Source of the DNA: an uncultured Verrucomicrobiota bacterium
Lineage (GTDB): Bacteria; Verrucomicrobiota; Kiritimatiellia; JAAZAB01
Length of the DNA: 64,000 bases
Reading direction: 5' to 3'
Assembly: GCA_964463985.1 (NCBI GenBank)
Contig: CAYXEK010000004.1
Location: 18,820 to 82,819 of the forward strand
The position numbers and the translations under genes are program-made. The notes below the pieces were generated by a model that saw only the letters and a list, made by a program, of their open reading frames with translations, was not told the origin of the DNA and ran no database searches. This document shows positions 1-64,000 of this stretch, piece by piece; position 1 is the stretch's first letter; every line of letters starts with the position of its first letter.

Positions 1-43
1 TTCCGCATCAAACGAATAGCGCCTTGGTTCCATAGAAGAAGAC

Positions 44-1231
44 ATGAAGAAGAAACGAAAAGAAACACTTGCTCGCAGGCTTGTCGAACTCATATCAGAG
101 CCACAGTTCATCAAGTTTGAGCACATGTTGAGTGAGCCAAACATATTCAAGATTGTTGGCCGAACCCATTATGAAAGATGGCATTCCTGTTTCTGGGGCT
201 GGCTTTTGGACGCTAACGGATCACACCTACTTTCCGACTACTCGCTGATTCGAATGTTGTTTTTGCTTGTTGATGACATGTGCCTGAAGGCAAAGAATCA
301 CGAAGCGCAGAATCTATGGAATTTACTTCCAACAATTGACTTTTCAGAGATAGAAGTCACCCCCAACGAGAACACATCTATCGAAACAAGCGTTGCCGGA
401 GTAGGACGATTCGACATTTTTTTGACAGCCAAGTTCACTGATGGCTTGGGTCGGCAAGGAAGACTCAATGTGATCATTGAAATGAAAATCGACTCCAAAC
501 CCAATGGGGAACAGTCCAAGAAATACGCTGACTGGCTTCTTAAGAATCATTCAGACGATGTCAACCTCTTGATCTACATAACCCCAAAATTGCTTGATAC
601 TTCAAAAGCTACCTCTGGCGATGACCGGTGGTACTGTCTCGACTATCAGTTACTCAACGACAGATTGCTACTTCTATTACTTGATCATCCGACACTGAAT
701 GATAAGGTCAAGCCGTTCATCGTTCAGTATGTGAAGAACCTGAAAATCAGATATAAGGGGATAAAGATGGCTATCACAAACGAAGAAAAACGTATGGCTG
801 TGGCGCTTTACGAAAAGTACAGCGATGTATTTGATTCGATCTATGATGCATTGGTATCGACAGGCACAATTGATCACAGCACTTCTGATGTTGTCCCCGA
901 TAACGGACGCGAATCGGGACGGCTTGCCGTAAAGATCCATGGCAAAGTGTTCTCAAACGAGACCCTCAAACAACTGTTGGAAGACGTTCTCAAGTACCTC
1001 GTAGATGCTAATCTTCTATCGAAATTGCCGTTACCTTGGGGAACCAGTAATCAACGCTATATTCTAACGAACAAAGAACCACCAAAACACCCCAACGGCA
1101 AAGACTTCTTCTACCCTGTAAGATACAAGGGATTCACGATGGAGAGCCACTATTCACGCGATCGGGGGATTCAGGTTTTGGGACATTTGTGCGGAAAACT
1201 GGAACTTGAGTTTGAGCAAATCGAAACATGA
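44..1231 (+). CDS. PD-(D/E)XK nuclease family protein (PDDEXK_4-like) with an extra C-terminal domain
   Basis: 395-aa ORF. It has the N-terminal ERWHSCFWGWLLD..GSH motif typical of PDDEXK_4 and the catalytic GRFDIF...IIEMKI...EQSKKY (D, ExK, QxxxY). Confidence 0.75.
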   Translation: MKKKRKETLARRLVELISEPQFIKFEHMLSEPNIFKIVGRTHYERWHSCFWGWLLDANGSHLLSDYSLIRMLFLLVDDMCLKAKNHEAQNLWNLLPTIDFSEIEVTPNENTSIETSVAGVGRFDIFLTAKFTDGLGRQGRLNVIIEMKIDSKPNGEQSKKYADWLLKNHSDDVNLLIYITPKLLDTSKATSGDDRWYCLDYQLLNDRLLLLLLDHPTLNDKVKPFIVQYVKNLKIRYKGIKMAITNEEKRMAVALYEKYSDVFDSIYDALVSTGTIDHSTSDVVPDNGRESGRLAVKIHGKVFSNETLKQLLEDVLKYLVDANLLSKLPLPWGTSNQRYILTNKEPPKHPNGKDFFYPVRYKGFTMESHYSRDRGIQVLGHLCGKLELEFEQIET

Positions 1232-1244
1232 CAGGAGACATGTA

Positions 1245-1445
1245 ATGAGAAAAGACAGAATCATATACTCGATCAACATCGAAGACGTGCAAAATGTGGC
1301 ACAACAAGAATTGGGCCGAGACCTAACCGATAGCGAATTGAAGATTGTGGAAGCCAAGATTGGAGACCAGTTCGACTGGTTCGAAGCAATTGCTTCCGTG
1401 ATAGGTGCATACATTGAACAAAACGAACCCGCACATTCTAACTGA
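1245..1445 (+). CDS. small acidic hypothetical protein (66 aa)
   Basis: AGGAGA at 1233-1238 precedes ATG 1245. The sequence MRKDRIIYSINIEDVQNVAQQELGRDLTDSE... looks protein-like. Confidence 0.6.
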   Translation: MRKDRIIYSINIEDVQNVAQQELGRDLTDSELKIVEAKIGDQFDWFEAIASVIGAYIEQNEPAHSN

Positions 1446-1461
1446 TTTTCCGGAGTCCCAC

Positions 1462-1644
1462 ATGTTGCAGAATGAATACGAAAAATTAGTTGAATATCTT
1501 GAAGAGATGATTTGCGATGGTTGTCAACTTGTGCATGGCGGGAACCTGCTTGACTGGCATGACACCAAAATCCTCAAAGTACTCCAGAAGATCAAGGCAC
1601 TCCGCGAGCGGGAATCCCCGGACACTCGGAAGACAAAGAAGTAA
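1462..1644 (+). CDS. small hypothetical protein (60 aa)
   Basis: GGAG at about 1452 precedes ATG 1462; the ORF is co-oriented with and closely spaced to the previous one. Confidence 0.45.
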   Translation: MLQNEYEKLVEYLEEMICDGCQLVHGGNLLDWHDTKILKVLQKIKALRERESPDTRKTKK

Positions 1645-1693
1645 GACAGGCATAACAAGAGGCGCTGCGCGCAGCACCCCGTTCGCCACGATG

Positions 1694-1775
1694 TAAAGGG
1701 ATGTGATGTAATGTATAAAGGGATGTGAATAAAGGGATGTATAAAGGGAAAAAGGGACGATCAGAAAAAGGGACG
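1694..1775. repeat. short direct-repeat cluster: TAAAGGGATGT x3, TAAAGGGA, AAAAAGGGACG x2
   Basis: Read directly: copies at 1694, 1716, 1730, 1742, about 1749 and 1765. Confidence 0.85.
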
Positions 1776-2093
1776 TTCCTTGTAAGATATTATTCATCAA
1801 AAGATTATCAATTAATTCACATCACGTGAAAAACATGGGGGCATGGTCAATTTTTTGATTTACCATCATTACGGCATGATCGCCGTCGAGCATGCCGAAG
1901 CAGAACGGCTAACTCGGAAAGTTCGCCCCACCCGTGAAAATAACATCATCGTGCAAAGCTGAACGGCATATTTTTGAACCATTGTAAAATCGGCCGGACG
2001 CTTACCCATTTTCGGCTGCCCCACAAAAATCTCCGCGCCAAGACCGCTAAATGCCGGGCGGATTGCTACTTGCCGGTTTTTTTAAATTTGTTG

Positions 2094-2136
2094 TTGACAA
2101 TCGCGTATTCGATAAATACATTCAACTATATTGAAT
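2094..2136 (+). promoter_or_regulatory. sigma70-type promoter with overlapping palindromic operator upstream of the IclR gene
   Basis: TTGACA (2094-2099), a 17-bp spacer, then TACATT (2117-2122). The palindrome ATTCAA-CTATA-TTGAAT at 2120-2136 overlaps the -10 and the predicted start site. Confidence 0.65.
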
Positions 2137-2155
2137 TTTTATTTGTTATTCTCGT

Positions 2156-3079
2156 ATGCTGGCAAGCACTAAATACGCCAATCAAGTCCGTCCGGAGCGC
2201 ACGCTGCAGTCGGTTTTGCGCGGTTTTCAAGTGCTGGAAATCGTGGCGGCCACCCATGGCGGCGCGGCGCTCAAGGATATTGCCGCACAGATGGGATTGA
2301 AGCCGCCCACCGCGCATATCCTTCTTAACACGCTGGTGGCGGGTGGATATCTGGCGCGCCGCCCGGGCGACATGCGCTACCGGCTGGGAGAAGCCTCGTT
2401 CCGGCTCACTGACCGCTACCTGGAAAACACACTGCGCCAGGGCGCCGAACAAGCCGTGCGCGCGGTGGCCGCCCAATTGCCCAAAGCCACGGTGATCTTT
2501 GTCGAACCCCGCGATTGCGATGTTTCCGTGTTGTTCCGGATGTCGCCCGACCGCCCCAGCATCATCCAGATGCCGCGCGAACGCCGCATGGCGCCATACC
2601 AGAGCGCCAGTGCGTTGGCCTGTCTGGCATTCCTGTCCCCTGAAGAACAACTGGCATTCCGGCAGCGCCATGATTTTCTGGAAGACGGCAAATCCGCTTG
2701 GGGTAGCGAAAAAAAACTAGAAGCATTTTTGAATAAATCACGCCGGCTGGGCTATGTTCTGCTGAATTTCTCCCGCAGCGGAGTGCGCGCCATGGCCGCG
2801 CCGGTTTTCAACCGCCGCGGCCAGTTGGCCGCCGCGCTGGGCGCCAGCATGCCCCCGGTTGATTTTAGCGCCATGGAAAAGCAAATTATTGAAATCGTAA
2901 CGGCCGCGGCCCGCAAGTTATCAGCGCCGGATTTTAACATACAATCCGCCGGGGTTTCCCCGAACCGAATTCAACACACAGACACGGAAGGGAAAGGACA
3001 TGACAGCATCGCAAAAATACGGAACGATCATCACCGGCATCATGAACAACATCCTGGAGCAGGAAGCCGGCCATATTGA
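2156..3079 (+). CDS. IclR family transcriptional regulator
   Basis: N-terminal HTH (QSVLRGFQVLE...LKDIAAQMGLKPPTAHILLNTL...GY...YRLG) and C-terminal effector domain (RRLGY...GVRAMAAPVFNRRGQLAAAL). An ~50-aa tail overlaps the next gene by 80 nt. Confidence 0.9.
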   Translation: MLASTKYANQVRPERTLQSVLRGFQVLEIVAATHGGAALKDIAAQMGLKPPTAHILLNTLVAGGYLARRPGDMRYRLGEASFRLTDRYLENTLRQGAEQAVRAVAAQLPKATVIFVEPRDCDVSVLFRMSPDRPSIIQMPRERRMAPYQSASALACLAFLSPEEQLAFRQRHDFLEDGKSAWGSEKKLEAFLNKSRRLGYVLLNFSRSGVRAMAAPVFNRRGQLAAALGASMPPVDFSAMEKQIIEIVTAAARKLSAPDFNIQSAGVSPNRIQHTDTEGKGHDSIAKIRNDHHRHHEQHPGAGSRPY

Positions 3080-3755
3080 CAAGGCCGCCGAACTGCTCGC
3101 CGGTTGCTATGCCGAGGACCGCCTGATCCACGTCTTCGGCGCGGGCGGCCACTCGGCCATCGGCGCGATGGAAATCTTCTGGCGCGCCGGCGGCCTGACC
3201 AAAATCAACGCCATGTTCCCGGTCGGCACAAACATCATCACCGCCAATCCAACCACCGCCAAAGTCACCGGACTGGCCCCGTTCATTCTGAACTATTACG
3301 AGGTCAAACCGGGCGATCCGCTGATTCTGGTCAACTTTTACGGACTGAACCCGGTCGCTGTGGACGTGGCGATCGCGGCGCACGAGCGCGGTGTCAAACT
3401 CGTCACCGTCAATTCGCATAAATTCGCCGCCACAGTGCCGGAGGACTTTAAATGGCGCCACCCATCCAAAAAAAACATTCATGACTTCGCCGACGTGGCG
3501 GTGGATAATCATGTCCCCTATCCTGACGCCGTTTTGCAGGTCCCGGGCGTGCCGGAACCGATCACACCCACGGCAACCATCGCTACCTGCTTTGCCTTGA
3601 ATTGCATCATGACCGAAACCATCGCCAAACTGCCGGGAAAGAACGTCAAGCCGGAAATATGGATCAGCAACAACATCCCCGGCTGCGACGAACACAATCA
3701 ACCCCTGGTGGAAAAATACCGGCATCGTATCCACCACCTGTATCCGGTGGTGTAA
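3000..3755 (+). CDS. SIS (sugar isomerase) domain protein, UPF0309-like
   Basis: IHVFGAGGHS...EIFWRAGGL, GDPLIL...GLN, DVAVDNHVPYPDA and TATIA motifs; GGA-rich RBS upstream. Confidence 0.85.
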   Translation: MTASQKYGTIITGIMNNILEQEAGHIDKAAELLAGCYAEDRLIHVFGAGGHSAIGAMEIFWRAGGLTKINAMFPVGTNIITANPTTAKVTGLAPFILNYYEVKPGDPLILVNFYGLNPVAVDVAIAAHERGVKLVTVNSHKFAATVPEDFKWRHPSKKNIHDFADVAVDNHVPYPDAVLQVPGVPEPITPTATIATCFALNCIMTETIAKLPGKNVKPEIWISNNIPGCDEHNQPLVEKYRHRIHHLYPVV

Positions 3756-3761
3756 CAAAAA

Positions 3762-3845
3762 GGGACAAAGGGGCAAAGGCACATAGTCACAAAGTCAGAT
3801 ATTAGCGGAGTTCCGGAATTCCGGCTTTGACACTTTGATCCTTTG
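3762..3845. repeat. imperfect palindrome built of 8-bp periodic units (xxCAAAGx / CTTTGxxx)
   Basis: Left arm gacaaagg ggcaaagg cacatagt cacaaagt; right arm ctttgaca ctttgatc ctttgagc. Confidence 0.65.
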
Positions 3846-3883
3846 AGCCTGTGCCACTTTCATCGGTAAATTGGAAAGGGGAA

Positions 3884-5044
3884 ATGAAAACCACAGAATT
3901 ACATGTGCCGGACCGTTACGCGATTGCCATCACATCCATCGCCCGGATCAAACGTAAAATTTATCTCGGTTTGACCGCCGGCGCCCGCTCGCTCGCCGTC
4001 TACGATATTGACCGGGAAGAAATCGGCATGGAGCCGGATATTTTCCCCTGGGTGGCCGGCCGGGGTTACTGCGCAAAAATTCATAATGCCATGGGCGCCT
4101 TGGATGACGGGACGTTGCTGCTGGGCGAAGGCAACCATTTTACCTGGGACGGCATCCCGGTCACGGTCAATTATTTCAACACCGAACTCCCGGAAAGCAT
4201 GCTCGGCCGCAAACGCGCGCAGGGTTTTCCCGACGTTAAATACACCGATTTCTGCCGTGAAAACCTGGACGGCTGGGATCGCACCGCAACCGATCCGGGC
4301 GGCAAAATCCTGCGTTACGATCCCGCCACCCAAAAGGCGGAATTGGTCGGCGAACTGCCAGAATTCCTGTATGCCCAATCCATGGTGGTGGACGCCAAAC
4401 GGCTGCGCGCTTTCGGGCATACCCTGCCGGACAATAATTTCTTTTACGTGGATGTCAGCCAAAAAACCATCCATAATTTCGGCCATATATCCGATTTCGC
4501 CCATCACAACATGGTGATCACCCCGGCCGGCGTCTGTTACGGCGGCTGGATTGACCGGGCCAACGGCTCTTTAAAACTCCTGAAATTCGACCCGGAAAAA
4601 CAACGGCTGGAATATCTGGACAAGGTGATCCTGCGCGACCCGGGCGCCAAGGTGGCCGGCAATCAGGGCATTGACTCCTGGATCGTCACCCGTGCGGGAG
4701 AAATTTTCATGGGTGCGGTCGCCAATTCCCTGCTGTTCCGATTCGATCCGGATACGGAAGAGTTTGAACTGATCGCCCAACTGGCCAAGGGCGGCCGGAT
4801 AACCTCGATGGACGAGGACGAAAACGGAATCATCTGGATTGGCGCGGATTATCCGCACATGCGCCTGATCCGGTTCGATCCGAAGTCCGGCGGCAAAAAC
4901 CGGGTCATAGATTGCGGCCGGGTGAACGACTCCTACCCCCGCTGCTATTTCCATGCCTCATGTTATTTCGAAGGCAAATTGTACCTGGGCGAAACCGACG
5001 GCTTTTCACCCTCATTGCACATTGTTGATTTGAATAAAATGTAG
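3884..5044 (+). CDS. hypothetical beta-propeller-like protein
   Basis: 386 aa with recurring blade-like motifs (LYLG, FDPE/YDP, GIIWIG, GKLYLG). No signal peptide evident. Confidence 0.7.
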   Translation: MKTTELHVPDRYAIAITSIARIKRKIYLGLTAGARSLAVYDIDREEIGMEPDIFPWVAGRGYCAKIHNAMGALDDGTLLLGEGNHFTWDGIPVTVNYFNTELPESMLGRKRAQGFPDVKYTDFCRENLDGWDRTATDPGGKILRYDPATQKAELVGELPEFLYAQSMVVDAKRLRAFGHTLPDNNFFYVDVSQKTIHNFGHISDFAHHNMVITPAGVCYGGWIDRANGSLKLLKFDPEKQRLEYLDKVILRDPGAKVAGNQGIDSWIVTRAGEIFMGAVANSLLFRFDPDTEEFELIAQLAKGGRITSMDEDENGIIWIGADYPHMRLIRFDPKSGGKNRVIDCGRVNDSYPRCYFHASCYFEGKLYLGETDGFSPSLHIVDLNKM

Positions 5045-5062
5045 TTCGATTAAAAACAATTC

Positions 5063-5150
5063 TCTCACAAAGCCACAAAGACACCAAGATGAACGAAAAC
5101 GAAATAGGGACAATTATAGTTTGCCTCCGTGCCTTTGTGGCTTTGTGAGA
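5063..5150. repeat. perfect 18-bp inverted repeat with 8-bp periodic arms
   Basis: TCTCACAAAGCCACAAAG (5063-5080) and CTTTGTGGCTTTGTGAGA (5133-5150). Confidence 0.9.
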
Positions 5151-5190
5151 AATTTTTCCGAAATTCCGACAACAGGTGAGTGGCAAACAT

Positions 5191-7995
5191 ATGCAACCAG
5201 AGGCAAGTTGTTTTGACCAGCCGGCGGCGCCTGATGCGGGAACACCAATCTCGTTTCGACCACTGGGCGCACCGGCCGATCCGGATCCGGCGCCGGTATA
5301 TTGGATGGCGCGCCGTTTTTTCACCCTGCCGGCAAAGCCGGTCAACGCACCCCTCGCAATCGCGGCTGACCGGCATTACGAAGTCTTCCTGAATCAGACG
5401 CAAGTGGCAACCTGCCGCAATTATTTCAGCGGCGACCGGTATCTCTGGCTCCAACGCCATGCCGGTAAGGATTTGCCGGTCGCCGCAATCGCCGGCAAAA
5501 ATGTCCTTGAAATCCTGGTTCGGTCAGACCCGCAGGCAAACAAGAACCATGTCCAATTCCATCCCATGCTCTGGTGCCATCTGCGTCTGGAAACGCCGGC
5601 CGGAACGATTGACGTGGCCACCGATAGCGATTGGGAAGTCGCCGCTATTTCCGGCTGGCGAACTTTACGCGCCTGCCAACTGACCATCGCTTACGAAACC
5701 TTGACCATCCAGCCGGCCGGCCGGTGCGGTGTGCGGGGCATTCCCAGCTTCCTGGAATACGGCCCCCCGGCGCTGCTGGACCCTCGCCAACTGCCGCCGA
5801 TTTACGAATGGACCGACACGCCGAAACGCGTTGACATTCACCATCCTGCAGCCGTAACCGCTGCGGGCACATGGACCGGTTCTTCGGAAAGCCTCTGTTT
5901 CAACCTGCATGATTTGTTCGGCGCCGGAGACGCCGGCGGCGCCGGCGTTGTTTTGCGTGCGGAGTTCAACGCGCCACGCGAACAGGATATCTGGATCGCG
6001 GCTTCGGGATTCTGCGACTGTGCCGTTGAGCTTAACAACTTTCAAATCTGCGCGCGCAACAACCTGCCGGGACCGGATTTAATGCGCCAGAAGAATTTTT
6101 TGGCGCCGCCCTGCCGCTGCCGCGTCCGGCGGGGGGCCAATGAAATTGCCGTGCGGTTCGGCAACGATCACCGGCGGTTCCTGGCCTGGCAGGCGCGCCT
6201 GGCGCAGCAACCGCTGGCGGCGGGGTTGTGGTTTCGGCTCCAAATTCAGGGGATTTCTTCGGCGGATTGGCGCTGGCTTAACAATGCCGGATCCGCCGTA
6301 AAACCGGTTCCCTGCCAGGGCAACCTGGAAGACATCCTGGGCGCCAAGGCCGCCAGTATGCCGCTGCCCGCCCTGACCGTCGGAAGCACTCCGGCCAAGT
6401 TCACCCTCCGCGGCTTGCGCGCCGGGGAAAAACCATTTGTCCTGCTCGACTTCAACGGCATCAAAAAAGGGCAACTTTCTTTCACCATCCAGGCGGACGC
6501 GCCCGGGCGGATTTATCTCGCCTACGGGTTCCTCGCCGAACAGGGTTCGGTGGATTGCGGACGCAACGGCAAAAAGGCTGTGGATATCATCAATGTCCCC
6601 GCCGGCTATTCGGAATACGAGGCGTTTGAAGACCGTACTTTCGTTTATCTGGACATGGCGTTCGAAAATTTCACGGGGTCGCTGGCCATCAACGACATTG
6701 CCCTCGCCGAACGCGTTTTTCTCGATGAGCAACGGACGCAATTCCAGTCACCCGACTCAACGCTGCCGGCTGTCTGGCGGGCATCGCTCCGCACCGCTCA
6801 AATCTGCTGCGATGAAATTTACATGGATAATGCCGAGCGAGAGCATTGCCAATGGCTCTGCAGCGCGCCGCCCAATATCGCCGCCGGCTATTACGCCTTC
6901 GGCGGTGAAATGCCCAAGGCCGCCAAAGTCCTGCTCGAATTCGCCCGGCACCAGCGTCCCAACGGAGAAATCCAGGGACATGCCCCGGGCAGGTGGGGCA
7001 ACCGGCCAATGTACCAGTGCCACATGGGCCTGTACGTCCGGGCAGTCTGGCGCGACTACCACTACCGGGGCGACATGAACCTGCTGCGGCGCCTGATGCC
7101 GCATCTGCACAAACTGCTGGCCTTCTGGAAAACGCACCGCAATCCGCGTGGATTGCTGGAAAACATTGAGACGGTCTGGGTTGATTGGGGCCAGCATCTT
7201 TATTCCTACGCGCCCGGAGGCATTCCCGGCGCCCAAGGCGCCGGCGGCGTATTGACGGCCATGAACGCCTATTACCTCGGGGCATTGCGCATGTGCGCCG
7301 AACTGGCCCGCGCCCTCGGCGAAGACCGTACGGCGGAACGCTACGACGCCATGGCGGATGAAACGGCTGCCGCCATGGCGCGCCTGTTGTTTGACCGCGA
7401 TAAAAAACTTTTCCGCGACGGACTCAACAACCCGGCGGCGGAAAAGAATTATTCCCAGGCGGCCAATGCCGCCGCCGCGCTTTACGGCGCGCTGCCGCCG
7501 GCGGAAGGCGCGGCTGCCCTGCGCGCCGCCTTTGAAACCGCGCAGCCATGGACGGAAATCATTCCCGCCAGCCCGCACTTCGGGCTGCTGGCGGGCGAAG
7601 CCTTGTTTGAAGCTGGCTTGGACGCCCTGGCGTACGCCTGGATCGGCCGGCATGCGCATATGTTGCAAGCTCCCGCCGGCACGATCTGGGAAACCTGGTC
7701 GCCGCATGTCGCGCATTGCCAGGGCATCGGCTCGGCCATCGCCTATCACCTGGCGCGTTACCATGCCGGAATTTATCCCGCGCGGCCGGGTTTCGCCGCC
7801 ATCGGCATCCGCCCGCAGGCCTGCGGCCAGTCCTGGCTGCGGATGCGGATGCATACGCCATGGGGCGCGGTCGGCGCGGCCTGGCAGCACACGGCCCGCG
7901 GCTTCGATTATGAATTAACACTGCCGCCGGCGCTCCAGGGCCGGCCGCTGGAGATCGCTCCCGCGGTACATTTAACCATGTCGTCTTCCCATTAA
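5191..7995 (+). CDS. GH78 alpha-L-rhamnosidase-like glycoside hydrolase
   Basis: N-terminal AADRHYEVFLN domain, LDFNG..KG, MDNAEREHCQW (DxPxRER-like), YSQAANAAA, PASPHF, TIWETW, HCQG and GFAAIGIRP...TPWG C-terminus. ATG at 5191. Confidence 0.8.
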   Translation: MQPEASCFDQPAAPDAGTPISFRPLGAPADPDPAPVYWMARRFFTLPAKPVNAPLAIAADRHYEVFLNQTQVATCRNYFSGDRYLWLQRHAGKDLPVAAIAGKNVLEILVRSDPQANKNHVQFHPMLWCHLRLETPAGTIDVATDSDWEVAAISGWRTLRACQLTIAYETLTIQPAGRCGVRGIPSFLEYGPPALLDPRQLPPIYEWTDTPKRVDIHHPAAVTAAGTWTGSSESLCFNLHDLFGAGDAGGAGVVLRAEFNAPREQDIWIAASGFCDCAVELNNFQICARNNLPGPDLMRQKNFLAPPCRCRVRRGANEIAVRFGNDHRRFLAWQARLAQQPLAAGLWFRLQIQGISSADWRWLNNAGSAVKPVPCQGNLEDILGAKAASMPLPALTVGSTPAKFTLRGLRAGEKPFVLLDFNGIKKGQLSFTIQADAPGRIYLAYGFLAEQGSVDCGRNGKKAVDIINVPAGYSEYEAFEDRTFVYLDMAFENFTGSLAINDIALAERVFLDEQRTQFQSPDSTLPAVWRASLRTAQICCDEIYMDNAEREHCQWLCSAPPNIAAGYYAFGGEMPKAAKVLLEFARHQRPNGEIQGHAPGRWGNRPMYQCHMGLYVRAVWRDYHYRGDMNLLRRLMPHLHKLLAFWKTHRNPRGLLENIETVWVDWGQHLYSYAPGGIPGAQGAGGVLTAMNAYYLGALRMCAELARALGEDRTAERYDAMADETAAAMARLLFDRDKKLFRDGLNNPAAEKNYSQAANAAAALYGALPPAEGAAALRAAFETAQPWTEIIPASPHFGLLAGEALFEAGLDALAYAWIGRHAHMLQAPAGTIWETWSPHVAHCQGIGSAIAYHLARYHAGIYPARPGFAAIGIRPQACGQSWLRMRMHTPWGAVGAAWQHTARGFDYELTLPPALQGRPLEIAPAVHLTMSSSH

Positions 7996-8015
7996 CCGTA
8001 CACCGAGGAATCAGC

Positions 8016-9971
8016 ATGCAAGCCAGATTATTCGCCGCGCCCCAGGTGATGAACATGGGGTTCCATTACACCCTGCAATTCAGCCGCCGCACCCGCATCA
8101 ACGTCGTCGGCCTGGTAGATCAGAGCACGGATGAATGGAAAGAATGGTATTTGAAAACCCACCAGCCGCCGGCATTGCGCGAAATGGCCGATGCCGGTTA
8201 CACCCTGATCGAAATCCATTTCCTGTACGGGTTCGGCCTGGAAGGCGAGCGCGAGGAATGGGAACGCGCGCGCGATATGGCGCGCCATGCCCACGACGCC
8301 GGCCTCAAAGTGCAGGGGTATTTCCAGTTTTTCTCGGTGCAGCAGGAACTTTTTTTCCTGGAAAATCCATGGGCGAAAGACTGCATCCAGGTCAACGCCG
8401 AGGGTAAATCTATCCGCTTCCGTTACGACCGTCCGGCCCTATGCTTTACCAACGAACGCGTGCGCCGGTATTACCTGGACGGAGTTGAACTGGGCTTGAA
8501 AACCTGCGATCTGGACGGCATCCGGCTGGACAACGATTATTTCAAGGGCTGTTACTGCCCGAAATGCCAGGATGCGTTCCGCGCATGGCTGCGGGAAAAA
8601 TTCCCCGCGCCGGACGACGTCCGCCGGGTGTTCGGCCTGCCGACGACTGGCGGCATGGAACTGGCGCCGATCCCGATGCCGCGCGATCCGCTCTGGCACG
8701 CCACCGTGCTCTTCCGCCAGGAACAGCGCCAGCAGATGATGCGCCAGATATCCGAAAAAATCCGCGCCATCAAGCCGGACGCCATCCTCGGCGGCAACCC
8801 CGGCATCAACCGGCGCTTTGACGATGCTTACCGCATCCACATTTACACGCCCGACCTGGCCGAGACACATCACCTGGTCTGCGCGGAGAACATCCGCTAC
8901 CCCGCCCGCACCGGGGACACTTTCCGCCACCAGGCGCTGCTGTACAAGCATGGCCAGGCCGGCAACTTCGCCGTCTTTGCCAGCCATCACCTGCACAATG
9001 CGCAAGGCCGAATCCGCTGGCCGGAAACGCTGGAGGAATGCGCACTCTCGCTGTGCGAGGCGCTGGCCTTCGGCGGCCACCCCGTCTGCACCACCTGGGG
9101 TATCCGCATGGATGCCGGCGGCAAAATGCTCTATCAACGCCCGCTGTTCCGCCGGGCGCTGGACCCGGTTACAGCATTTCTGAAAGAACACGGCAATATT
9201 TACCGCGGCGCAAAGTGCAACGCGGCCGTCGGTGTTTACCAGAACCGGGAAAGCCTTTGCGGCGATTCGCCCAACTCGTGGCTTTCATTGCAAGGCGCCT
9301 TACAGGTGCTGCTCCAGCGCCAGATTCCGTTCCGCTTGGCGGATCGCGACCTGGACGAGCTGCTGGAAGGCATAAAACTGCTGATCGTGCCGGACATGCA
9401 GCTTATCAGCGATGCGCAAATGGACCGCCTGCATGAATTTGCCGGCGGCGGCGGCAAACTGCTCTGGACCGGTCAAGCCGGCCGGTTTGACGACTGGCGT
9501 TTGAAACGCGATGCCGGCCGGCTGGAACTCTGGCTCGGCCATGCCAACATCGCGCGGCTGCCGGAAGCGCCGGAAAAAATCTCGCCGGCCTCCGAGCATG
9601 AAAACGACCGGCAATTTGCAGGGGATGCGGGCAACGCCTGGTACATGAACCTGCCCATGCCCGCCGGCGCGGAAGATTTTGCCGCGGCCGTCCGCCAACT
9701 GGCCCCGGCGCCCGCGGTCACTGTCAGCGGATCGCCCTTTGTCGCCGTGGATACATTTGTCAATGACCAAGGCGAAAATTTTGCCCACCTGCTGAATTAC
9801 GACAATGCCCGGCCGTGCGATCTGACGATTGAGATTGCCGGCGCCGCCCGCGCGGAATGCCTGATGCCGGCTGGTCTCGGGACGCAAAGCACCCCGGAAA
9901 TACGTTCGACAAACCAAAACACAACCATCGGGCTGAAAGGATTGCACACCTACTGCGTTATTAAATATTGA
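8016..9971 (+). CDS. GH42-like / GHL6-like TIM-barrel protein with class-I GATase-like (trimerization) domain
   Basis: CFTNERVRRYY...LDGIRLDNDY..GCYCPKCQDAFRAWL, VCAEN, and C-terminal LLIVPDMQLISD...GGKLLWTG. Confidence 0.65.
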   Translation: MQARLFAAPQVMNMGFHYTLQFSRRTRINVVGLVDQSTDEWKEWYLKTHQPPALREMADAGYTLIEIHFLYGFGLEGEREEWERARDMARHAHDAGLKVQGYFQFFSVQQELFFLENPWAKDCIQVNAEGKSIRFRYDRPALCFTNERVRRYYLDGVELGLKTCDLDGIRLDNDYFKGCYCPKCQDAFRAWLREKFPAPDDVRRVFGLPTTGGMELAPIPMPRDPLWHATVLFRQEQRQQMMRQISEKIRAIKPDAILGGNPGINRRFDDAYRIHIYTPDLAETHHLVCAENIRYPARTGDTFRHQALLYKHGQAGNFAVFASHHLHNAQGRIRWPETLEECALSLCEALAFGGHPVCTTWGIRMDAGGKMLYQRPLFRRALDPVTAFLKEHGNIYRGAKCNAAVGVYQNRESLCGDSPNSWLSLQGALQVLLQRQIPFRLADRDLDELLEGIKLLIVPDMQLISDAQMDRLHEFAGGGGKLLWTGQAGRFDDWRLKRDAGRLELWLGHANIARLPEAPEKISPASEHENDRQFAGDAGNAWYMNLPMPAGAEDFAAAVRQLAPAPAVTVSGSPFVAVDTFVNDQGENFAHLLNYDNARPCDLTIEIAGAARAECLMPAGLGTQSTPEIRSTNQNTTIGLKGLHTYCVIKY

Positions 9972-10145
9972 TGGCGCCGCATCCGTTCACATTCACGGCG
10001 CATGTGAAATGATGCGTGCTTTTAGTATCAACCGGATGGTCTTTGACAGCCGCGCCCGCGTGGCGCGGACTTTCCGGAACAGAGGTTACCCCCCCCCGCT
10101 GCCATAAAAACAACAGCGGAGAACCAAGCACAGGAGCAAGAATAG

Positions 10146-11216
10146 ATGCAAGCGACGCAACATCAAACATCCAATACCAACGCGCAATCCCGCGCGGACA
10201 CCACCCGCGAGATCAAGAAACTCGCCAAATCGCTCGGCGCCGACCTGGTCGGCATCGCCTCGATGGACCGCTTTGACGGCGCGCCGATCCAGATGGACCC
10301 CCGCTACATCATGCCGGAGGCCAAGTCCTGCATCGTGGTCGGGTTCCGCGTCCTGCGCGGCTCGCTGCGCGGCATTGAAGAGGGCACATTCTTCAGCAAT
10401 TATTCCTCCATGGGCTATGGCGGCATAACTTATATCTTTATGCCGATCACCGTCATGAACCTCGCGCGCCACATTGAAGACATGGGGTACGAGGCTTTCC
10501 CGATGGGACATCAAAGCGACTGGCGCGCGATTGACAATGAAGGCCGGATGCGCGCCGGCTTCAGCAAGCCGGTGGCCCCCGGCAAGCCGGCGCCGGACAT
10601 CATGGTGCACCTGCGCCTGGCGGCCTTCGCCGCCGGCCTGGGAGAAATCGGCTGGAGCAAAATGCTGATCACGCCGGAATTCGGTCCGGCCGTGCGCGTC
10701 GGCCTGGTGTTGACCGAGTTGGAACTCGATCCCGACCCGCTTTACAGCGGCCCCAGGCTCTGCAACAAATGCATGGCCTGCGTCCGCGCCTGCCCGGGAA
10801 AGGCCATCAGCGCCGACAAAAGCATCAAGGTGACAGTAGCCGGCCAGGCGCTGGAATGGGCGGAAATAGACATGGACGCCTGCGATGTTGCCTTCCGCGG
10901 CGCCGATGAAATCAAAAATGGGCCAGGCAAAGGCTATTACATTGAAGGATTTGACAGTTTCCGTCCGAATCATGTCTCGCCGTTTTATAACGCGCCGCCC
11001 AAACTTTACAATGCCGGCAAGGCAATCGGCGGCGCCGACGGTTGCATCAGGGCCTGTCTGGCCAGCCTGGAAGCGCGCGACCTGTTGACGCATAAATTCA
11101 AACAGAAGTTCCGCCGGCGCAAACCGTGGACCGTGGACTGGTCGCATTATGAAGAAGAAATCGCCCATGCGCCATCGGGCACCATCGGCATCAACACCCG
11201 CCTGGACACGGATTAA
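10146..11216 (+). CDS. QueG / reductive-dehalogenase-like cobalamin-binding Fe-S protein
   Basis: KLAKSLGADLVGIA...P.YIMPEAKSCIV; RLAAFAAGLGEIGWSKMLITPEFGPAVR..LVLT; CNKCMACVRACP; later DAC and GCIRAC. No Tat leader. Confidence 0.8.
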   Translation: MQATQHQTSNTNAQSRADTTREIKKLAKSLGADLVGIASMDRFDGAPIQMDPRYIMPEAKSCIVVGFRVLRGSLRGIEEGTFFSNYSSMGYGGITYIFMPITVMNLARHIEDMGYEAFPMGHQSDWRAIDNEGRMRAGFSKPVAPGKPAPDIMVHLRLAAFAAGLGEIGWSKMLITPEFGPAVRVGLVLTELELDPDPLYSGPRLCNKCMACVRACPGKAISADKSIKVTVAGQALEWAEIDMDACDVAFRGADEIKNGPGKGYYIEGFDSFRPNHVSPFYNAPPKLYNAGKAIGGADGCIRACLASLEARDLLTHKFKQKFRRRKPWTVDWSHYEEEIAHAPSGTIGINTRLDTD

Positions 11217-11325
11217 ATGGAGAAAGGCACATAAGAAGAAAGGAACAAAGAGGCAGAGCCGGAAAATTCTCCGCGAAAGGACACAAGGATCGCAAAGAAA
11301 AAGAATTTCCGGCAGAACCAAATGT

Positions 11326-11529
11326 TTCTCACAAAGACACCAAGACACAAAGGGCGAACGGATTTACAGATGCTGAAGGAAAACATGTCGCTATGCGGCA
11401 GTTCCGTTAAACGGAACCCCGTTCTTGGAAACAGCACAAAGCAAAAACCGTTTTGCGATTTGCCCTGTTTCCAAGAACGGTCATGTTTTCCTGCTGGTTC
11501 TTTCTTGGTGGCTTTGTGACTTTGCGGGA
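11326..11529. repeat. third 8-bp periodic imperfect palindrome in the same gene cluster
   Basis: TTCTCACAAAGACACCAAGACACAAAG (11326-11352) versus CTTGGTGGCTTTGTGACTTTGCGGGAA (about 11504-11530). It shares TCTCACAAAG with the element at 5063. Confidence 0.7.
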
Positions 11530-11705
11530 AAATATTCCGGATTCCGAAAGTTTGCCCATTGCGCGGGCACGCGGCTTTGCCGGATTCGTGTGATTCACGG
11601 TTAGAAAATCCGGGGCAGCTTTCCCTTTTTAATATGGTTTTTGCAATCTTTTGTGGATAATTTATTCCGACTTGGGTTGCGGTAAGCGCCCGTATTGGTA
11701 AAATA

Positions 11706-13721
11706 ATGAATACAAAACTCAAAAAACATTTCGGATCGAAACCAATCGTATGGGTGGCCGCCTGGGGCATATCCAAACTGCGCAAGCGCGGCGGACAGTT
11801 TGCCGGTTCGATCAACGGCGCGGCCGTCTGGTATGATGACTGGTATGACCGGGTCATGTCGAAGGAAACCGCCGTCAAGCTGGCGGAACTGGGAGTCAAC
11901 TTGATCATCCTGCCGTTTTCCGTGGGCGGCAGCGCGCGCATGGAACAAGCGGAACGCGACGATTTCGAACGCATGACCCGTACGCTGCACAAGTGCGGCA
12001 TAATCTCGCTGCCTTACCTGCAATACCAGAACATACTGCAGGAAGATTTCACCTTCAAAGACACGGTCTGGGGGGTCAGACTCGACGGCAGCCGCAAGCA
12101 ATTCGCTTACTGGCGGCGCACGGTCTGCCAATCCTCCCCGGCATTCCGCGAATATTTCAAGGGATTGATATCCGACGCCCTGCGGCGCGGCGCCGACGGC
12201 ATCTGGATTGACAATACCCACCGTGTCCCCTGCCGGTGCGACCTGTGCATCCGGCGCTTCAAACAATGGCTATATGCTAACCGGCGCGAATTGCTGGCCG
12301 AACTCCGCCTTGAGAATTTTGACCGGATTGAAATGCCGCCATTCGCCGGCGGCGCCGATCCTATCACCCAGGCCCTGCTGGACTTTAATTGCAGGGCGAA
12401 TCTGGACATTTTGTCCGAATTTAAAAATCACATGCTGTCAATCAAGCCGGACGCCCTGTTCGCATCCAATCCCGGCATCGGCCGCGGCAGCAGCAATTAC
12501 GACCGCGGCATTGATCTGCGGCCGTTGCTGGAACTGCACGACCTGATGTATCTGGAAAACAAATTTTTTCCAAGTGTTGCCGACGGCCAGACCACCGGTA
12601 ATTTCCACGGATTCATCAGTTGCGAGGCTGCCGGCTCAATGGGCATTCCCGGCGCATGGAAACGGCATGATTTTGACGATACGGCCTCAAAAACCGCCAC
12701 CGGCATGCCGGAAACCGAGCCGGAAATCCGGCGGGTGATCTTTGAAGCCGCCGCCTGCGGCGGCGCGCCGGGCATGCTCTGGGCCATCCGCACCCGGCCG
12801 GAACACATGTGCGACAAGCCCGCCGACCTGCTGACCATGTATTTCGAGCATCCGCTGATTTATTCCGGCATGAAAAAGGCCCTGGACTTTGTCCGCTCCC
12901 TGCCGGTATTCGGCGATTCCCGCAACATCGCCAACATCGCCGTGCTGCATCACCGCGCCAGCCTGGCCTTTGACCCGCAAAACGCCTGGCCGGCCATGCA
13001 TACCGCGGAAGAGTTTTTACACAACGCCGGATTGCCTTACAACGTTTTGTATTCCGAAGATTGCGCCGCCCAAGCTGGCGGGTACAAAGCGATCATCCTT
13101 GCCGGCGTCAGCGCGATGAGCCAGCAGGACGCGGATGCCCTGAAAGGTTACGTTGAACGCGGCGGACGGCTGCTGGTCCTGGGCGATTGCGGACTTTACG
13201 ACGAACGCCGGCATGAGCGTACCGAATTCATCCTGCGGGATGTTTTGGGCGCCAGCCGCTTCCGGCGCGTCCAGGAATTTATTTTCAACCGCTACGGCGC
13301 GGGCATCTGCGCGACCCTGCCCATGGCTGGCGTATCTGATAAAATGCTCAACAACATCATGCAAGCCGAACCCAGGAATTATCTGCCTGCCTGGCATATC
13401 CGCCGTTCCGAGGTTATGCATGCGCTCGATGCGTTGCTGGGCGGCGACCGGCAAATCCGGATGACTGACATGGCGAATGTCGCGGTTACTCTGCGCCGGA
13501 CGGAGTCCGGCGCAACCGCCGCGCATTTCGTGGCATACGCTCCTTGCCCCGACGCGCAGGCATTGACCATCCAAATCCATTGCAGTTTGGCGCACGCGAA
13601 ACAAGCCGTTTGGCATACGCCGGGAGCCGGGGCGCAGCCGGCGGAACATGGCGCCGGGGCGGCGGGTTATAACTCATACCGCCTGCCGGGCTTGATTGAT
13701 TACGGCGTGTTGATCATATAG
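11706..13721 (+). CDS. second GH42-like / GHL6-like protein (architecture paralog of 8016-9971)
   Basis: CQSSPAFREY...ADGIWIDNTH..PCRCDLCIRRFKQWL, MYLEN, and AIILAGVSAMS...YVERGGRLLVLG. Confidence 0.65.
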   Translation: MNTKLKKHFGSKPIVWVAAWGISKLRKRGGQFAGSINGAAVWYDDWYDRVMSKETAVKLAELGVNLIILPFSVGGSARMEQAERDDFERMTRTLHKCGIISLPYLQYQNILQEDFTFKDTVWGVRLDGSRKQFAYWRRTVCQSSPAFREYFKGLISDALRRGADGIWIDNTHRVPCRCDLCIRRFKQWLYANRRELLAELRLENFDRIEMPPFAGGADPITQALLDFNCRANLDILSEFKNHMLSIKPDALFASNPGIGRGSSNYDRGIDLRPLLELHDLMYLENKFFPSVADGQTTGNFHGFISCEAAGSMGIPGAWKRHDFDDTASKTATGMPETEPEIRRVIFEAAACGGAPGMLWAIRTRPEHMCDKPADLLTMYFEHPLIYSGMKKALDFVRSLPVFGDSRNIANIAVLHHRASLAFDPQNAWPAMHTAEEFLHNAGLPYNVLYSEDCAAQAGGYKAIILAGVSAMSQQDADALKGYVERGGRLLVLGDCGLYDERRHERTEFILRDVLGASRFRRVQEFIFNRYGAGICATLPMAGVSDKMLNNIMQAEPRNYLPAWHIRRSEVMHALDALLGGDRQIRMTDMANVAVTLRRTESGATAAHFVAYAPCPDAQALTIQIHCSLAHAKQAVWHTPGAGAQPAEHGAGAAGYNSYRLPGLIDYGVLII

Positions 13722-13838
13722 CGCCGCGATCATCAACCGGATATTCCGGTTGAAAGCGCGGACTGCCCGCCAGGACCGGGGCTATGCGATTATAACCGGG
13801 GATTGACCTAAGCGCAACGTTTTGGCACACTGCCGGCC

Positions 13839-14744
13839 ATGAAGACCGCGGCGCCATTGATCAGCATCGGACTGGCTGCAATCATCCTGCTGGCGGGATG
13901 CGTCCGCCCAACGGATGTCATTGATGTCTCGGCCTACGACTACCGGGACACCAGGAACCTGGTGCGCATGGTGGCCGACGCCGCCCGCCTGCTTGAAGGC
14001 GAGGGCTTGCCCGCCCTCGATAGTTTACGGGAGCGCTGCTCCCCTTCCGGCGAATATTATCTTTACGTTTACGATGCGGAAGATATCTGCCTCTACCATG
14101 CGGGCATGCCGGAACTGGTCAATCAATGCCTGGCGGACATCAAGGATATTGACGGGAAATCCATTTCACGCCTGATCCGGGAAGCCCTGAACAACCCCGA
14201 TAATCCGCACGGCTGGGTACATTACACCTGGTGGGAACCGGGAAAATTTTACCCGGTGCCGAAGTCCTCCTGCCACTTCCGGATTCGCCTGCCCGACGGA
14301 CGTAAAATCTACGTCGGCGGAGGATTGAACCATCCGCACGAGGAACGCGAATTCATCCGCATTTCGGTTGACAGCGCTGCCAGGCTGATCCAGGCCCGGG
14401 GCGCGGACGCCCTGCCGGCCATCGCCGATCCGCTGGCCTCCTACAATTTCCGCGACGTGCGGGTGTTCGCGTTCCGCGAAGACGGGCGCATGCTGATTTC
14501 TCCGGTGCTGGGCGACAACCGGATCGGGCTGGATTTGCGCCGGTGCGTGGATGCCGCCGGCAACCGCCCCTTCGACCGCGCGCTGAGTTTGCTGGAAACG
14601 CAGGCCTCCGTCTGGCAGGCATTCATTGACTACAGCCGGGACGAACGCCAACCCGTGAAGAAAACTCTGTATATACGGCGCACCGTCTTGAATAATGAGC
14701 CGGTTTATCTGGGCGCCATAACGGATCTGCCCCATCCGCCTTGA
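13839..14744 (+). CDS. lipoprotein consisting of two tandem sCache_2-like domains, with no TM or signalling output
   Basis: Lipobox LAGC. Domain 1: YYLYVYD...LYH...D.DGK...GWVHYTW.EPG...PK. Domain 2: VFAFREDG...D.AGN...KK.LY. The protein ends right after domain 2. Confidence 0.75.
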   Translation: MKTAAPLISIGLAAIILLAGCVRPTDVIDVSAYDYRDTRNLVRMVADAARLLEGEGLPALDSLRERCSPSGEYYLYVYDAEDICLYHAGMPELVNQCLADIKDIDGKSISRLIREALNNPDNPHGWVHYTWWEPGKFYPVPKSSCHFRIRLPDGRKIYVGGGLNHPHEEREFIRISVDSAARLIQARGADALPAIADPLASYNFRDVRVFAFREDGRMLISPVLGDNRIGLDLRRCVDAAGNRPFDRALSLLETQASVWQAFIDYSRDERQPVKKTLYIRRTVLNNEPVYLGAITDLPHPP

Positions 14745-14831
14745 TGCCCATCGGGCGGTGTCCGTCAAAAACATTGAATCGCCAGGTTGTGATGAACGCA
14801 AGCTGAGCAAACAGGGCGCAGGCACAGGAAT

Positions 14832-16202
14832 ATGCAAACCAAATACGAATACGGCGTCAATGAAGTGCCGCCTTTCCCGCATCTGATTGCTTTATCATTG
14901 CAGCATGTGATGCTGATGTTTGTTTCGCTTTCCCTGCCCGTGATTTTCGCCGCGCAGATCAACGCCTCGCTGGAGGTTACCGCCGCGCTGGTGGCGTTTT
15001 CCATGCTGGCGGGCGGCATCGGCTCAATTATGCAAGCCGTTAAATGGCCGTTTTTGGGATCGGGCTACCTCTGTCCCAATGTTTGCGGACCGTCCTATTT
15101 CAGCCTGTCATTATCAGCAGCCTGGACCGGCGGCATGCCGCTCATGCGCGGGATGACCATCCTGGCCGGGCTGGTGGAAGTGGTCATGGCGCCCATCGTC
15201 CAGAAATTAAAACATGTCTTTCCCAACTACATCGTCGGCCTGGTGGTGGCTTTGGTGGGCGTAAGCGTGATCACGCCGTCGGTAACTTCGCTGTTCGGCC
15301 TGGCATACCGCGGCGATGCGCTGGTGGTGGCCGACGGGCTGGTGGGATTCGCCACGCTGGCGGTGATGGTGCTTTGCAACGTCTGGGGAAAGGGCCCGGT
15401 GAAAGTGTACAGCCTGCTGATCGGCATGCTGGCCGGCTGGTTGGCGGCCTTGTGCGTCTCCCCGGAAAGCCGCTTGGCCCTGCATGCCTTGCACGGCACG
15501 GCCTGGGCGGCGCTGCCAAGCATGCCGTGGAAGCTCTGGGACCTGGCGTTCGACCCGCAACTGGCGCTGCCGTTCGTGGTCATCGGGATCAGCGGCTCGC
15601 TGAAGTCGTTCGGCAACCTGCTGGCCGCCCAACACATTTCGGAGCCGGAGTTAAAACGCCCGAATTTCAAGCCGCTGCGCAACGGCCTGATGGCGGACGG
15701 GCTTTCGACCATGCTGGCCGGCGCGCTCGGCGGAATGGCGGTGGACACATCCTCCAGCAATGTCGGCCTGGCGGCCTCCACCAAGGTGTTGAGCCGCTGG
15801 CTGAGCATGGCCGCCGGTGTAATCTTCATCCTGCTGGCCTTTTCACCGCGCCTGACAATATTTTTTTCGCTGATGCCGCAGCCGGTGCTGGGCGCATCCA
15901 TTATCTTCGCCGCCTGCTTCATGATCGTCATCGGCCTGCAACAGATGTTTGAAGAGCCATGGGAAACGCGCCGGACATTCGTGGTAGGCATATCGCTGTT
16001 TCTCGGACTGAGCACGGCTTTCCAACCGGGCTTGTACGCCCGGGCGCCTCACATCATCCAGGCCTTTTTCACTGATCCGCTGCCCACGGCCACGATCCTG
16101 GCCGTGGCGCTGCACCAACTGGTAAACCTGGACCGCACCGGCGCCGGTTTGGCGCGGCGCGCCGGATCGTTGCTCCGCCGCCAGCAAGATAAACGCCGAT
16201 AA
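14832..16202 (+). CDS. NCS2 (UraA/XanQ-type) permease with atypical binding site
   Basis: SLQHV in TM1, GLMADG in TM9, signature-like TSSSNVGLAASTK, P.PVLGA; highly hydrophobic, 456 aa. Confidence 0.85.
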   Translation: MQTKYEYGVNEVPPFPHLIALSLQHVMLMFVSLSLPVIFAAQINASLEVTAALVAFSMLAGGIGSIMQAVKWPFLGSGYLCPNVCGPSYFSLSLSAAWTGGMPLMRGMTILAGLVEVVMAPIVQKLKHVFPNYIVGLVVALVGVSVITPSVTSLFGLAYRGDALVVADGLVGFATLAVMVLCNVWGKGPVKVYSLLIGMLAGWLAALCVSPESRLALHALHGTAWAALPSMPWKLWDLAFDPQLALPFVVIGISGSLKSFGNLLAAQHISEPELKRPNFKPLRNGLMADGLSTMLAGALGGMAVDTSSSNVGLAASTKVLSRWLSMAAGVIFILLAFSPRLTIFFSLMPQPVLGASIIFAACFMIVIGLQQMFEEPWETRRTFVVGISLFLGLSTAFQPGLYARAPHIIQAFFTDPLPTATILAVALHQLVNLDRTGAGLARRAGSLLRRQQDKRR

Positions 16203-16207
16203 GAAGC

Positions 16208-17077
16208 ATGAAAAAACCGCTCTATCCGCGCGCCGACGCCATGCCCGCCTGCGCCGGCTTCATCATTGATTGCCATATCCATCCCGCGCTCAATGCCCGT
16301 ACCGACTTCAACTGGTTTGGCCCGGTCGGCGGTTTTGCCCGGCAGGTCGAGGACCTGCGCCGCGCCGGCATTTCCCGGGCCTGCGGCGCGCCCGTCGCGG
16401 CGGGCGCCCCGGAAACATTTTCCGCCATCAGGCAATTGAACGACCAGGCGCTGCGGCTGCGCGACCGGTTTCCGGACTTCTACCTGCCGGGCATCCAGGT
16501 CCACCCGCATTTCCCCGCGGAATCATGCCGGGAAATCGAACGCTGCTGCGGCCGGGAAAGCGTGCGGTGGATCGGCGAACTGGTCGGCTATATGATGGGT
16601 TACGGCGACGATTACGCCTCGGATGCCGCTTTGACGGTCATGCGCGCCGCATCGGAGCACGGCGCCGTGGTCAACCTGCACTGCCATAGCCTGGAGCCCC
16701 TTGACCGCCTCTGCGCGGCCCTGCCTGACCTGAAAATCGTATTGGCCCATCCGGGCGGCGGCAAGCAGGACGTGCTGGGGCGGCTGGACAAAGTGGCCCG
16801 TTATCCGAACCTGCACCTGGACATCTCCGGGTCGGGCATTGACCGGCTGGGCATCCTCCGCCATGCAATGGACATTGCCGGCAAGGACAAGTTGCTATTT
16901 GGGACGGATTACCCCGTCAACAACCCGGCCGTTTACGTTCAAGGCGCGCTTTATGAACGCCTGACCGGCGCCGAGCGCGCGGCGTTGTTTGCCGGAAATT
17001 TTCAGCGGCTGACGGATGCGGTTGCGCCGGGGGGATGCGCAAAAAAAATGCGCCATGGTGCCGGAGGAGGGAGTTGA
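16208..17077 (+). CDS. amidohydrolase family protein (Amidohydro_2)
   Basis: IIDCHIH, IGE, NLH, VLAHPGG, NLHLDIS, LLFGTDYP and GNF.RL motifs. Confidence 0.85.
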   Translation: MKKPLYPRADAMPACAGFIIDCHIHPALNARTDFNWFGPVGGFARQVEDLRRAGISRACGAPVAAGAPETFSAIRQLNDQALRLRDRFPDFYLPGIQVHPHFPAESCREIERCCGRESVRWIGELVGYMMGYGDDYASDAALTVMRAASEHGAVVNLHCHSLEPLDRLCAALPDLKIVLAHPGGGKQDVLGRLDKVARYPNLHLDISGSGIDRLGILRHAMDIAGKDKLLFGTDYPVNNPAVYVQGALYERLTGAERAALFAGNFQRLTDAVAPGGCAKKMRHGAGGGS

Positions 17078-17141
17078 ACCCTCATGGTGTTGCCACCGCT
17101 GGATTTTGAGTCCAGTGCGTCTGCCATTTCGCCACCCCGGC
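17056..17141 (-). tRNA. tRNA-Leu (anticodon CAA)
   Basis: The reverse complement reads GCCGGGG TGGCGAAATGGCAGACGCA CTGGA CTCAAAA TCCAG, a long variable arm, GAGGG TTCAACT CCCTC, CTCCGGC ACCA. The acceptor stem pairs and CCA is encoded. Confidence 0.97.
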
Positions 17142-17164
17142 GGATTGCGTCAAAACTGGGGGTT

Positions 17165-17193
17165 AAGCTATACCAAAAAACCTGTGGTTACAA
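17165..17193 (-). promoter_or_regulatory. putative promoter of tRNA-Leu
   Basis: Minus strand TTGTAA, 17 bp, TAGCTT, about 24 bp upstream of the tRNA 5' end. Confidence 0.5.
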
Positions 17194-17217
17194 GCAGAAA
17201 GTTGCCCCGGTCGGGCT

Positions 17218-17588
17218 GGGGGCGCACCTGCGATTAGGTGCAATCAAGCCGGCACAGGCAACACGCTTTCGTTGCTTTCTCAAAGTCTTCTGCCGCGAAG
17301 TGGCTTTGGAGTGCGGCGGCTTGACGCCGCTTTGAAAAGACCGGTCACGATGCAGCCGTCTTCTTTATGCCATCAAGCCGGGTAGCATCCCGCAGGATAC
17401 TCAGACCAGACTGAAGGCTGTAGACTATAGCGGGGTTTAACCTGCAGCCTACAGTCTAATAACCTGCAGCCTTGGCGTTCCTTATGGGACACCTGTGAAG
17501 CCGGGTGATTGTATATAATCCTTGTTGTATCTCCATGCCGCTTGGCGCGCGCCATGCGAAAGCGGCGTCAAGCCGCCGCACTCCAAAG
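17218..17588. repeat. REP/BIME-like composite element, copy A
   Basis: A perfect 30-bp inverted pair: CTTTGGAGTGCGGCGGCTTGACGCCGCTTT (17304-17333) and its reverse complement (17559-17588). The ~85-bp left flank is shared with 21928-22009. Confidence 0.85.
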
Positions 17589-17666
17589 CGGCTTCGCCAC
17601 GAAAGAGCGGCGGCAATCCCCTGGGACTGACTTGCGACCGCCGGCGGCATTTTGCCGGCAATATGC

Positions 17667-17696
17667 TTGACTAACGCCGCGGCTACCGGTTAGTAT
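17667..17696 (+). promoter_or_regulatory. putative sigma70 promoter for the small-peptide/rnd unit
   Basis: TTGACT (17667-17672), 18 bp, TAGTAT (17691-17696). Confidence 0.5.
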
Positions 17697-17753
17697 AAAC
17701 GCCTGTAAACCAGCGCCGCCATTATGCGGCGGAAGCAGCCGTGAACCCGCATT

Positions 17754-17843
17754 ATGTTCAACAACAACCTGATACTGATATTTATCCCCGTGGTGCTGGC
17801 CATCGCCCTGTGGGCGGCATACCATTTTCTGGAACGGAAATGA
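17754..17843 (+). CDS. 29-aa single-TM small protein, translationally coupled to rnd
   Basis: MFNNNLILIFIPVVLAIALWAAYHFLERK*. Its TGA overlaps the rnd ATG (ATGA at 17840-17843). It is below the ORF-track cut-off. Confidence 0.55.
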   Translation: MFNNNLILIFIPVVLAIALWAAYHFLERK

Positions 17844-18994
17844 CCGCGTCCGCCACTCCTTACGAATTGATCCGGTCTCCCGAGCAACTGCGCCTGGCTT
17901 TGCCCCTGCTGGAATCCGCGCCCTCCCTGGCGTTGGATATGGAGATGGAAAACCATTGCCATCTGTACGGCCTGCACATTGCCTTGATCCAACTATCCAC
18001 GCCGGACAACCGGCACTACATCATTGATCCGCTTTCCGGAATCGAACTGCAGCCACTCGGCGCAATTTTCAGCGATCCGGAGCGCCAGTTGATTCTGCAT
18101 GACGCCGATTTCGACCGCCGGGCGGCGCACCAGGTTTACGGCTGGAAACTGCATGGAGTGTTCGACACCAAGATCGCGGCGCAACTGTGCGGGCACCGCA
18201 AATTCGGACTGGGCAATTTGCTGTCGGAATATTTTAACGTCTCCACCAACAAGCGCTTTCAAACCATGAACTGGATGAAGCGGCCCATCTCCGAGGAAGC
18301 CCTGGCTTACGCGGCCGGAGACACATCGCACCTGCACGCCTTGCGCGATAAATTGTCGGCGCGCCTGGCGGAACTGGGGCGCGCTGCCTGGGCGGAAGAG
18401 GAGTTTGACTTCGCGGAACGCCAGGAAATGCGGCTGCCCGCCTCGCCCGCGCATCACCGCATGAAACGCAGCGCGCTGCTTACTCCGCGGCAACTGGCCG
18501 TGCTGGGAGCCCTCTCGGCATTCCGCGACAAACTGGCGCGCCAGGTCAACCGGCCGCTGCATTTCATCATGCGCAATGAAATCCTGCTGGAACTGGCGGC
18601 GCGGCCGCAACTTGACCTGGAATACCTGCGCGGATTGCGCGGCGTGCATCCGATCCTGCGCCAGTCCCATAACCTGGAGAAGCTGCTGGCGGCCTGGCGC
18701 GCCGGACAACAGGCGCGGGAGGAACAGCATCCCGCCCGGGCGCGCCGGCCGCGTTCGGCCCCGAACTACAAAACCCGGTTGAAAGACATGCAGCTTTGGC
18801 GCGCGGCCCTGGCGGAAAAATTCGACCTGGAGCCTTATCTGCTGCTGGATAATGACGTGCTTGGTTGGTGCGCAAATCATCCCCGGCAGGCTCCGACGCC
18901 GGAAATCGCCGCGCTCGTGCGCCGCTGGCAACGCGCGGTCACCTGGCCCGGATTCGCGGAAAAATTCGAGATTGCGTCGCCCCTGCCGGGCTAA
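17840..18994 (+). CDS. rnd: ribonuclease D (DEDDy 3'-5' exonuclease + HRDC)
   Basis: ALDMEME, LIQLS, LHDADFD, FDTKIAAQL, YAAGDT and the HRDC motif RD.LAR..NRP..FIM. Start moved to ATG 17840. Confidence 0.85.
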   Translation: MTASATPYELIRSPEQLRLALPLLESAPSLALDMEMENHCHLYGLHIALIQLSTPDNRHYIIDPLSGIELQPLGAIFSDPERQLILHDADFDRRAAHQVYGWKLHGVFDTKIAAQLCGHRKFGLGNLLSEYFNVSTNKRFQTMNWMKRPISEEALAYAAGDTSHLHALRDKLSARLAELGRAAWAEEEFDFAERQEMRLPASPAHHRMKRSALLTPRQLAVLGALSAFRDKLARQVNRPLHFIMRNEILLELAARPQLDLEYLRGLRGVHPILRQSHNLEKLLAAWRAGQQAREEQHPARARRPRSAPNYKTRLKDMQLWRAALAEKFDLEPYLLLDNDVLGWCANHPRQAPTPEIAALVRRWQRAVTWPGFAEKFEIASPLPG

Positions 18995-20004
18995 ACCAGC
19001 GGCTGCAGCAAATTGTACTTGTAAAGAATCCGCACCATTTCGACATCCAGGGCATGCCCGGACTTGTAGGAAATAACCTGCGCGGCCAGGCGCCCTTCCT
19101 CAACCAGCGCCAGCGCGGCCAGCAAATCCAGCGTGGCGCGGTGCCAGACCGCCTCCAGCGACTTGCCCGCGTGCAGCATTTGCGGTTCATTCAAATACCG
19201 GCGCTTGCCGGCAATCAGGATGTTGCTGTCCGTGTAGCCCAGGTTGCGGATGTCGGCAAACATTTTGCCGATGGTGTGGCAGTACAACTTCATGCCGGCG
19301 GTGGTGTTGGTGCGCGCCGGGGCGCCTTGGCGGAAGATTTGCCGGTTCAAGGTGAAGCGCAGGCGCTGGCGGCCAATGGCATTGGGAAAATCCGTCGCGC
19401 AATCCACCCGCAGCTCCGGGGCGGCGGCCGGCAATAAAGTCAGGAAACTGCCGTTGCCGCCGCCGACTGTCACCGGCTCGGACACGGTCAGCCAAACCGC
19501 CGGCTCGGCGGAAGCGGCCGTGCCGGCCGCTTCCAATGCTTCCACCAAGTCCAGGCTGCCCCGGTCAAACAGGGGCGGATCGCCCGAATCCACGCGGATC
19601 ACCAGGTTGTCAATCTGCATGCCCACCCGCAACGCAATGATATGCTCCACCATGCGCATGTAATTGTGCGGCGAACCGCTGCGCAGAACAATATTGCGCG
19701 CGGTAGTCCAGACATTGCGCACGGACACCCGGATCGGCAGCGAACCCGGCAGGTCGCGCCGCTCAAACCACCAGCCCGGCCGGTGGGACGGCTCAAAAAC
19801 CAGGGTCCGCTGTTCCTTGCCGAAAAACGTTCCGGGGCCGCTGACGGATTGACTGCGGGAGATCGTGGTCTGGCAGGATTCCACCGGGTCGGGCGGAACG
19901 GAAGAAAGATCCAAATCCACCGGCTGGCGCGCCCATTTGTCATAAGCGCGCCGGACGTCATCAATCACGCCATGCAATACCAGCCCAAACGGTTCATCGG
20001 ACAT
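18991..20004 (-). CDS. lpxC: divergent UDP-3-O-acyl-GlcNAc deacetylase
   Basis: QTTI....VSGPG.F.G, MVEHIIAL..G..IDNL, PPLFDRGS, ARTN, HRATLDLLAAL, and KSGHALD. Confidence 0.75.
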   Translation of the reverse strand: MSDEPFGLVLHGVIDDVRRAYDKWARQPVDLDLSSVPPDPVESCQTTISRSQSVSGPGTFFGKEQRTLVFEPSHRPGWWFERRDLPGSLPIRVSVRNVWTTARNIVLRSGSPHNYMRMVEHIIALRVGMQIDNLVIRVDSGDPPLFDRGSLDLVEALEAAGTAASAEPAVWLTVSEPVTVGGGNGSFLTLLPAAAPELRVDCATDFPNAIGRQRLRFTLNRQIFRQGAPARTNTTAGMKLYCHTIGKMFADIRNLGYTDSNILIAGKRRYLNEPQMLHAGKSLEAVWHRATLDLLAALALVEEGRLAAQVISYKSGHALDVEMVRILYKYNLLQPLV

Positions 20005-20061
20005 AATGCAATTCCTTGCCTGAAGCGGCGCGCCGGGCCGGCGCGCCCGGGGGCATCCTGG

Positions 20062-21708
20062 TCAAATGGTCACCAGCGGCGGATCATAGTCTTCCGGTGG
20101 AATGAAACCAAGCAAAGCCAGGCAGGTAGCCGCCAGACTGCTGATTCCCAGGTCCTGGCGCTCAGCCAGCCGCCAAGGGCTGTCCGGCGCGGGATCGTAA
20201 ACATGCACCGGCACGGGGTTGAGCGAATGGCTGGTCTTGGCCTTGGGCCGACCCGTATCCGGGTTGAGGATCACCGCGCCTTTTTTATCGTGTTCGTACA
20301 TATCGTCAGCATTGCCGTGATCGGCGGAAACCACCAGTATCCCCCGGGCGGCGCGCACGGCATCCATCAGCCGCGCCAGGCAGAGGTCCACCGTTTCCAC
20401 CGCAATCTGGGCAGCCTGGTAAACGCCGGTATGTCCCACCATGTCGCCGTTGGGATAATTCAACCTGATGAAAGGATACTTGTTGGCGGCGATTTCAACC
20501 GCCACGCGGTCGGTGATCTCGGCGGCTTTCATCCACGGACGTTGTTCAAAGGGTACGCGGTCGGATGGGATTTCCACGTATTCTTCCAGGGCTTCGTCAA
20601 ATTTACCCGACCGGTTGCCGTTAAAGAAATAGGTTACATGACCGAACTTCTGGGTTTCGCTGATCGCCAACTGGCGGACGCCGGCGCGGCACAGCAACTC
20701 GCCCATGGTGCGGCTGATGGACGGGGGACTGACCAGGAAAGACTTTGGGATTTGCAGGTCGCCGTCATACTGCATCATACCGGCGTAACACACCCGGGGG
20801 CGGCGGCCGCGGTCAAATCCATGGAAATCATCATCTTCAAAAGCGCGGCTGATTTCAATCCCGCGATCGCCGCGGAAGTTGAAAAAGATCACGCTGTCAT
20901 CATCCTCGACCGGCCCCACCGGCCGGCCGTTTTCGGCGATGACAAACGGCGGCAGGTCCTGGTCAATCACGCCGGGCTGAGCCTGGCGATGCGCCTGGAT
21001 CGCCGCGCGGGCGGAGGGAAACTGCGGGCCCCGGGCATGCACATGGATATCCCACCCGAGTTGGACCATGCCCCAGTCGGCATTGTAGCGGTCCATGGTA
21101 ATCCGCATCCGCCCGCCGCCGGACGCGATACGGTAATCCACGCCGCCAACATTGAGTTCCGCCAGAAATTTTTCAAATGGATCAACATAATCCAGGGCGG
21201 AAGTCTCGCCGACATCGCGGCCGTCCAGCAGGATATGCACCCGCGCGCGGCGGACGCCTTCCTGACGGGCCTGGCGCAGCATGGCGCGCAAATGGTCAAG
21301 ATGGCTGTGGACGTTGCCATCCGAAAACAAGCCGATAAAATGGAGGGTGGACTTGCGGGAGAGGCAGTTTTCAATCAAACCGCGCCAGACTTTCCCGCGG
21401 TACAGGTCGCCCGATTCAATGGCGGCATTCACCAGCATCGCGCCCTGGTCAAAAACGCGGCCGCACCCGATGGCATTATGGCCAACCTCGCTGTTGCCCA
21501 TGTCGCCATCGGAAGGCAAGCCGACCGCGCGCCCATGGGCCTTCAGGCGTCTGGTCAAGGCGTGCTGCGCCAGCCAATCCAGTTGCGGCGTCAACGCCGA
21601 GCGCACGGCGTCGCCCTCGGGATATTTGCCGATGCCTACGCCATCCATGATTGCCAGCACCACCGGACCCTTCGGCCCGGCCGCGCCGGATTTTTTCAGA
21701 TTTTCCAT
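20062..21708 (-). CDS. gpmI: 2,3-bisphosphoglycerate-independent phosphoglycerate mutase
   Basis: LAIMDGVG, GDMGNSEVGH, FSDGNVHSH, NFRGDR, SETQKFGHVT, NGDMVGHTG and ADHGNAD; AGGAGG RBS before ATG 21708. Confidence 0.96.
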   Translation of the reverse strand: MENLKKSGAAGPKGPVVLAIMDGVGIGKYPEGDAVRSALTPQLDWLAQHALTRRLKAHGRAVGLPSDGDMGNSEVGHNAIGCGRVFDQGAMLVNAAIESGDLYRGKVWRGLIENCLSRKSTLHFIGLFSDGNVHSHLDHLRAMLRQARQEGVRRARVHILLDGRDVGETSALDYVDPFEKFLAELNVGGVDYRIASGGGRMRITMDRYNADWGMVQLGWDIHVHARGPQFPSARAAIQAHRQAQPGVIDQDLPPFVIAENGRPVGPVEDDDSVIFFNFRGDRGIEISRAFEDDDFHGFDRGRRPRVCYAGMMQYDGDLQIPKSFLVSPPSISRTMGELLCRAGVRQLAISETQKFGHVTYFFNGNRSGKFDEALEEYVEIPSDRVPFEQRPWMKAAEITDRVAVEIAANKYPFIRLNYPNGDMVGHTGVYQAAQIAVETVDLCLARLMDAVRAARGILVVSADHGNADDMYEHDKKGAVILNPDTGRPKAKTSHSLNPVPVHVYDPAPDSPWRLAERQDLGISSLAATCLALLGFIPPEDYDPPLVTI

Positions 21709-21803
21709 ATCGCCGCCTCCTGCCATGCTTTAAAAAACTGAGTGTTACAGGATACACTGACCGGCGCCAAATGAAAACATTTTTTATCCCCGGAAAGAAT
21801 TTC

Positions 21804-22009
21804 GGGGCGCATCTGCGATTAGGTTTATTCGGCGAAGCGCAACTTTTTGGAGTGCGTCCGGCTACGCCGGATTTTGCTGGTTAAACGCAAGCCTGTAAAA
21901 GCGCAGTCGGGCCTGCGCACTCCAAAGCCGCTTCGCGGCAGAAGACTGCGCGAAAGCAACGAAAGCATGTTGCCTGCGCCGGCTTGATTGCACCGAATCG
22001 CAGGCGCCC
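21804..22009. repeat. REP/BIME-like composite element, copy B
   Basis: Facing GGAG-hairpins TTTGGAGTGCG-TCCGG-CTACG-CCGGA-TTTT (21846-21875) and the reverse complement of CTTTGGAGTGCGCAG-GCCCGA-CTGCGC-TTT (21898-21927). 21928-22009 is an inverted near-copy of 17219-17303. Confidence 0.85.
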
Positions 22010-22091
22010 GAATTTCGCCGGACGCGGATTTGCATTGCCTGGCGCGGGATAAATGTTATGATTGAGTCGCTTAAAAAGGCAAGGAGCATCC

Positions 22092-22274
22092 ATGCATAAA
22101 AAAATGATTGCCGCACTGGCGATATTGCTGCTGACAGCCCTGGTGCTGGTGTTCAACGCCAAGGGACCGGAAGTTGAAGTCAATTTGATTTTCACTGCCA
22201 TACAGGGGATCAAGTCCATCGTGTTTCTCGGCTTTATCGCCGTCGGCGTGGCCATCGGCCTGCTGTTAAAATGA
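22092..22274 (+). CDS. small two-TM membrane protein (LapA/DUF1049-like topology)
   Basis: AAGGAG RBS; TM-N..EV.VNLIF-TM pattern; ATGA overlap with the next gene. Confidence 0.65.
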   Translation: MHKKMIAALAILLLTALVLVFNAKGPEVEVNLIFTAIQGIKSIVFLGFIAVGVAIGLLLK

Positions 22275-23308
22275 GCGCGGATGCCGAATTCCTGGAACGT
22301 CTGCAAGCGGTCCTGCCAGCCCGCGGACGGGTATGGATCATTACCCACGATTATCCCGATCCCGACGCCCTGGCCTCGGCCGCCGCCCTGCAATTACTCC
22401 TGCGGAAACGCTGGCAACTCAACGGACGGATTGTTTTCCGCGGCGGCGTGTCCCGCCCGGAAAACCGGGAATTGCTCCGGCATTTCCGCTATCGCACCGA
22501 CTCCGACCTGAAAACCGCGCCGGGCGGCCGGCCCCAGCCGGCGATTTTCACTGATGTTCTGCCGTGGGGCGGCAATGTGACACTGCCCGCCGGCTTCCGG
22601 CCGGTAGCGGTTTTCGACCATCACCTGCGGCTGGCCCGCCGCTCCGCGCCGCCCGCCGGCCTGCTGTTGGACATCCATCCCAACCTGGGCGCCACGACCA
22701 CCCGCCTGCATGAACTGCTGGCAGCGGCGCAAATTGCTCCGCCGCCCTGGCTGGCGACCATCATGGCTTATGCCATTGCCACGGAAACCATGGAATTCAC
22801 CCATGGCGCCACCGCGCGGGACATTGCCGCGCACACGGCGTTGCTGGCGGGATGCAACCTGCGGCTGCTGGGACGCATCCGGCAGGCCCCGCTTCCGCGG
22901 GAATATTATGCCTTCCTGGCTGAAGGCATGCGCCAGGCGCGCACCTACCGCAGCGTCGCCTGGTCCCACCTGGCGGAAACGCCCCAACCCGAAATCGTGG
23001 CGGAACTGGCCGACCTGCTGTTGCGCATGGAACGGATCAGCTGGGCATTCTGCACCGCCGGCATGGGCGACCGCCTGCTGGTTTCCATCCGCAGCAAAAC
23101 CGGAGCGGATTGCGGCCGGTATTTGCGCAGGATAACCCGGCGCCGGACGGGGTCCTTCGGGGGGCACAGCCATGCCGCCGCGGGGTATCTTGATTTAACC
23201 GGTCTGGCGCCTGACCAGCGCGTTCAATGCAAAAATGACCTGGTGGAAGATTTGGTAACCGGATTAACCGGCCAGACCGGCAATGACGCCCGGCAACTGG
23301 TTGAATGA
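22271..23308 (+). CDS. DHH/DHHA1 phosphoesterase (NrnA-like)
   Basis: THDYPDPDALAS, TD, FDHH, TET and GGH.HAAAG motifs. Confidence 0.9.
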   Translation: MSADAEFLERLQAVLPARGRVWIITHDYPDPDALASAAALQLLLRKRWQLNGRIVFRGGVSRPENRELLRHFRYRTDSDLKTAPGGRPQPAIFTDVLPWGGNVTLPAGFRPVAVFDHHLRLARRSAPPAGLLLDIHPNLGATTTRLHELLAAAQIAPPPWLATIMAYAIATETMEFTHGATARDIAAHTALLAGCNLRLLGRIRQAPLPREYYAFLAEGMRQARTYRSVAWSHLAETPQPEIVAELADLLLRMERISWAFCTAGMGDRLLVSIRSKTGADCGRYLRRITRRRTGSFGGHSHAAAGYLDLTGLAPDQRVQCKNDLVEDLVTGLTGQTGNDARQLVE

Positions 23309-23387
23309 CGGCTTATTGACGAGCCGCGCCGGCGTTTCGTGCTGGTGACGCTTGACCGATGCAGCGCAACGGCGGTCCCCGGCTGTC

Positions 23388-24179
23388 TCAGCGCGCGGCC
23401 GGCGGCGCGTCCGGCGCGCTTTCCCGCGCCGATTCATCCGCCGGGGCCGCCAGCACCTGCATGTCCTCGATCCGCAACAGGGTGCGGTGCGACAATCCCA
23501 CGGAGCGCATTTCCAGGTCCTTCACCATCCACTGGCCGTCAATCTTTTTGAAACTGCGGACCATCAGCCGCCGCGCCGGCCGGCCGGCCAGCCAGACTTC
23601 CATCTGCAAAAAAACATGCATTTTTTCATCCACCCACAACCGGCATGTTTCCGGCAGAATGGCGGCGGGATCGTCCGGCGCGGCCGGCGCCGTCCCCGGC
23701 GGCGCCAGTTCCACCACCACGCAATCGCGGCCGCGGAATGTATCGCGTCCGACCATCCGCAACGCGGGCCACCACAGGAAAGACAACATCAAATCGCTCC
23801 AGGTAACATCGGTGGACTGGATGCTGGCATGCGGCGGAGGAAGCTTGTCGGACATCGCCTGCGCGCCCTGGGCATACCGCGCATCCACATCCGCCGGCCC
23901 GTGCCGCAGCACGAACAACTGCTCCAGCAAGCCGCCGAAACTGTCGCGCAGAACATAGTCCGCCGTCATGGGCTGCCGGCTGAAATCCAGCCGGATCTCA
24001 ACGGAATAATCATGTTCGAACCCGCCCTGCAAAGGCCCGCTCCGCAATTGACCGCGCATCAGCACCGGCGCCTGGGGCAGGTTGGCTCGCACTTGGCGCA
24101 TGATCTCCCCGGCGGCGGGCTCCCGGGCATCTTCCGCCGCCCGCAATATTCCGCCGGCAAGCAGCAGCGGCAGCAGCAT
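23388..24179 (-). CDS. exported LolA-like / outer-membrane lipoprotein-sorting protein
   Basis: Hydrophobic signal (MLLPLLLAGGILRAAE); STDVTWSDL, GRDC.VVEL, LWVDE and KKIDGQWMVKDLEM typical of the LolA_like fold. Start uncertain. Confidence 0.65.
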   Translation of the reverse strand: MLLPLLLAGGILRAAEDAREPAAGEIMRQVRANLPQAPVLMRGQLRSGPLQGGFEHDYSVEIRLDFSRQPMTADYVLRDSFGGLLEQLFVLRHGPADVDARYAQGAQAMSDKLPPPHASIQSTDVTWSDLMLSFLWWPALRMVGRDTFRGRDCVVVELAPPGTAPAAPDDPAAILPETCRLWVDEKMHVFLQMEVWLAGRPARRLMVRSFKKIDGQWMVKDLEMRSVGLSHRTLLRIEDMQVLAAPADESARESAPDAPPAAR

Positions 24180-24302
24180 CGCGAGCCGCGCGCCGCCGTG
24201 CCGGTTGCCGGCGTGAGGGATTCGCCCTGATCCGCCAAGGAATGATTGATGTTGCACACTCTTCACAGATGTCCTTATACCGGATACAACACCGGCACCG
24301 AA

Positions 24303-24342
24303 ATCGGTATCGCTACCGGGCGAGCCCGATTGCGATACCGAT
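24303..24342. repeat. hairpin with 11-bp arms in a 6-bp periodic repeat
   Basis: ATCGGTATCGC-tacc-GGGC-ga-GCCC-gatt-GCGATACCGAT. Confidence 0.7.
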
Positions 24343-24382
24343 AGCTATACCGCATAAAATCGAATCTTCATCGGATCAGGCG

Positions 24383-25330
24383 CTAGCCGGTATCCACCAG
24401 GGCAAAACTGATCTCGGCATCCACGGCCAATGCGCCGTTGACGCGGATGGCGCCGCGCGCGCGTCCGGCGCGGCTGCGCAATGAAAGCAGCTGCGCGGTG
24501 ATCAGCAACTGGCAGCCCGGCTGGATTGGCCGGCGGAACCGCACGCGGTCCACGCCCATGAAATAAACCAGTTTGCCGCGGTGCGGCGGCTGCTGCAGGA
24601 TGTAGACTGCGCCGGCCTGGGCCATTGACTCCAGCAGCAGCGATCCGGGCATAACCGGCGGGCCGGGGAAATGCCCCCGGAAGAAAGGCTCGTTGCCGGA
24701 AACATTTTTTACGGCGGTGAGTGTGTCGCCTTCGATCTTCAGGATGGCGTCCACCATGAGCATGGGATGGCGATGGGGTATGATTGACAATATTTTATCG
24801 GCGGTCAGCAGCGGTTCGCCGGCGGCTGCCGGCAGCGGGATGAACGGCGGCGGCATCAAGGGACAGCGGCTGATGGTGATTTCCGCCTGGCAGGCGATTT
24901 GATCGCGCACCGCGGCGGACGCCGAAAACACCGCCGTCCGCGGCCGCAAGGAGCGCAACCGGGCGCGCAATTGGAGCAGATCGCCGGGAATGACCGGGCG
25001 CCGGAACTTGATTTTACGCATGGCGCTAACCATCGGTTCGCCGTTGCCGGGCGCCGCCAGTTGGTGCAGCACCAGACCGGCATTCTGCAACATGGCTTCC
25101 AGGATCAGAACCCCGGGCATAACCGGCCGGCCGGGGAAATGGCCGGGGAAAAAAGGCTCGTCCGCCGCCACGCATTTCCAAGCTTCGCCGCACTGCTCGG
25201 CCGGCAGCCATTGGGCGTAATCCAGCATGAGCATCGGATAACGATGCGGAAGAATCCGCTTGATGGCGGATAAATCGAGCTGGACGGCCCGGTCCCGCCC
25301 GGCGTTGCGGTCAGGTTGCGTGGAATTCAT
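24383..25330 (-). CDS. fabZ: tandem double-hotdog FabZ (3-hydroxyacyl-ACP dehydratase x2)
   Basis: Two copies of the FabZ signature: LPHRYPML..D / FF.GHFP..PVMPGVL.LEAM.Q and IPHRHPML.VD / FFRGHFP..PVMPGSL.LESMAQ. Confidence 0.88.
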   Translation of the reverse strand: MNSTQPDRNAGRDRAVQLDLSAIKRILPHRYPMLMLDYAQWLPAEQCGEAWKCVAADEPFFPGHFPGRPVMPGVLILEAMLQNAGLVLHQLAAPGNGEPMVSAMRKIKFRRPVIPGDLLQLRARLRSLRPRTAVFSASAAVRDQIACQAEITISRCPLMPPPFIPLPAAAGEPLLTADKILSIIPHRHPMLMVDAILKIEGDTLTAVKNVSGNEPFFRGHFPGPPVMPGSLLLESMAQAGAVYILQQPPHRGKLVYFMGVDRVRFRRPIQPGCQLLITAQLLSLRSRAGRARGAIRVNGALAVDAEISFALVDTG

Positions 25331-26997
25331 GGTGATATGCCGCTGTCCTTTAATTCCTGCAGCCGCTGGACGGCGGCCGCCCGCACTTCCCGGATGGGAT
25401 CATGGTCGCGAATGCGCGCCAGCAATTCCAGGTCTGTCAGCAGGCGCAAAGCCGTCTCGCGCACCATGGCGTCCGTGTCCGACGCCGCCGCATCGGCGAT
25501 GACCTGCGGATCGTGCGTGCGCGTGACCGCCGCGCGGCGGACATCCGCGAGCGGATCGTTGCGGGCGATATCCGCCAGGACCGCCTGGTCGTTCAGCCTG
25601 GACACAGCCGACAGGCGCACATGTTGATTATCCGATCTGGACAGTTGCGCCAGCAGGGTCTGATCGGTGATCCGGCCCGCCGCCAGCACGCGCACATCGC
25701 GGTGAACATCGTGCAAGGCCACAGTCTGCAGCACCCGCTGGTCAACCAGGCGTTCCACGGCGGCCGCCCGCACGGCGGGATCGGGGTCGCGGAGTGCGGC
25801 GGCTTCCACCGCGGCCTGGTCGGTGATGCGGCGCAGGGCCGCCTGCCGCACCGCGGGATCCGCGTCCGCGCGGGCGATGACGGCAAGCACGGATTGATTT
25901 TTTAATTTTTCAACCGCCGCCTGCCGCACCTGCGCATCCGCGTCCTTGACAGCCGCTTCCTCCAGCGCGCCGGATGCAGCCAGGGGATCAAGCTGGATGA
26001 CGGCCAGGCGGCGCACTTCCGGGTCGGCATCCTGCAGCGCCACGCGCGCCAGGGTATGGCCCTGCAGGCGGGCAACGGCGGCCCGCCGCACCCGCGGCTC
26101 GGTTTCGTGCCGCACCAGTTCCGCCAGCGCGGCCTGATCGGCAATCCGTTCCACCGCCGCTTCGCGCACCATCGGCGTCCGATCGGAACGCGCCAGGCGC
26201 AGGAGGATGCTTTGATCAGTCAGCTTGCGCACCGCAAGGCAGCGGATGACATCATCCGTCTCCCGGTCGGCGATGGCGCCCAGCACCGCCTGGTCGGCGA
26301 TCAATTCCACCGCCATTTTGCGCACGTCCCGGTCCCCGGGATTCGCCGCCACCTCCGCCAGCAGGCGCGGATCTTTGATGCCGCGCAGAGCCGTGCGCCG
26401 CACCAACTGGTCCCCGCTGCCGCGAAATACCTGTAACAGATAATCCTGGCGGGTCAAGCGCGCCGCCGCCGCCGCCCGGATGAAGTCATCGTCGTTTTGC
26501 AAAGCAATCTCGCGCAATATTCCCTCGCTGCGGATGCGCTCAACGGCGGCGCGCCGGACCATGCGGTCGGTATTGGCCGCGCAAATTTCCGCCAACACCG
26601 CCTGACTCTCGACTTTGTCCACCGCGGCCAGCCGGGCCATCGGTTCGGTGTTATCCATGGCCGCCATCCGCAAGGCGCGCTGGTCAGTCAACTGCTCCAC
26701 CGCAGCCACGCGCACCGCCGCCACCGGATCGGCGCGGGCGATGGAAAAAAGCGTAGTCTGGTCGGAAAGCTTCCGCACGGCGGCCCGCCGCACATCCCAG
26801 TCCTCATCGCCGCGGGCGATTTCGGTAATCCGCGCCGGGTCGCGGGTGGTAATCACCACTTCCCTCGTGTCCGATCCCGGCGCATAATCGCCAAGCACGC
26901 GCAATCCCCGGTCTTCGCGCAGCACCGGCGCGCACCCGGCCATAAAAACCAGGGCGCAAAGCGCGGCGCCCGCCATGCATGTTGTATTCGAGCCCAT
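25327..26997 (-). CDS. HEAT/LRV-like alpha-solenoid lipoprotein with 19 repeats of about 26 aa
   Basis: Lipobox-like MAGC, then repeats DQ..L..IA..D.D..VR.AAV.RL.; ATGA overlap with fabZ. Confidence 0.8.
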   Translation of the reverse strand: MGSNTTCMAGAALCALVFMAGCAPVLREDRGLRVLGDYAPGSDTREVVITTRDPARITEIARGDEDWDVRRAAVRKLSDQTTLFSIARADPVAAVRVAAVEQLTDQRALRMAAMDNTEPMARLAAVDKVESQAVLAEICAANTDRMVRRAAVERIRSEGILREIALQNDDDFIRAAAAARLTRQDYLLQVFRGSGDQLVRRTALRGIKDPRLLAEVAANPGDRDVRKMAVELIADQAVLGAIADRETDDVIRCLAVRKLTDQSILLRLARSDRTPMVREAAVERIADQAALAELVRHETEPRVRRAAVARLQGHTLARVALQDADPEVRRLAVIQLDPLAASGALEEAAVKDADAQVRQAAVEKLKNQSVLAVIARADADPAVRQAALRRITDQAAVEAAALRDPDPAVRAAAVERLVDQRVLQTVALHDVHRDVRVLAAGRITDQTLLAQLSRSDNQHVRLSAVSRLNDQAVLADIARNDPLADVRRAAVTRTHDPQVIADAAASDTDAMVRETALRLLTDLELLARIRDHDPIREVRAAAVQRLQELKDSGISP

Positions 26998-27101
26998 GTA
27001 TGATTTCCAAAAACCGCCGGCGCCTTGCAGTAAAATTTACGATTGCCTGCCGGCGCGCAGGCATGAAATTTACCGCCGGGCCCCCCGGCGGCAGTCTACA
27101 T

Positions 27102-27989
27102 TCAACTCCGTAGAATTTTGCGTCCTTCGCACTTGTGGTATGCCAGCAATTTTGCCCCCAGGCGTGCGGCCGTGTATTCGGCCACAACCATGCCCGGCAC
27201 GGGTGCGGTTTCCACGATATCCGCCGCCACCACCGCGCGCCGCCGGCACACCCGGCGCAGCAGGCGCGTTACCGCCAGCCACGACAAACCTCCCGGCTCC
27301 GGCGTGCCCGTGCCGGGCATCAGGCCGGGATCCAGCACATCCACGTCAAGGCTGATATAAACCCGATCGCCCAGGCGCTCCAGCACAGCGTCCATCCAGG
27401 CGCCGCCGGCATCCTGCGCCAGGTCGCGCCACCAGCATACCGGCAAATGCCGTCCGCTGACAAGACTATATTCTTCGGCGCAGACGCTGCGGATGCCGAC
27501 ATGCACGGACGGGATATTCATTTCCAACACGCGGCGCATGACGCAGGCATGCGACTGCGGGTCGCCATGGTATTGATCGCGCAAATCCAGATGAGCATCC
27601 AAGTGGAGGACCGACAGACCGGGATGCGCCCTGGCGGCGGCCGCCACCAGCGGCGCCGTGATCGAGTGTTCTCCGCCCAGGGCCAGCAGAAAACGCCCGG
27701 CGTCCAGTTCCGGCGCCGCGGCGGCGCCGATGCGCGCCAGGATTTGCGCGGCGTCTCCGTTTCGACAATCCGGCGCCGGCAGGGTATGCACGGCCAGAGC
27801 CGGAGCCAGCAACAATTCTTCGTCAAACATTTCAATTTGCGTGCTGGCGGCCAGGATGGCGGCCGGCGCCGCGCCGGTGCCGCGCCCATAACTCACCGAA
27901 CGTTCGTAAGGCACGGGCAGCACCGCGTAGGGCGCATCCGGAGTCTGCGCATAATCCGCGCCGTTTTCGAGAAAATGTCCTAAATTCAT
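27102..27989 (-). CDS. speB: agmatinase
   Basis: LGGEHSIT, HLDAHLDLRD, GIRS, ISLDVDVLDP..MPGTGTPEPGG; directly downstream of speA. Confidence 0.92.
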   Translation of the reverse strand: MNLGHFLENGADYAQTPDAPYAVLPVPYERSVSYGRGTGAAPAAILAASTQIEMFDEELLLAPALAVHTLPAPDCRNGDAAQILARIGAAAAPELDAGRFLLALGGEHSITAPLVAAAARAHPGLSVLHLDAHLDLRDQYHGDPQSHACVMRRVLEMNIPSVHVGIRSVCAEEYSLVSGRHLPVCWWRDLAQDAGGAWMDAVLERLGDRVYISLDVDVLDPGLMPGTGTPEPGGLSWLAVTRLLRRVCRRRAVVAADIVETAPVPGMVVAEYTAARLGAKLLAYHKCEGRKILRS

Positions 27990-28087
27990 GGCAGGCTCGA
28001 TTCCCGGCTTAACAGCGGAACGGAGGGACGCCGGCGTTTCACCGCGCCGGCCGCCGCAGGCTGCGGGCCGGGCACGACCGGCCGGCA

Positions 28088-30004
<1,917 letters not shown>

Positions 30005-30103
30005 CGCACCTCCTCTCACAACCGCCCGCACGCCCGCCGGCCGGCCGATTTCAAGCCTACGACCGGCGCAAGCCTCCCGCATGCGCCAGTAAGCAAGCGG
30101 GGA

Positions 30104-30132
30104 ATTCTGCGATGAATTGCGTTTATTTGCAA
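30104..30132 (-). promoter_or_regulatory. putative speA promoter
   Basis: Minus strand TTGCAA, 17 bp, CAGAAT, about 100 bp upstream of the speA start. Confidence 0.45.
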
Positions 30133-30281
30133 GCAGATTATTGACGATTTCCGCGGCGGGACAGCGTCAGCGTCATACCCGGAGGCTCAGGCGGTTTGCC
30201 TTAATTTTTATGGCAGTTTTCAGAGTTTAAGGCGCTAATTTTTAAAGGATATTGCCGTCAAAATGTCCGGGCGGACACGGA

Positions 30282-31187
30282 TCAGGCGCCGGGGCGGCGG
30301 CCGAAAAACACGGTAATCGCCAGGCCGGAGAGGATGCAGAAGCTACCGAGCACCATGAACAGGTTAAGTTCCTCGCCCAGCCAGAGAACCGCCAGCAGCG
30401 AGGCGAGCACGGGTTTTAAAAAAAACGTCATGGACGCCTGGAATGCGGTGCAATGATGCAGGCCGTAGTAATACAAACCGTACGCCAAGGTGGTGCCGGC
30501 CAGCGCCAGCGCCAGCACCAGCGGCCACGCGTCCAGCAGCCCCGCCGGCCCGGTCCGCCACAGGCTCCACGCCGCCCAGGGCAGCACCATCAAGCTTCCG
30601 AACAAGGTTGTAAATCCCGTCAGGATAAATACGCCGTAGCGGTGGATGACCCGGCGTGCAATGCAAATTCCCGCCGAAAACAGCAGCGCGGAAGCGGCGA
30701 TCAACCCCAGCGCCTGCAGCGACTGAAGCGTGAAGGCGCCCGATTCCCACGCAAAAAAAGCCACGCCGACCCCGCCGCTCAGGACGGCCGCCGCCTTGGG
30801 CCAACTCAGCGGCTCGCGGTTGATAAATCGCGCCAGCAGCATGACAAAAATGGGATTGGCGCTGAAGACCACCGCGCAGGAAGCCGCCTTTTCAAACACC
30901 AGCAAAGCCAGGTGAAACAGCGAAATTGCAACGGCAATGCTGACAAAACCATTGAAGGCAAACAGTCCGTAATCACGCCCGGTCAAGGCCGCCAGGCGCC
31001 GGGGCAAATCGCGGCCCACCAGCGCCAGCAGCACCAGGCCGGTGATGAAAAAACGCAGAAAAACCAGCAGCCAGGGCGACACCCGCGTCCCGATCAGCTT
31101 GGATAAGACTTCCACCGTGCTGAACAAAGCCACGCCGGCTATCAGCGTCATAAACCCTAAAACCGGCTTGTCCACTTTATGCTGCAT
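30282..31187 (-). CDS. DMT/EamA family transporter
   Basis: About 10 TM segments, LRFF, PIFV.LLA.FI.REPLS and L.PVLA.LLA.L.LGE motifs. Confidence 0.88.
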   Translation of the reverse strand: MQHKVDKPVLGFMTLIAGVALFSTVEVLSKLIGTRVSPWLLVFLRFFITGLVLLALVGRDLPRRLAALTGRDYGLFAFNGFVSIAVAISLFHLALLVFEKAASCAVVFSANPIFVMLLARFINREPLSWPKAAAVLSGGVGVAFFAWESGAFTLQSLQALGLIAASALLFSAGICIARRVIHRYGVFILTGFTTLFGSLMVLPWAAWSLWRTGPAGLLDAWPLVLALALAGTTLAYGLYYYGLHHCTAFQASMTFFLKPVLASLLAVLWLGEELNLFMVLGSFCILSGLAITVFFGRRPGA

Positions 31188-31285
31188 TTGCGCATTATTC
31201 CGGAGTGCCGCAAGCGCCATCAGTTGCCGGCAGGCATGCGGCCAGGCCGCCCCGCAGCAAACCGGCGGATGTAAATTGGCGGCGC

Positions 31286-32677
31286 TCAGCCGGTTGGCTG
31301 CTGTTCCATCTTGGCGGCGATGTCGCGGTAAGATATGTCGGCCTGGTAGATTTCCTTGTAAAAGCGCTGGACCGCTTCCTGCGTTTTCCCCTGCTGTTCC
31401 AGGATTTCGCCCATCTGGTAATAAACGTCTTTCTTGAGGTCGTTCATTTCCGTCAATTCCGCCGCGACTTTCTCAAACTGCTCGCTGGCCAGGTCCAACT
31501 GGCCTTTCTGCTTGAAGCACAGGGCCATGTTGAACATGGCGCGCAGGCGGAACTGGGGATTGCGCTGCGCCAGTTGAAACTGCTGGATGGCCTCGTTCAA
31601 CTGACCGCCTTCCAGCAACAGGCTGCCGAACTCGAACCGCAACGCCCAATCGTTCGGATAACGCTCAACCCGCGACTGCACATCCTTGAAGAGGAAGTCC
31701 GCCCGCGCGGCCTGGCGGGCGGCCACGCCGTCCTTGTCGCCGTTTTCCCGGGCCTGCTCGATCTCGAAGTCGAACTCTTTCAGGCGCACCTGCGCCAAGG
31801 CCTGGTCAATCTGGGGGTCGCCGGCGCTGCTGCGGCGCGCTTCTTCCAGCGTCCGAATGGCGTCGTCGAACCGGTTGCCTTGCGCATACAGGTTAGCCAA
31901 TTGACGCCGGAAATTGACGTTGTCGGGATTGTGCTTCACCTTATCCAGCATATCGTTCAGCAGCAATTCCAGGCTGTGGGCGTCCTGCACGGCGCGGGAG
32001 CCCTGTTCCAGGATGGTGGCTGCGCGCGCATCCTTGATCACGTTGCGGTAAGATCCGCCGTCGCGCGCGGCATCGGTCCATCCGCCCTTGGCCATGGTTT
32101 CCCGCGCCATGACGTCTTTCAGGGCATTGACGACGCGAGCGTCGTTCGGAAGCATTGAGGCCGCTTTTTCCAGGCATTCCTTGGCCTCGGCCAGTTGGTT
32201 GGCATCGGCCAGCAGGCGTCCGAGCCGCACAATCAAGTCAACGTCTTCCGGCGCGTATTCGCGGGCCGCCGTGAAAGTCTGGATGGCCACCTCCGGCATG
32301 CCGGCAGCCACCGCCGCCTGCTCCAGCACGCGCAGGAAAACCGGATGGAGCGGGTCCAGCTTCATCAAGGCTTCCGCCGCCCGCAAGGCTTGGGCGCCCT
32401 GTTTCATCTGCAAGCGCAGGGTAGCAACGATCAGCTGCGGCAAGCCGGCCAGCAAGGCCATGGCGTGCCGCACGGCGCCGCCGCCGCGGTCGTTAAACTG
32501 CTTGATTTCGGCGGCGCGCAGATAATTGCGGGCATTTAAAAACCGCGGCTCAATTTCCACGGCGGCAAAAAACATCTCAATGGCGTAGACCAGATTGTTG
32601 CGTTCCATGGCCGTTTGCCCCTTGACGAACAATTCGCGCGCCCGCTTGGAAATATTTACTTCGCTAATTTCAGCCAT
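31286..32677 (-). CDS. tetratricopeptide repeat protein
   Basis: Multiple TPR-like helix pairs (AIEMF..AVEIEP, LG.LL..A...AEAKECLEKA, EAIQQFQ.A..NP); AAGGAG RBS. Confidence 0.8.
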   Translation of the reverse strand: MAEISEVNISKRARELFVKGQTAMERNNLVYAIEMFFAAVEIEPRFLNARNYLRAAEIKQFNDRGGGAVRHAMALLAGLPQLIVATLRLQMKQGAQALRAAEALMKLDPLHPVFLRVLEQAAVAAGMPEVAIQTFTAAREYAPEDVDLIVRLGRLLADANQLAEAKECLEKAASMLPNDARVVNALKDVMARETMAKGGWTDAARDGGSYRNVIKDARAATILEQGSRAVQDAHSLELLLNDMLDKVKHNPDNVNFRRQLANLYAQGNRFDDAIRTLEEARRSSAGDPQIDQALAQVRLKEFDFEIEQARENGDKDGVAARQAARADFLFKDVQSRVERYPNDWALRFEFGSLLLEGGQLNEAIQQFQLAQRNPQFRLRAMFNMALCFKQKGQLDLASEQFEKVAAELTEMNDLKKDVYYQMGEILEQQGKTQEAVQRFYKEIYQADISYRDIAAKMEQQPTG

Positions 32678-32795
32678 GACAAAAACTCCTTTTTTTTTCT
32701 GAAAGCATAGTTTATACTATGTGAATATAGGTGTCAATCCGCCGCCGCGGACTGCATAACATAATTTACAGACTGAAAGGCGCCGCGCAACCAAG

Positions 32796-33788
32796 TTGAA
32801 TATCCTCCGCCACCTTTCCCGCCCGCTCCTGGCCGCCGCCCTCCTGGCGGCATGCTGCGCGGACGTCCTCCCCGCCGCCGCGGCCCCGGCGCCGTTAATC
32901 ACGCTGAGCAAGTTTGCGCGCGCCCATGGTTTCACGGAGTTCAAGGTGCACGGCAAAGCCATTATCCTGGCCTGCCGGTTTCACTCGTTTACCCTGGAAG
33001 GCGACAGCCGGCGCGGAACCTACAATGGCGTGACCATCTGGCTTAATCACCCGGTAACCAGGCTTCGCGGAGCATGGGCCTTGTCCAGGACCGACGCGGA
33101 CAAGACCCTGCTGCCGTTGATGTTTCCCCATCGTGGTCTGACCGCGGCCGGGCGGCAGGTGGTCGTGCTGGATGCCGGCCACGGCGGCCGGGACAAAGGC
33201 GCCGTTTCACCCCGCCAGGTTGAAGAAAAGCGCGTCACGCTCTACCTGGCGCGCAAGGTGCGCGATCTCCTGCGCCAAAAAGGACTGCGGGCGCGCCTGA
33301 CCCGCGAAGGCGACCGTTACCTGTCGCTGGACGATCGCTGCCGGTTGGCGGAGCGCTGGGACGCCGATGTGTTCATCAGCATCCATATGAACGCCGCCGC
33401 GTCCCGCGACGCCGCGGGCATCGAAACGCATGTGCTCCCCCCCGCCGGCTGCCCGATCACCGCCCAGGGCAAGGTTGAAGGACGCGACCGGCTGGCGTAC
33501 GCCGGCAACCGGTACGACATCGCCAACATGTATCTGGGCTACGCCCTGCAGCGCCGGCTGTTGCAGTTTTCCGGCGCCGGCGACCGCGGCGTAAGGCGTT
33601 CGCGCTTTTACGTCATACGCAACGTTCCCTGCCCCGCGGCCCTGGTTGAAGGCGGGTTTATCTCCAATCCCGGCGAGGAGCACAAAATCATCCAAAAAGC
33701 CTACCGCGACAAACTGGCGCAAGGCATTGCCGACGGCATTCTGAACTACCTGGAAGCCGTGCGGAACGCACACCGGATGATGCAATGA
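32796..33788 (+). CDS. N-acetylmuramoyl-L-alanine amidase (Amidase_3)
   Basis: Signal peptide; VVLDAGHGGRDKGA, EK.VTL, TREGDRYLSL..R, FISIHMNA and ALVEGGFISNP.E. Confidence 0.92.
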   Translation: MNILRHLSRPLLAAALLAACCADVLPAAAAPAPLITLSKFARAHGFTEFKVHGKAIILACRFHSFTLEGDSRRGTYNGVTIWLNHPVTRLRGAWALSRTDADKTLLPLMFPHRGLTAAGRQVVVLDAGHGGRDKGAVSPRQVEEKRVTLYLARKVRDLLRQKGLRARLTREGDRYLSLDDRCRLAERWDADVFISIHMNAAASRDAAGIETHVLPPAGCPITAQGKVEGRDRLAYAGNRYDIANMYLGYALQRRLLQFSGAGDRGVRRSRFYVIRNVPCPAALVEGGFISNPGEEHKIIQKAYRDKLAQGIADGILNYLEAVRNAHRMMQ

Positions 33789-34612
33789 ACACCGCCTTTA
33801 CGCATCTGCCCGATATAATTTCCATGGGCGACAAGATTTTCGAGCCGCATTGGGCCGTCCACAACCATCAATCCGGACACTGCGAACTGCTGCTGGTGAT
33901 GGAAGGCTGGGTGCGGACGGTTTTTTACCGCCGCCGGAGTTTCACCACCGCGCCCGGCGGCTTCGTGCTGATTCCCGCCGGCATCCGCCACCGCGATGAA
34001 TTCGACCTGGCGCTGGGAATGAAAGTTTTCATGGTCGTCTTCCGCTGGCAGCATGACCGCGATTATTTCCAGCTTCTGCCGCTCGACGCCTGCCGCGCCG
34101 CCTCCCCCGCCGCCCGGCGCGCGGTCGCCGCGCTATGCGACCAGCTGCGCGACCGCCTGGCCGCCGGCACCGACGCCGACCGGCTGCTGGCGCGCGCCCA
34201 TCTGCTGACGATTCTGCTGACCGTCCTCCACTCGCTTTTGACCGGCGGCGCGGCTGCCCGCCGGCGGACGCCGCCCGGGGCCAACCATGCCCGCGCCTTG
34301 ATGCTGCAGGCCCGCGCCTATCTGAACGCGCATTACGCCGATGAAATTTCCCTGGAACAAATCGCCCGGCACCTGCGCATCAGCCCGTTTTACCTCTCCC
34401 ATCTTTTCAGCCGTGAAAATGATTTCTCGCTCCTGGAATACCTGACCAACCGGCGCATGCAGCAGGCCAAGCTGCTGCTGCAATCGGGAAAGCACTCGAT
34501 CAAGGAAGCCGCCCATGCCGTCGGTTACCATGACGGCAATTACTTTTCCAAGGTATTCCACCGCCACTTCGGGTTCGCCCCCAGGGATTTGCGCTATGCC
34601 GCCCGCCATTAA
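33785..34612 (+). CDS. AraC family regulator (cupin + double HTH)
   Basis: HNH...ELL cupin; ISLEQIA..L.ISPFYLSHLF...EYL...RM..AK.LL...SIKE.A.AVGY.D.NYFSKVF. Confidence 0.92.
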   Translation: MNTAFTHLPDIISMGDKIFEPHWAVHNHQSGHCELLLVMEGWVRTVFYRRRSFTTAPGGFVLIPAGIRHRDEFDLALGMKVFMVVFRWQHDRDYFQLLPLDACRAASPAARRAVAALCDQLRDRLAAGTDADRLLARAHLLTILLTVLHSLLTGGAAARRRTPPGANHARALMLQARAYLNAHYADEISLEQIARHLRISPFYLSHLFSRENDFSLLEYLTNRRMQQAKLLLQSGKHSIKEAAHAVGYHDGNYFSKVFHRHFGFAPRDLRYAARH

Positions 34613-34676
34613 GCATGGCCGTGCAGCCGGCCGTCGCAAATACGCTTCCGCCGGCGCGAGCGGCCCGGCTGGATGC

Positions 34677-34739
34677 GCAATATTTTACCCGTAATAGCAA
34701 ATTCCTACTCTTGCATTTGCCGGCCCGCCGGGGCAGAAT
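34677..34739 (+). promoter_or_regulatory. putative AraC-type activated promoter
   Basis: Direct repeats GCAATATTTTAC (34677) and GCAAATTCCTAC (34697), 20 bp apart, lie just upstream of TTGCAT-17bp-CAGAAT (34711-34739). Confidence 0.45.
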
Positions 34740-34817
34740 CACCCCCCAACAAGCGCAACCGGAATGCCGTTCGTGGCCGCCCGGGTTTCGCGCCAGCAAC
34801 CAAGGAAGGATGCAACC

Positions 34818-35639
34818 ATGCCGAACGCCAAGCTAGCTTATGCCGTCTGGCCCTGGGGACTGAAGGAAAAAGCGCAAATGATCGCCGCCTTGAAGGACAT
34901 GCAGTCCATCGGCTGCAAATATTTTGAGAGCGTGGCCACGGCAGTGGACCTGTTCCGCGACAGCCTCAGGGAATTCCAGGATATCGTCAACGATCACCAG
35001 GTGTTCCCGGTGAGTTTTTATTTCTGGAACCGGGGTGACAGGCAGAATGACGTGGCGACGGTGGAAAGATCGCTGGAATTCCTGGCCGCAAACAACATCC
35101 AGCGCATGAACGTGCAAGCGGCCGGCAAAAAAGGCGGCGGCGCCACGCCGGAAGAACTGCGCCTGACGCTGGAAACCCTGCAGGCCATCGGCAAGGTTGC
35201 CCGGCCTTACGGGATTCTGCCCTGCATTCACCCGCACGCCAACACCCTGGTCATGTTCGAAAACGAAATTGACTTCATCATGCAGAATACCGATCCGGCG
35301 GAAATCGGCTTCGGGCCGGATACTGCGCACATGACCGTCGGCAAATGCGACCCGGTGGCCGTCACCAAACGCTACGCCCGGCGCGTCGGCTTTACGCACA
35401 TCAAGGACGTGCGCAAGGAGCAGAAAGCCGAAGGCGATTTCGGCAGCGTCCGCGGTTTCGAAGTCTTCAGCTCGTTCCTGGAACTCGGCCAGGGCGAGGT
35501 GGATATTCCGGGATTTGTAAAAGTTCTGGAAGATGCCGGGTACGGCGGCTACCTGACTATCGAACTGGACAAGGCCCCGGTATCAAACCGGGAAAGCGCG
35601 GCGGCCAACATGGCCTACATGCGGAAACTGGGATATTAA
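34818..35639 (+). CDS. IolE/MocC-like sugar phosphate isomerase/epimerase TIM barrel
   Basis: HPHANT....NEID.IM..TDP......DTAH....GKCDP...Y..RV.FTHIKD, ELGQGEVD and Y.GYLTIELD. Confidence 0.8.
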   Translation: MPNAKLAYAVWPWGLKEKAQMIAALKDMQSIGCKYFESVATAVDLFRDSLREFQDIVNDHQVFPVSFYFWNRGDRQNDVATVERSLEFLAANNIQRMNVQAAGKKGGGATPEELRLTLETLQAIGKVARPYGILPCIHPHANTLVMFENEIDFIMQNTDPAEIGFGPDTAHMTVGKCDPVAVTKRYARRVGFTHIKDVRKEQKAEGDFGSVRGFEVFSSFLELGQGEVDIPGFVKVLEDAGYGGYLTIELDKAPVSNRESAAANMAYMRKLGY

Positions 35640-35666
35640 GGCGGGGAGCGTCACCAAGCGAATAAC

Positions 35667-35778
35667 GTGTCGGGTGTCGCGTGTCGGGTGTCGGGTGTCG
35701 GGTGTCGCGTGTCGGGTGTCGCGTGTCGCGTGTCGCGTGTCGGGTGTCGCGTGTCGCGTGTCGGGTGTCGCGTGTCGG
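35667..35778. repeat. heptamer tandem repeat (GTGTCG[G/C]) x16
   Basis: 112 bp: 8 GTGTCGG and 8 GTGTCGC units. One inverted copy, CCGACACCCG, at 35818-35827. Confidence 0.97.
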
Positions 35779-35893
35779 AAGGGGATGAAAGTGTTGTGTC
35801 TTACATTCCGCGCGCCGCCGACACCCGTCACCTGGGACGTATAATTTTTTATAGCAGTATCGCAAACACTTAACAATCACAGGAGCGTAAATA

Positions 35894-37186
35894 ATGCAAT
35901 CCGACACACTGGCAATCAATGGCGGCAAACCGGCAATTCCCGCAGGACTGATCAAGGGTTGGCCGCCGATTGACGCAATCGACCGCAAACTCGTGATGGC
36001 TTCCCTGGAGGGCGGTGTGCACACTTTCGGCCCCAATGCCAAGGCATTCCAGGAGGAATTCGCCGCCTGGAACGGCAATCAATACGCCATATACACCAAC
36101 AGCGGCACCGGCGCCCTGCACATGGGGCTGGTGGGCTGCGGCTTGAGCGCCGGCGATCACGTGCTGGTGCCGGCCTATTCCTGGAGTTCCAGCGCCACCT
36201 GCATCCTGCACAACAATTGCATTCCGGTCTTTGTGGACATTGACTTTGACACCATCAACATTGACGTCAAAAAAATCGAGGCGGCCATCACCAGGAAGAC
36301 CCGGGCAATCGTCGTCGTGCACCTGCACGGGTTGACGGTCAACATGGACGCGGTCATGAAAATCGCCCGCAAGCACAATTTGTTCGTCATTGAAGACGCC
36401 TGCCAGGCCCATGGGGCGCTTTTCAAGGGGCGCAAGGCCGGCACGCTGGGCCATTGCGCCGCCTTCAGCTTCAATCAGAACAAATGCCTGTGCGCCGGGG
36501 AAGGCGGCATGTTCGTCACTGACGACATGGAAATCTGGAACAAGGCCAAAATGCTCTGGTCGTTCGGCGAAACGCGCACCCCTATGGAATCGCGCGATTA
36601 CCATGCCTACGCCCTCGGCTGGATGTACCGCGGCAACGACCTGACCGCCGCCTTCGGCCGCGCCCAACTCACCAAGATGGACCGCTACCTCAAGGTGCAG
36701 CGGGAAAACGCCGCCCTGCTGCTGGATTTGCTGAAGGGCACGCCCGCGCTGATCCTGCCGACCGAACCCCGAGGCCACACGCATAACTGGTACAATTTTA
36801 CCAGCCGGATTGACATGCGCGCGGCGCGCTGGACGGGCGACAAAAAAATGTTCCGCAACGCCGTGATGGCGGCGCTCAAGGCCGAAGGCGCGCTGGTGGG
36901 CGTTTGGCAGAATTTCATCCTGCCGGAAATGACGGTCTTCCAGGCGCAGAACGCCTACGGCCACGGGTGTCCCTGGCGCTGTCCGCTGACCGAGCCGGTC
37001 AAATACGATCCCAAAGCCTATCCCGTGGCGCAAAGGCACACCGAGACGCATTTCGGCATGACCTACCCGTTGCGCGCTCCGAACGGCAAAAGCACGGTGC
37101 GCGCCACCGCCCGCGCCTTCCAGAAAGTGTTTAACAATCTGAATCAACTGGACGTGGAAAAACTCTGCGCGCCGAAGAAGAAATAA
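35894..37186 (+). CDS. DegT/DnrJ/EryC1/StrS PLP aminotransferase
   Basis: NSGTGAL, PVFVDID, VVHLHG, IEDACQAHGA, FSFNQNK (PLP Lys), GEGG and GWMYR; TATAAT at 35840 and AGGAG RBS. Confidence 0.93.
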   Translation: MQSDTLAINGGKPAIPAGLIKGWPPIDAIDRKLVMASLEGGVHTFGPNAKAFQEEFAAWNGNQYAIYTNSGTGALHMGLVGCGLSAGDHVLVPAYSWSSSATCILHNNCIPVFVDIDFDTINIDVKKIEAAITRKTRAIVVVHLHGLTVNMDAVMKIARKHNLFVIEDACQAHGALFKGRKAGTLGHCAAFSFNQNKCLCAGEGGMFVTDDMEIWNKAKMLWSFGETRTPMESRDYHAYALGWMYRGNDLTAAFGRAQLTKMDRYLKVQRENAALLLDLLKGTPALILPTEPRGHTHNWYNFTSRIDMRAARWTGDKKMFRNAVMAALKAEGALVGVWQNFILPEMTVFQAQNAYGHGCPWRCPLTEPVKYDPKAYPVAQRHTETHFGMTYPLRAPNGKSTVRATARAFQKVFNNLNQLDVEKLCAPKKK

Positions 37187-37187
37187 A

Positions 37188-38444
37188 ATGCAAGCCGGAT
37201 TTGCGGAAATTGACATCACCCCCCCGCCGGGCACCCGCAAAATCGGGTGGCTGAAGGAAGTCATCGGCGAACGCGCCCTGGATCCATTGTACGCGCGCGC
37301 AGCGGTCTTTGACAACGGCGCCGCCAGGTTGGGATTCATCCAACTGGATCTGCTCAGCATCCGCGCGGCCCAGGTGGACCAGATTCGTCAACGCATCGCC
37401 GGCGAATGCGGATTCCCCGGCGCCAATGTCATGGTTTCGGCCACGCACAATCACGCCGGTCCGGCCGTGGCCAACCTTGGCGACGTGCCGCGGGATGAAG
37501 CTTACACCGCGGAATTGGTTAACCGCTGCGTGGCTGTGTTCGGGTCGGCGCTGCGCAACCTGGCGGATGCCGGAATTGGGTTCGGCCGCGGCATTGAAAC
37601 CGGCCTGTCATTCAACCGCCGGATGATCATGCGCGACGGCACGGTCAAAACCCAGGTCGCCATCTCCCCCGACGCCTTGTGCGTTGAGGGGCCGGCCGAC
37701 CCGGAAGTCGGCCTGCTGGCGGCCCGCGGCAAGGACGGCCGCCTGCTTGGCTGCATGGTGAATTTTGCCTGCCACCCTGTGCACCATGGCGGCGAAAATG
37801 TTTTTTCGGCCGGTTACCCCGGAGTGCTGGCCAAAGTCATGAAACAGCGCGGCTGCCCGGTGACCCTGTTCATGAACGGCGCCTGCGGCAATTTGATTAA
37901 CTGGGACTTCCTGAACCCGGGAGTCAATCATTCCATGCAGGCGCTGGGATTCCGGCTGGCCGACCGCGCGACCATCATGCTCGCCGAATTGAACTGGCGC
38001 GGCCGGGTGGCAATGCGCGCGGCATCTGCAACCCTGCAACTGCCTTTCCGCAATCCGACCGAGGCGGAAATCAAGGGGACGATCCGCGGCGCCCAACGGT
38101 TTATTGATCCTGAAATTTACGAACGCGGCATGCCGGCGCTTTGCGAGAAAATCCGCGTTCGCAAGACCAATCCGGCCGAAGTCCAGGTGTTGTTCATGGA
38201 CGAATACGCCTGGGTTGGCATTCCCGCCGAGTATTTCGTCGAACACGGCCTGCGCATCAAGGAAAAATCCCATCCAACCCGCGCCTGGATCGTGGGGCAT
38301 GCCAACGGCATGCTGGGATATGTGCCGACGCGCCAGGCGTTCGAACGCGGCGGATACGAAACCACTTTCGCCGGGTCAAGCCAGATGGCGCCGGAGACCG
38401 GCGACCTGCTGGCGGAGGCCGCGATCGGCCTGATCAAAGGATAA
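37188..38444 (+). CDS. neutral/alkaline ceramidase-fold metallo-hydrolase, paralog 1
   Basis: DPLYARA, SATHNHAGP, FNRR, NFACHP, GACGN, IPAEYF and GGYET. Confidence 0.75.
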   Translation: MQAGFAEIDITPPPGTRKIGWLKEVIGERALDPLYARAAVFDNGAARLGFIQLDLLSIRAAQVDQIRQRIAGECGFPGANVMVSATHNHAGPAVANLGDVPRDEAYTAELVNRCVAVFGSALRNLADAGIGFGRGIETGLSFNRRMIMRDGTVKTQVAISPDALCVEGPADPEVGLLAARGKDGRLLGCMVNFACHPVHHGGENVFSAGYPGVLAKVMKQRGCPVTLFMNGACGNLINWDFLNPGVNHSMQALGFRLADRATIMLAELNWRGRVAMRAASATLQLPFRNPTEAEIKGTIRGAQRFIDPEIYERGMPALCEKIRVRKTNPAEVQVLFMDEYAWVGIPAEYFVEHGLRIKEKSHPTRAWIVGHANGMLGYVPTRQAFERGGYETTFAGSSQMAPETGDLLAEAAIGLIKG

Positions 38445-38449
38445 ACCAA

Positions 38450-39967
38450 ATGGAAAAATCGAACTCATCTCTCAAAATCGGCTGGGGTTCGGCCGATATC
38501 ACGCCGGACAGGACGGTGATGGTCGCCGGCCAGTTCCACGCCCGGGTGTCCGAGGGCGTTATGGATCCGATCACCGCCACCGCGCTGGCGCTTGAGTCCG
38601 ACGGGGGCGGCCAGCGCGCCATTATGGTCAGTTGCGACCTGGTCGCCATTCCCGACAACCTTTTGGAAGCCGTCCGCGCGCAAATCAAGCAGTGTTTGCC
38701 GGAACTGGATCCTTTGACCGTCTTTCTGAACGCCACGCATACCCATGCCGCGCCCGAGGTCCGGGCGGACGGCATGTCCAAATTCGGCGGCGGCAATGTG
38801 CCCACGCGCGTGGGTGTGGAACTGGATGTGATGGATCCGGCGGAATATGTTGATTTTGCGGCAATGCGCATTGCGGAAGCCGCAGCGTCGGCCTGGCGGT
38901 CCCGCGCGCCCGGCGGAATCGGCTTCGGCCTGGGGCAGGCGGTGGTCGGCCGCAACCGCCGCATTTCTTATTATACCGGCGAAACCCGAATGTACGGCAA
39001 GACCAACGATCGGGAATTCAGCCATGTCGAAGGGTACGAAGATCATGCGGTGAACCTGCTGTGCGCCTATGATGCGGATAAAAAGCTTTCCGGCATGGTG
39101 GTCAACCTGGCCTGTCCGTCGCAGGTCAGCGAAAATTCCTACCAGCTCAGCGCGGATTACTGGCATGACGTCCGGCAGGAACTGCGCCGGAGGTTCGGCG
39201 GCAACCTGTTCATCCTGCCGCAAAACAGCGCGTCCGGCGACCAATCGCCGCACGTGCTGATCAACCAGGCCGCCGAAGCGCGCATGCTTCATTTGAAGGG
39301 CTTGACGGATCAACTGCCGGAAAAACCGGACGGCAACCTGGGCGCGCCCGGCGCCTTGCGCCGGGAAATCGCTTTGCGGATCGCCGACACCATCGGCGTA
39401 ATCGTGCCGGCGGTGAACCGGGATGTTGACATGGCCCCGGCATTCCGCCATCTGGCGCAAATCGTGGAGCTTCCGCGCCGCAACCTTACCCGGGCAGACG
39501 TGGACGAGGCGCTGGCGGAAGCGCAAAAAATGCGGGCGCGCTACGAGGAACTGCGCGCCGACCTGGCGGCGCATCCGGAAAAGAAGCAGGCGCCCCGCTG
39601 GTATGTCAGCATCACGTCCGCCTACCGACGCGTGAAGTGGTTCGAAGGTGTGGCCGAACGCTACGCCATGCAGCAGCAACAGCCCCGGCTGCCGATTGAG
39701 GCGCATGTGTTGCGCCTGGGCGGAGTCGCGCTGGCGACCAATCCTTTCGAATATTACCTGGATTTCGGCATGCAGATCAAGGCGCGCAGCGCGGCCACGC
39801 AGACGTTTCTGGTGCAGCATGTCGGCGCGGGGACCTACCTGCCGTCCGACCGCGCCGTGGCCGGCAAGAGCTACGGCGCCGTTCCCGCCAGCACCCCCGT
39901 GGGCCCGGAAGGCGGAAGGGAACTGGCGGACTGGACGATCAACACCATCAATAAACTGTGGGCATAA
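38450..39967 (+). CDS. ceramidase-fold hydrolase, paralog 2
   Basis: DPITATALA, NATHTHAAP, GRNRR, NLACPSQ, SADYW, SGDQSP, NPFEYY and YLPS. True start is ATG 38450. Confidence 0.72.
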   Translation: MEKSNSSLKIGWGSADITPDRTVMVAGQFHARVSEGVMDPITATALALESDGGGQRAIMVSCDLVAIPDNLLEAVRAQIKQCLPELDPLTVFLNATHTHAAPEVRADGMSKFGGGNVPTRVGVELDVMDPAEYVDFAAMRIAEAAASAWRSRAPGGIGFGLGQAVVGRNRRISYYTGETRMYGKTNDREFSHVEGYEDHAVNLLCAYDADKKLSGMVVNLACPSQVSENSYQLSADYWHDVRQELRRRFGGNLFILPQNSASGDQSPHVLINQAAEARMLHLKGLTDQLPEKPDGNLGAPGALRREIALRIADTIGVIVPAVNRDVDMAPAFRHLAQIVELPRRNLTRADVDEALAEAQKMRARYEELRADLAAHPEKKQAPRWYVSITSAYRRVKWFEGVAERYAMQQQQPRLPIEAHVLRLGGVALATNPFEYYLDFGMQIKARSAATQTFLVQHVGAGTYLPSDRAVAGKSYGAVPASTPVGPEGGRELADWTINTINKLWA

Positions 39968-40032
39968 CTACCGGCCGCGGATGCTCCCGCGCGGCCCTGC
40001 CCGGCCGTTTGGAGACGGCCACGAATCAAGCC

Positions 40033-40860
40033 ATGACAACAGAATCTTCCGCCAAAGCAAGCTTGCCCCTGGCCATTCAGCTTTACAGCGTGCGTTCCCT
40101 GATGCAGGAAAAATTCCGGGAAACCCTGCTGGCGCTGGCGGACATCGGCTTTGACAGCATCGAATGGTCGGGGGCTTACGGCGGCATGACCCCGTCGCAA
40201 TTGGCGGAGTTCCTACGTCAAGCGGGATTGCGTGTTTCCGGCATGTTTGCCAACGCGCCCGGACTGCTTGACGCCGGCAGCCCCGTTTACGCTTTCGCCC
40301 GCGTGTTAAAACCTGAATACCTGGCGGTCAGCCTGAATTTTGCGCCGGATAATTTCAAGGAAGTGCTGGGAAAACTGCGATCCATAAAGAAGACTGCGGC
40401 CGGACAGGGATTTGACCTGACTTACCACAACCATGCCAATGAGTTTCAGAAACTCCCGGACGGGCGGATGATCCTGGAGGCCCTCCTGGAGGAAACCGCC
40501 GGCGACGGCCAGCAATTTCTGTTCGACACATTTTTCGCATATTACGCCGGGTGCGATCCGTGCGCGCATCTCAGAAAATATACCGGACGCATCCCGCAGA
40601 TTCATTTCAACGACATGGACCCGGCCGGGCATTCCAGCCCGCCGCCGGCCGGCAACAGCCAGGAATTTTCCACCGAACTTGGCGCCGGCATCATGGATTT
40701 GCCGGCAATCTACCGGACCGCCGCCGGCGCCGGCGTCCGCTGGTTGGTCCTCGAACAACACAGCCAACGGGACAATCCGCTGGACAGCGCCCGCCGGAAT
40801 TTTGCGTATTGCCGGAAGATGATGCTCAATGCGGAAGACGAGATGCTGGCCGGGAACTGA
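40033..40860 (+). CDS. sugar phosphate isomerase/epimerase TIM barrel
   Basis: AIQLYSVR, YHNHANEF, FDTFF, IHFNDM, ELGAG..DL and VLEQ. Confidence 0.85.
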   Translation: MTTESSAKASLPLAIQLYSVRSLMQEKFRETLLALADIGFDSIEWSGAYGGMTPSQLAEFLRQAGLRVSGMFANAPGLLDAGSPVYAFARVLKPEYLAVSLNFAPDNFKEVLGKLRSIKKTAAGQGFDLTYHNHANEFQKLPDGRMILEALLEETAGDGQQFLFDTFFAYYAGCDPCAHLRKYTGRIPQIHFNDMDPAGHSSPPPAGNSQEFSTELGAGIMDLPAIYRTAAGAGVRWLVLEQHSQRDNPLDSARRNFAYCRKMMLNAEDEMLAGN

Positions 40861-40897
40861 TCCCTGCGCCGCATCAAATAATTAAGGAAACCACACC

Positions 40898-41734
40898 ATG
40901 AAACTATCCGTCATGTCCTACACCCTCGGCCGCACCGGCTGGTTTAAAGACAACAAACCCGAAGACCTGAAAAGAATCTGCAGCCTGGCGGCCGAGATTG
41001 GCACGGACGGCATTGACTGGGTGACTACCCACGGCATGGACCCCAAGGAAATCCGGCAAGCCATGAATGACCATGGCTTGAAGACCGTCTGCTATACCTT
41101 CGGCGCCGCCGGCTTGAACCGCGATGCGTTCGCCGAACGCTGCGCCGGCGTGGATACCGCGCGCGTCACGATAGAAACCGCCGTCACGCTGGGCGCCGAC
41201 AAGGTCATGCTGGTTACACCCGGCAACCCCAAAATCCCCCGCGACATCAGCCGCCGCAATTACATCCGCGGTCTGCAGGAATGCGCCGGCTTCGCCCGCC
41301 AGGCCGGCGTGACCATGACCATTGAGAATTTCCCGGGCAGCGACAGTCCCTTCGTCATCTCCAGCGATATCCTCGAAGCCGTCCGGGAAGTGCCAGGCTT
41401 GAAACTTACCTACGACAACGGCAACACCGCGCTGGGCGGGGAAGACCCGGCCGTATCGTTTACCCGCTGCGCCGCCCATGCCGCGCATGCGCATTTCAAG
41501 GATTGGGACCGGATGCCCCCGGAACAGGGCCGCGAAGCACTGGACGGCCGCCGCTACATGCCGGCGCTGATCGGGGAAGGCATGATTGATCACCAGAGTT
41601 GCCTGGCCGCCATGCAAGCCGCCGGCTACCAGGGCTACATCAACATCGAGTATGAAAACAACAAGTACCCGGCCGATGAAGCCACCCGCCGCGCCGCGAA
41701 ATACCTGCAGAACCTCATGCGGCCAACGGGCTGA
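40898..41734 (+). CDS. sugar phosphate isomerase/epimerase TIM barrel
   Basis: MTIENF, YDNGN, HAHFKD, GEGMIDH and Y.GYINIEYE. Confidence 0.85.
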   Translation: MKLSVMSYTLGRTGWFKDNKPEDLKRICSLAAEIGTDGIDWVTTHGMDPKEIRQAMNDHGLKTVCYTFGAAGLNRDAFAERCAGVDTARVTIETAVTLGADKVMLVTPGNPKIPRDISRRNYIRGLQECAGFARQAGVTMTIENFPGSDSPFVISSDILEAVREVPGLKLTYDNGNTALGGEDPAVSFTRCAAHAAHAHFKDWDRMPPEQGREALDGRRYMPALIGEGMIDHQSCLAAMQAAGYQGYINIEYENNKYPADEATRRAAKYLQNLMRPTG

Positions 41735-41845
41735 CCAGGCGGACGGCCGCACCGCCGGCGGGGAATGCAAAGCTGGCAATGACCGGCGGAGTATGCTAAT
41801 TTCCGGATTGCAGACGAGTTGGTTGCAAATATTACAGGAGCCACC

Positions 41846-43321
41846 ATGAGCGCGCAAATTCCTTCCATCCTGAAAATCGGTTGGGCGGCGGCCGACATCA
41901 CTCCCAGCCGGCCCGTGAACCTTCAGGGCCAGTTTCACATGCGGATTTCTCAAGGCGTCAAGGATCCCCTCACGGCCACCGCGCTGGCATTGGAAGGCGG
42001 CGGCGGCGCCGTGGTTTTCCTTTCGGTGGATGGAGGATTTTTCCCGGCCCCCGTGGTTGACGGCATCCGCGCCGCCGTCAAAGGGCAGATTCCAACGCTT
42101 GACCCCATGTCCATCATCATCAATGCCACCCATACGCATACGGCGCCGATGCTGGAGGACGGCATGTATCCGCCCGTGCCGGCCGGCGTCATGACCGGCA
42201 AGGCTTACGCCAATTTCCTGGTCGAGCGCGTGGCGCAAGCGATCGTCAAAGCCTGGCGCGACCGCGCGCCGGGCAAGGCAGCCTGGGCGCTCGGGCATGC
42301 GGTTGTCGGACGGAATCGCCGGGCGGTTTATTTCGACGACCTGTCCCAGCGTCCCGGATACAAAGATCACCCCGGCCATTGCACCACCCGCAACGCCGCC
42401 ATGTATGGCCGGACGGACGATCCGATGTTCAGCCATATCGAGGGCTACGAAGATCATTCCGTGGACTTGCTTTACGCCTGGGATGAACGGGACCAACTCA
42501 CCGGCATTGTCGTCAACCTCGCCTGCCCGTCCCAGGAAACCGAAGGACTATCCGTCATTTCCGCCGATTTCTGGCATGACGTCCGCGTCGCCCTCCGCCG
42601 GCAGCTGGGGGAAAAATTATTCTTCCTCCCGCAAAGCTCCGCCGCCGGCGACCAGTCGCCGCATCCATTGTGGTACAAAACCGCGGAAAAGCGCATGCTG
42701 GAACTGCGCGGCATTGACAGCCGCGCCGAAATCGCCCGGCGCATCAGTCAAACCGTGGCGGAAGTCCTGCCGCTGGCCCGCCAGGACCGGCATGGCAGCG
42801 TGATCCTGCAACATTCCAGCCGGCTGGCGCAACTGCCGCGGCGGATGATTACCGATGCCGAAGCCGCCATGTTGCGCGCCGGCATCGCCGAACTGGAAAA
42901 ACGGCCGGCCTCCGCCGATCCGGATCCCGACAAGCGGCTGCGGGCCGATTCGGTGCGGGTCACCGAGATGGCCCGTTGCAAACTGGCGCTGCGCCGATAC
43001 GAAACGCAGAAAAAAAACCCTGCTTTCTCCGCCCGGATTAATACCGTCCGACTGGGCGATATCGCCTTTGCCTGCATACCCTTCGAATTGTTCCTGGATT
43101 ATGGCATCAGGATCAAGGCGCGCAGCCCGGCCATCCAGACCTTCATCGTGCAGTTGGCCGATGCCTGCCCGGGATGGGACGGCAATTACCTGCCGACCGC
43201 CCGCGCCGAACAGGGACAAAGCTACAGCGCCAACTGCTACTGTAACAGCGTGGGATCCCAGGGCGGCCAGGCGTTGGTGGAAACGATCCTGCAGGACTTG
43301 CACCAGGCCTGGGCCAAGTAA
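41846..43321 (+). CDS. ceramidase-fold hydrolase, paralog 3
   Basis: DPLTATALA, NATHTHTAP, GRNRR, NLACPSQ, SADFW, AGDQSP, IPFELF and YLPT; AGGAG RBS. Confidence 0.72.
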   Translation: MSAQIPSILKIGWAAADITPSRPVNLQGQFHMRISQGVKDPLTATALALEGGGGAVVFLSVDGGFFPAPVVDGIRAAVKGQIPTLDPMSIIINATHTHTAPMLEDGMYPPVPAGVMTGKAYANFLVERVAQAIVKAWRDRAPGKAAWALGHAVVGRNRRAVYFDDLSQRPGYKDHPGHCTTRNAAMYGRTDDPMFSHIEGYEDHSVDLLYAWDERDQLTGIVVNLACPSQETEGLSVISADFWHDVRVALRRQLGEKLFFLPQSSAAGDQSPHPLWYKTAEKRMLELRGIDSRAEIARRISQTVAEVLPLARQDRHGSVILQHSSRLAQLPRRMITDAEAAMLRAGIAELEKRPASADPDPDKRLRADSVRVTEMARCKLALRRYETQKKNPAFSARINTVRLGDIAFACIPFELFLDYGIRIKARSPAIQTFIVQLADACPGWDGNYLPTARAEQGQSYSANCYCNSVGSQGGQALVETILQDLHQAWAK

Positions 43322-43363
43322 AATGTGCTTGACTCACGCCACAGCATGCTTAAATATTCAAGC

Positions 43364-44785
43364 ATGCAAATGCAAAATTTTTGCGAGCATTATTTCCGCC
43401 TGTCCGAGAACCGCACCTCCATCCGCACGGAACTGACGGCGGGGCTCACCACTTTCCTGACGATGGCGTACATTATTTTCGTCCAGCCATCGGTGTTGTC
43501 GGGCGCCATGTCCGGGCAAAGCACGGGGATGGATTTCGGCGCCCTGACCACCGCCACCTGCATGACGGCCGCGCTGGCCACGGCCATCATGGGCCTTTAT
43601 GCCCGTTACCCCATCGCCCTGGCGCCGGGCATGGGCGAAAATTTCTTTTTCGTATTCACCGCGATTCCCGCGGCGGCCGCCGCCGGCAGCGCCATCCCCT
43701 GGCAGACGGCGCTGGGAGCGGTGTTCATTTCCGGAATTGTTTTCATGGCAATTTCCCTGGCCGGCGCCCGGGAATTGCTGTTGAATGCCGTGAGTCCCAG
43801 CCTGAAAAACGGCATTGCGGTGGGCATCGGATTTTTTATCGCCTTCATTGGACTGCGAAATGCCGGCTTGATTATCCCGGATGCCGGCACGATGGTCAAA
43901 CTCAACCCGAATTTTGCCTCCCTGGATTTGCTGGTGTTTTTTGCCGGTTTCATCACCACCAGCGTCCTTTTCGCGCGCGGGGTTAAAGGCGCCATCCTCT
44001 GGGGCATCGCCGCCGCCGCCGCGCTGGCGCTGGGATTGCACTGCCTGGCGCCGCACCTGCCCGAAAGCCTGGTCCAGATGCCGGCCTTCCGGGACTCGCT
44101 GCTGCTGCAGCGTTTTCAACCCGCGCGCCGGCTGTTTTCGATTCCGCCGTCCATCGCGCCGATTTTCCTGAAACTTGACCTGCGCGGCGCCCTTTCATCC
44201 GCCATGCTGCCAATGATCGTCATTTTCCTGTTCATGGATGTTTTCGACACCATGGGCACACTCATCGGCGTCAGCGGGCGGGCGGGCTTGATCCGGGACA
44301 ACCGGCTCCCGCGCGCCGACCGGGCCTTCATGGCGGATGCGATCGGCACCGTAGCCGGCGCCACTTGCGGCATGAGCACGGTCACCAGTTTTGTGGAAAG
44401 CGCCGCGGGCGTGGAGCATGGCGGACGCACCGGCTTGACCAGCCTGGCGGCGGCCGGCTTGTTCCTGCTGGCGCCGTTTTTTGCGCCGGTTATCGCCATG
44501 ATCGGCAGTTTCCCTCCAATCACCGCGCCGGCGCTGGTGATCGTAGGCTTCATGATGATGCAGAATATCCGTCAGATCGCCTGGGAAGATTACAGCGAAT
44601 CCGTGCCCGCCGGCCTGATCATGATCGGGGTTCCGCTCTGCTATTCCATCGCCGACGGTCTGGCGCTGGGATTTATCGCCTACCCCGCCATCAAGCTGCT
44701 GAGCGGACGGCGGCGGGAATCTTCCTGGGTGCTCTACGCCGTCGGCCTGGTTTTGCTGGTTTACTTCATCACGATCCGCCGTTGA
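43364..44785 (+). CDS. AzgA/PbuG-like purine permease (NCS2 COG2252 clade)
   Basis: TE..AGLTTFLTMAYI, APGMG.N.FF, FMDVFDTMGT, SFVESAAGV..GGRTGLT and SIADG..LGFI. Confidence 0.92.
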   Translation: MQMQNFCEHYFRLSENRTSIRTELTAGLTTFLTMAYIIFVQPSVLSGAMSGQSTGMDFGALTTATCMTAALATAIMGLYARYPIALAPGMGENFFFVFTAIPAAAAAGSAIPWQTALGAVFISGIVFMAISLAGARELLLNAVSPSLKNGIAVGIGFFIAFIGLRNAGLIIPDAGTMVKLNPNFASLDLLVFFAGFITTSVLFARGVKGAILWGIAAAAALALGLHCLAPHLPESLVQMPAFRDSLLLQRFQPARRLFSIPPSIAPIFLKLDLRGALSSAMLPMIVIFLFMDVFDTMGTLIGVSGRAGLIRDNRLPRADRAFMADAIGTVAGATCGMSTVTSFVESAAGVEHGGRTGLTSLAAAGLFLLAPFFAPVIAMIGSFPPITAPALVIVGFMMMQNIRQIAWEDYSESVPAGLIMIGVPLCYSIADGLALGFIAYPAIKLLSGRRRESSWVLYAVGLVLLVYFITIRR

Positions 44786-44850
44786 CCGGCGCCGGCCGGC
44801 CTTCCGGATACGCATCACGGGGATCGCCTGCGGAATATCTCGAAAATCGC

Positions 44851-45711
44851 TCAGGGCCGTTTCTGCTTCAGCCCGGCCGGCGGCGCGGCCGGCAGCAGCG
44901 GCGGCGGCGGTTCCACCAATTCCACCCGCCCGCCTTCGCCGCGCTGCAAACGCACTTCGCCATGCGGAACGGCGGCGGCCGTTTCCCGGAACAAAGGCAC
45001 GCCGTAAGGGGTGAAACTGGCGTGGACTAAAACCATGTTTTTCGATTGAAACAGCACGTGAATGTTCGTGGCCTCGTCCAGCACCAGCTCCGGCGTCCGG
45101 GTGCGAACCAGCGCCCCCAGGTCGAAGACGCCGTAAACCGTTTTGGTTTTTTCGTCCTCGATGCGCAGGTACAAATTCTCCCCCTGGGCTGTCTGGAGGT
45201 ATTCGAGCGCATACGACCGCAAGGCGTCAACATCGCCCGCCACGCCCGCCCTCAGCCGCGCCAATTCAAACCCCCGCACCACCGCCAGGGTAGCATCGGC
45301 CGAAGCGGATTGCATCCGTCCCAGGTCCACCACGGCGCGGATTTTGTACGAACCGCAGGCATGCAAGGCAAACAGGCTCATCAAGTCAATTTCAAAACTC
45401 CTCGTTTCGCCGGACATGATTTCGACGCCTTCCGCCAGCGGCCGCGGAGACAAGGGCGGCAGAATGCGCCCATCGGCGCGTTCGACCTCCATGCGCAAAT
45501 CCGCCCCCAGGCGCCCGCCATCCAGCAGCAGCACCTGGCCGCTGTTGTTGAGCACCGTGACCTGGGCGCGCAGCGGGGCATGCAGGAGGGTTTGCATCGC
45601 GGGCAAGCGGCACCGCACTTCCACCTGCCCCGCAGACGGCCACGCCGCCATAAGACCCGCAGCCAACATCCAGATTATCGCGCGCCTGATCACACATCCT
45701 CCTGCATTCAA
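44851..45711 (-). CDS. exported hypothetical protein
   Basis: 286-aa ORF with signal-peptide-like N-terminus and a beta-rich body; no family recognised. Confidence 0.6.
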   Translation of the reverse strand: MNAGGCVIRRAIIWMLAAGLMAAWPSAGQVEVRCRLPAMQTLLHAPLRAQVTVLNNSGQVLLLDGGRLGADLRMEVERADGRILPPLSPRPLAEGVEIMSGETRSFEIDLMSLFALHACGSYKIRAVVDLGRMQSASADATLAVVRGFELARLRAGVAGDVDALRSYALEYLQTAQGENLYLRIEDEKTKTVYGVFDLGALVRTRTPELVLDEATNIHVLFQSKNMVLVHASFTPYGVPLFRETAAAVPHGEVRLQRGEGGRVELVEPPPPLLPAAPPAGLKQKRP

Positions 45712-45845
45712 AGCTTTACATACACCGGGCCACTTGGTAATTTATGTAGCATATTTTGTTGAAAAAGGCAAAGATATATCCCGCTATTTCAGCCGGCGCG
45801 CATAGCGCCCGGAGATTGACTGTCCGGCGGAACAGGCTGAACTAT

Positions 45846-47762
45846 ATGGAACAGACACCCTGCGCAAACGATTACGGATGGTTGAACGATTTATTCCGCA
45901 ATTCGCCGGATGCGATCGTCATCCAGTCCCATGACGGGCGCATCCTGGACGCCAACCTCGCCATGAGCCGGCTGACCGGGCTGCCCCTGGCCGTTTTGAC
46001 CGGCAAGGCAATGGAAGAACTGCTGGCGAACGCGTATCGCCCGGCATGGAAACACGATTTTGAAATGCTGGCGTCCGGCAAATGGAACATGCTGGAGACG
46101 GCCATCATAGACGCGCGCAATGAGCACGCCACGCCGGTGGTGGCAACTATGATTTCCCGCAGCCAGCGCCGTCAACAAACGGTGATTATCATCCATTTCC
46201 ACGATTCCTCCATCTATCACACCGTGGAAAAGGCTCTAATGGCTTCCCAGGCGCAATGGGAGATGTCTTTCGACGCCATCACCGACTGCATGTGCATCCT
46301 TGACCACGAAGGCCGGATCCTGCGGGTCAACCGCGCCATGAGCCATCGTTTCAATCCGCACGTCCAGGGAGGTTTGTGCAACCGGAACTTCAGCGAAGTC
46401 CTGCGGCCGGCGGACGGACCGGACAAGACCCCGCTGCCTCACCCCGTGCGCAACGCGCCGTTTGTGCTTGGGAAAACCGCTTTTCAGGACATAGCGGGGT
46501 GGTTCAGCGCCACCGCTTATCCACTGCGCAACCAGGAGCAGACTCTGTTGGGGGGGGTGCTTATTCTCCATGACATCACCGCCCAACTGCATACCGAAGA
46601 GGCTTTGCAGAAAAGCCAAAACGCGCTGCGCCAGGCGGCCAAGATGGAAGCCGTCGGACGCCTGGCCGGCGGGATTGCCCACGATTTCAACAATATGCTG
46701 ACTTCCGTCCTGGGCTACAGTTCAATGATCGCCAAGAAAGTGCCGCCCGAAAGCGACATCTCTGGGGAAATTGAGGAAATCATGCATGCGGCGGAACGCG
46801 CCGCCGCCCTGACCCGCCAATTGCTGAATTTCAGCCATGAACGCGCCATCGAAACTCAGGTGATAAACATAAATTCCGTCATCACCAATCTCTCCAAGTT
46901 CATCCGCCACACCATCGGCGAAACCGTCGCGCTCAGCCTGGACCTGTCGCCGGAATTGGCTCCCGTCCAGGCCGACGTCTGCCGCCTGGAACAAATCCTG
47001 GTCAACCTGGCGATCAATGCCCGCGACGCCATGCCGGGCGGCGGCAAATTGATTATTGAAACGGCTGATTTCACCGCCAGCAGCAAATTCTGCGAGTCGC
47101 ATCCCCAGATTTTGCCGGGCGATTATGTTTTGCTGCAAGTCAGCGACACGGGGCAAGGCATGCCGCCCCATGTGCTGGAACACATTTTCGAGCCGTTTTT
47201 CACCACCAAACCCCGCGGCAAGGGCACCGGCCTGGGTTTGACCACGATCTACGGCATAGTCAAGCAGTTCGGAGGGTTCATCCTGTGTTATTCGGAAGTC
47301 AACCAGGGCACAACGTTTAAAATATACCTGCCGCAGTCCGCCGCACACCAGCCGGCCACGGAAATCAAAACCGAAACGGCGGAATTTCCGGGCGGCGCGG
47401 AAACCATCCTGGTGGTGGATGATGAAGAGTATATTGTCAAGCTGATCAACCAGATTCTGACCAAGCTCGGATATACCGTGCTGGCCACCACATCCTGCCG
47501 GGAAGCGCAGGAAATCTGCGGCAACGACCGGCGTATCGACCTGGTATTGACGGATATTGTCATGCCGGAAATGCACGGCATGGCGTTGCTTAAGCAATTG
47601 CGCCTGTGCCAGCCGCAGGTCAAAGCCGTCTTGATGTCAGGCTACACCAGCAATGCCGCCATGCAGATTGAAAAACTCCCGGAGAATATCGCCTTCCTGC
47701 AAAAACCTTTCAATTTAGAATCGCTGGCCAAAAGCGTCCGGAAGGCGCTGGCCGCCAAATGA
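45846..47762 (+). CDS. PAS-PAS hybrid sensor histidine kinase with receiver domain (CckA-like)
   Basis: KMEAVGRLAGGIAHDFNNML (H-box), QILVNLAINARDAM, SDTGQGM, FEPFFTTK...GTGLGL, and REC ILVVDD...DIVMPEM.G...MSGY...KPF. Confidence 0.93.
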   Translation: MEQTPCANDYGWLNDLFRNSPDAIVIQSHDGRILDANLAMSRLTGLPLAVLTGKAMEELLANAYRPAWKHDFEMLASGKWNMLETAIIDARNEHATPVVATMISRSQRRQQTVIIIHFHDSSIYHTVEKALMASQAQWEMSFDAITDCMCILDHEGRILRVNRAMSHRFNPHVQGGLCNRNFSEVLRPADGPDKTPLPHPVRNAPFVLGKTAFQDIAGWFSATAYPLRNQEQTLLGGVLILHDITAQLHTEEALQKSQNALRQAAKMEAVGRLAGGIAHDFNNMLTSVLGYSSMIAKKVPPESDISGEIEEIMHAAERAAALTRQLLNFSHERAIETQVININSVITNLSKFIRHTIGETVALSLDLSPELAPVQADVCRLEQILVNLAINARDAMPGGGKLIIETADFTASSKFCESHPQILPGDYVLLQVSDTGQGMPPHVLEHIFEPFFTTKPRGKGTGLGLTTIYGIVKQFGGFILCYSEVNQGTTFKIYLPQSAAHQPATEIKTETAEFPGGAETILVVDDEEYIVKLINQILTKLGYTVLATTSCREAQEICGNDRRIDLVLTDIVMPEMHGMALLKQLRLCQPQVKAVLMSGYTSNAAMQIEKLPENIAFLQKPFNLESLAKSVRKALAAK

Positions 47763-47802
47763 CTGATGATTTTTAACGCCGAAACGAAAGGACGCCGCCA
47801 TT

Positions 47803-49308
47803 ATGAACCAGCGACGGGCAGTGGAAACATTCATGGAGGCCTTTCCTCATGACGGCATTACGTTTGACGATGTGTCCCTCGTGCCGGATTATGCGGATTT
47901 CCTTCCGCATGAAGCGGATGTTGCCGCCCGGCTGACCAAGCGCATCGGCTTGAACATACCGTTTCTCAGCGCCGCCATGGATACGGTGACGGAAAGCCGC
48001 ATGGCCATCGGCATGGCCATGCAGGGCGGCATAGGCATTATCCACAAAAACATGGACATCTCCCGGCAATGCCGCGAGGTGGAAATCGTCAAGCACCATT
48101 TGAACGGCCTGATCCGCACCCCCATCACCTTCAAGCCCGCCGACACCCTGCGCTATGTCATGGAATACAAGGCCAGCCACGGATTTGCCTTCTCCGGCTT
48201 CCCGATCGTTGACGGCGACCAGCGGCTGGCGGGAATCTTAACCGCTGCCGACATTAAATTCGTGCGCGACCAGGATGTCCCCGTATCCGAAATCATGACC
48301 CGCAAGGTGATTACCGCCGGCCCGGCCACCACGCTGGAAGAAGCCTACGCCATCATGCAACGCGAAAAAGTCGGAAAGCTTCCGTTGGTGGAAAACGGCA
48401 AGCTGGTCGGCCTGTACAGCTTTTCCGATGTCCACACCCTGATCGAAAATGCCCGCCCGCTCTTCAACCGCGACCAGCGCCACCGCCTGCGGGTGGGCGC
48501 CGCCATCGGCGCAGGCGATCATGAGCGGGCCCAGGCGCTGGCGGAAAAAAACGCGGATGTGCTGGTCGTTGACACGGCCCACGGCCACAGCCGCAACGTG
48601 CTGGAAATGTGCCGATGGATTAAAAGCCATTTTCCCGATTTGGATGTGATCGCCGGCAATATCGCCACCGCCGAAGCCGCCCTGGCCCTCCGCGACGCCG
48701 GGGCGGACGGCATCAAGGTCGGCATCGGACCGGGCTCGATTTGCACCACGCGCGTGGTGGCCGGCGTGGGCATTCCGCAAATTTCCGCCATTTACCGCTG
48801 CGCCCAGGCTCTGCGCGGCAGCGTCCCCTTGATCGCCGACGGCGGCATCCGCTTTTCCGGCGACGTTCCCAAGGCCATTGTGGCCGGGGCCGACTCGGTG
48901 ATGATGGGCTCAATTCTGGCAGGCACCGAAGAAAGCCCCGGCGAAAAAACCATCTACCAGGGACGGCAATACGTGGTTTACCGCGGCATGGGCAGCCTGA
49001 CGGCCATGCAATCCTCCCGCGGCAGCCGGGAACGCTACGGACAGGCGGACACGCCCGAAGCCGACTTGATTCCCCAGGGTATTGAGGGCATTGTTCCTTT
49101 TTCCGGCAAGCTGGAAAAAGTGCTGACGCAATTCTGCGGCGGCCTGCGCGCCGCCTGCGGCTACTGCGGCTGCCGCACGATCGCCGACTTGCAACAACGG
49201 GGGCGGCTGGTGCGCGTGAGTTTTGCAGGCGTGCGCGAAGCGCATCCGCACGACGTGAAAATCATGAAGGAAGCGCCCAACTACACCTTGAACAATCCGC
49301 AACTTTAA
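47803..49308 (+). CDS. guaB: IMP dehydrogenase
   Basis: [17 protein letters not shown] pair, [29 protein letters not shown] and PQGIEG. Confidence 0.97.
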
Positions 49309-49309
49309 G

Positions 49310-50260
49310 TTAAAGCGCGCCGAAAAGAATACTGGTAAATGTCACCAGCGGCGAAGTCTCGCGGATATCGTCCAGGGTCTTGCGGGCATCGCCCAGCGTT
49401 GCCATGGTTTCGGCATACAGGCCGTCTTCGTTGACCAGTTTGCCCAGGGTGCCTTCGCCGCGGTTGATCTTGGCGGCAATGCCCTCCAGGTTGCCGGCGG
49501 CTCCGTCCAGCTTGGACAGCAGCCCGCCCTCCCCCGCCGCCTGCTTGAGCTGCGCCATCAAGTCCCGCGCATCGTTGTACAAAGCTTCATCCGCCACCAG
49601 TTTTCCCAGCGTGCCTTCCCCGGCGCGGACCTTGGCCGTGATCTCCTCCAGGTTGCCGGCGGCTCCGTCCAGCTTGGACAGCAGCCCGCCCTCCCCTGCC
49701 GCCTGCTTGAGCTGCGCCATCAAGTCCCGCGCATCGTTGTACAACGCTTCATCCGCCACCAGTTTTCCCAGCGTGCCTTCCCCGGCGCGGACCTTGGCCG
49801 TGATCTCGCGGAAATCGGCGACAACGTCAGCCGCCAGCACCATAAAATCGCGGGGCGTTTCGCCGCGCAGCAAAGCGTCCGGCGGCATTTCCGCGCCGGT
49901 CCGGCCCTCGTCCACCTGCAAATAACGCCCGCCCAGCACGGAAGTGGAAACCACCCGGACGGCGTAATCCTCCTTCAGGCGCAACGGGCGCCGCAGCGTG
50001 GCGGTAATATGCACGCCATCCTCGCGCAATTCCAACTGTTTCACCTTGCCGACCGTCATGCCGCGGATAACCACGTTGTCGCCGTCGCGCAATCCCATGA
50101 CATCCTCGAAGACCACTTCCAGCGGGTAAGTCCGGGCCAGGTAATTTTCCCGGCTGAGAATGATGGTGAAAAACGCCAGGCTTAAAAGCACCACAAACAT
50201 AAAAGCGCCGACCAGCATCTCCAGAAACAGTTCCCGCGCTCGATTGCTGATGCGTTTCAT
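49310..50260 (-). CDS. mlaD: MlaD/MCE family protein with extended helical region
   Basis: N-terminal TM, F.DV.GL..GD.V..RG..VG.V, S.LGGRYL and repeated GEGTLGKLV.DE.LY. Confidence 0.88.
   Translation of the reverse strand: MKRISNRARELFLEMLVGAFMFVVLLSLAFFTIILSRENYLARTYPLEVVFEDVMGLRDGDNVVIRGMTVGKVKQLELREDGVHITATLRRPLRLKEDYAVRVVSTSVLGGRYLQVDEGRTGAEMPPDALLRGETPRDFMVLAADVVADFREITAKVRAGEGTLGKLVADEALYNDARDLMAQLKQAAGEGGLLSKLDGAAGNLEEITAKVRAGEGTLGKLVADEALYNDARDLMAQLKQAAGEGGLLSKLDGAAGNLEGIAAKINRGEGTLGKLVNEDGLYAETMATLGDARKTLDDIRETSPLVTFTSILFGAL
49484..49807. repeat. in-frame 162-bp tandem duplication inside mlaD
   Basis: 49484-49645 versus 49646-49807 differ at 2 positions, both synonymous Ala codons. 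Confidence 0.95.
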
Positions 50261-51015
50261 GCCAGCTCCTCCCAAGGACCTTTTTTGGTAATATACTGCG
50301 CGTCCAGAAAATCACGCACTTCCGGACGGCGCGACCTGACAAATTCCGCCGGCGGCGCCACCTCGACGAACCGGCCCTGGTGAATCATCGCAATGCGGGT
50401 GCCGATGGCCAGCGCGCTGAACAAGTCATGCGTGACCACCACCCCCGTGACTTTGAGTTCCCGGCGCAGCCGGTCAATCAACTGGTCAATTGCACGGGAA
50501 GTCACCGGGTCCAGGCCGGAGGTCGGCTCGTCATACAAAATGATTTCAGGATTGGTGACTATGGCGCGGGCCAGTCCGACGCGCTTACGCATGCCGCCGG
50601 ACAAATCGGAGGGCCGGGCGTCATAAACATCTTCCAGATTGACCAGGCTCAGTGTTTCCCGCACGCGCCGGCGGATTTCCCCGTCGGGCATTCTGGTTTT
50701 TTCGCGCAAGGGCAGCGCCACGTTCTCCCCGACAGTCAGCCATTCCAGCAGGGCGGCTCCCTGAAAAAGCAATCCGAACCGCTCGCGCAACCGCACGAGT
50801 TCGCGGGTGCCGGCATGGCTGATGTCGGCGCCGTCAATCCAGACCGTCCCGCGGTCGGGCGTCAGCAGCCGGATCATATGCTTGAGCGAAACGCTTTTCC
50901 CGGCGCCGGAAAACCCGACAATGACGAAGGTCTCTCCCTGCCGCACCTCAAAATCAAGGTCATCCAGCACCTTCCGCGGTCCGAAATACTTGGTCACATG
51001 TTCAAAACGGATCAT
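50257..51015 (-). CDS. mlaF: MlaF-type ABC ATPase
   Basis: GFSGAGKS, LFQGAAL, LSGGMRKRVGLARA, LYDEPTSGLDP and VVTHD. Confidence 0.92.
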   Translation of the reverse strand: MIRFEHVTKYFGPRKVLDDLDFEVRQGETFVIVGFSGAGKSVSLKHMIRLLTPDRGTVWIDGADISHAGTRELVRLRERFGLLFQGAALLEWLTVGENVALPLREKTRMPDGEIRRRVRETLSLVNLEDVYDARPSDLSGGMRKRVGLARAIVTNPEIILYDEPTSGLDPVTSRAIDQLIDRLRRELKVTGVVVTHDLFSALAIGTRIAMIHQGRFVEVAPPAEFVRSRRPEVRDFLDAQYITKKGPWEELA

Positions 51016-51824
51016 ACGTAAAACAGGCGGGTAATGATGTAGCCGACGATCAAGATTGACAGAAACGAAATAATCACGCTGCGCCGGGTGGCCCGACCCA
51101 CGCCCACCGCCCCTTCGGTGGTCGCGAAACCCTGGTGGCAGGAGACCGTCGTGATCATGATGCCGAACACGAACGACTTGAACAGGCCGACATACAGGTC
51201 CTTGTTCTCCGCAAAACGGGTGGCGTTATCCATGTAGGCCGGCAAGGCCACGCCCAACTGCGTTACGCCCACGATTGCGCCCCCGACGACGCCCAGCATG
51301 CAGGCGTAAAATGTCATCAGGGGCGTCATTACCATCATCGCCGCCAGGCGGGGCATTACCAGGAAGCGCACCGGCGGAATGGACATGACTTCCAGCGCGG
51401 CGATTTCCTCGGAAACCACCATCGTCCCCAGTTCGGCGGCCATCGCCGAACCCACGCTGGCGGCCAGGATCAAAGCGGTCATGAACGGGCCCATTTCGCG
51501 CAGCAGCGAAATCATCACCGCCGCCCCGATGTTGACTTCCTGGCCGAATTTCCGCAACTCCAGCCCGGTCTGCAAGGCCAGGATCATGCCGGTAAACATC
51601 GCCACCACCGAAATCACGCCAATGCTTTTTATGCCGGTGACATATAGCTGGTACACCACTTCGGGCCAGGCGCGCGCGCCGAACATGAAGCGCAGGTCCA
51701 GCAGGGCCTCCCATAACATCAGGAGCGCCCGGCCGGCATTCCGGCAGGAAATCCAGACCTGGCGCCCCAGCCATCCAAACCAGTTGATGGGAGGCGGATA
51801 AAATTCCGGTTCGCGGGTTAACAT
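51012..51824 (-). CDS. mlaE: MlaE family permease
   Basis: FTGMILALQ, REMGP..TA..LA..VGS..AAELGTM...EEI.AL and GAVGVGRAT..SV. Confidence 0.92.
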   Translation of the reverse strand: MLTREPEFYPPPINWFGWLGRQVWISCRNAGRALLMLWEALLDLRFMFGARAWPEVVYQLYVTGIKSIGVISVVAMFTGMILALQTGLELRKFGQEVNIGAAVMISLLREMGPFMTALILAASVGSAMAAELGTMVVSEEIAALEVMSIPPVRFLVMPRLAAMMVMTPLMTFYACMLGVVGGAIVGVTQLGVALPAYMDNATRFAENKDLYVGLFKSFVFGIMITTVSCHQGFATTEGAVGVGRATRRSVIISFLSILIVGYIITRLFYV

Positions 51825-51890
51825 AAGCAGATTAAACCAATTTCCGGAACCAGCCGCAAACAAATTTGCGCGGCGGGTAGCTGAAATGTA

Positions 51891-53357
51891 TCAAGGGCTC
51901 GCGGTTGCCGGCGCCGGCGCCGTTTTACCGCCGTCCGCCAGCGGCCATCTGATAAAATACAGCAAACGCAGGCGCCGGCCGGCCGCGGTGCGGGTATAAC
52001 CGAAAGCCCCCCCCAGCACCGACCAATCCAGCGCGCCTTCCGCCGGCCGCGCGGCATACCGGGCCAGGGGGAACAACGAGTAGCGCCGGCTGCCGTCCGC
52101 GCCGCGCCGGTGGCGGAAAACACCCCACAGGCATTCCTGCTCCATGGCGTCCGGCGTGGTTTCGCGGCGATAGAGTGTCCATAACGGCGCGTAATTGCGG
52201 TCAACCTGCTCCCAGTCCTTGAACGGCAGCAATGTCGGCGCCCGCAGCAGACTCCGCCCGTTTTCTTCCCGCCGGGTAAACAGCGGCCAGATTTTACGCA
52301 CCCGGCGTTCGATGCCCGGAGCCGGCCTTGTTTGTTTCTCATCGGTGCAATAAACAAACGGCAGCACCCAGCTGCGTTGCCGGTCGTTATGCGGAGAAAT
52401 CTGCCGGGTGCGCATGCAGATCGGCCAGGCAATAAATCCATGCGCATAACCGCCGGCGGTTTTCCGGCCCCAGAGCGGCCAGAAATATGTCTGGTCCACG
52501 ACGCCGCGGCTGACCTGGATCAACGGCCAGGGGGCATACACCTGGTTCAACCGGCCGCCGCGTGAAAAGCGGAAAAAGGGCGGCAGGAACATCCAGGACG
52601 ACTGGTCTTCCAACTGCACGCGTCCGAACAAGGGGAACAGGGCATAACCTGTTCCCGCGGCGCCGGCATAACCGTAACGCGCATGATTCCAAACCGGCCA
52701 TAAAACGAAATATTTTTCAAAATCATCGCGGCGCCTGGAATATCCGTAAAGCGGGAAGAACCGATGCCGCTCGATTTCCGCATTCCAACTGCGGGAGATT
52801 ACCGGCCACAGGCAAAACCAGCCCTGCAGGTCGTCCACGCGCGTGCGGCCAAACAGCGGAAACAGCCAGAACTGCACCTGGTCGTAGAACAGGAAATCGC
52901 GGATCGTGCCGCCCAGGGGAAACAACGCCCAGTAAGGCCGGCCGGCGTCATCCCGGCCCTGGAAATAAAAAGGCAAAGCCCGGAAAGAATAGCGGGCGCG
53001 CGGATCGTTAATGTCATCGTCCCGCCAGGAGACCAGCAGCAGGCAACGCCATTGAGCGGCCGTCCCATCCCAGGCTTTTGCATTCCAGACCGGCCAGAGC
53101 ACATCCTGGACCACTTTGCGCTCGGCCGGGTCGTGCTCGCGGCTGTACAGGGGCCGGACCGCGGCCAGACGGCAGCCGTTCGTACCGGCGCGGAATTCCA
53201 CCAAAGGGCCCAGGGCGCGCCAACGGGTTTCGCCGGAAAGGGTGGTATCCCGCGCCAGCAGCGGGCCCCAGTCCAATGCCGCCGCGCCGGCGGCCGGGAG
53301 GACGGCCAGGAGGCAGATTGCGGCCCAAAGCCTCGCGCGCATGGATAAACTTGACAT
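51891..53357 (-). CDS. exported Trp/Phe/Pro-rich repeat protein, probably outer-membrane beta-structure
   Basis: Signal peptide followed by many WP/FPL(F/Y) motifs spaced about 17-20 aa apart. Confidence 0.65.
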   Translation of the reverse strand: MSSLSMRARLWAAICLLAVLPAAGAAALDWGPLLARDTTLSGETRWRALGPLVEFRAGTNGCRLAAVRPLYSREHDPAERKVVQDVLWPVWNAKAWDGTAAQWRCLLLVSWRDDDINDPRARYSFRALPFYFQGRDDAGRPYWALFPLGGTIRDFLFYDQVQFWLFPLFGRTRVDDLQGWFCLWPVISRSWNAEIERHRFFPLYGYSRRRDDFEKYFVLWPVWNHARYGYAGAAGTGYALFPLFGRVQLEDQSSWMFLPPFFRFSRGGRLNQVYAPWPLIQVSRGVVDQTYFWPLWGRKTAGGYAHGFIAWPICMRTRQISPHNDRQRSWVLPFVYCTDEKQTRPAPGIERRVRKIWPLFTRREENGRSLLRAPTLLPFKDWEQVDRNYAPLWTLYRRETTPDAMEQECLWGVFRHRRGADGSRRYSLFPLARYAARPAEGALDWSVLGGAFGYTRTAAGRRLRLLYFIRWPLADGGKTAPAPATASP

Positions 53358-53417
53358 GTCGTAAATTATACCAGCCCCCGGGAAATCCGCCAGACAATTA
53401 GACCGCCTGCGCAAGGT

Positions 53418-54785
53418 TTACCCGCCGGCGGTCGGCGCCTGCAAGGCGCGCTGTGTGCGCCGTATCCAATAGATGCCGATGCCGCCCGCGGCCAGGTCCG
53501 CCGCCAAACGTCCCCAGAATATTCCGCGGACTCCGCCGAGACGCGCGCCGAGATACACCAGCGGAATCAGCAGGGCCACCACGCGCACGGCATTGAGCAT
53601 GGCCGCCGACACCGGACGATGGACGCCGGCAAGATAAAAGCTGCAATAGCGGTGCGCTTCCATCATCCCGTACCCGAAGGCAATAATGCGGATATAAGCC
53701 ACAATAATCTCCACCACGCGGGGATCGCGGCTGAACACCTTGGCCATCCACGGGGCGCAGCCGAAAAACACCACCGCCACTGCCAGGCCGTACAGCAGCG
53801 CAAAACCCAGGCTGAGCCGCATGGCTTCCCGGATGCGGTCCAGCCGGCCGGCGCCGTAATTCTGGCTGACAAACGGCGTCAGGGAAATCCCCAACGCCAT
53901 CGGAATGACAAACGCAAACATTTCCAGGCGGCCGGCCGCGCCGCTGGCCGCCACGGCTTCGCGGCCGAAGCCGCCCAGCAACCGGGTGATGATGGCGGCG
54001 GACACCGGCATTAAAATCATGCTCAGGATATTGGGCACGCTGAATGACATGATTTTGCGGAACGAATCCAGCCAGTCGCGCGCCCGCCAGCGCGCCCATG
54101 CCAGCAACCGGTGTTCCCGCATCAGGAGGCGCAACAACCAAACCGCCGCCACGGCCTGTGCCAGCACGGTCGCCAGGGCCGCCCCCCGGATGCCCATGGC
54201 CGGCGCTCCGCCCCAGCCGAAAATCAAGACCGGGTCAAGGATGGTGTTCAGGATTGGACCCAGCAGCATCATCCGGGCCGCCCGGCACGAATCGCCGGCG
54301 GCGATCAGCAAGCCGTTCCCCAGCATCGGCAAAGCCATGAACACAGCGCCCAGGTACCAGATGCGCATGTAACCCGCCACCAGCGGCATGGTTTGCGCAT
54401 CCGCGCCCAGGCGGCGGAAAATGGCATCAATGCTGCCGCAGCCCACCGCGGACATCACGCCCGCCACCGCCAGCATCAAAAGCACACCATGGGTAACAAT
54501 CCGGGCGGCAGCGCCGGGCGCCAGCCGGCCGAGCGCGTGCGACGCCAGTGTCGCCACCCCGTTCCCGATACCGCTGGCGACACAGGTGAGCAGCATGACC
54601 ACCGGAAAACTGAATCCCATCGCGGCCAGCGGCGCCGTCCCCAAACGCGAAACGAACCAGGTGTCGGTCAGGTGGTAGGCATTCATGGCGAATGTGCCTG
54701 CCAACATCGGGAAGGCCATGCTGAACATGGTGCGCTTGACGCTCTGGCGGACCAGTGCGGATGCTGCCTGTTTCGGCTCGCTCAT
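53418..54785 (-). CDS. MATE family efflux transporter
   Basis: TDT.FV..LGT..LAA.G..FP, A.GD...A...M...LN.ILDP.LIFG..G.P.MGI.GAALAT. Confidence 0.92.
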   Translation of the reverse strand: MSEPKQAASALVRQSVKRTMFSMAFPMLAGTFAMNAYHLTDTWFVSRLGTAPLAAMGFSFPVVMLLTCVASGIGNGVATLASHALGRLAPGAAARIVTHGVLLMLAVAGVMSAVGCGSIDAIFRRLGADAQTMPLVAGYMRIWYLGAVFMALPMLGNGLLIAAGDSCRAARMMLLGPILNTILDPVLIFGWGGAPAMGIRGAALATVLAQAVAAVWLLRLLMREHRLLAWARWRARDWLDSFRKIMSFSVPNILSMILMPVSAAIITRLLGGFGREAVAASGAAGRLEMFAFVIPMALGISLTPFVSQNYGAGRLDRIREAMRLSLGFALLYGLAVAVVFFGCAPWMAKVFSRDPRVVEIIVAYIRIIAFGYGMMEAHRYCSFYLAGVHRPVSAAMLNAVRVVALLIPLVYLGARLGGVRGIFWGRLAADLAAGGIGIYWIRRTQRALQAPTAGG

Positions 54786-55056
54786 GGCCGCGCGCGCCCG
54801 CCGGTCCGGCGGCCGGCGTCGGCGGCGGGCGGTTCGGATGGCGCGGTTCTGGTTGAGAGACAGGACATGGTTGCTCCGGCTGTTGAATTCAAACGGCTTT
54901 TTAATATCGCCGTTTGAATTTGTCAATGACCTTTTGCGCCAGACGCGCGGTTGTGCATTGCAGCCAGGCAGTTTTCCGGTTAGGCTTGCCTTCGGACACG
55001 GTTAAGCGGAGGGATATCATCCGTGTTTCGAGCAAAATGCAAGGCCGGCGGACGGA

Positions 55057-56778
55057 TCAAGTTGTACCAACCAGGCTTTTTTGGAGCGCCTGCAGCAAGG
55101 CCGGCGCATCGGATGCCTGCCGGAGATTTTCGCGCGTACCTTCCCGCAGCATGCCCGCCGCGATGGCGGCCAGCAGTTGCACGTGTATGTCCTCGGCGCC
55201 GACGGGCGTAGCCAGCAGGAACACGCTGTCAACAGGCAACCCGTCCGGCGCATCCCAATCAATTCCGTCCCGCGCCCGCCCGAATGCCAGCACGGGATTT
55301 TTCAAGCCTTCAATGCGCGCATGCGGAATGGCCACTCCCGCGCCGACCGCCGTGCCGAATTCGCGCTCGCGTTGCAGGATTTGTTCTTCCAGCCGGCTCT
55401 GCCCGGCCGGCCCCATGCGGTTCGCCAGGGCGCCGGCAATTTCGCGGATGGCGTCTTCCCGATTGGAAGCGGCCAGTTCCGGCAGCACAGCGTCCGCCGC
55501 CAGGAAATGCGCCGGCGCCGCCGCGGCCCGGCGCGCCAGGGACCGCGCCATCCAGGGACCCACCAGTATCGAAGAAAAAACGGCGCTGAACACAATCGCC
55601 ACGAATACCGTGGAGGTGATCAAGCCGGCTTCCATGGCCAGGAGCGCCACCACGATTTCCATCATGCCGCCAGGGGTGTGGGCGATGGCGATCAGGTCGC
55701 GGTTGATGCGCGGCAAGCGGGCGGCGGCCACGCCCAGCCATGCTCCCAGGTAACGTCCGGCGATGCCCACCCCGCACATCAAGGCCACCAGCGGCGCGTC
55801 GAAATCGGCAATGAAGTCAATCTTCAACCCGATATTGGCAAAAAACAACGGCACAAACAGGGCGTGCACCATTTGCGAAATCACGCCGCGGGTCTGCTCG
55901 GAAAGACTCTTGGCTTCGCCGATCACCACGCCGGCGATGAAAAAGCCGAACAAGGCGTGAATGCCGAGTTTCTGGGTTAAAGCCCCGAAAAGCAGGCCCA
56001 GCAGCACCGTAATCGTTAACGAGACGGCGGGATCGGCCAGGCGGCGGCGCTTTAAATAATCAAAGGCGCGGGTCGAAATTTTCCGCCCCAGTGTGAGCGC
56101 GAGGGCGGCAAATCCCACCGTGCTGGCGAAAACCAAAACCACGGCGCCGGCATTCATGGCAGCCTGGGTAAAAACACCCATGATGATTGTGAACAACACC
56201 CAGCCCACAATGTCGTTGACCGTCAGAGCGGACATGATGAGGAAACCGAGGTCGGCTTTCAGCAACTTGAGATCGTGCAGCACCCTGGCGGCGACCGGCA
56301 TGGCGCTGATCGTCATCACGGCGGCCATGAACAAGGCAAAAACGATGCGCCGCCCGGGATTGACCATGTAGCTTCCCGGCAGCCATATAACCGCGGCGAA
56401 AGCCGCCGCCATCGGAATGACAATGTCAAAAACCGCGATGATGAATGCGCTGCCGCGCTGCCGCCAGGCAATTGAAAAGTCCATTTCCAGACCCGTGTCC
56501 AGCAGCAGCAGCAGGACGCCGATCCAGGCGACAGTATCCAGCATGGCCTGCTGCACGGCCTCGGCGGGGAACAACGCCTGCTGGAGACCTGGAGCTAAAC
56601 GGCCGAGCACGGTCGGTCCGAGCAGAATGCCTACTAAAATTTCCGCCGTCAATGCCGGCTGTTTCCAGCGGCGCAGCCATTCGCCCAGGCCGCGCGCGCA
56701 CCCCATCAGGATCAACAACTGCAGCAGAAACAGGTAAATATGCGTTTCGTCCAGGTAATGCATGCAATGCTCCGACAT
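55057..56778 (-). CDS. cation:proton antiporter fused to a C-terminal PTS EIIA(2) domain
   Basis: QP.L.AEIL.GILLGP, ISAMPV.ARVL, ALTVND, FVPLFF..IG; C-terminal RE..FGTAVG.GVAIPHAR...WDAPDG.PV..VFLL...H..LLAAIA. Confidence 0.88.
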   Translation of the reverse strand: MSEHCMHYLDETHIYLFLLQLLILMGCARGLGEWLRRWKQPALTAEILVGILLGPTVLGRLAPGLQQALFPAEAVQQAMLDTVAWIGVLLLLLDTGLEMDFSIAWRQRGSAFIIAVFDIVIPMAAAFAAVIWLPGSYMVNPGRRIVFALFMAAVMTISAMPVAARVLHDLKLLKADLGFLIMSALTVNDIVGWVLFTIIMGVFTQAAMNAGAVVLVFASTVGFAALALTLGRKISTRAFDYLKRRRLADPAVSLTITVLLGLLFGALTQKLGIHALFGFFIAGVVIGEAKSLSEQTRGVISQMVHALFVPLFFANIGLKIDFIADFDAPLVALMCGVGIAGRYLGAWLGVAAARLPRINRDLIAIAHTPGGMMEIVVALLAMEAGLITSTVFVAIVFSAVFSSILVGPWMARSLARRAAAAPAHFLAADAVLPELAASNREDAIREIAGALANRMGPAGQSRLEEQILQREREFGTAVGAGVAIPHARIEGLKNPVLAFGRARDGIDWDAPDGLPVDSVFLLATPVGAEDIHVQLLAAIAAGMLREGTRENLRQASDAPALLQALQKSLVGTT

Positions 56779-56841
56779 CCCCCGGCCATTTCAAGTCCAT
56801 GATTTTTAGACAGGCGCCGCACCGCGCGGCGACATTGCCCT

Positions 56842-57822
56842 TTATCCCGCCAGGATCGCCTCGGCGGCGGCGCCGGCAGACGCAAGCCGGCAGACGCCGA
56901 CGGCAGCGGGCAGAAAAACCGAACTGCCGGCGGGCAATTCGCTTTTCCATCCACCCGGCGCCGTCAGCAGCACTGCGCCGGAAACGACAAACAGCGCCTG
57001 GCAGCGGTCCGATTCCGGCAAAGCCGCAGGCGGATCAGCCGCAGCCAGGACCAGCCGTCCAAGATCAAAAAACGGCGTATGGAGGAGAGTCTGCCAATGG
57101 CCGGCGGGCGCCGCCGCCGCGCGCACGATTTCAGGACGCGCCTTCCATTGCAGCGCGCGCAGGGCCTGCTCGACATGCAATTCCCGGGGCTGGCCGTCCG
57201 CGCCCAAACGGCCCCAATCGTACACCCGGTAAGTCGTATTGGAATTCTGCTGGACCTCGAGCAACAGGCAACCGGCGCCGATGGCATGCGCCAGGCCGCC
57301 GGGCACGAAAATCAAATCGCCGCGGGCCACCGGCACTTTTTCCAGCAGATTTTCCACGCTGGCATCGGCCAGGGCACGCCGCAAAGCCGGCTCGCGCACG
57401 CCGGGCTTGAAGCCGGCGTAAACCACGCCGCCCGGGGCGGCGTCCAGAACGTACCAGGCTTCGGTTTTAGGCTCTCCGCCGTGCGCCTCGGCGGCGCGGC
57501 GGTCCGGATGCACCTGGACGCTTAAACGCTCACGGGCGTCAATCAGTTTGATCAGCCAAGGGCATCGCCCGGCCGCCATGGCTGCGCCGAGCGCGTCTGA
57601 TCCGTAGTTGCGAATTATTCGATTCAGCGTCAATCCCGCCAGTGCGCCATCCGCCACCACGCTCGGACCCTCGGGTCGGTCGGATACTTCCCATGATTCG
57701 GCATAAATGCCGGGCGGCAAATCCCGGTGAAAAATTTCCGGAATGCGGCTCCCGCCCCAGACGTAATGCTGGTAAGCAGGCCGCAGCCTCAATGGATACA
57801 GAGCATGGGGGTGTGTTTTCAT
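56842..57822 (-). CDS. manA: class I mannose-6-phosphate isomerase (short bacterial type)
   Basis: VWGG, ESWE.S, LIKLIDA...LSVQVHP, KTEAWY, G..HAIG and EVQQNS..TYR.YD. Confidence 0.88.
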   Translation of the reverse strand: MKTHPHALYPLRLRPAYQHYVWGGSRIPEIFHRDLPPGIYAESWEVSDRPEGPSVVADGALAGLTLNRIIRNYGSDALGAAMAAGRCPWLIKLIDARERLSVQVHPDRRAAEAHGGEPKTEAWYVLDAAPGGVVYAGFKPGVREPALRRALADASVENLLEKVPVARGDLIFVPGGLAHAIGAGCLLLEVQQNSNTTYRVYDWGRLGADGQPRELHVEQALRALQWKARPEIVRAAAAPAGHWQTLLHTPFFDLGRLVLAAADPPAALPESDRCQALFVVSGAVLLTAPGGWKSELPAGSSVFLPAAVGVCRLASAGAAAEAILAG

Positions 57823-58226
57823 CCAGCAGCGTCTCCTCCCGGCGCGGGGCCGGCATGCAATTCAGCGGCGAAAGCGTTCTCCATGGATACGATTTCAAAA
57901 TTCACGTTTTGAGAGAAACCAGCATGCAGGCGTCAGTATCCGGCATCAATGCCAACGGTTTTAGCTCAATGCATTGCCTTGCCGTGAAATGCTGGCTGCC
58001 GTCTGCTGAATGCTGCTTTCAATATCTGACTTTTTAAAGCGACTCCGTTAATTCCAACCCGCCTCGCGCAGATTCGTTAAAATGCGCCGGCGGGGCGTAC
58101 GCAAGTCCGCTGGCCGGATGAGCGCTCCTATGATACAGGTTGAGTTTTTATTTGCAACAGCAGCTTTAAACTGATTTAATCAATTTGATTTTCCCGGCGG
58201 CGCGTTTTTGCGAGGAGGAAGCAGGC

Positions 58227-59087
58227 ATGCGGCACGTTTACCATAAATTCGTTGCTGAACAAGCGCGGTTATTGAATGAAGGCGTATCGTCACGCGGTCC
58301 GCGTCCCGCTCCGGCGGCAGGACGCAAACCGCCGGCGGCGACGGCGCCGCGGGCGTTGATTTTCGCCCCGCATCCGGATGACGAATGCATCATCGGCGCC
58401 CTGCCGTTGCGGCTGTTGCGGGAACTGAGGATGAGCGTGACCGACATCGCCGTCACCCTGGGCAGCCGGAAGGACCGCCGCCAGGAACGCTGGCAGGAAT
58501 TGCGCCAGGCCTGTGATTTCCTGGGATTTGAAACGATCCTGGCCGCGCCGGGCGGCCTGGAGAAAATCAACCTGGACCAACGCCGGCAGCAACCGGACGC
58601 CTGGCGGCAAGCCGTGAAGATCATTGCCGGCCTGCTGTGCCGGCAGCAGCCGCGGGTGATTTTCTTCCCGCACGACGGCGATGCCAACAGCACCCATATC
58701 GGCGTCAACTCCCTGTTAAACGACGCCTTGGCCGAGTCCGGCAAGGATTTCTGCTGCTGGGTATGCGAAACCGAATATTGGGCGCCGCTGGCCAAGCCGA
58801 ATTTAATGATCGAATCCAGCGTGGCGGATGCGGCCGACCTGGTGGCCGCCCTGTCGTTGCACGCCGGCGAGGTCCAGCGCAATCCCTACCACCTGCGCCT
58901 GCCGGCGTGGATGGTTGACAATGTGCGCCGCGGCGGAGAACTGGTGGGCAGCCAGGGCGGCGAACCGCCGCCATTCACCTTCGCCACGCTGTACCGCCTG
59001 CGCAAATGGGTGCATGGCCGCTACGAAGACAGCGCCGGCGGCAGGATGGTGTCCGCCAACGATTCCCTGGAAGAATTTTTCGGGTAA
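58227..59087 (+). CDS. PIG-L/LmbE family Zn-dependent de-N-acetylase
   Basis: FAPHPDDE.I, R..E...AC..LG, FPH..D...TH and L.LH..EV; GAGGAGG upstream. Confidence 0.85.
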   Translation: MRHVYHKFVAEQARLLNEGVSSRGPRPAPAAGRKPPAATAPRALIFAPHPDDECIIGALPLRLLRELRMSVTDIAVTLGSRKDRRQERWQELRQACDFLGFETILAAPGGLEKINLDQRRQQPDAWRQAVKIIAGLLCRQQPRVIFFPHDGDANSTHIGVNSLLNDALAESGKDFCCWVCETEYWAPLAKPNLMIESSVADAADLVAALSLHAGEVQRNPYHLRLPAWMVDNVRRGGELVGSQGGEPPPFTFATLYRLRKWVHGRYEDSAGGRMVSANDSLEEFFG

Positions 59088-59117
59088 AACCGCGCTCGGG
59101 CCCAAGCCGGGAACCGG

Positions 59118-60575
59118 CTATCCGGATACCGCGTTGGCCGCCAGGTAACGCCGATAGGCGGCAGTATATTCCGCTGCGGGGGCGGCCGCGGGATGGAAAA
59201 CTCGTCCGGCACGGTAGAGACTGGCGCTGATTTCCGCCAAGTCCGTTCCCGGCCCGCCCGCGCCGGCCATAGCCAGCATGGCCGCCCCCAGCGCCGCGGC
59301 TTCGGTCGAGGCCGGTCTTTCAATGTCCCGCTCCGATATATCCGCCTGCATTTGCATCCAGAAATCATTGCCGGCGCCGCCGCCGATCACCCGCACAATT
59401 TCCGCCGGCAGCCCATGCCGGCTGAACAATTCCAGGTTCTCGCGCAGGCAAAAAGCCAGCGCTTCCAGCAAGGCCCGGTAAACATCGCCCCGGGTATGCC
59501 GCAGTGTAAGATGCAACACCGCCCCGCGCATGGCGCCATCCGGCGCCGGTGAAATCCGCCCGTCAAAGTGCGGACAGACGGTCAACCCCCGGCTGCCGGG
59601 CGGCACAGCCTGAGCGGCGGCATTTAATTCGTTGAAAGTTAAATGTCCGCCTAATTCGCGCCGGAACCAATCCAGCAGCACCCCGGCGGTTTTGGCGAAC
59701 GCCAGCCGGTAACGCAAATCCGGCAAGGGGAACTTGCCGTCAAAAATTCCCGGCGGCAGCAGGCCGGACGGACCGCGCGCCAGGGTCAGCAATGCCAGAC
59801 AGGTGCCGAAGGTCACGGTGACAATGCCGGGGCGGCAATTGCCGGCGCCCAGCGCCCCGGCATACTGGTCATTGGTGCCGACCACCAGCAAGGTTTCCGG
59901 CGACAGTCCCCAATCCGCGGCGCGGTCCGGCAGGATCAGGCCCACTGGCGTGCCGGGCGGCGCGACTTCCGACATCTGTCCGCGGGCGATGCCGCAGGCT
60001 GCCAGAGCCGCCGCGCTGAAATCGGCGTTTTTTTCCAGATACAAACCTGTGGAACCGGCGGTATTATCGTCCACCATCGCCCGGCCCGCGAGGTGATAGG
60101 CAAAATAATCCGGCAGCAAGAGATAACGCCGCGCTCGGCGCAGGCGTTCGGGGAAATGCTCCTTCAGCCACATGATCTTGGCCACGGTGGCAATTGGCGC
60201 GACGCCTTCAATGCCGACCCGCCGGGCGGCGAAAAGCGCGGTCAATTGCTCCGCCTGCGCCGTGGCGCGGCTGTCGTACCACATGATAGCCGGGTACAGC
60301 GGCCGGTCCGCTTCGTCCAAAGCCGCGAACGTCTGCCCCTGGGAGGAAACCGCCATGGCCCTTACCGCCCCCCCGGACCCGCGCAATGCCGAGCGCACCG
60401 CTGCCTGCGCCGCCGCGTGGATGGCTTCTATCGGCGCCTCCGCCCAACCGGCGGCGGGAGCGGCGGGCGCATAGACGGCGCGGCCGAATCCCCGCGCGCG
60501 GCCGGCGCGGTCAAAGGCCGCCGCCTTGGCGCTGGTGCCGCCCAAATCCAGTCCCAGGTATAATTCGGATTTCAA
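59118..60575 (-). CDS. FGGY family carbohydrate kinase
   Basis: LGLDLGGTSAKA, SSQG, WYDSR, K..WL, GTNDQYAG, TFGT and GGGA.ND.WMQ..ADI. TTG start lies inside a heptamer repeat. Confidence 0.9.
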   Translation of the reverse strand: MKSELYLGLDLGGTSAKAAAFDRAGRARGFGRAVYAPAAPAAGWAEAPIEAIHAAAQAAVRSALRGSGGAVRAMAVSSQGQTFAALDEADRPLYPAIMWYDSRATAQAEQLTALFAARRVGIEGVAPIATVAKIMWLKEHFPERLRRARRYLLLPDYFAYHLAGRAMVDDNTAGSTGLYLEKNADFSAAALAACGIARGQMSEVAPPGTPVGLILPDRAADWGLSPETLLVVGTNDQYAGALGAGNCRPGIVTVTFGTCLALLTLARGPSGLLPPGIFDGKFPLPDLRYRLAFAKTAGVLLDWFRRELGGHLTFNELNAAAQAVPPGSRGLTVCPHFDGRISPAPDGAMRGAVLHLTLRHTRGDVYRALLEALAFCLRENLELFSRHGLPAEIVRVIGGGAGNDFWMQMQADISERDIERPASTEAAALGAAMLAMAGAGGPGTDLAEISASLYRAGRVFHPAAAPAAEYTAAYRRYLAANAVSG

Positions 60576-60598
60576 ATCTCAGATCTCAAATTTCAGAT
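60564..60598. repeat. five imperfect heptamers (TTCGGAT TTCAAAT CTCAGAT CTCAAAT TTCAGAT)
   Basis: Read directly. They span the isomerase stop, the 17-bp spacer and the kinase start. Confidence 0.8.
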
Positions 60599-61981
60599 AT
60601 CCGCAACGTCCCAGCCCATTTCCGCGCCGAAACCGTTTAACACATCCACTTGCGCCCCATATACCAGGGCGGCATGATGCGTGCCGCCGGCGCGGCTGTA
60701 TGCGGCTAAAAATTCCGGCAAAGGCGGCTGGGGATGATACCATCCATGCACCGTACCGGCCAGGGCATCGCGCCCGCGGGGCGCCATCATCCGGCCCGGG
60801 GCCAGAATCAATCGGAATCTGCCGGAACCGAGCGGAGCCAGATTGACGAAAACGGCGGAGCCGCTCCTGAAACAGCCTACCGGCCGAACCGGGTTGGCCG
60901 CGCGGCCGAAGGTGAAATCATACTCCTCCAGGCGCGGCCGGCGGGCGGCCAGCCGGATGTTCCATTCGCCCATGTGGCTCAGAAAAACCCGGTTGCCTTT
61001 CCAGTCCGGGCAAAACATTTCCGTAAACGTGGTGTCAGGGTAGACGCGCAGCAAGGCTCCCACCAGCGCCGCGGTCAGGACGTCCCCCTCCCCGGCGTAA
61101 CCGGTCCCCCGCCCCATGGCCAGGCCGGCTTCCAGAAACGGCATGACCGCCAAGCTCCGGCCGGGGCCCACCGCCAGAAAATTAACGCTGAACGCTGAAA
61201 GGTTTTCCTGTTCCAGCCAGCGCCGCACGGCCAGGCCGGCATGCACGGAACGCCGGTGCGCCGCGGCCGCCGCAGGTTCGATTTGGAAGAGCTTGCCATG
61301 CGCTGCAATCTCCCGGTTGACAGCCGCGGCGGAAACGCCGCGCGCCAACCTTTGCAAAACTCCCGGGCGGGCGTTGACCACCGTGATGCCCGGCTGCCTG
61401 CGCAATTCCTTTTCCGGCACGCAAAAATCGCCCATGCCCCTGAACGGCGTCCCGATCCGCCCGACGCGCGCCCGGCGCAGGCTGCCGGCGATGGCGGCCG
61501 CGCGCAACCGCGCGGCCACGCGGTCCAGCACGTCGGATTTCCGCCAGTGTCCGGCTTCAATGGCGAACCGCTTGCCGCGGCGCAACAGCAAATTGCACAT
61601 ATCCTGCACACCGTGAATGCCGTGGTTGCGCATGATCGCCGCAGGCTTTTGCAACGGCCCGAAATCCCAGTCAGGGGTGGTATCCAAAACGATGATCGGC
61701 AGACTGGTGGCCGCCAAGGTCGCCGCCGATTCCAAAGACGGCGAATAGGCCAGGTGCAAAGTCACCAGCGCGTCCGCCCCTGCGGCTTCAAAAGCCTTCA
61801 CCGCGCGGCGGAATTCCGGCGCCAACCGGCAGACCGGCGCGGTGACGACATCCAATCCCTTATGCCTCAGCGCTTCCGCCACGTTATGATAATATTGCTC
61901 CAGCGCCGGACGGAGAGCGGGCGCCGCCCGGTCATATAATTCCAGGTAAAACGGCAACAGTCCGATTTTCATGCGTTGCAT
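60593..61981 (-). CDS. L-arabinose/L-fucose isomerase-like protein
   Basis: GYAGEGD, TFTEM, LSHMGE and GTHH match the AraA-type catalytic and metal residues. Confidence 0.78.
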   Translation of the reverse strand: MQRMKIGLLPFYLELYDRAAPALRPALEQYYHNVAEALRHKGLDVVTAPVCRLAPEFRRAVKAFEAAGADALVTLHLAYSPSLESAATLAATSLPIIVLDTTPDWDFGPLQKPAAIMRNHGIHGVQDMCNLLLRRGKRFAIEAGHWRKSDVLDRVAARLRAAAIAGSLRRARVGRIGTPFRGMGDFCVPEKELRRQPGITVVNARPGVLQRLARGVSAAAVNREIAAHGKLFQIEPAAAAAHRRSVHAGLAVRRWLEQENLSAFSVNFLAVGPGRSLAVMPFLEAGLAMGRGTGYAGEGDVLTAALVGALLRVYPDTTFTEMFCPDWKGNRVFLSHMGEWNIRLAARRPRLEEYDFTFGRAANPVRPVGCFRSGSAVFVNLAPLGSGRFRLILAPGRMMAPRGRDALAGTVHGWYHPQPPLPEFLAAYSRAGGTHHAALVYGAQVDVLNGFGAEMGWDVADI

Positions 61982-62025
61982 CTCCCCATCTGCGTTAATT
62001 TGCGCAATCTGCGGACGTCATTCGG

Positions 62026-63279
62026 TCAGGCCGGCGCATCCCCCCAGTCCGGCACATCCAGCGCGGCGCCGTCCTGCAAAGCCGACTTATGCGCCATGAC
62101 GCCCATGGCCATGTAACGCGCGGCTTCCCAGATATTGATAGCCGGCTGGCGTCCATGCGCCACCGCATCCACGAATTCATGCACCAGATAAGGATGAGAT
62201 CCGCCGTGGCCCTGGGGCACAAAATCCATGTTTTGCAGGTCGTTGGCATTGAGTTGCTGATGCATGGCGCATTTGAAGGCCGCCTGCACTTCCAACGGCA
62301 GCGGGTCGCGCATTTCTTCCGCCTTCAAAACCACGCTGACGGCTTTTGGCAGATGCTCCAGGTCAATCCGATCCATCGCCGGCCTTTGAATCTCATACCA
62401 GCGGTTTTCGGAGAAAGTTCCCAGCGTCCCCTTGATCCGGAAGGTTTCCGGTTCCTGCCCCAGCAAACCGGGAGACTCCCGCATTTCGGCGATGCGCACC
62501 GCGGCGCCATTGCTCATTTTGAACAATGCCACTTCGTTGCTGAAGGCATCCTTGGCGAAAAACGGATCCTGGTTGCGGTTCCGATAACCGTAAGCGGTAA
62601 CCTTGACCGCATGCGCCTGCATCACGCACACCGGGCCGGAAGTGGAATGCGTCGGATAATGCATCGGCCCGCCTTTGATGCCGCGTTCCCGATATTGCCG
62701 GCTGAGCGTTTCCCATTCCCGGCCCGCGGCGCTGGCGCCGCGGCTGGCATACACCTTTCTCAAATTGCAGCCCGCGTCAACATCGTGGCAATATTCGCCT
62801 TCGGCGTAAACGAAATCGCCGAAGGCGCCGGCCGCGGCCTTCCGGCGGCAGAACATGGCTTGCGGATGGTAGAAGGTCGTCTCGCCCAGCATGTAGCGCA
62901 TGCCGGTGCGGCGGCAGGTCTCTATCAACTTGTCGCACCATCCCAGAATCTCGTCGTCATCCGGAATGGTGATGATCGGCACGGCGCTGTAAACATGCTT
63001 GCCGCTTTCCATGGCCTGCACGCACTGGGGCGCATGCAGCCAGGGCTGGGTGATGATCACCAGGGCGTCCAGGTCGCTTTTGCAGATTGCATCCAGCGAT
63101 GTAAAAGCATCGCGCGGATTGAACTTATCCCGGAAAAATGGATCTGCGGCGAATTTTCTGATCCGTTCCGGCTCGCGATCGCACAGCGCGATGCGGTCCA
63201 CCAGCGGATGGCTCTTGAACAAAGGGGCGAACGCCTTGCCGAAATCCCCCAACCCAACCAATCCCAGACTGATCCCCAT
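62026..63279 (-). CDS. Gfo/Idh/MocA family oxidoreductase
   Basis: GLVGLG.FG Rossmann motif, H......GKHVYS..P, M.GET and Y.TH; GGAG RBS 7 nt before ATG 63279. Confidence 0.88.
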   Translation of the reverse strand: MGISLGLVGLGDFGKAFAPLFKSHPLVDRIALCDREPERIRKFAADPFFRDKFNPRDAFTSLDAICKSDLDALVIITQPWLHAPQCVQAMESGKHVYSAVPIITIPDDDEILGWCDKLIETCRRTGMRYMLGETTFYHPQAMFCRRKAAAGAFGDFVYAEGEYCHDVDAGCNLRKVYASRGASAAGREWETLSRQYRERGIKGGPMHYPTHSTSGPVCVMQAHAVKVTAYGYRNRNQDPFFAKDAFSNEVALFKMSNGAAVRIAEMRESPGLLGQEPETFRIKGTLGTFSENRWYEIQRPAMDRIDLEHLPKAVSVVLKAEEMRDPLPLEVQAAFKCAMHQQLNANDLQNMDFVPQGHGGSHPYLVHEFVDAVAHGRQPAINIWEAARYMAMGVMAHKSALQDGAALDVPDWGDAPA

Positions 63280-63359
63280 GTGCATTCTCCTTCCTGGCGG
63301 CCTTGCGGCCGCGTCCCGGCTTTCTCCTCCGGCCGTATCGGAGCATCAATGCCGGCGCG

Positions 63360-64000
63360 TCAAACTGGCGGCGCCGTCAGGTAATCGTGCGTTTCGGACG
63401 TAAATTGCGACTGCAGTAATTCCGCGTACTTCTGCCGGGAAATCAAGGGCGGGGTATCCTCGATGATGCGCGCAGCGACGCGGGCATCTCCGCCGAGCAG
63501 GTCAATCGCGCACATGGCCAGCAACTTGGCCGGCGTCACGTAAGCCAATTCCTGGTCCACAATGCGGAAATCCGCGGCATGGGCCCGGCCGGCCGCGCCG
63601 CCCAGCCCCGGATGGATGGCCGGCATGATTTGCGTCACATCGCCCATGTCGGTGGAAGACGAACGGTGGGGCAAGAGAGTAATATTGTCAGCGCCGACAA
63701 AGCCGCTTGCATTGCGCTTGAATATTTCCGCCATCGGCTGGCAATCGTGCAGCGGCAGGTAGCCCGGCAGCGACTCTATGACCACTTTTGCGCCCACGGC
63801 CAGGGCGCCGGCATGGTAGGAACGCCGGGTCTTGGCCGCCGCGTCCATTACCGCCTCGAGAATTTTGGCGCGCACCATGGTTTCAATATCCACCCGGCCC
63901 GGCACGGTGCTGACCGATTCGCCGGCCTTCCGGATGACAGGATGAACGCGGACATGATCTTCATCCTTGAATGTTTCCCGTTGCGCGTGAATGGCCTGCA
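63360..64000 (-). CDS. M20 family amidohydrolase, C-terminal part (5' end beyond window)
   Basis: The open frame runs off the right end: AQRETF......RVHP.I.K.G..V..VP, SSTDMGDV....PAIHP, AHAADF. Confidence 0.82.
   Translation of the reverse strand, partial: QAIHAQRETFKDEDHVRVHPVIRKAGESVSTVPGRVDIETMVRAKILEAVMDAAAKTRRSYHAGALAVGAKVVIESLPGYLPLHDCQPMAEIFKRNASGFVGADNITLLPHRSSSTDMGDVTQIMPAIHPGLGGAAGRAHAADFRIVDQELAYVTPAKLLAMCAIDLLGGDARVAARIIEDTPPLISRQKYAELLQSQFTSETHDYLTAPPV

Follow-up and report, generated by a model that had tools for sequence, protein, structure and literature searches.

The operon described here is built around an aminotransferase gene of the DegT family paired with a gene for a ceramidase-like protein (CerL1), and this DegT–CerL1 core is conserved in more than ten phyla, constituting a widespread and hitherto uncharacterised gene module. 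Around the pair, the operon encodes an AraC-family regulator, three TIM-barrel proteins (TIM1–TIM3) and two further ceramidase-like paralogs (CerL2 and CerL3). We give about an even chance to the reading that the operon is induced by its substrate and serves the cytoplasmic breakdown of an N-acylated amino sugar, amino-sugar glycoside or aminopolyol. In the order of steps and division of labor that we infer, CerL1 would act first as a zinc amidase that takes off the N-acyl group, with CerL2 and CerL3 performing the same reaction on other acyl groups or positions. DegT would then deaminate the product to a keto-sugar, with a 2-oxo acid as acceptor of the amino group. From this keto-sugar, TIM1 and TIM2 would eliminate a glycosidic oxygen, a hydroxyl or a sulfate in the beta position, or they would hydrate the product, and TIM3 would isomerize or epimerize the keto-sugar to a common sugar. 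Expression of the operon would be switched on by AraC in response to the substrate.

The genes are tightly packed on the + strand in the order AraC, TIM1, DegT, CerL1, CerL2, TIM2, TIM3 and CerL3 (Table 1), and both their content and their common orientation agree with a sequence-only reading of this DNA. Several start codons were placed later than in the longest reading frame based on orthologue starts and Shine-Dalgarno context, and that of TIM1 was set from its orthologue in a Kiritimatiellia MAG (locus L005). The AraC start overlaps the stop codon of the upstream amidase_3 gene, and CerL1 begins 1 nt past the DegT stop. None of the seven enzymes has a signal peptide or transmembrane segment. 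In L005, the entire eight-gene block is syntenic, with protein identities of 86–94%; given this synteny and the recurrence of the DegT–CerL1 pair in many phyla, the arrangement is not due to chance. The CGTGTCG array in the TIM1–DegT spacer, at which the contigs of run X3 break, sits just 5' of a promoter-like site (CCGACA-16-TATAAT, 35818–35845), and the same spacer in L005 (an 89% relative) holds a different, 25-nt repeat. AraC matches HTH_18 (72.9 bits), HTH_AraC (57 bits) and AraC_binding (28.3 bits), and homologues with 32–44% identity adjoin the module in loci L018, L021, L060, L066, L074, L083 and L084. It is probably a substrate-responsive activator of the operon.

Table 1. Features of the operon and its borders, numbered from the first nucleotide of the window (the whole 64,000-nt stretch of DNA analyzed).
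Feature	Coordinates	Strand	Basis
AraC-family regulator, cupin-type ligand-binding domain and two HTH motifs	33785..34612	+	Pfam-type domain matches
TIM1, xylose-isomerase-like TIM barrel, H-x-H/D/H/E site	34818..35639	+	AP_endonuc_2, 83.5 bits
Heptamer tandem repeat CGTGTCG, 16 copies	35666..35777	.	TRF score 175, 90% matches
DegT/DnrJ/EryC1/StrS-family PLP aminotransferase (DegT)	35894..37186	+	PF01041, 292 bits
CerL1, 418 aa, putative cytoplasmic zinc amidohydrolase and N-deacylase	37188..38444	+	Neutral-ceramidase catalytic fold
CerL2, 505 aa, ceramidase-like paralog	38450..39967	+	Homology to CerL1/CerL3
TIM2, xylose-isomerase-like TIM barrel, H-x-H/D/H/E site	40033..40860	+	AP_endonuc_2
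TIM3, xylose-isomerase-like TIM barrel, E/D/H/E site	40898..41734	+	AP_endonuc_2, 114 bits
CerL3, 491 aa, ceramidase-like paralog, ACPSQ type	41846..43321	+	Homology to CerL1/CerL2
NCS2 (Xan_ur_permease) transporter, directly 3' of CerL3	43364..44785	+	PF00860, 131 bits

Upstream of the operon lie genes for agmatinase, arginine decarboxylase, EamA, a TPR protein and amidase_3, and downstream genes for the NCS2 permease, a hypothetical protein, a hybrid histidine kinase and IMPDH. As had been claimed, nucleotide-sugar and glycosyltransferase genes are absent, here over ~7 kb on the upstream side and ~6 kb on the downstream side. Nor does the window encode a sugar transporter, a kinase, a glycoside hydrolase or a keto-sugar reductase, which counts against our reading; because the operon has no kinase or PTS, the substrate is probably unphosphorylated. 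The sole adjacent permease is the NCS2 protein. Its gene has its own promoter-like site (43329–43358), is syntenic in the near-identical relative L005 only and is followed by IMPDH 3 kb beyond, and its membership in the operon is uncertain. The host bacterium comes from anaerobic digesters. Sludge metatranscriptome runs contain exact-match fragments of DegT, CerL1 and CerL2, which is weak evidence that the operon is expressed.

None of the three CerL proteins reaches the Pfam or NCBIfam ceramidase thresholds (CerL1 scores 29.4 bits against PF04734, under the gathering score of 32.1), and their sequence identity to neutral ceramidases is 16–20%. When the AF2 model of CerL1 (pLDDT 84) was searched with Foldseek, the only matches were the neutral ceramidases 2zws (PaCD of P. 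aeruginosa, also 2zxc) and 4wgk (human ASAH2), with TMq 0.69–0.75 and E 1e-22. All neutral-ceramidase zinc and catalytic residues are kept: H87/H89 (THNHAGP), H196, E348, Y378, Y390 and R144/R145 are conserved in CerL1 and align with PaCD residues. Given this catalytic fold and complete residue set, it is plausible that CerL1 is an amide hydrolase. CerL2 and CerL3 are 42% identical to one another, and each shares 25% identity with CerL1 in full-length alignment (E 1e-18). The motifs THTHAAP, ACPSQ and PFEYY were located in CerL2, where A-C-P-S-Q replaces the C-H-P zinc-ligand histidine, and in the CerL2/CerL3 family alignment the C, Q and E of ACPSQETE are invariant, as is S-P-H. Both proteins lack one zinc-binding histidine (the His204 equivalent) and may be without amidase activity. 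Members of the CerL3 family number at least 4855 at E ≤ 1e-10 and share ~50% identity between Armatimonadota, Kiritimatiellia and Victivallales. The ring-opening activity that had been suggested for ceramidase-fold proteins found no support.

Canonical ceramidases have lipid substrates, which counts against an amino-sugar pathway. In a pathway for sphingolipids or other lipid amides, the CerL proteins would be true ceramidases, DegT would transaminate the sphingoid 2-amino-1,3-diol and the TIM barrels would isomerize the ketol. The ceramidase fold and complete catalytic set of CerL1 fit such a pathway, as do the relationship of DegT to Fic25, whose product bears a 2-amino-1,3-diol motif, and the control of a Pseudomonas ceramidase by an AraC-type regulator. 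We nevertheless regard it as very unlikely: besides falling under the ceramidase thresholds, the CerL proteins are short (418–505 residues, versus ~650 in neutral ceramidase) and cytoplasmic, with neither its C-terminal domain nor its secretion signal. Many invariant CerL1 residues are Arg, Asp, Asn and Glu, which suggests a polar substrate; the conserved CerL surface is polar, unlike that of neutral ceramidase; and fatty-acid and lipid-handling genes are absent nearby. The genomic context of CerL is likewise carbohydrate rather than lipid. Distant CerL paralogs in the cultured Alphaproteobacteria Nitratireductor and Microvirga lie between a nagA-like gene and a sugar ABC transporter, in the conserved order LacI, nagB-like, SIS, nagA-like, CerL, transporter, and this nag-like operon adjoins NanE and ROK genes in Nitratireductor. 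CerL matches in Devosia and Martelella also list an adjacent amidohydrolase, and a haloarchaeon groups Gfo/Idh/MocA, CerL and TIM-barrel genes. On the other hand, a distant paralog on the Agrobacterium pAt plasmid keeps company with esterase, multicopper oxidase and tannase genes, and this non-sugar context counts against our reading.

DegT is a long form with a C-terminal extension. The protein is an aminotransferase rather than a dehydratase, because it has the Schiff-base lysine (K197, 36482–36484; the FNQNK lysine falls in the same alignment column as that of FGNK in GDP-perosamine synthase). A profile of its orthologues, which are 55–71% identical across phyla, gave the highest score to Fic25 (8gyh, 329 bits over the full length, including the C-terminal extension), with 249 bits for GDP-perosamine synthase, 243 bits for Ser5 (8y96) and 207–239 bits for scyllo-inosose and 2-deoxy-scyllo-inosose aminotransferases. 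By these scores, the closest relatives of DegT are not inosose or NDP-sugar enzymes, and the comparison with StsC/BtrR/MosB that the sequence-only reading had proposed yielded no grouping with them. Fic25, the closest solved relative, uses a non-nucleotide, acyclic ketol, and together with Ser5 it shows that this DegT subclade can do without a nucleotide handle. Sequence cannot reveal the direction of a transaminase, and we infer the deaminating one here.

Among related loci, DegT lies directly 5' of CerL1 in 34 of 69 that were testable (gaps of −9 to 177 nt), and 12 further loci have it at another position. In 15 of 77, the gene immediately after CerL1 encodes a TIM barrel. Loci linking DegT, CerL1 and TIM barrels occur in Planctomycetota, Armatimonadota, Lentisphaerota, Kiritimatiellia, Hydrogenedentota, Chloroflexota, Limnochordia and Spirochaetota. 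Genes for sulfatases with SGSH_C, GH36, GH51-like proteins, GDSL esterase, Gfo/Idh/MocA and FAD oxidoreductase are interleaved in them, AraC regulators recur, and no NDP-sugar or glycosyltransferase families recur among the neighbors. This catabolic context, with its recurrent AraC, sulfatase, glycoside hydrolase and Gfo/Idh/MocA genes, favors our reading; with the CerL1 residues and the DegT–CerL1 adjacency, it also supports the earlier general proposal that a ceramidase-fold amidase unmasks an amine which a catabolic DegT removes.

In most genomes, however, the DegT–CerL1 pair stands alone, often without a regulator or transporter and sometimes amid housekeeping genes (L003), and such solitary pairs fit the recycling of an endogenous compound equally well as nutrient catabolism. 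The biosynthetic role of Fic25 and Ser5 also counts against our reading. If the pair recycles or synthesizes an endogenous amino compound, DegT would aminate an N-acyl-protected keto intermediate that CerL1 deprotects, or the two enzymes would salvage an amino sugar of the cell's own envelope. The same logic is found in ArgD/ArgE, LysJ/LysK and the Fic25 pathway, Fic25 and Ser5 serving an amide-protected (carrier-protein) biosynthesis that ends in an amidase step, and the very high orthologue identity across phyla points the same way. We judge this possibility unlikely: carrier protein, ATP-grasp ligase, kinase/reductase and acyltransferase genes are not conserved alongside the pair, AraC proteins with cupin sensors recur, as do catabolic neighbors, and a set of three amidase paralogs and eliminase-type TIM barrels is more in keeping with breakdown than with synthesis. 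The tightness of a two-gene module that lacks further conserved partners could also be accounted for if DegT used glutamine, as some DegT enzymes do according to their PDB names, and CerL1 were an omega-amidase whose hydrolysis of the by-product 2-oxoglutaramate pulls the amination, the substrate then being unrelated to the amidase. The invariant CerL1 arginines could bind a dicarboxylate. This coupling seems extremely improbable, since three CerL paralogs would be superfluous for one transaminase, some loci hold CerL–TIM pairs or arrays of as many as six CerL paralogs but no DegT (L021, L076, L063, L065), and known omega-amidases belong to the nitrilase superfamily.

Similarity to solved TIM barrels gives a tentative chemistry for the remaining steps of the amino-sugar pathway. 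TIM1 had been called IolE/MocC-like; the distant homology stands (best PDB match IolE 3cny, E 6e-14), but assignment as IolE does not, its best NCBIfam match (TIGR04379, iolE) scoring 79 bits where the cut-off is 290. TIM2 matches 8tcd (6e-16), 8tcs and 8bvk (AtOGE, 3e-13). Its YHNHAN, FDTF, IHFND and LEQH motifs align with His132/His134, Asp163, His189 and Glu233 of AtOGE, so that TIM2 retains the complete set of four metal ligands plus the catalytic His (residue roles from PMC10628242), in a site common to TIM1, whose IHPHAN aligns with YHNHAN. We propose that TIM1 is a keto-sugar dehydratase or eliminase and that TIM2 is a Mn-dependent enzyme for the beta-elimination or hydration of a keto-sugar. 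TIM3, proposed to be a keto-sugar isomerase or epimerase, best matches Art22 (8z1i, E 2e-34) and has the classical, isomerase-type E/D/H/E site in the columns IENF, YDNGN, HFKD and IEYE; its type is the one most often adjoining CerL1, directly 3' of it in many loci.

These barrels also bear on the aminocyclitol substrate favored by the sequence-only reading, in which an N-acyl inosamine, rhizopine-like compound or aminoglycoside fragment would be deacylated and converted by DegT to an inosose that TIM1 and TIM2 dehydrate. IolE is the best characterised relative of TIM1, its beta-elimination beside a ketone fits the H-x-H site, and the inosose aminotransferases belong to the Pfam family of DegT. 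Such a substrate has no specific support, however, and we consider it quite improbable, as inositol dehydrogenase, iolB, iolC, iolD, other iol/moc genes (including the mocB type) and a matching transporter are absent here and in 80 related loci, where the neighbors are sulfatases and glycoside hydrolases. Moreover, DegT is no nearer to the inosose enzymes than to perosamine synthase and much nearer to Fic25, and the closest relatives of TIM2 are not inosose enzymes but 3-keto-glycoside beta-eliminases, which cleave glycosides. The DegT profile, the eliminase likeness of TIM2 and the CerL paralogs in nag-like operons thus make an amino sugar or aminopolyol the better guess.

Compared with known systems, the operon shares with StsC/BtrR/MosB and IolE/MocC a Pfam family for DegT and distant homology for TIM1, with no specific affinity of DegT and no other inositol or rhizopine genes. 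Fic25 (8gyh–8gyj) and Ser5, ~40% identical to DegT, act biosynthetically on amino-acid derivatives bound to an amino-group carrier protein, whereas the context here is catabolic and carrier-protein and loading genes are absent from every related locus. The oxidative 3-keto-glycoside pathway (8bvk, 8tcd/8tcs/8tct) consists of a glycoside 3-dehydrogenase, the Mn-dependent beta-eliminase AtOGE, whose substrate must bear a keto group, the hydratase AtHYD and a Gfo reductase (PMC10628242). Both systems have paired xylose-isomerase-like TIM barrels, and TIM2 and, by motif, TIM1 are homologous to the beta-eliminase; unlike that pathway, the operon has amidases and no dehydrogenase or reductase. Since AtOGE-type enzymes need a keto group and the operon encodes no dehydrogenase, DegT would supply it, with an amine as the group converted by transamination, where the oxidative pathway oxidizes a hydroxyl. 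The proposed logic of de-N-acylation, amino-group removal and entry of a keto or aldo sugar into central metabolism is that of NagA/NagB catabolism (GlcNAc-6-P deacetylase and glucosamine-6-P deaminase), but with entirely different enzyme families: a ceramidase-fold zinc amidase in place of the amidohydrolase-fold NagA, a PLP transaminase in place of the isomerase-deaminase NagB, and eliminase-type TIM barrels in addition; distant CerL paralogs themselves belong to nagA/nagB-like operons that include sugar ABC transporter genes.

The operon is a real and conserved feature built of uncharacterised clades from known superfamilies: an AraC regulator, three xylose-isomerase-like TIM barrels (TIM1 to TIM3), a PLP aminotransferase (DegT) and three ceramidase-like proteins (CerL1 to CerL3). 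The ORF listing and the family scans bore out the gene list of the sequence-only reading, and all of the genes lie on the plus strand. In our judgement, belief and doubt are about evenly balanced over the proposal that the operon serves the cytoplasmic, inducible catabolism of an N-acylated amino sugar, an amino-sugar glycoside or an aminopolyol.

Genes of the operon (positions in the window)
Gene	Position	Strand	Family or match
AraC regulator	33785-34612	+	HTH_18, HTH_AraC, AraC_binding
TIM1	34818-35639	+	xylose-isomerase-like TIM barrel
DegT	35894-37186	+	PF01041, 292 bits
CerL1	37188-38444	+	ceramidase-like
CerL2	38450-39967	+	ceramidase-like
TIM2	40033-40860	+	TIM barrel
TIM3	40898-41734	+	TIM barrel
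CerL3	41846-43321	+	ceramidase-like

All three domain matches of the regulator exceed their cut-offs and correspond to a C-terminal double HTH and an N-terminal cupin-type sensor. Because the intergenic gaps from DegT to CerL3 measure only 1 to about 110 nt, these genes very probably share a single transcript. The 254-nt spacer between TIM1 and DegT contains 16 copies of a heptamer together with a promoter-like site: CGTGTCG is repeated in tandem at 35666-35777 with 90% matches, and CCGACA-16-TATAAT follows downstream. The same spacer in the closest relative, a locus from a Kiritimatiellia MAG (L005, 89% identical), carries a different repeat with a 25-nt unit in 3.3 copies (L005 1394-1473), and metagenome contigs from sequencing run X3 end at the heptamer array. 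This spacer seems prone to acquiring unrelated tandem repeats. Neither signal peptides nor membrane segments were found in any of the seven operon enzymes. A terminator scan gave hits no more frequently than in shuffled sequence and left the ends of the operon undefined.

Upstream of the operon lie genes for an agmatinase, an arginine decarboxylase, an EamA transporter, a TPR protein and an amidase_3 protein; downstream are an NCS2 permease, a hypothetical gene, a hybrid histidine kinase and IMP dehydrogenase. As the sequence-only reading had stated, nucleotide-sugar and glycosyltransferase genes are absent from these window neighbours. The window also has no sugar transporter, kinase or reductase, which is a weak point of the amino-sugar reading. 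The NCS2 gene (Xan_ur_permease, 43364-44785) begins 40 nt past CerL3 and was considered as the operon's transporter, a role that would have pointed to an amino-nucleoside substrate. This was rejected as unsupported because the gene is syntenic only in the near-identical L005, has a promoter-like site of its own (43329-43358) and lies 3 kb upstream of IMP dehydrogenase; it is probably a purine-salvage gene. The amidase_3 gene (32796-33788), which encodes an exported N-acetylmuramoyl-L-alanine amidase, was likewise rejected as a module member since it is not present in any related locus. Its end overlaps the AraC start codon (33785) as ATGA, which suggests that the cell-wall amidase and the regulator are translationally coupled.

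The sequence is nearly complete in anaerobic-digester, bioreactor and biogas metagenomes. Scattered exact 151-nt fragments of DegT, CerL1 and CerL2 were found in two sludge metatranscriptome runs and one 'RNA-Seq' run (X15-X17); these give a weak hint that the operon genes are transcribed, as carry-over DNA is possible in such runs. Run X3, though labelled RNA-Seq, covers the region as evenly as DNA would.

A scan of one genome per species recovered 80 loci with CerL1 orthologues (49-89% identity). They are distributed over Kiritimatiellia (closest, 89%, which makes this class the probable source of the window), Planctomycetota including Brocadiia and Phycisphaerae, Armatimonadota, Lentisphaerota/Victivallales, Hydrogenedentota, Chloroflexota, Limnochordia, Spirochaetota and several candidate phyla. 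A DegT orthologue (55-71% identity) sits directly upstream of CerL1 on the same strand in 34 of the 69 loci with enough upstream sequence, at a gap of -9 to 177 nt, and lies elsewhere in the locus in 12 more. The gene immediately after CerL1 encodes a TIM barrel, mostly TIM3-like, in 15 of 77 loci, and CerL1-TIM pairs also occur without an adjoining DegT (L011, L033, L063, L065). PVC-group loci (L058, L060, L066, L076, L084) add CerL2/3-type paralogs, TIM2-like barrels and AraC regulators, and the complete eight-gene order is present in L005. Three independent exact-protein look-ups gave the same picture of conservation. Other neighbours are diverse (Gfo/Idh/MocA proteins, URO-D-like proteins, SGSH_C sulfatases, FAD oxidoreductases, GDSL esterases and glycoside hydrolases), with each recurrent family found in 2-8 loci, and the 80 loci share no transporter, kinase, aldolase or regulator from which the substrate could be read. 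Since no further neighbour is conserved, the conserved unit is DegT-CerL1, often with a TIM barrel, and the window carries this unit in an expanded and regulated form. The DegT-CerL1 pair stands alone in many genomes, sometimes amid housekeeping genes, and this is a second weak point of the amino-sugar reading. An isolated pair of amidase and aminotransferase could also be explained by omega-amidase coupling, to which we give only the slightest chance.

Several features of the related loci deserve mention in their own right. In Lentisphaerae bacterium GWF2_44_16 (L076 1-12000), at least 7 ceramidase-like paralogs alternate with genes for two TIM barrels, a small membrane protein, a GDSL esterase and a URO-D-like protein; DegT is not in this locus. 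CerL1 orthologues of 52-56% identity were found in MAGs labelled Thermococci and Hadarchaeota (L027, L057, L068), with DegT adjoining in L057 and L068, and reflect either mis-binning or transfer into archaea. Two related protein families of about 355-370 aa, with a faint URO-D (PF01208) match or no Pfam match, recur in or beside the module in several phyla (L012 1386-2498 and 3776-4855; L021 8904-9989; L037 5023-6168; L060 10673-11740; L078 4922-5977). Sulfatases with an SGSH_C domain, the C-terminal domain of N-sulphoglucosamine sulphohydrolase, are interleaved with CerL and TIM genes in several loci (L084 11321-12772 and 16630-18102; L037, L038, L044); their position hints that some module substrates are sulfated amino sugars. 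The one L084 sulfatase translation examined has no obvious signal peptide.

The ceramidase-like proteins all score below the 32.1-bit cut-off of PF04734 (CerL1 29.4, CerL2 20.7, CerL3 21.7 bits), and the match to the ceramidase family NF041649 is 15.9 bits at a cut-off of 1200. The AlphaFold (AF2) model of CerL1 (pLDDT 84, pTM 0.88) nevertheless matches only neutral ceramidases, namely 2zws and 2zxc from P. aeruginosa (PaCD) and human 4wgk, at E of about 1e-22. The query-normalised TM-score is 0.69-0.75, and the target-normalised value is 0.48 because CerL1 lacks the C-terminal domain of true ceramidases. PaCD and ASAH2 are secreted proteins of 630-672 aa with this domain, whereas CerL1 has 418 aa and none of these features. 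A phmmer alignment to PaCD, combined with an alignment of 22 homologues, placed H87/H89 (T-H-N-H-A-G-P), H196 (C-H-P), E348 (P-A-E-Y-F), Y378 and Y390 of CerL1 at the PaCD active-site motifs; all of these, together with R144/R145, are invariant in the 22 homologues. With its catalytic residues all kept and invariant, CerL1 is very probably an active zinc amidohydrolase. The fold also raises the alternative that the operon breaks down lipid amides. Many further invariant residues of the family are Arg, Asp, Asn and Glu, however, so a polar substrate would fit CerL1 better than a lipid, and we regard lipid-amide catabolism as very improbable.

CerL2 and CerL3 share 42% identity with each other and 25% with CerL1, and their fold was placed solely through homology to CerL1. 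The H-x-H, Glu and Tyr positions are retained in both, but A-C-P-S-Q-E replaces the C-H-P-V-H of CerL1, and the equivalent of H196 is lost within A-C-P-S-Q, so that they hold only part of the ceramidase residue set. Across 20 family members the Cys, Gln and Glu of this motif never vary, nor does an S-P-H further downstream, which marks the metal site as remodelled and not decayed. The superfamily is large: the scored candidates included at least 1869 homologues for the CerL1 family and at least 4855 for the CerL2/3 family, and a CerL1 profile search returned 21,090 clusters (50% identity) at E <= 0.001 and 11,871 at E <= 1e-10. No characterised member of the short ceramidase-like form was found in the PDB or the literature searched. 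The short domain is also part of fusion proteins (L001 18927-21290; P0268, P0272, P0307, P0375): an 852-aa Armatimonadota protein combines it with an AAT domain (PF03417, acyl-CoA:6-APA acyltransferase/Ntn-hydrolase type), and giant proteins of 1256-2098 aa have it near one end.

DegT scores far above the PF01041 cut-off of 19.8 bits. Its K197 (FSFNQNK), invariant in 18 orthologues, aligns with the Schiff-base lysine of GDP-perosamine synthase (FSFFGNK), which identifies it by sequence as an aminotransferase and not a His-type dehydratase. A profile of the 18 orthologues was compared with all solved structures, a set that does not include StsC and MosB themselves. Fic25 (8gyh-8gyj), whose substrate is presumably an acyclic alpha-hydroxy ketone, ranked first at 329 bits and aligned over its full length including the C-terminal extension; Ser5 (243 bits) also aligned full-length. 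Alignments were partial for GDP-perosamine synthase (249 bits), the 'glutamine-scyllo-inositol transaminase' 7b0d (239), 2-deoxy-scyllo-inosose aminotransferases (207-227; 5w71 227, BtrR 2c7t 223), QdtB (218), ArnB (about 197) and KdnA (194). A closest affinity of DegT to inosose aminotransferases of the StsC/BtrR/MosB type was not borne out, with 207-239 bits for such enzymes against 329 for Fic25. The NDP-sugar aminotransferase equivalogs PseC, LegC, WecE, ArnB and DesI all stayed below cut-off, the best being PseC at 202 against 423.5 bits. These comparisons speak against an NDP-sugar substrate and lend no specific support to an inosose; DegT belongs to a distinct, uncharacterised clade. 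Fic25 and Ser5 act on substrates that are bound to an amino-group carrier protein and are not nucleotide sugars (PMC11726168). That these closest solved relatives are biosynthetic is a third weak point of the amino-sugar reading, and it bears on the alternative that an endogenous compound is recycled, or a product synthesised, with the help of an acyl protecting group. The gene neighbourhoods have a catabolic flavour, and we hold this alternative to be unlikely.

The best solved relatives of TIM2 are 8tcd, 8tcs and 8tct (E 6e-16 to 9e-13) and AtOGE (8bvk, E 3e-13). AtOGE is a Mn-dependent beta-eliminase that cleaves 3-keto-O-glucosides, with His132, Asp163, His189 and Glu233 as metal ligands and His134 as the catalytic base (PMC10628242). 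When TIM2 is aligned to 8bvk, all five residues are present: H133/H135 (YHNHAN), D166 (FDTF), H192 (IHFND) and E242 (LEQH). A three-way alignment shows that TIM1 shares these H-x-H/D/H/E columns, while TIM3 instead has E-x-F/D/H/E; E/D/H/E is the usual site of sugar isomerases and epimerases in this fold. The best solved match of TIM3 is Art22 (8z1i, E 2e-34); a possible link of Art22 to the 3'-keto sugar of aurantinin B carries no weight in the reading given here. For TIM1 the nearest characterised relative is IolE, which, like AtOGE, beta-eliminates next to a ketone, and the scores against the iolE equivalog TIGR04379 (cut-off 290 bits) are 79.4 for TIM1, 49.1 for TIM2 and 44.6 for TIM3. The affinity to IolE could be taken to favour aminocyclitol catabolism. 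The genes of an inositol or aminoglycoside context are missing, though: iol, moc, aminoglycoside and inositol dehydrogenase genes are absent from the window, and iolB, iolC and iolD occur in none of the 80 related loci. We consider this alternative decidedly unlikely. The window likewise has no glycoside 3-dehydrogenase or Gfo reductase partner of the AtOGE type, and Gfo/Idh/MocA genes are found in only a few related loci. Enzymes of the AtOGE and IolE types require a carbonyl adjacent to the abstracted proton, and since the operon is without a dehydrogenase, the aminotransferase is its only candidate for making one.

More distant CerL paralogs (25-29% identity) were detected in 41 replicons by a translated search of plasmid records, several of them from cultured organisms. 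Nitratireductor sp. OM-1 (plasmid pOM-1, L089 5392-13809) and Microvirga ossetica (L086) share a conserved gene order. A LacI regulator is followed by a nagB-like gene, whose best NCBIfam match is glucosamine-6-phosphate deaminase at 109 bits, then by a sugar isomerase with a SIS domain, a nagA-like amidohydrolase that scores 189 bits against nagA, CerL and a carbohydrate ABC transporter. In Nitratireductor the operon adjoins an epimerase of the NanE type as well as a ROK protein and a GntR regulator. The matches in Devosia and Martelella have an adjoining amidohydrolase gene, and on a haloarchaeal megaplasmid CerL is grouped with a TIM barrel and a Gfo/Idh/MocA gene. Context varies within the superfamily, since one paralog on Agrobacterium pAt has an esterase, a multicopper oxidase and a tannase as neighbours. 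Even so, in the nag-like operons the neighbours of a ceramidase-fold protein are enzymes that remove the amine in amino-sugar catabolism, and by analogy the DegT transaminase would fill the amine-removing role in the module of the PVC group and Planctomycetota. After the sugar ABC transporter these operons also encode a 413-aa protein without a Pfam match. The alphaproteobacterial operon offers a tractable system for learning what the ceramidase-fold enzymes do.

Under the amino-sugar reading, the CerL amidases would take off the acyl group and DegT would pass the amine to a 2-oxo acid, leaving a keto-sugar that TIM1 and TIM2 would eliminate or hydrate and TIM3 would isomerise. The analysis shows the folds, the catalytic residues, the linkage of the genes and the catabolic character of their surroundings; which way the transamination runs, what class of substrate is used and in what order the steps follow are inferences. 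No description of a DegT-CerL1-TIM module was found in the literature searched. Microbial and host glycans are built to a large extent from amino sugars. To our knowledge, routes for breaking these down have hardly been described beyond GlcNAc, GalNAc, ManNAc and sialic acid, and the gap is widest where rare N-acylated deoxy-amino sugars and nonulosonic acids are concerned. Carriers of the DegT-CerL1(-TIM) module include the main phyla that degrade glycans in sediments, digesters, soils and guts. Identifying its substrate would correct the annotation of thousands of 'hypothetical' or 'neutral ceramidase' genes, would probably define a new carbohydrate-esterase family, would show a catabolic role for the DegT family, known mostly from biosynthesis, and might bring amino sugars within the reach of beta-eliminative glycoside cleavage. 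Should an ordinary amino sugar prove to be the substrate, the result would be a useful but incremental annotation.

A more specific and tentative version, which we think fairly unlikely, is a 'transaminative' glycan breakdown in which CerL proteins N-deacylate the sugar, DegT converts the amine to a ketone and AtOGE-like Mn eliminases then cleave the glycosidic bond or another beta-substituent. If this were true, cleavage would take place without a glycoside hydrolase or a dehydrogenase, and the route would be common to Planctomycetota, Armatimonadota, PVC phyla, Chloroflexota and others. On this view the short ceramidase-fold proteins, which form about 12,000 clusters at 50% identity, would make up a new carbohydrate N-deacylase family of very large size that amounts to a new family of carbohydrate esterases. 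The pathway as a whole would parallel, for amino sugars, the oxidative 3-keto-glycoside pathway that was discovered recently.
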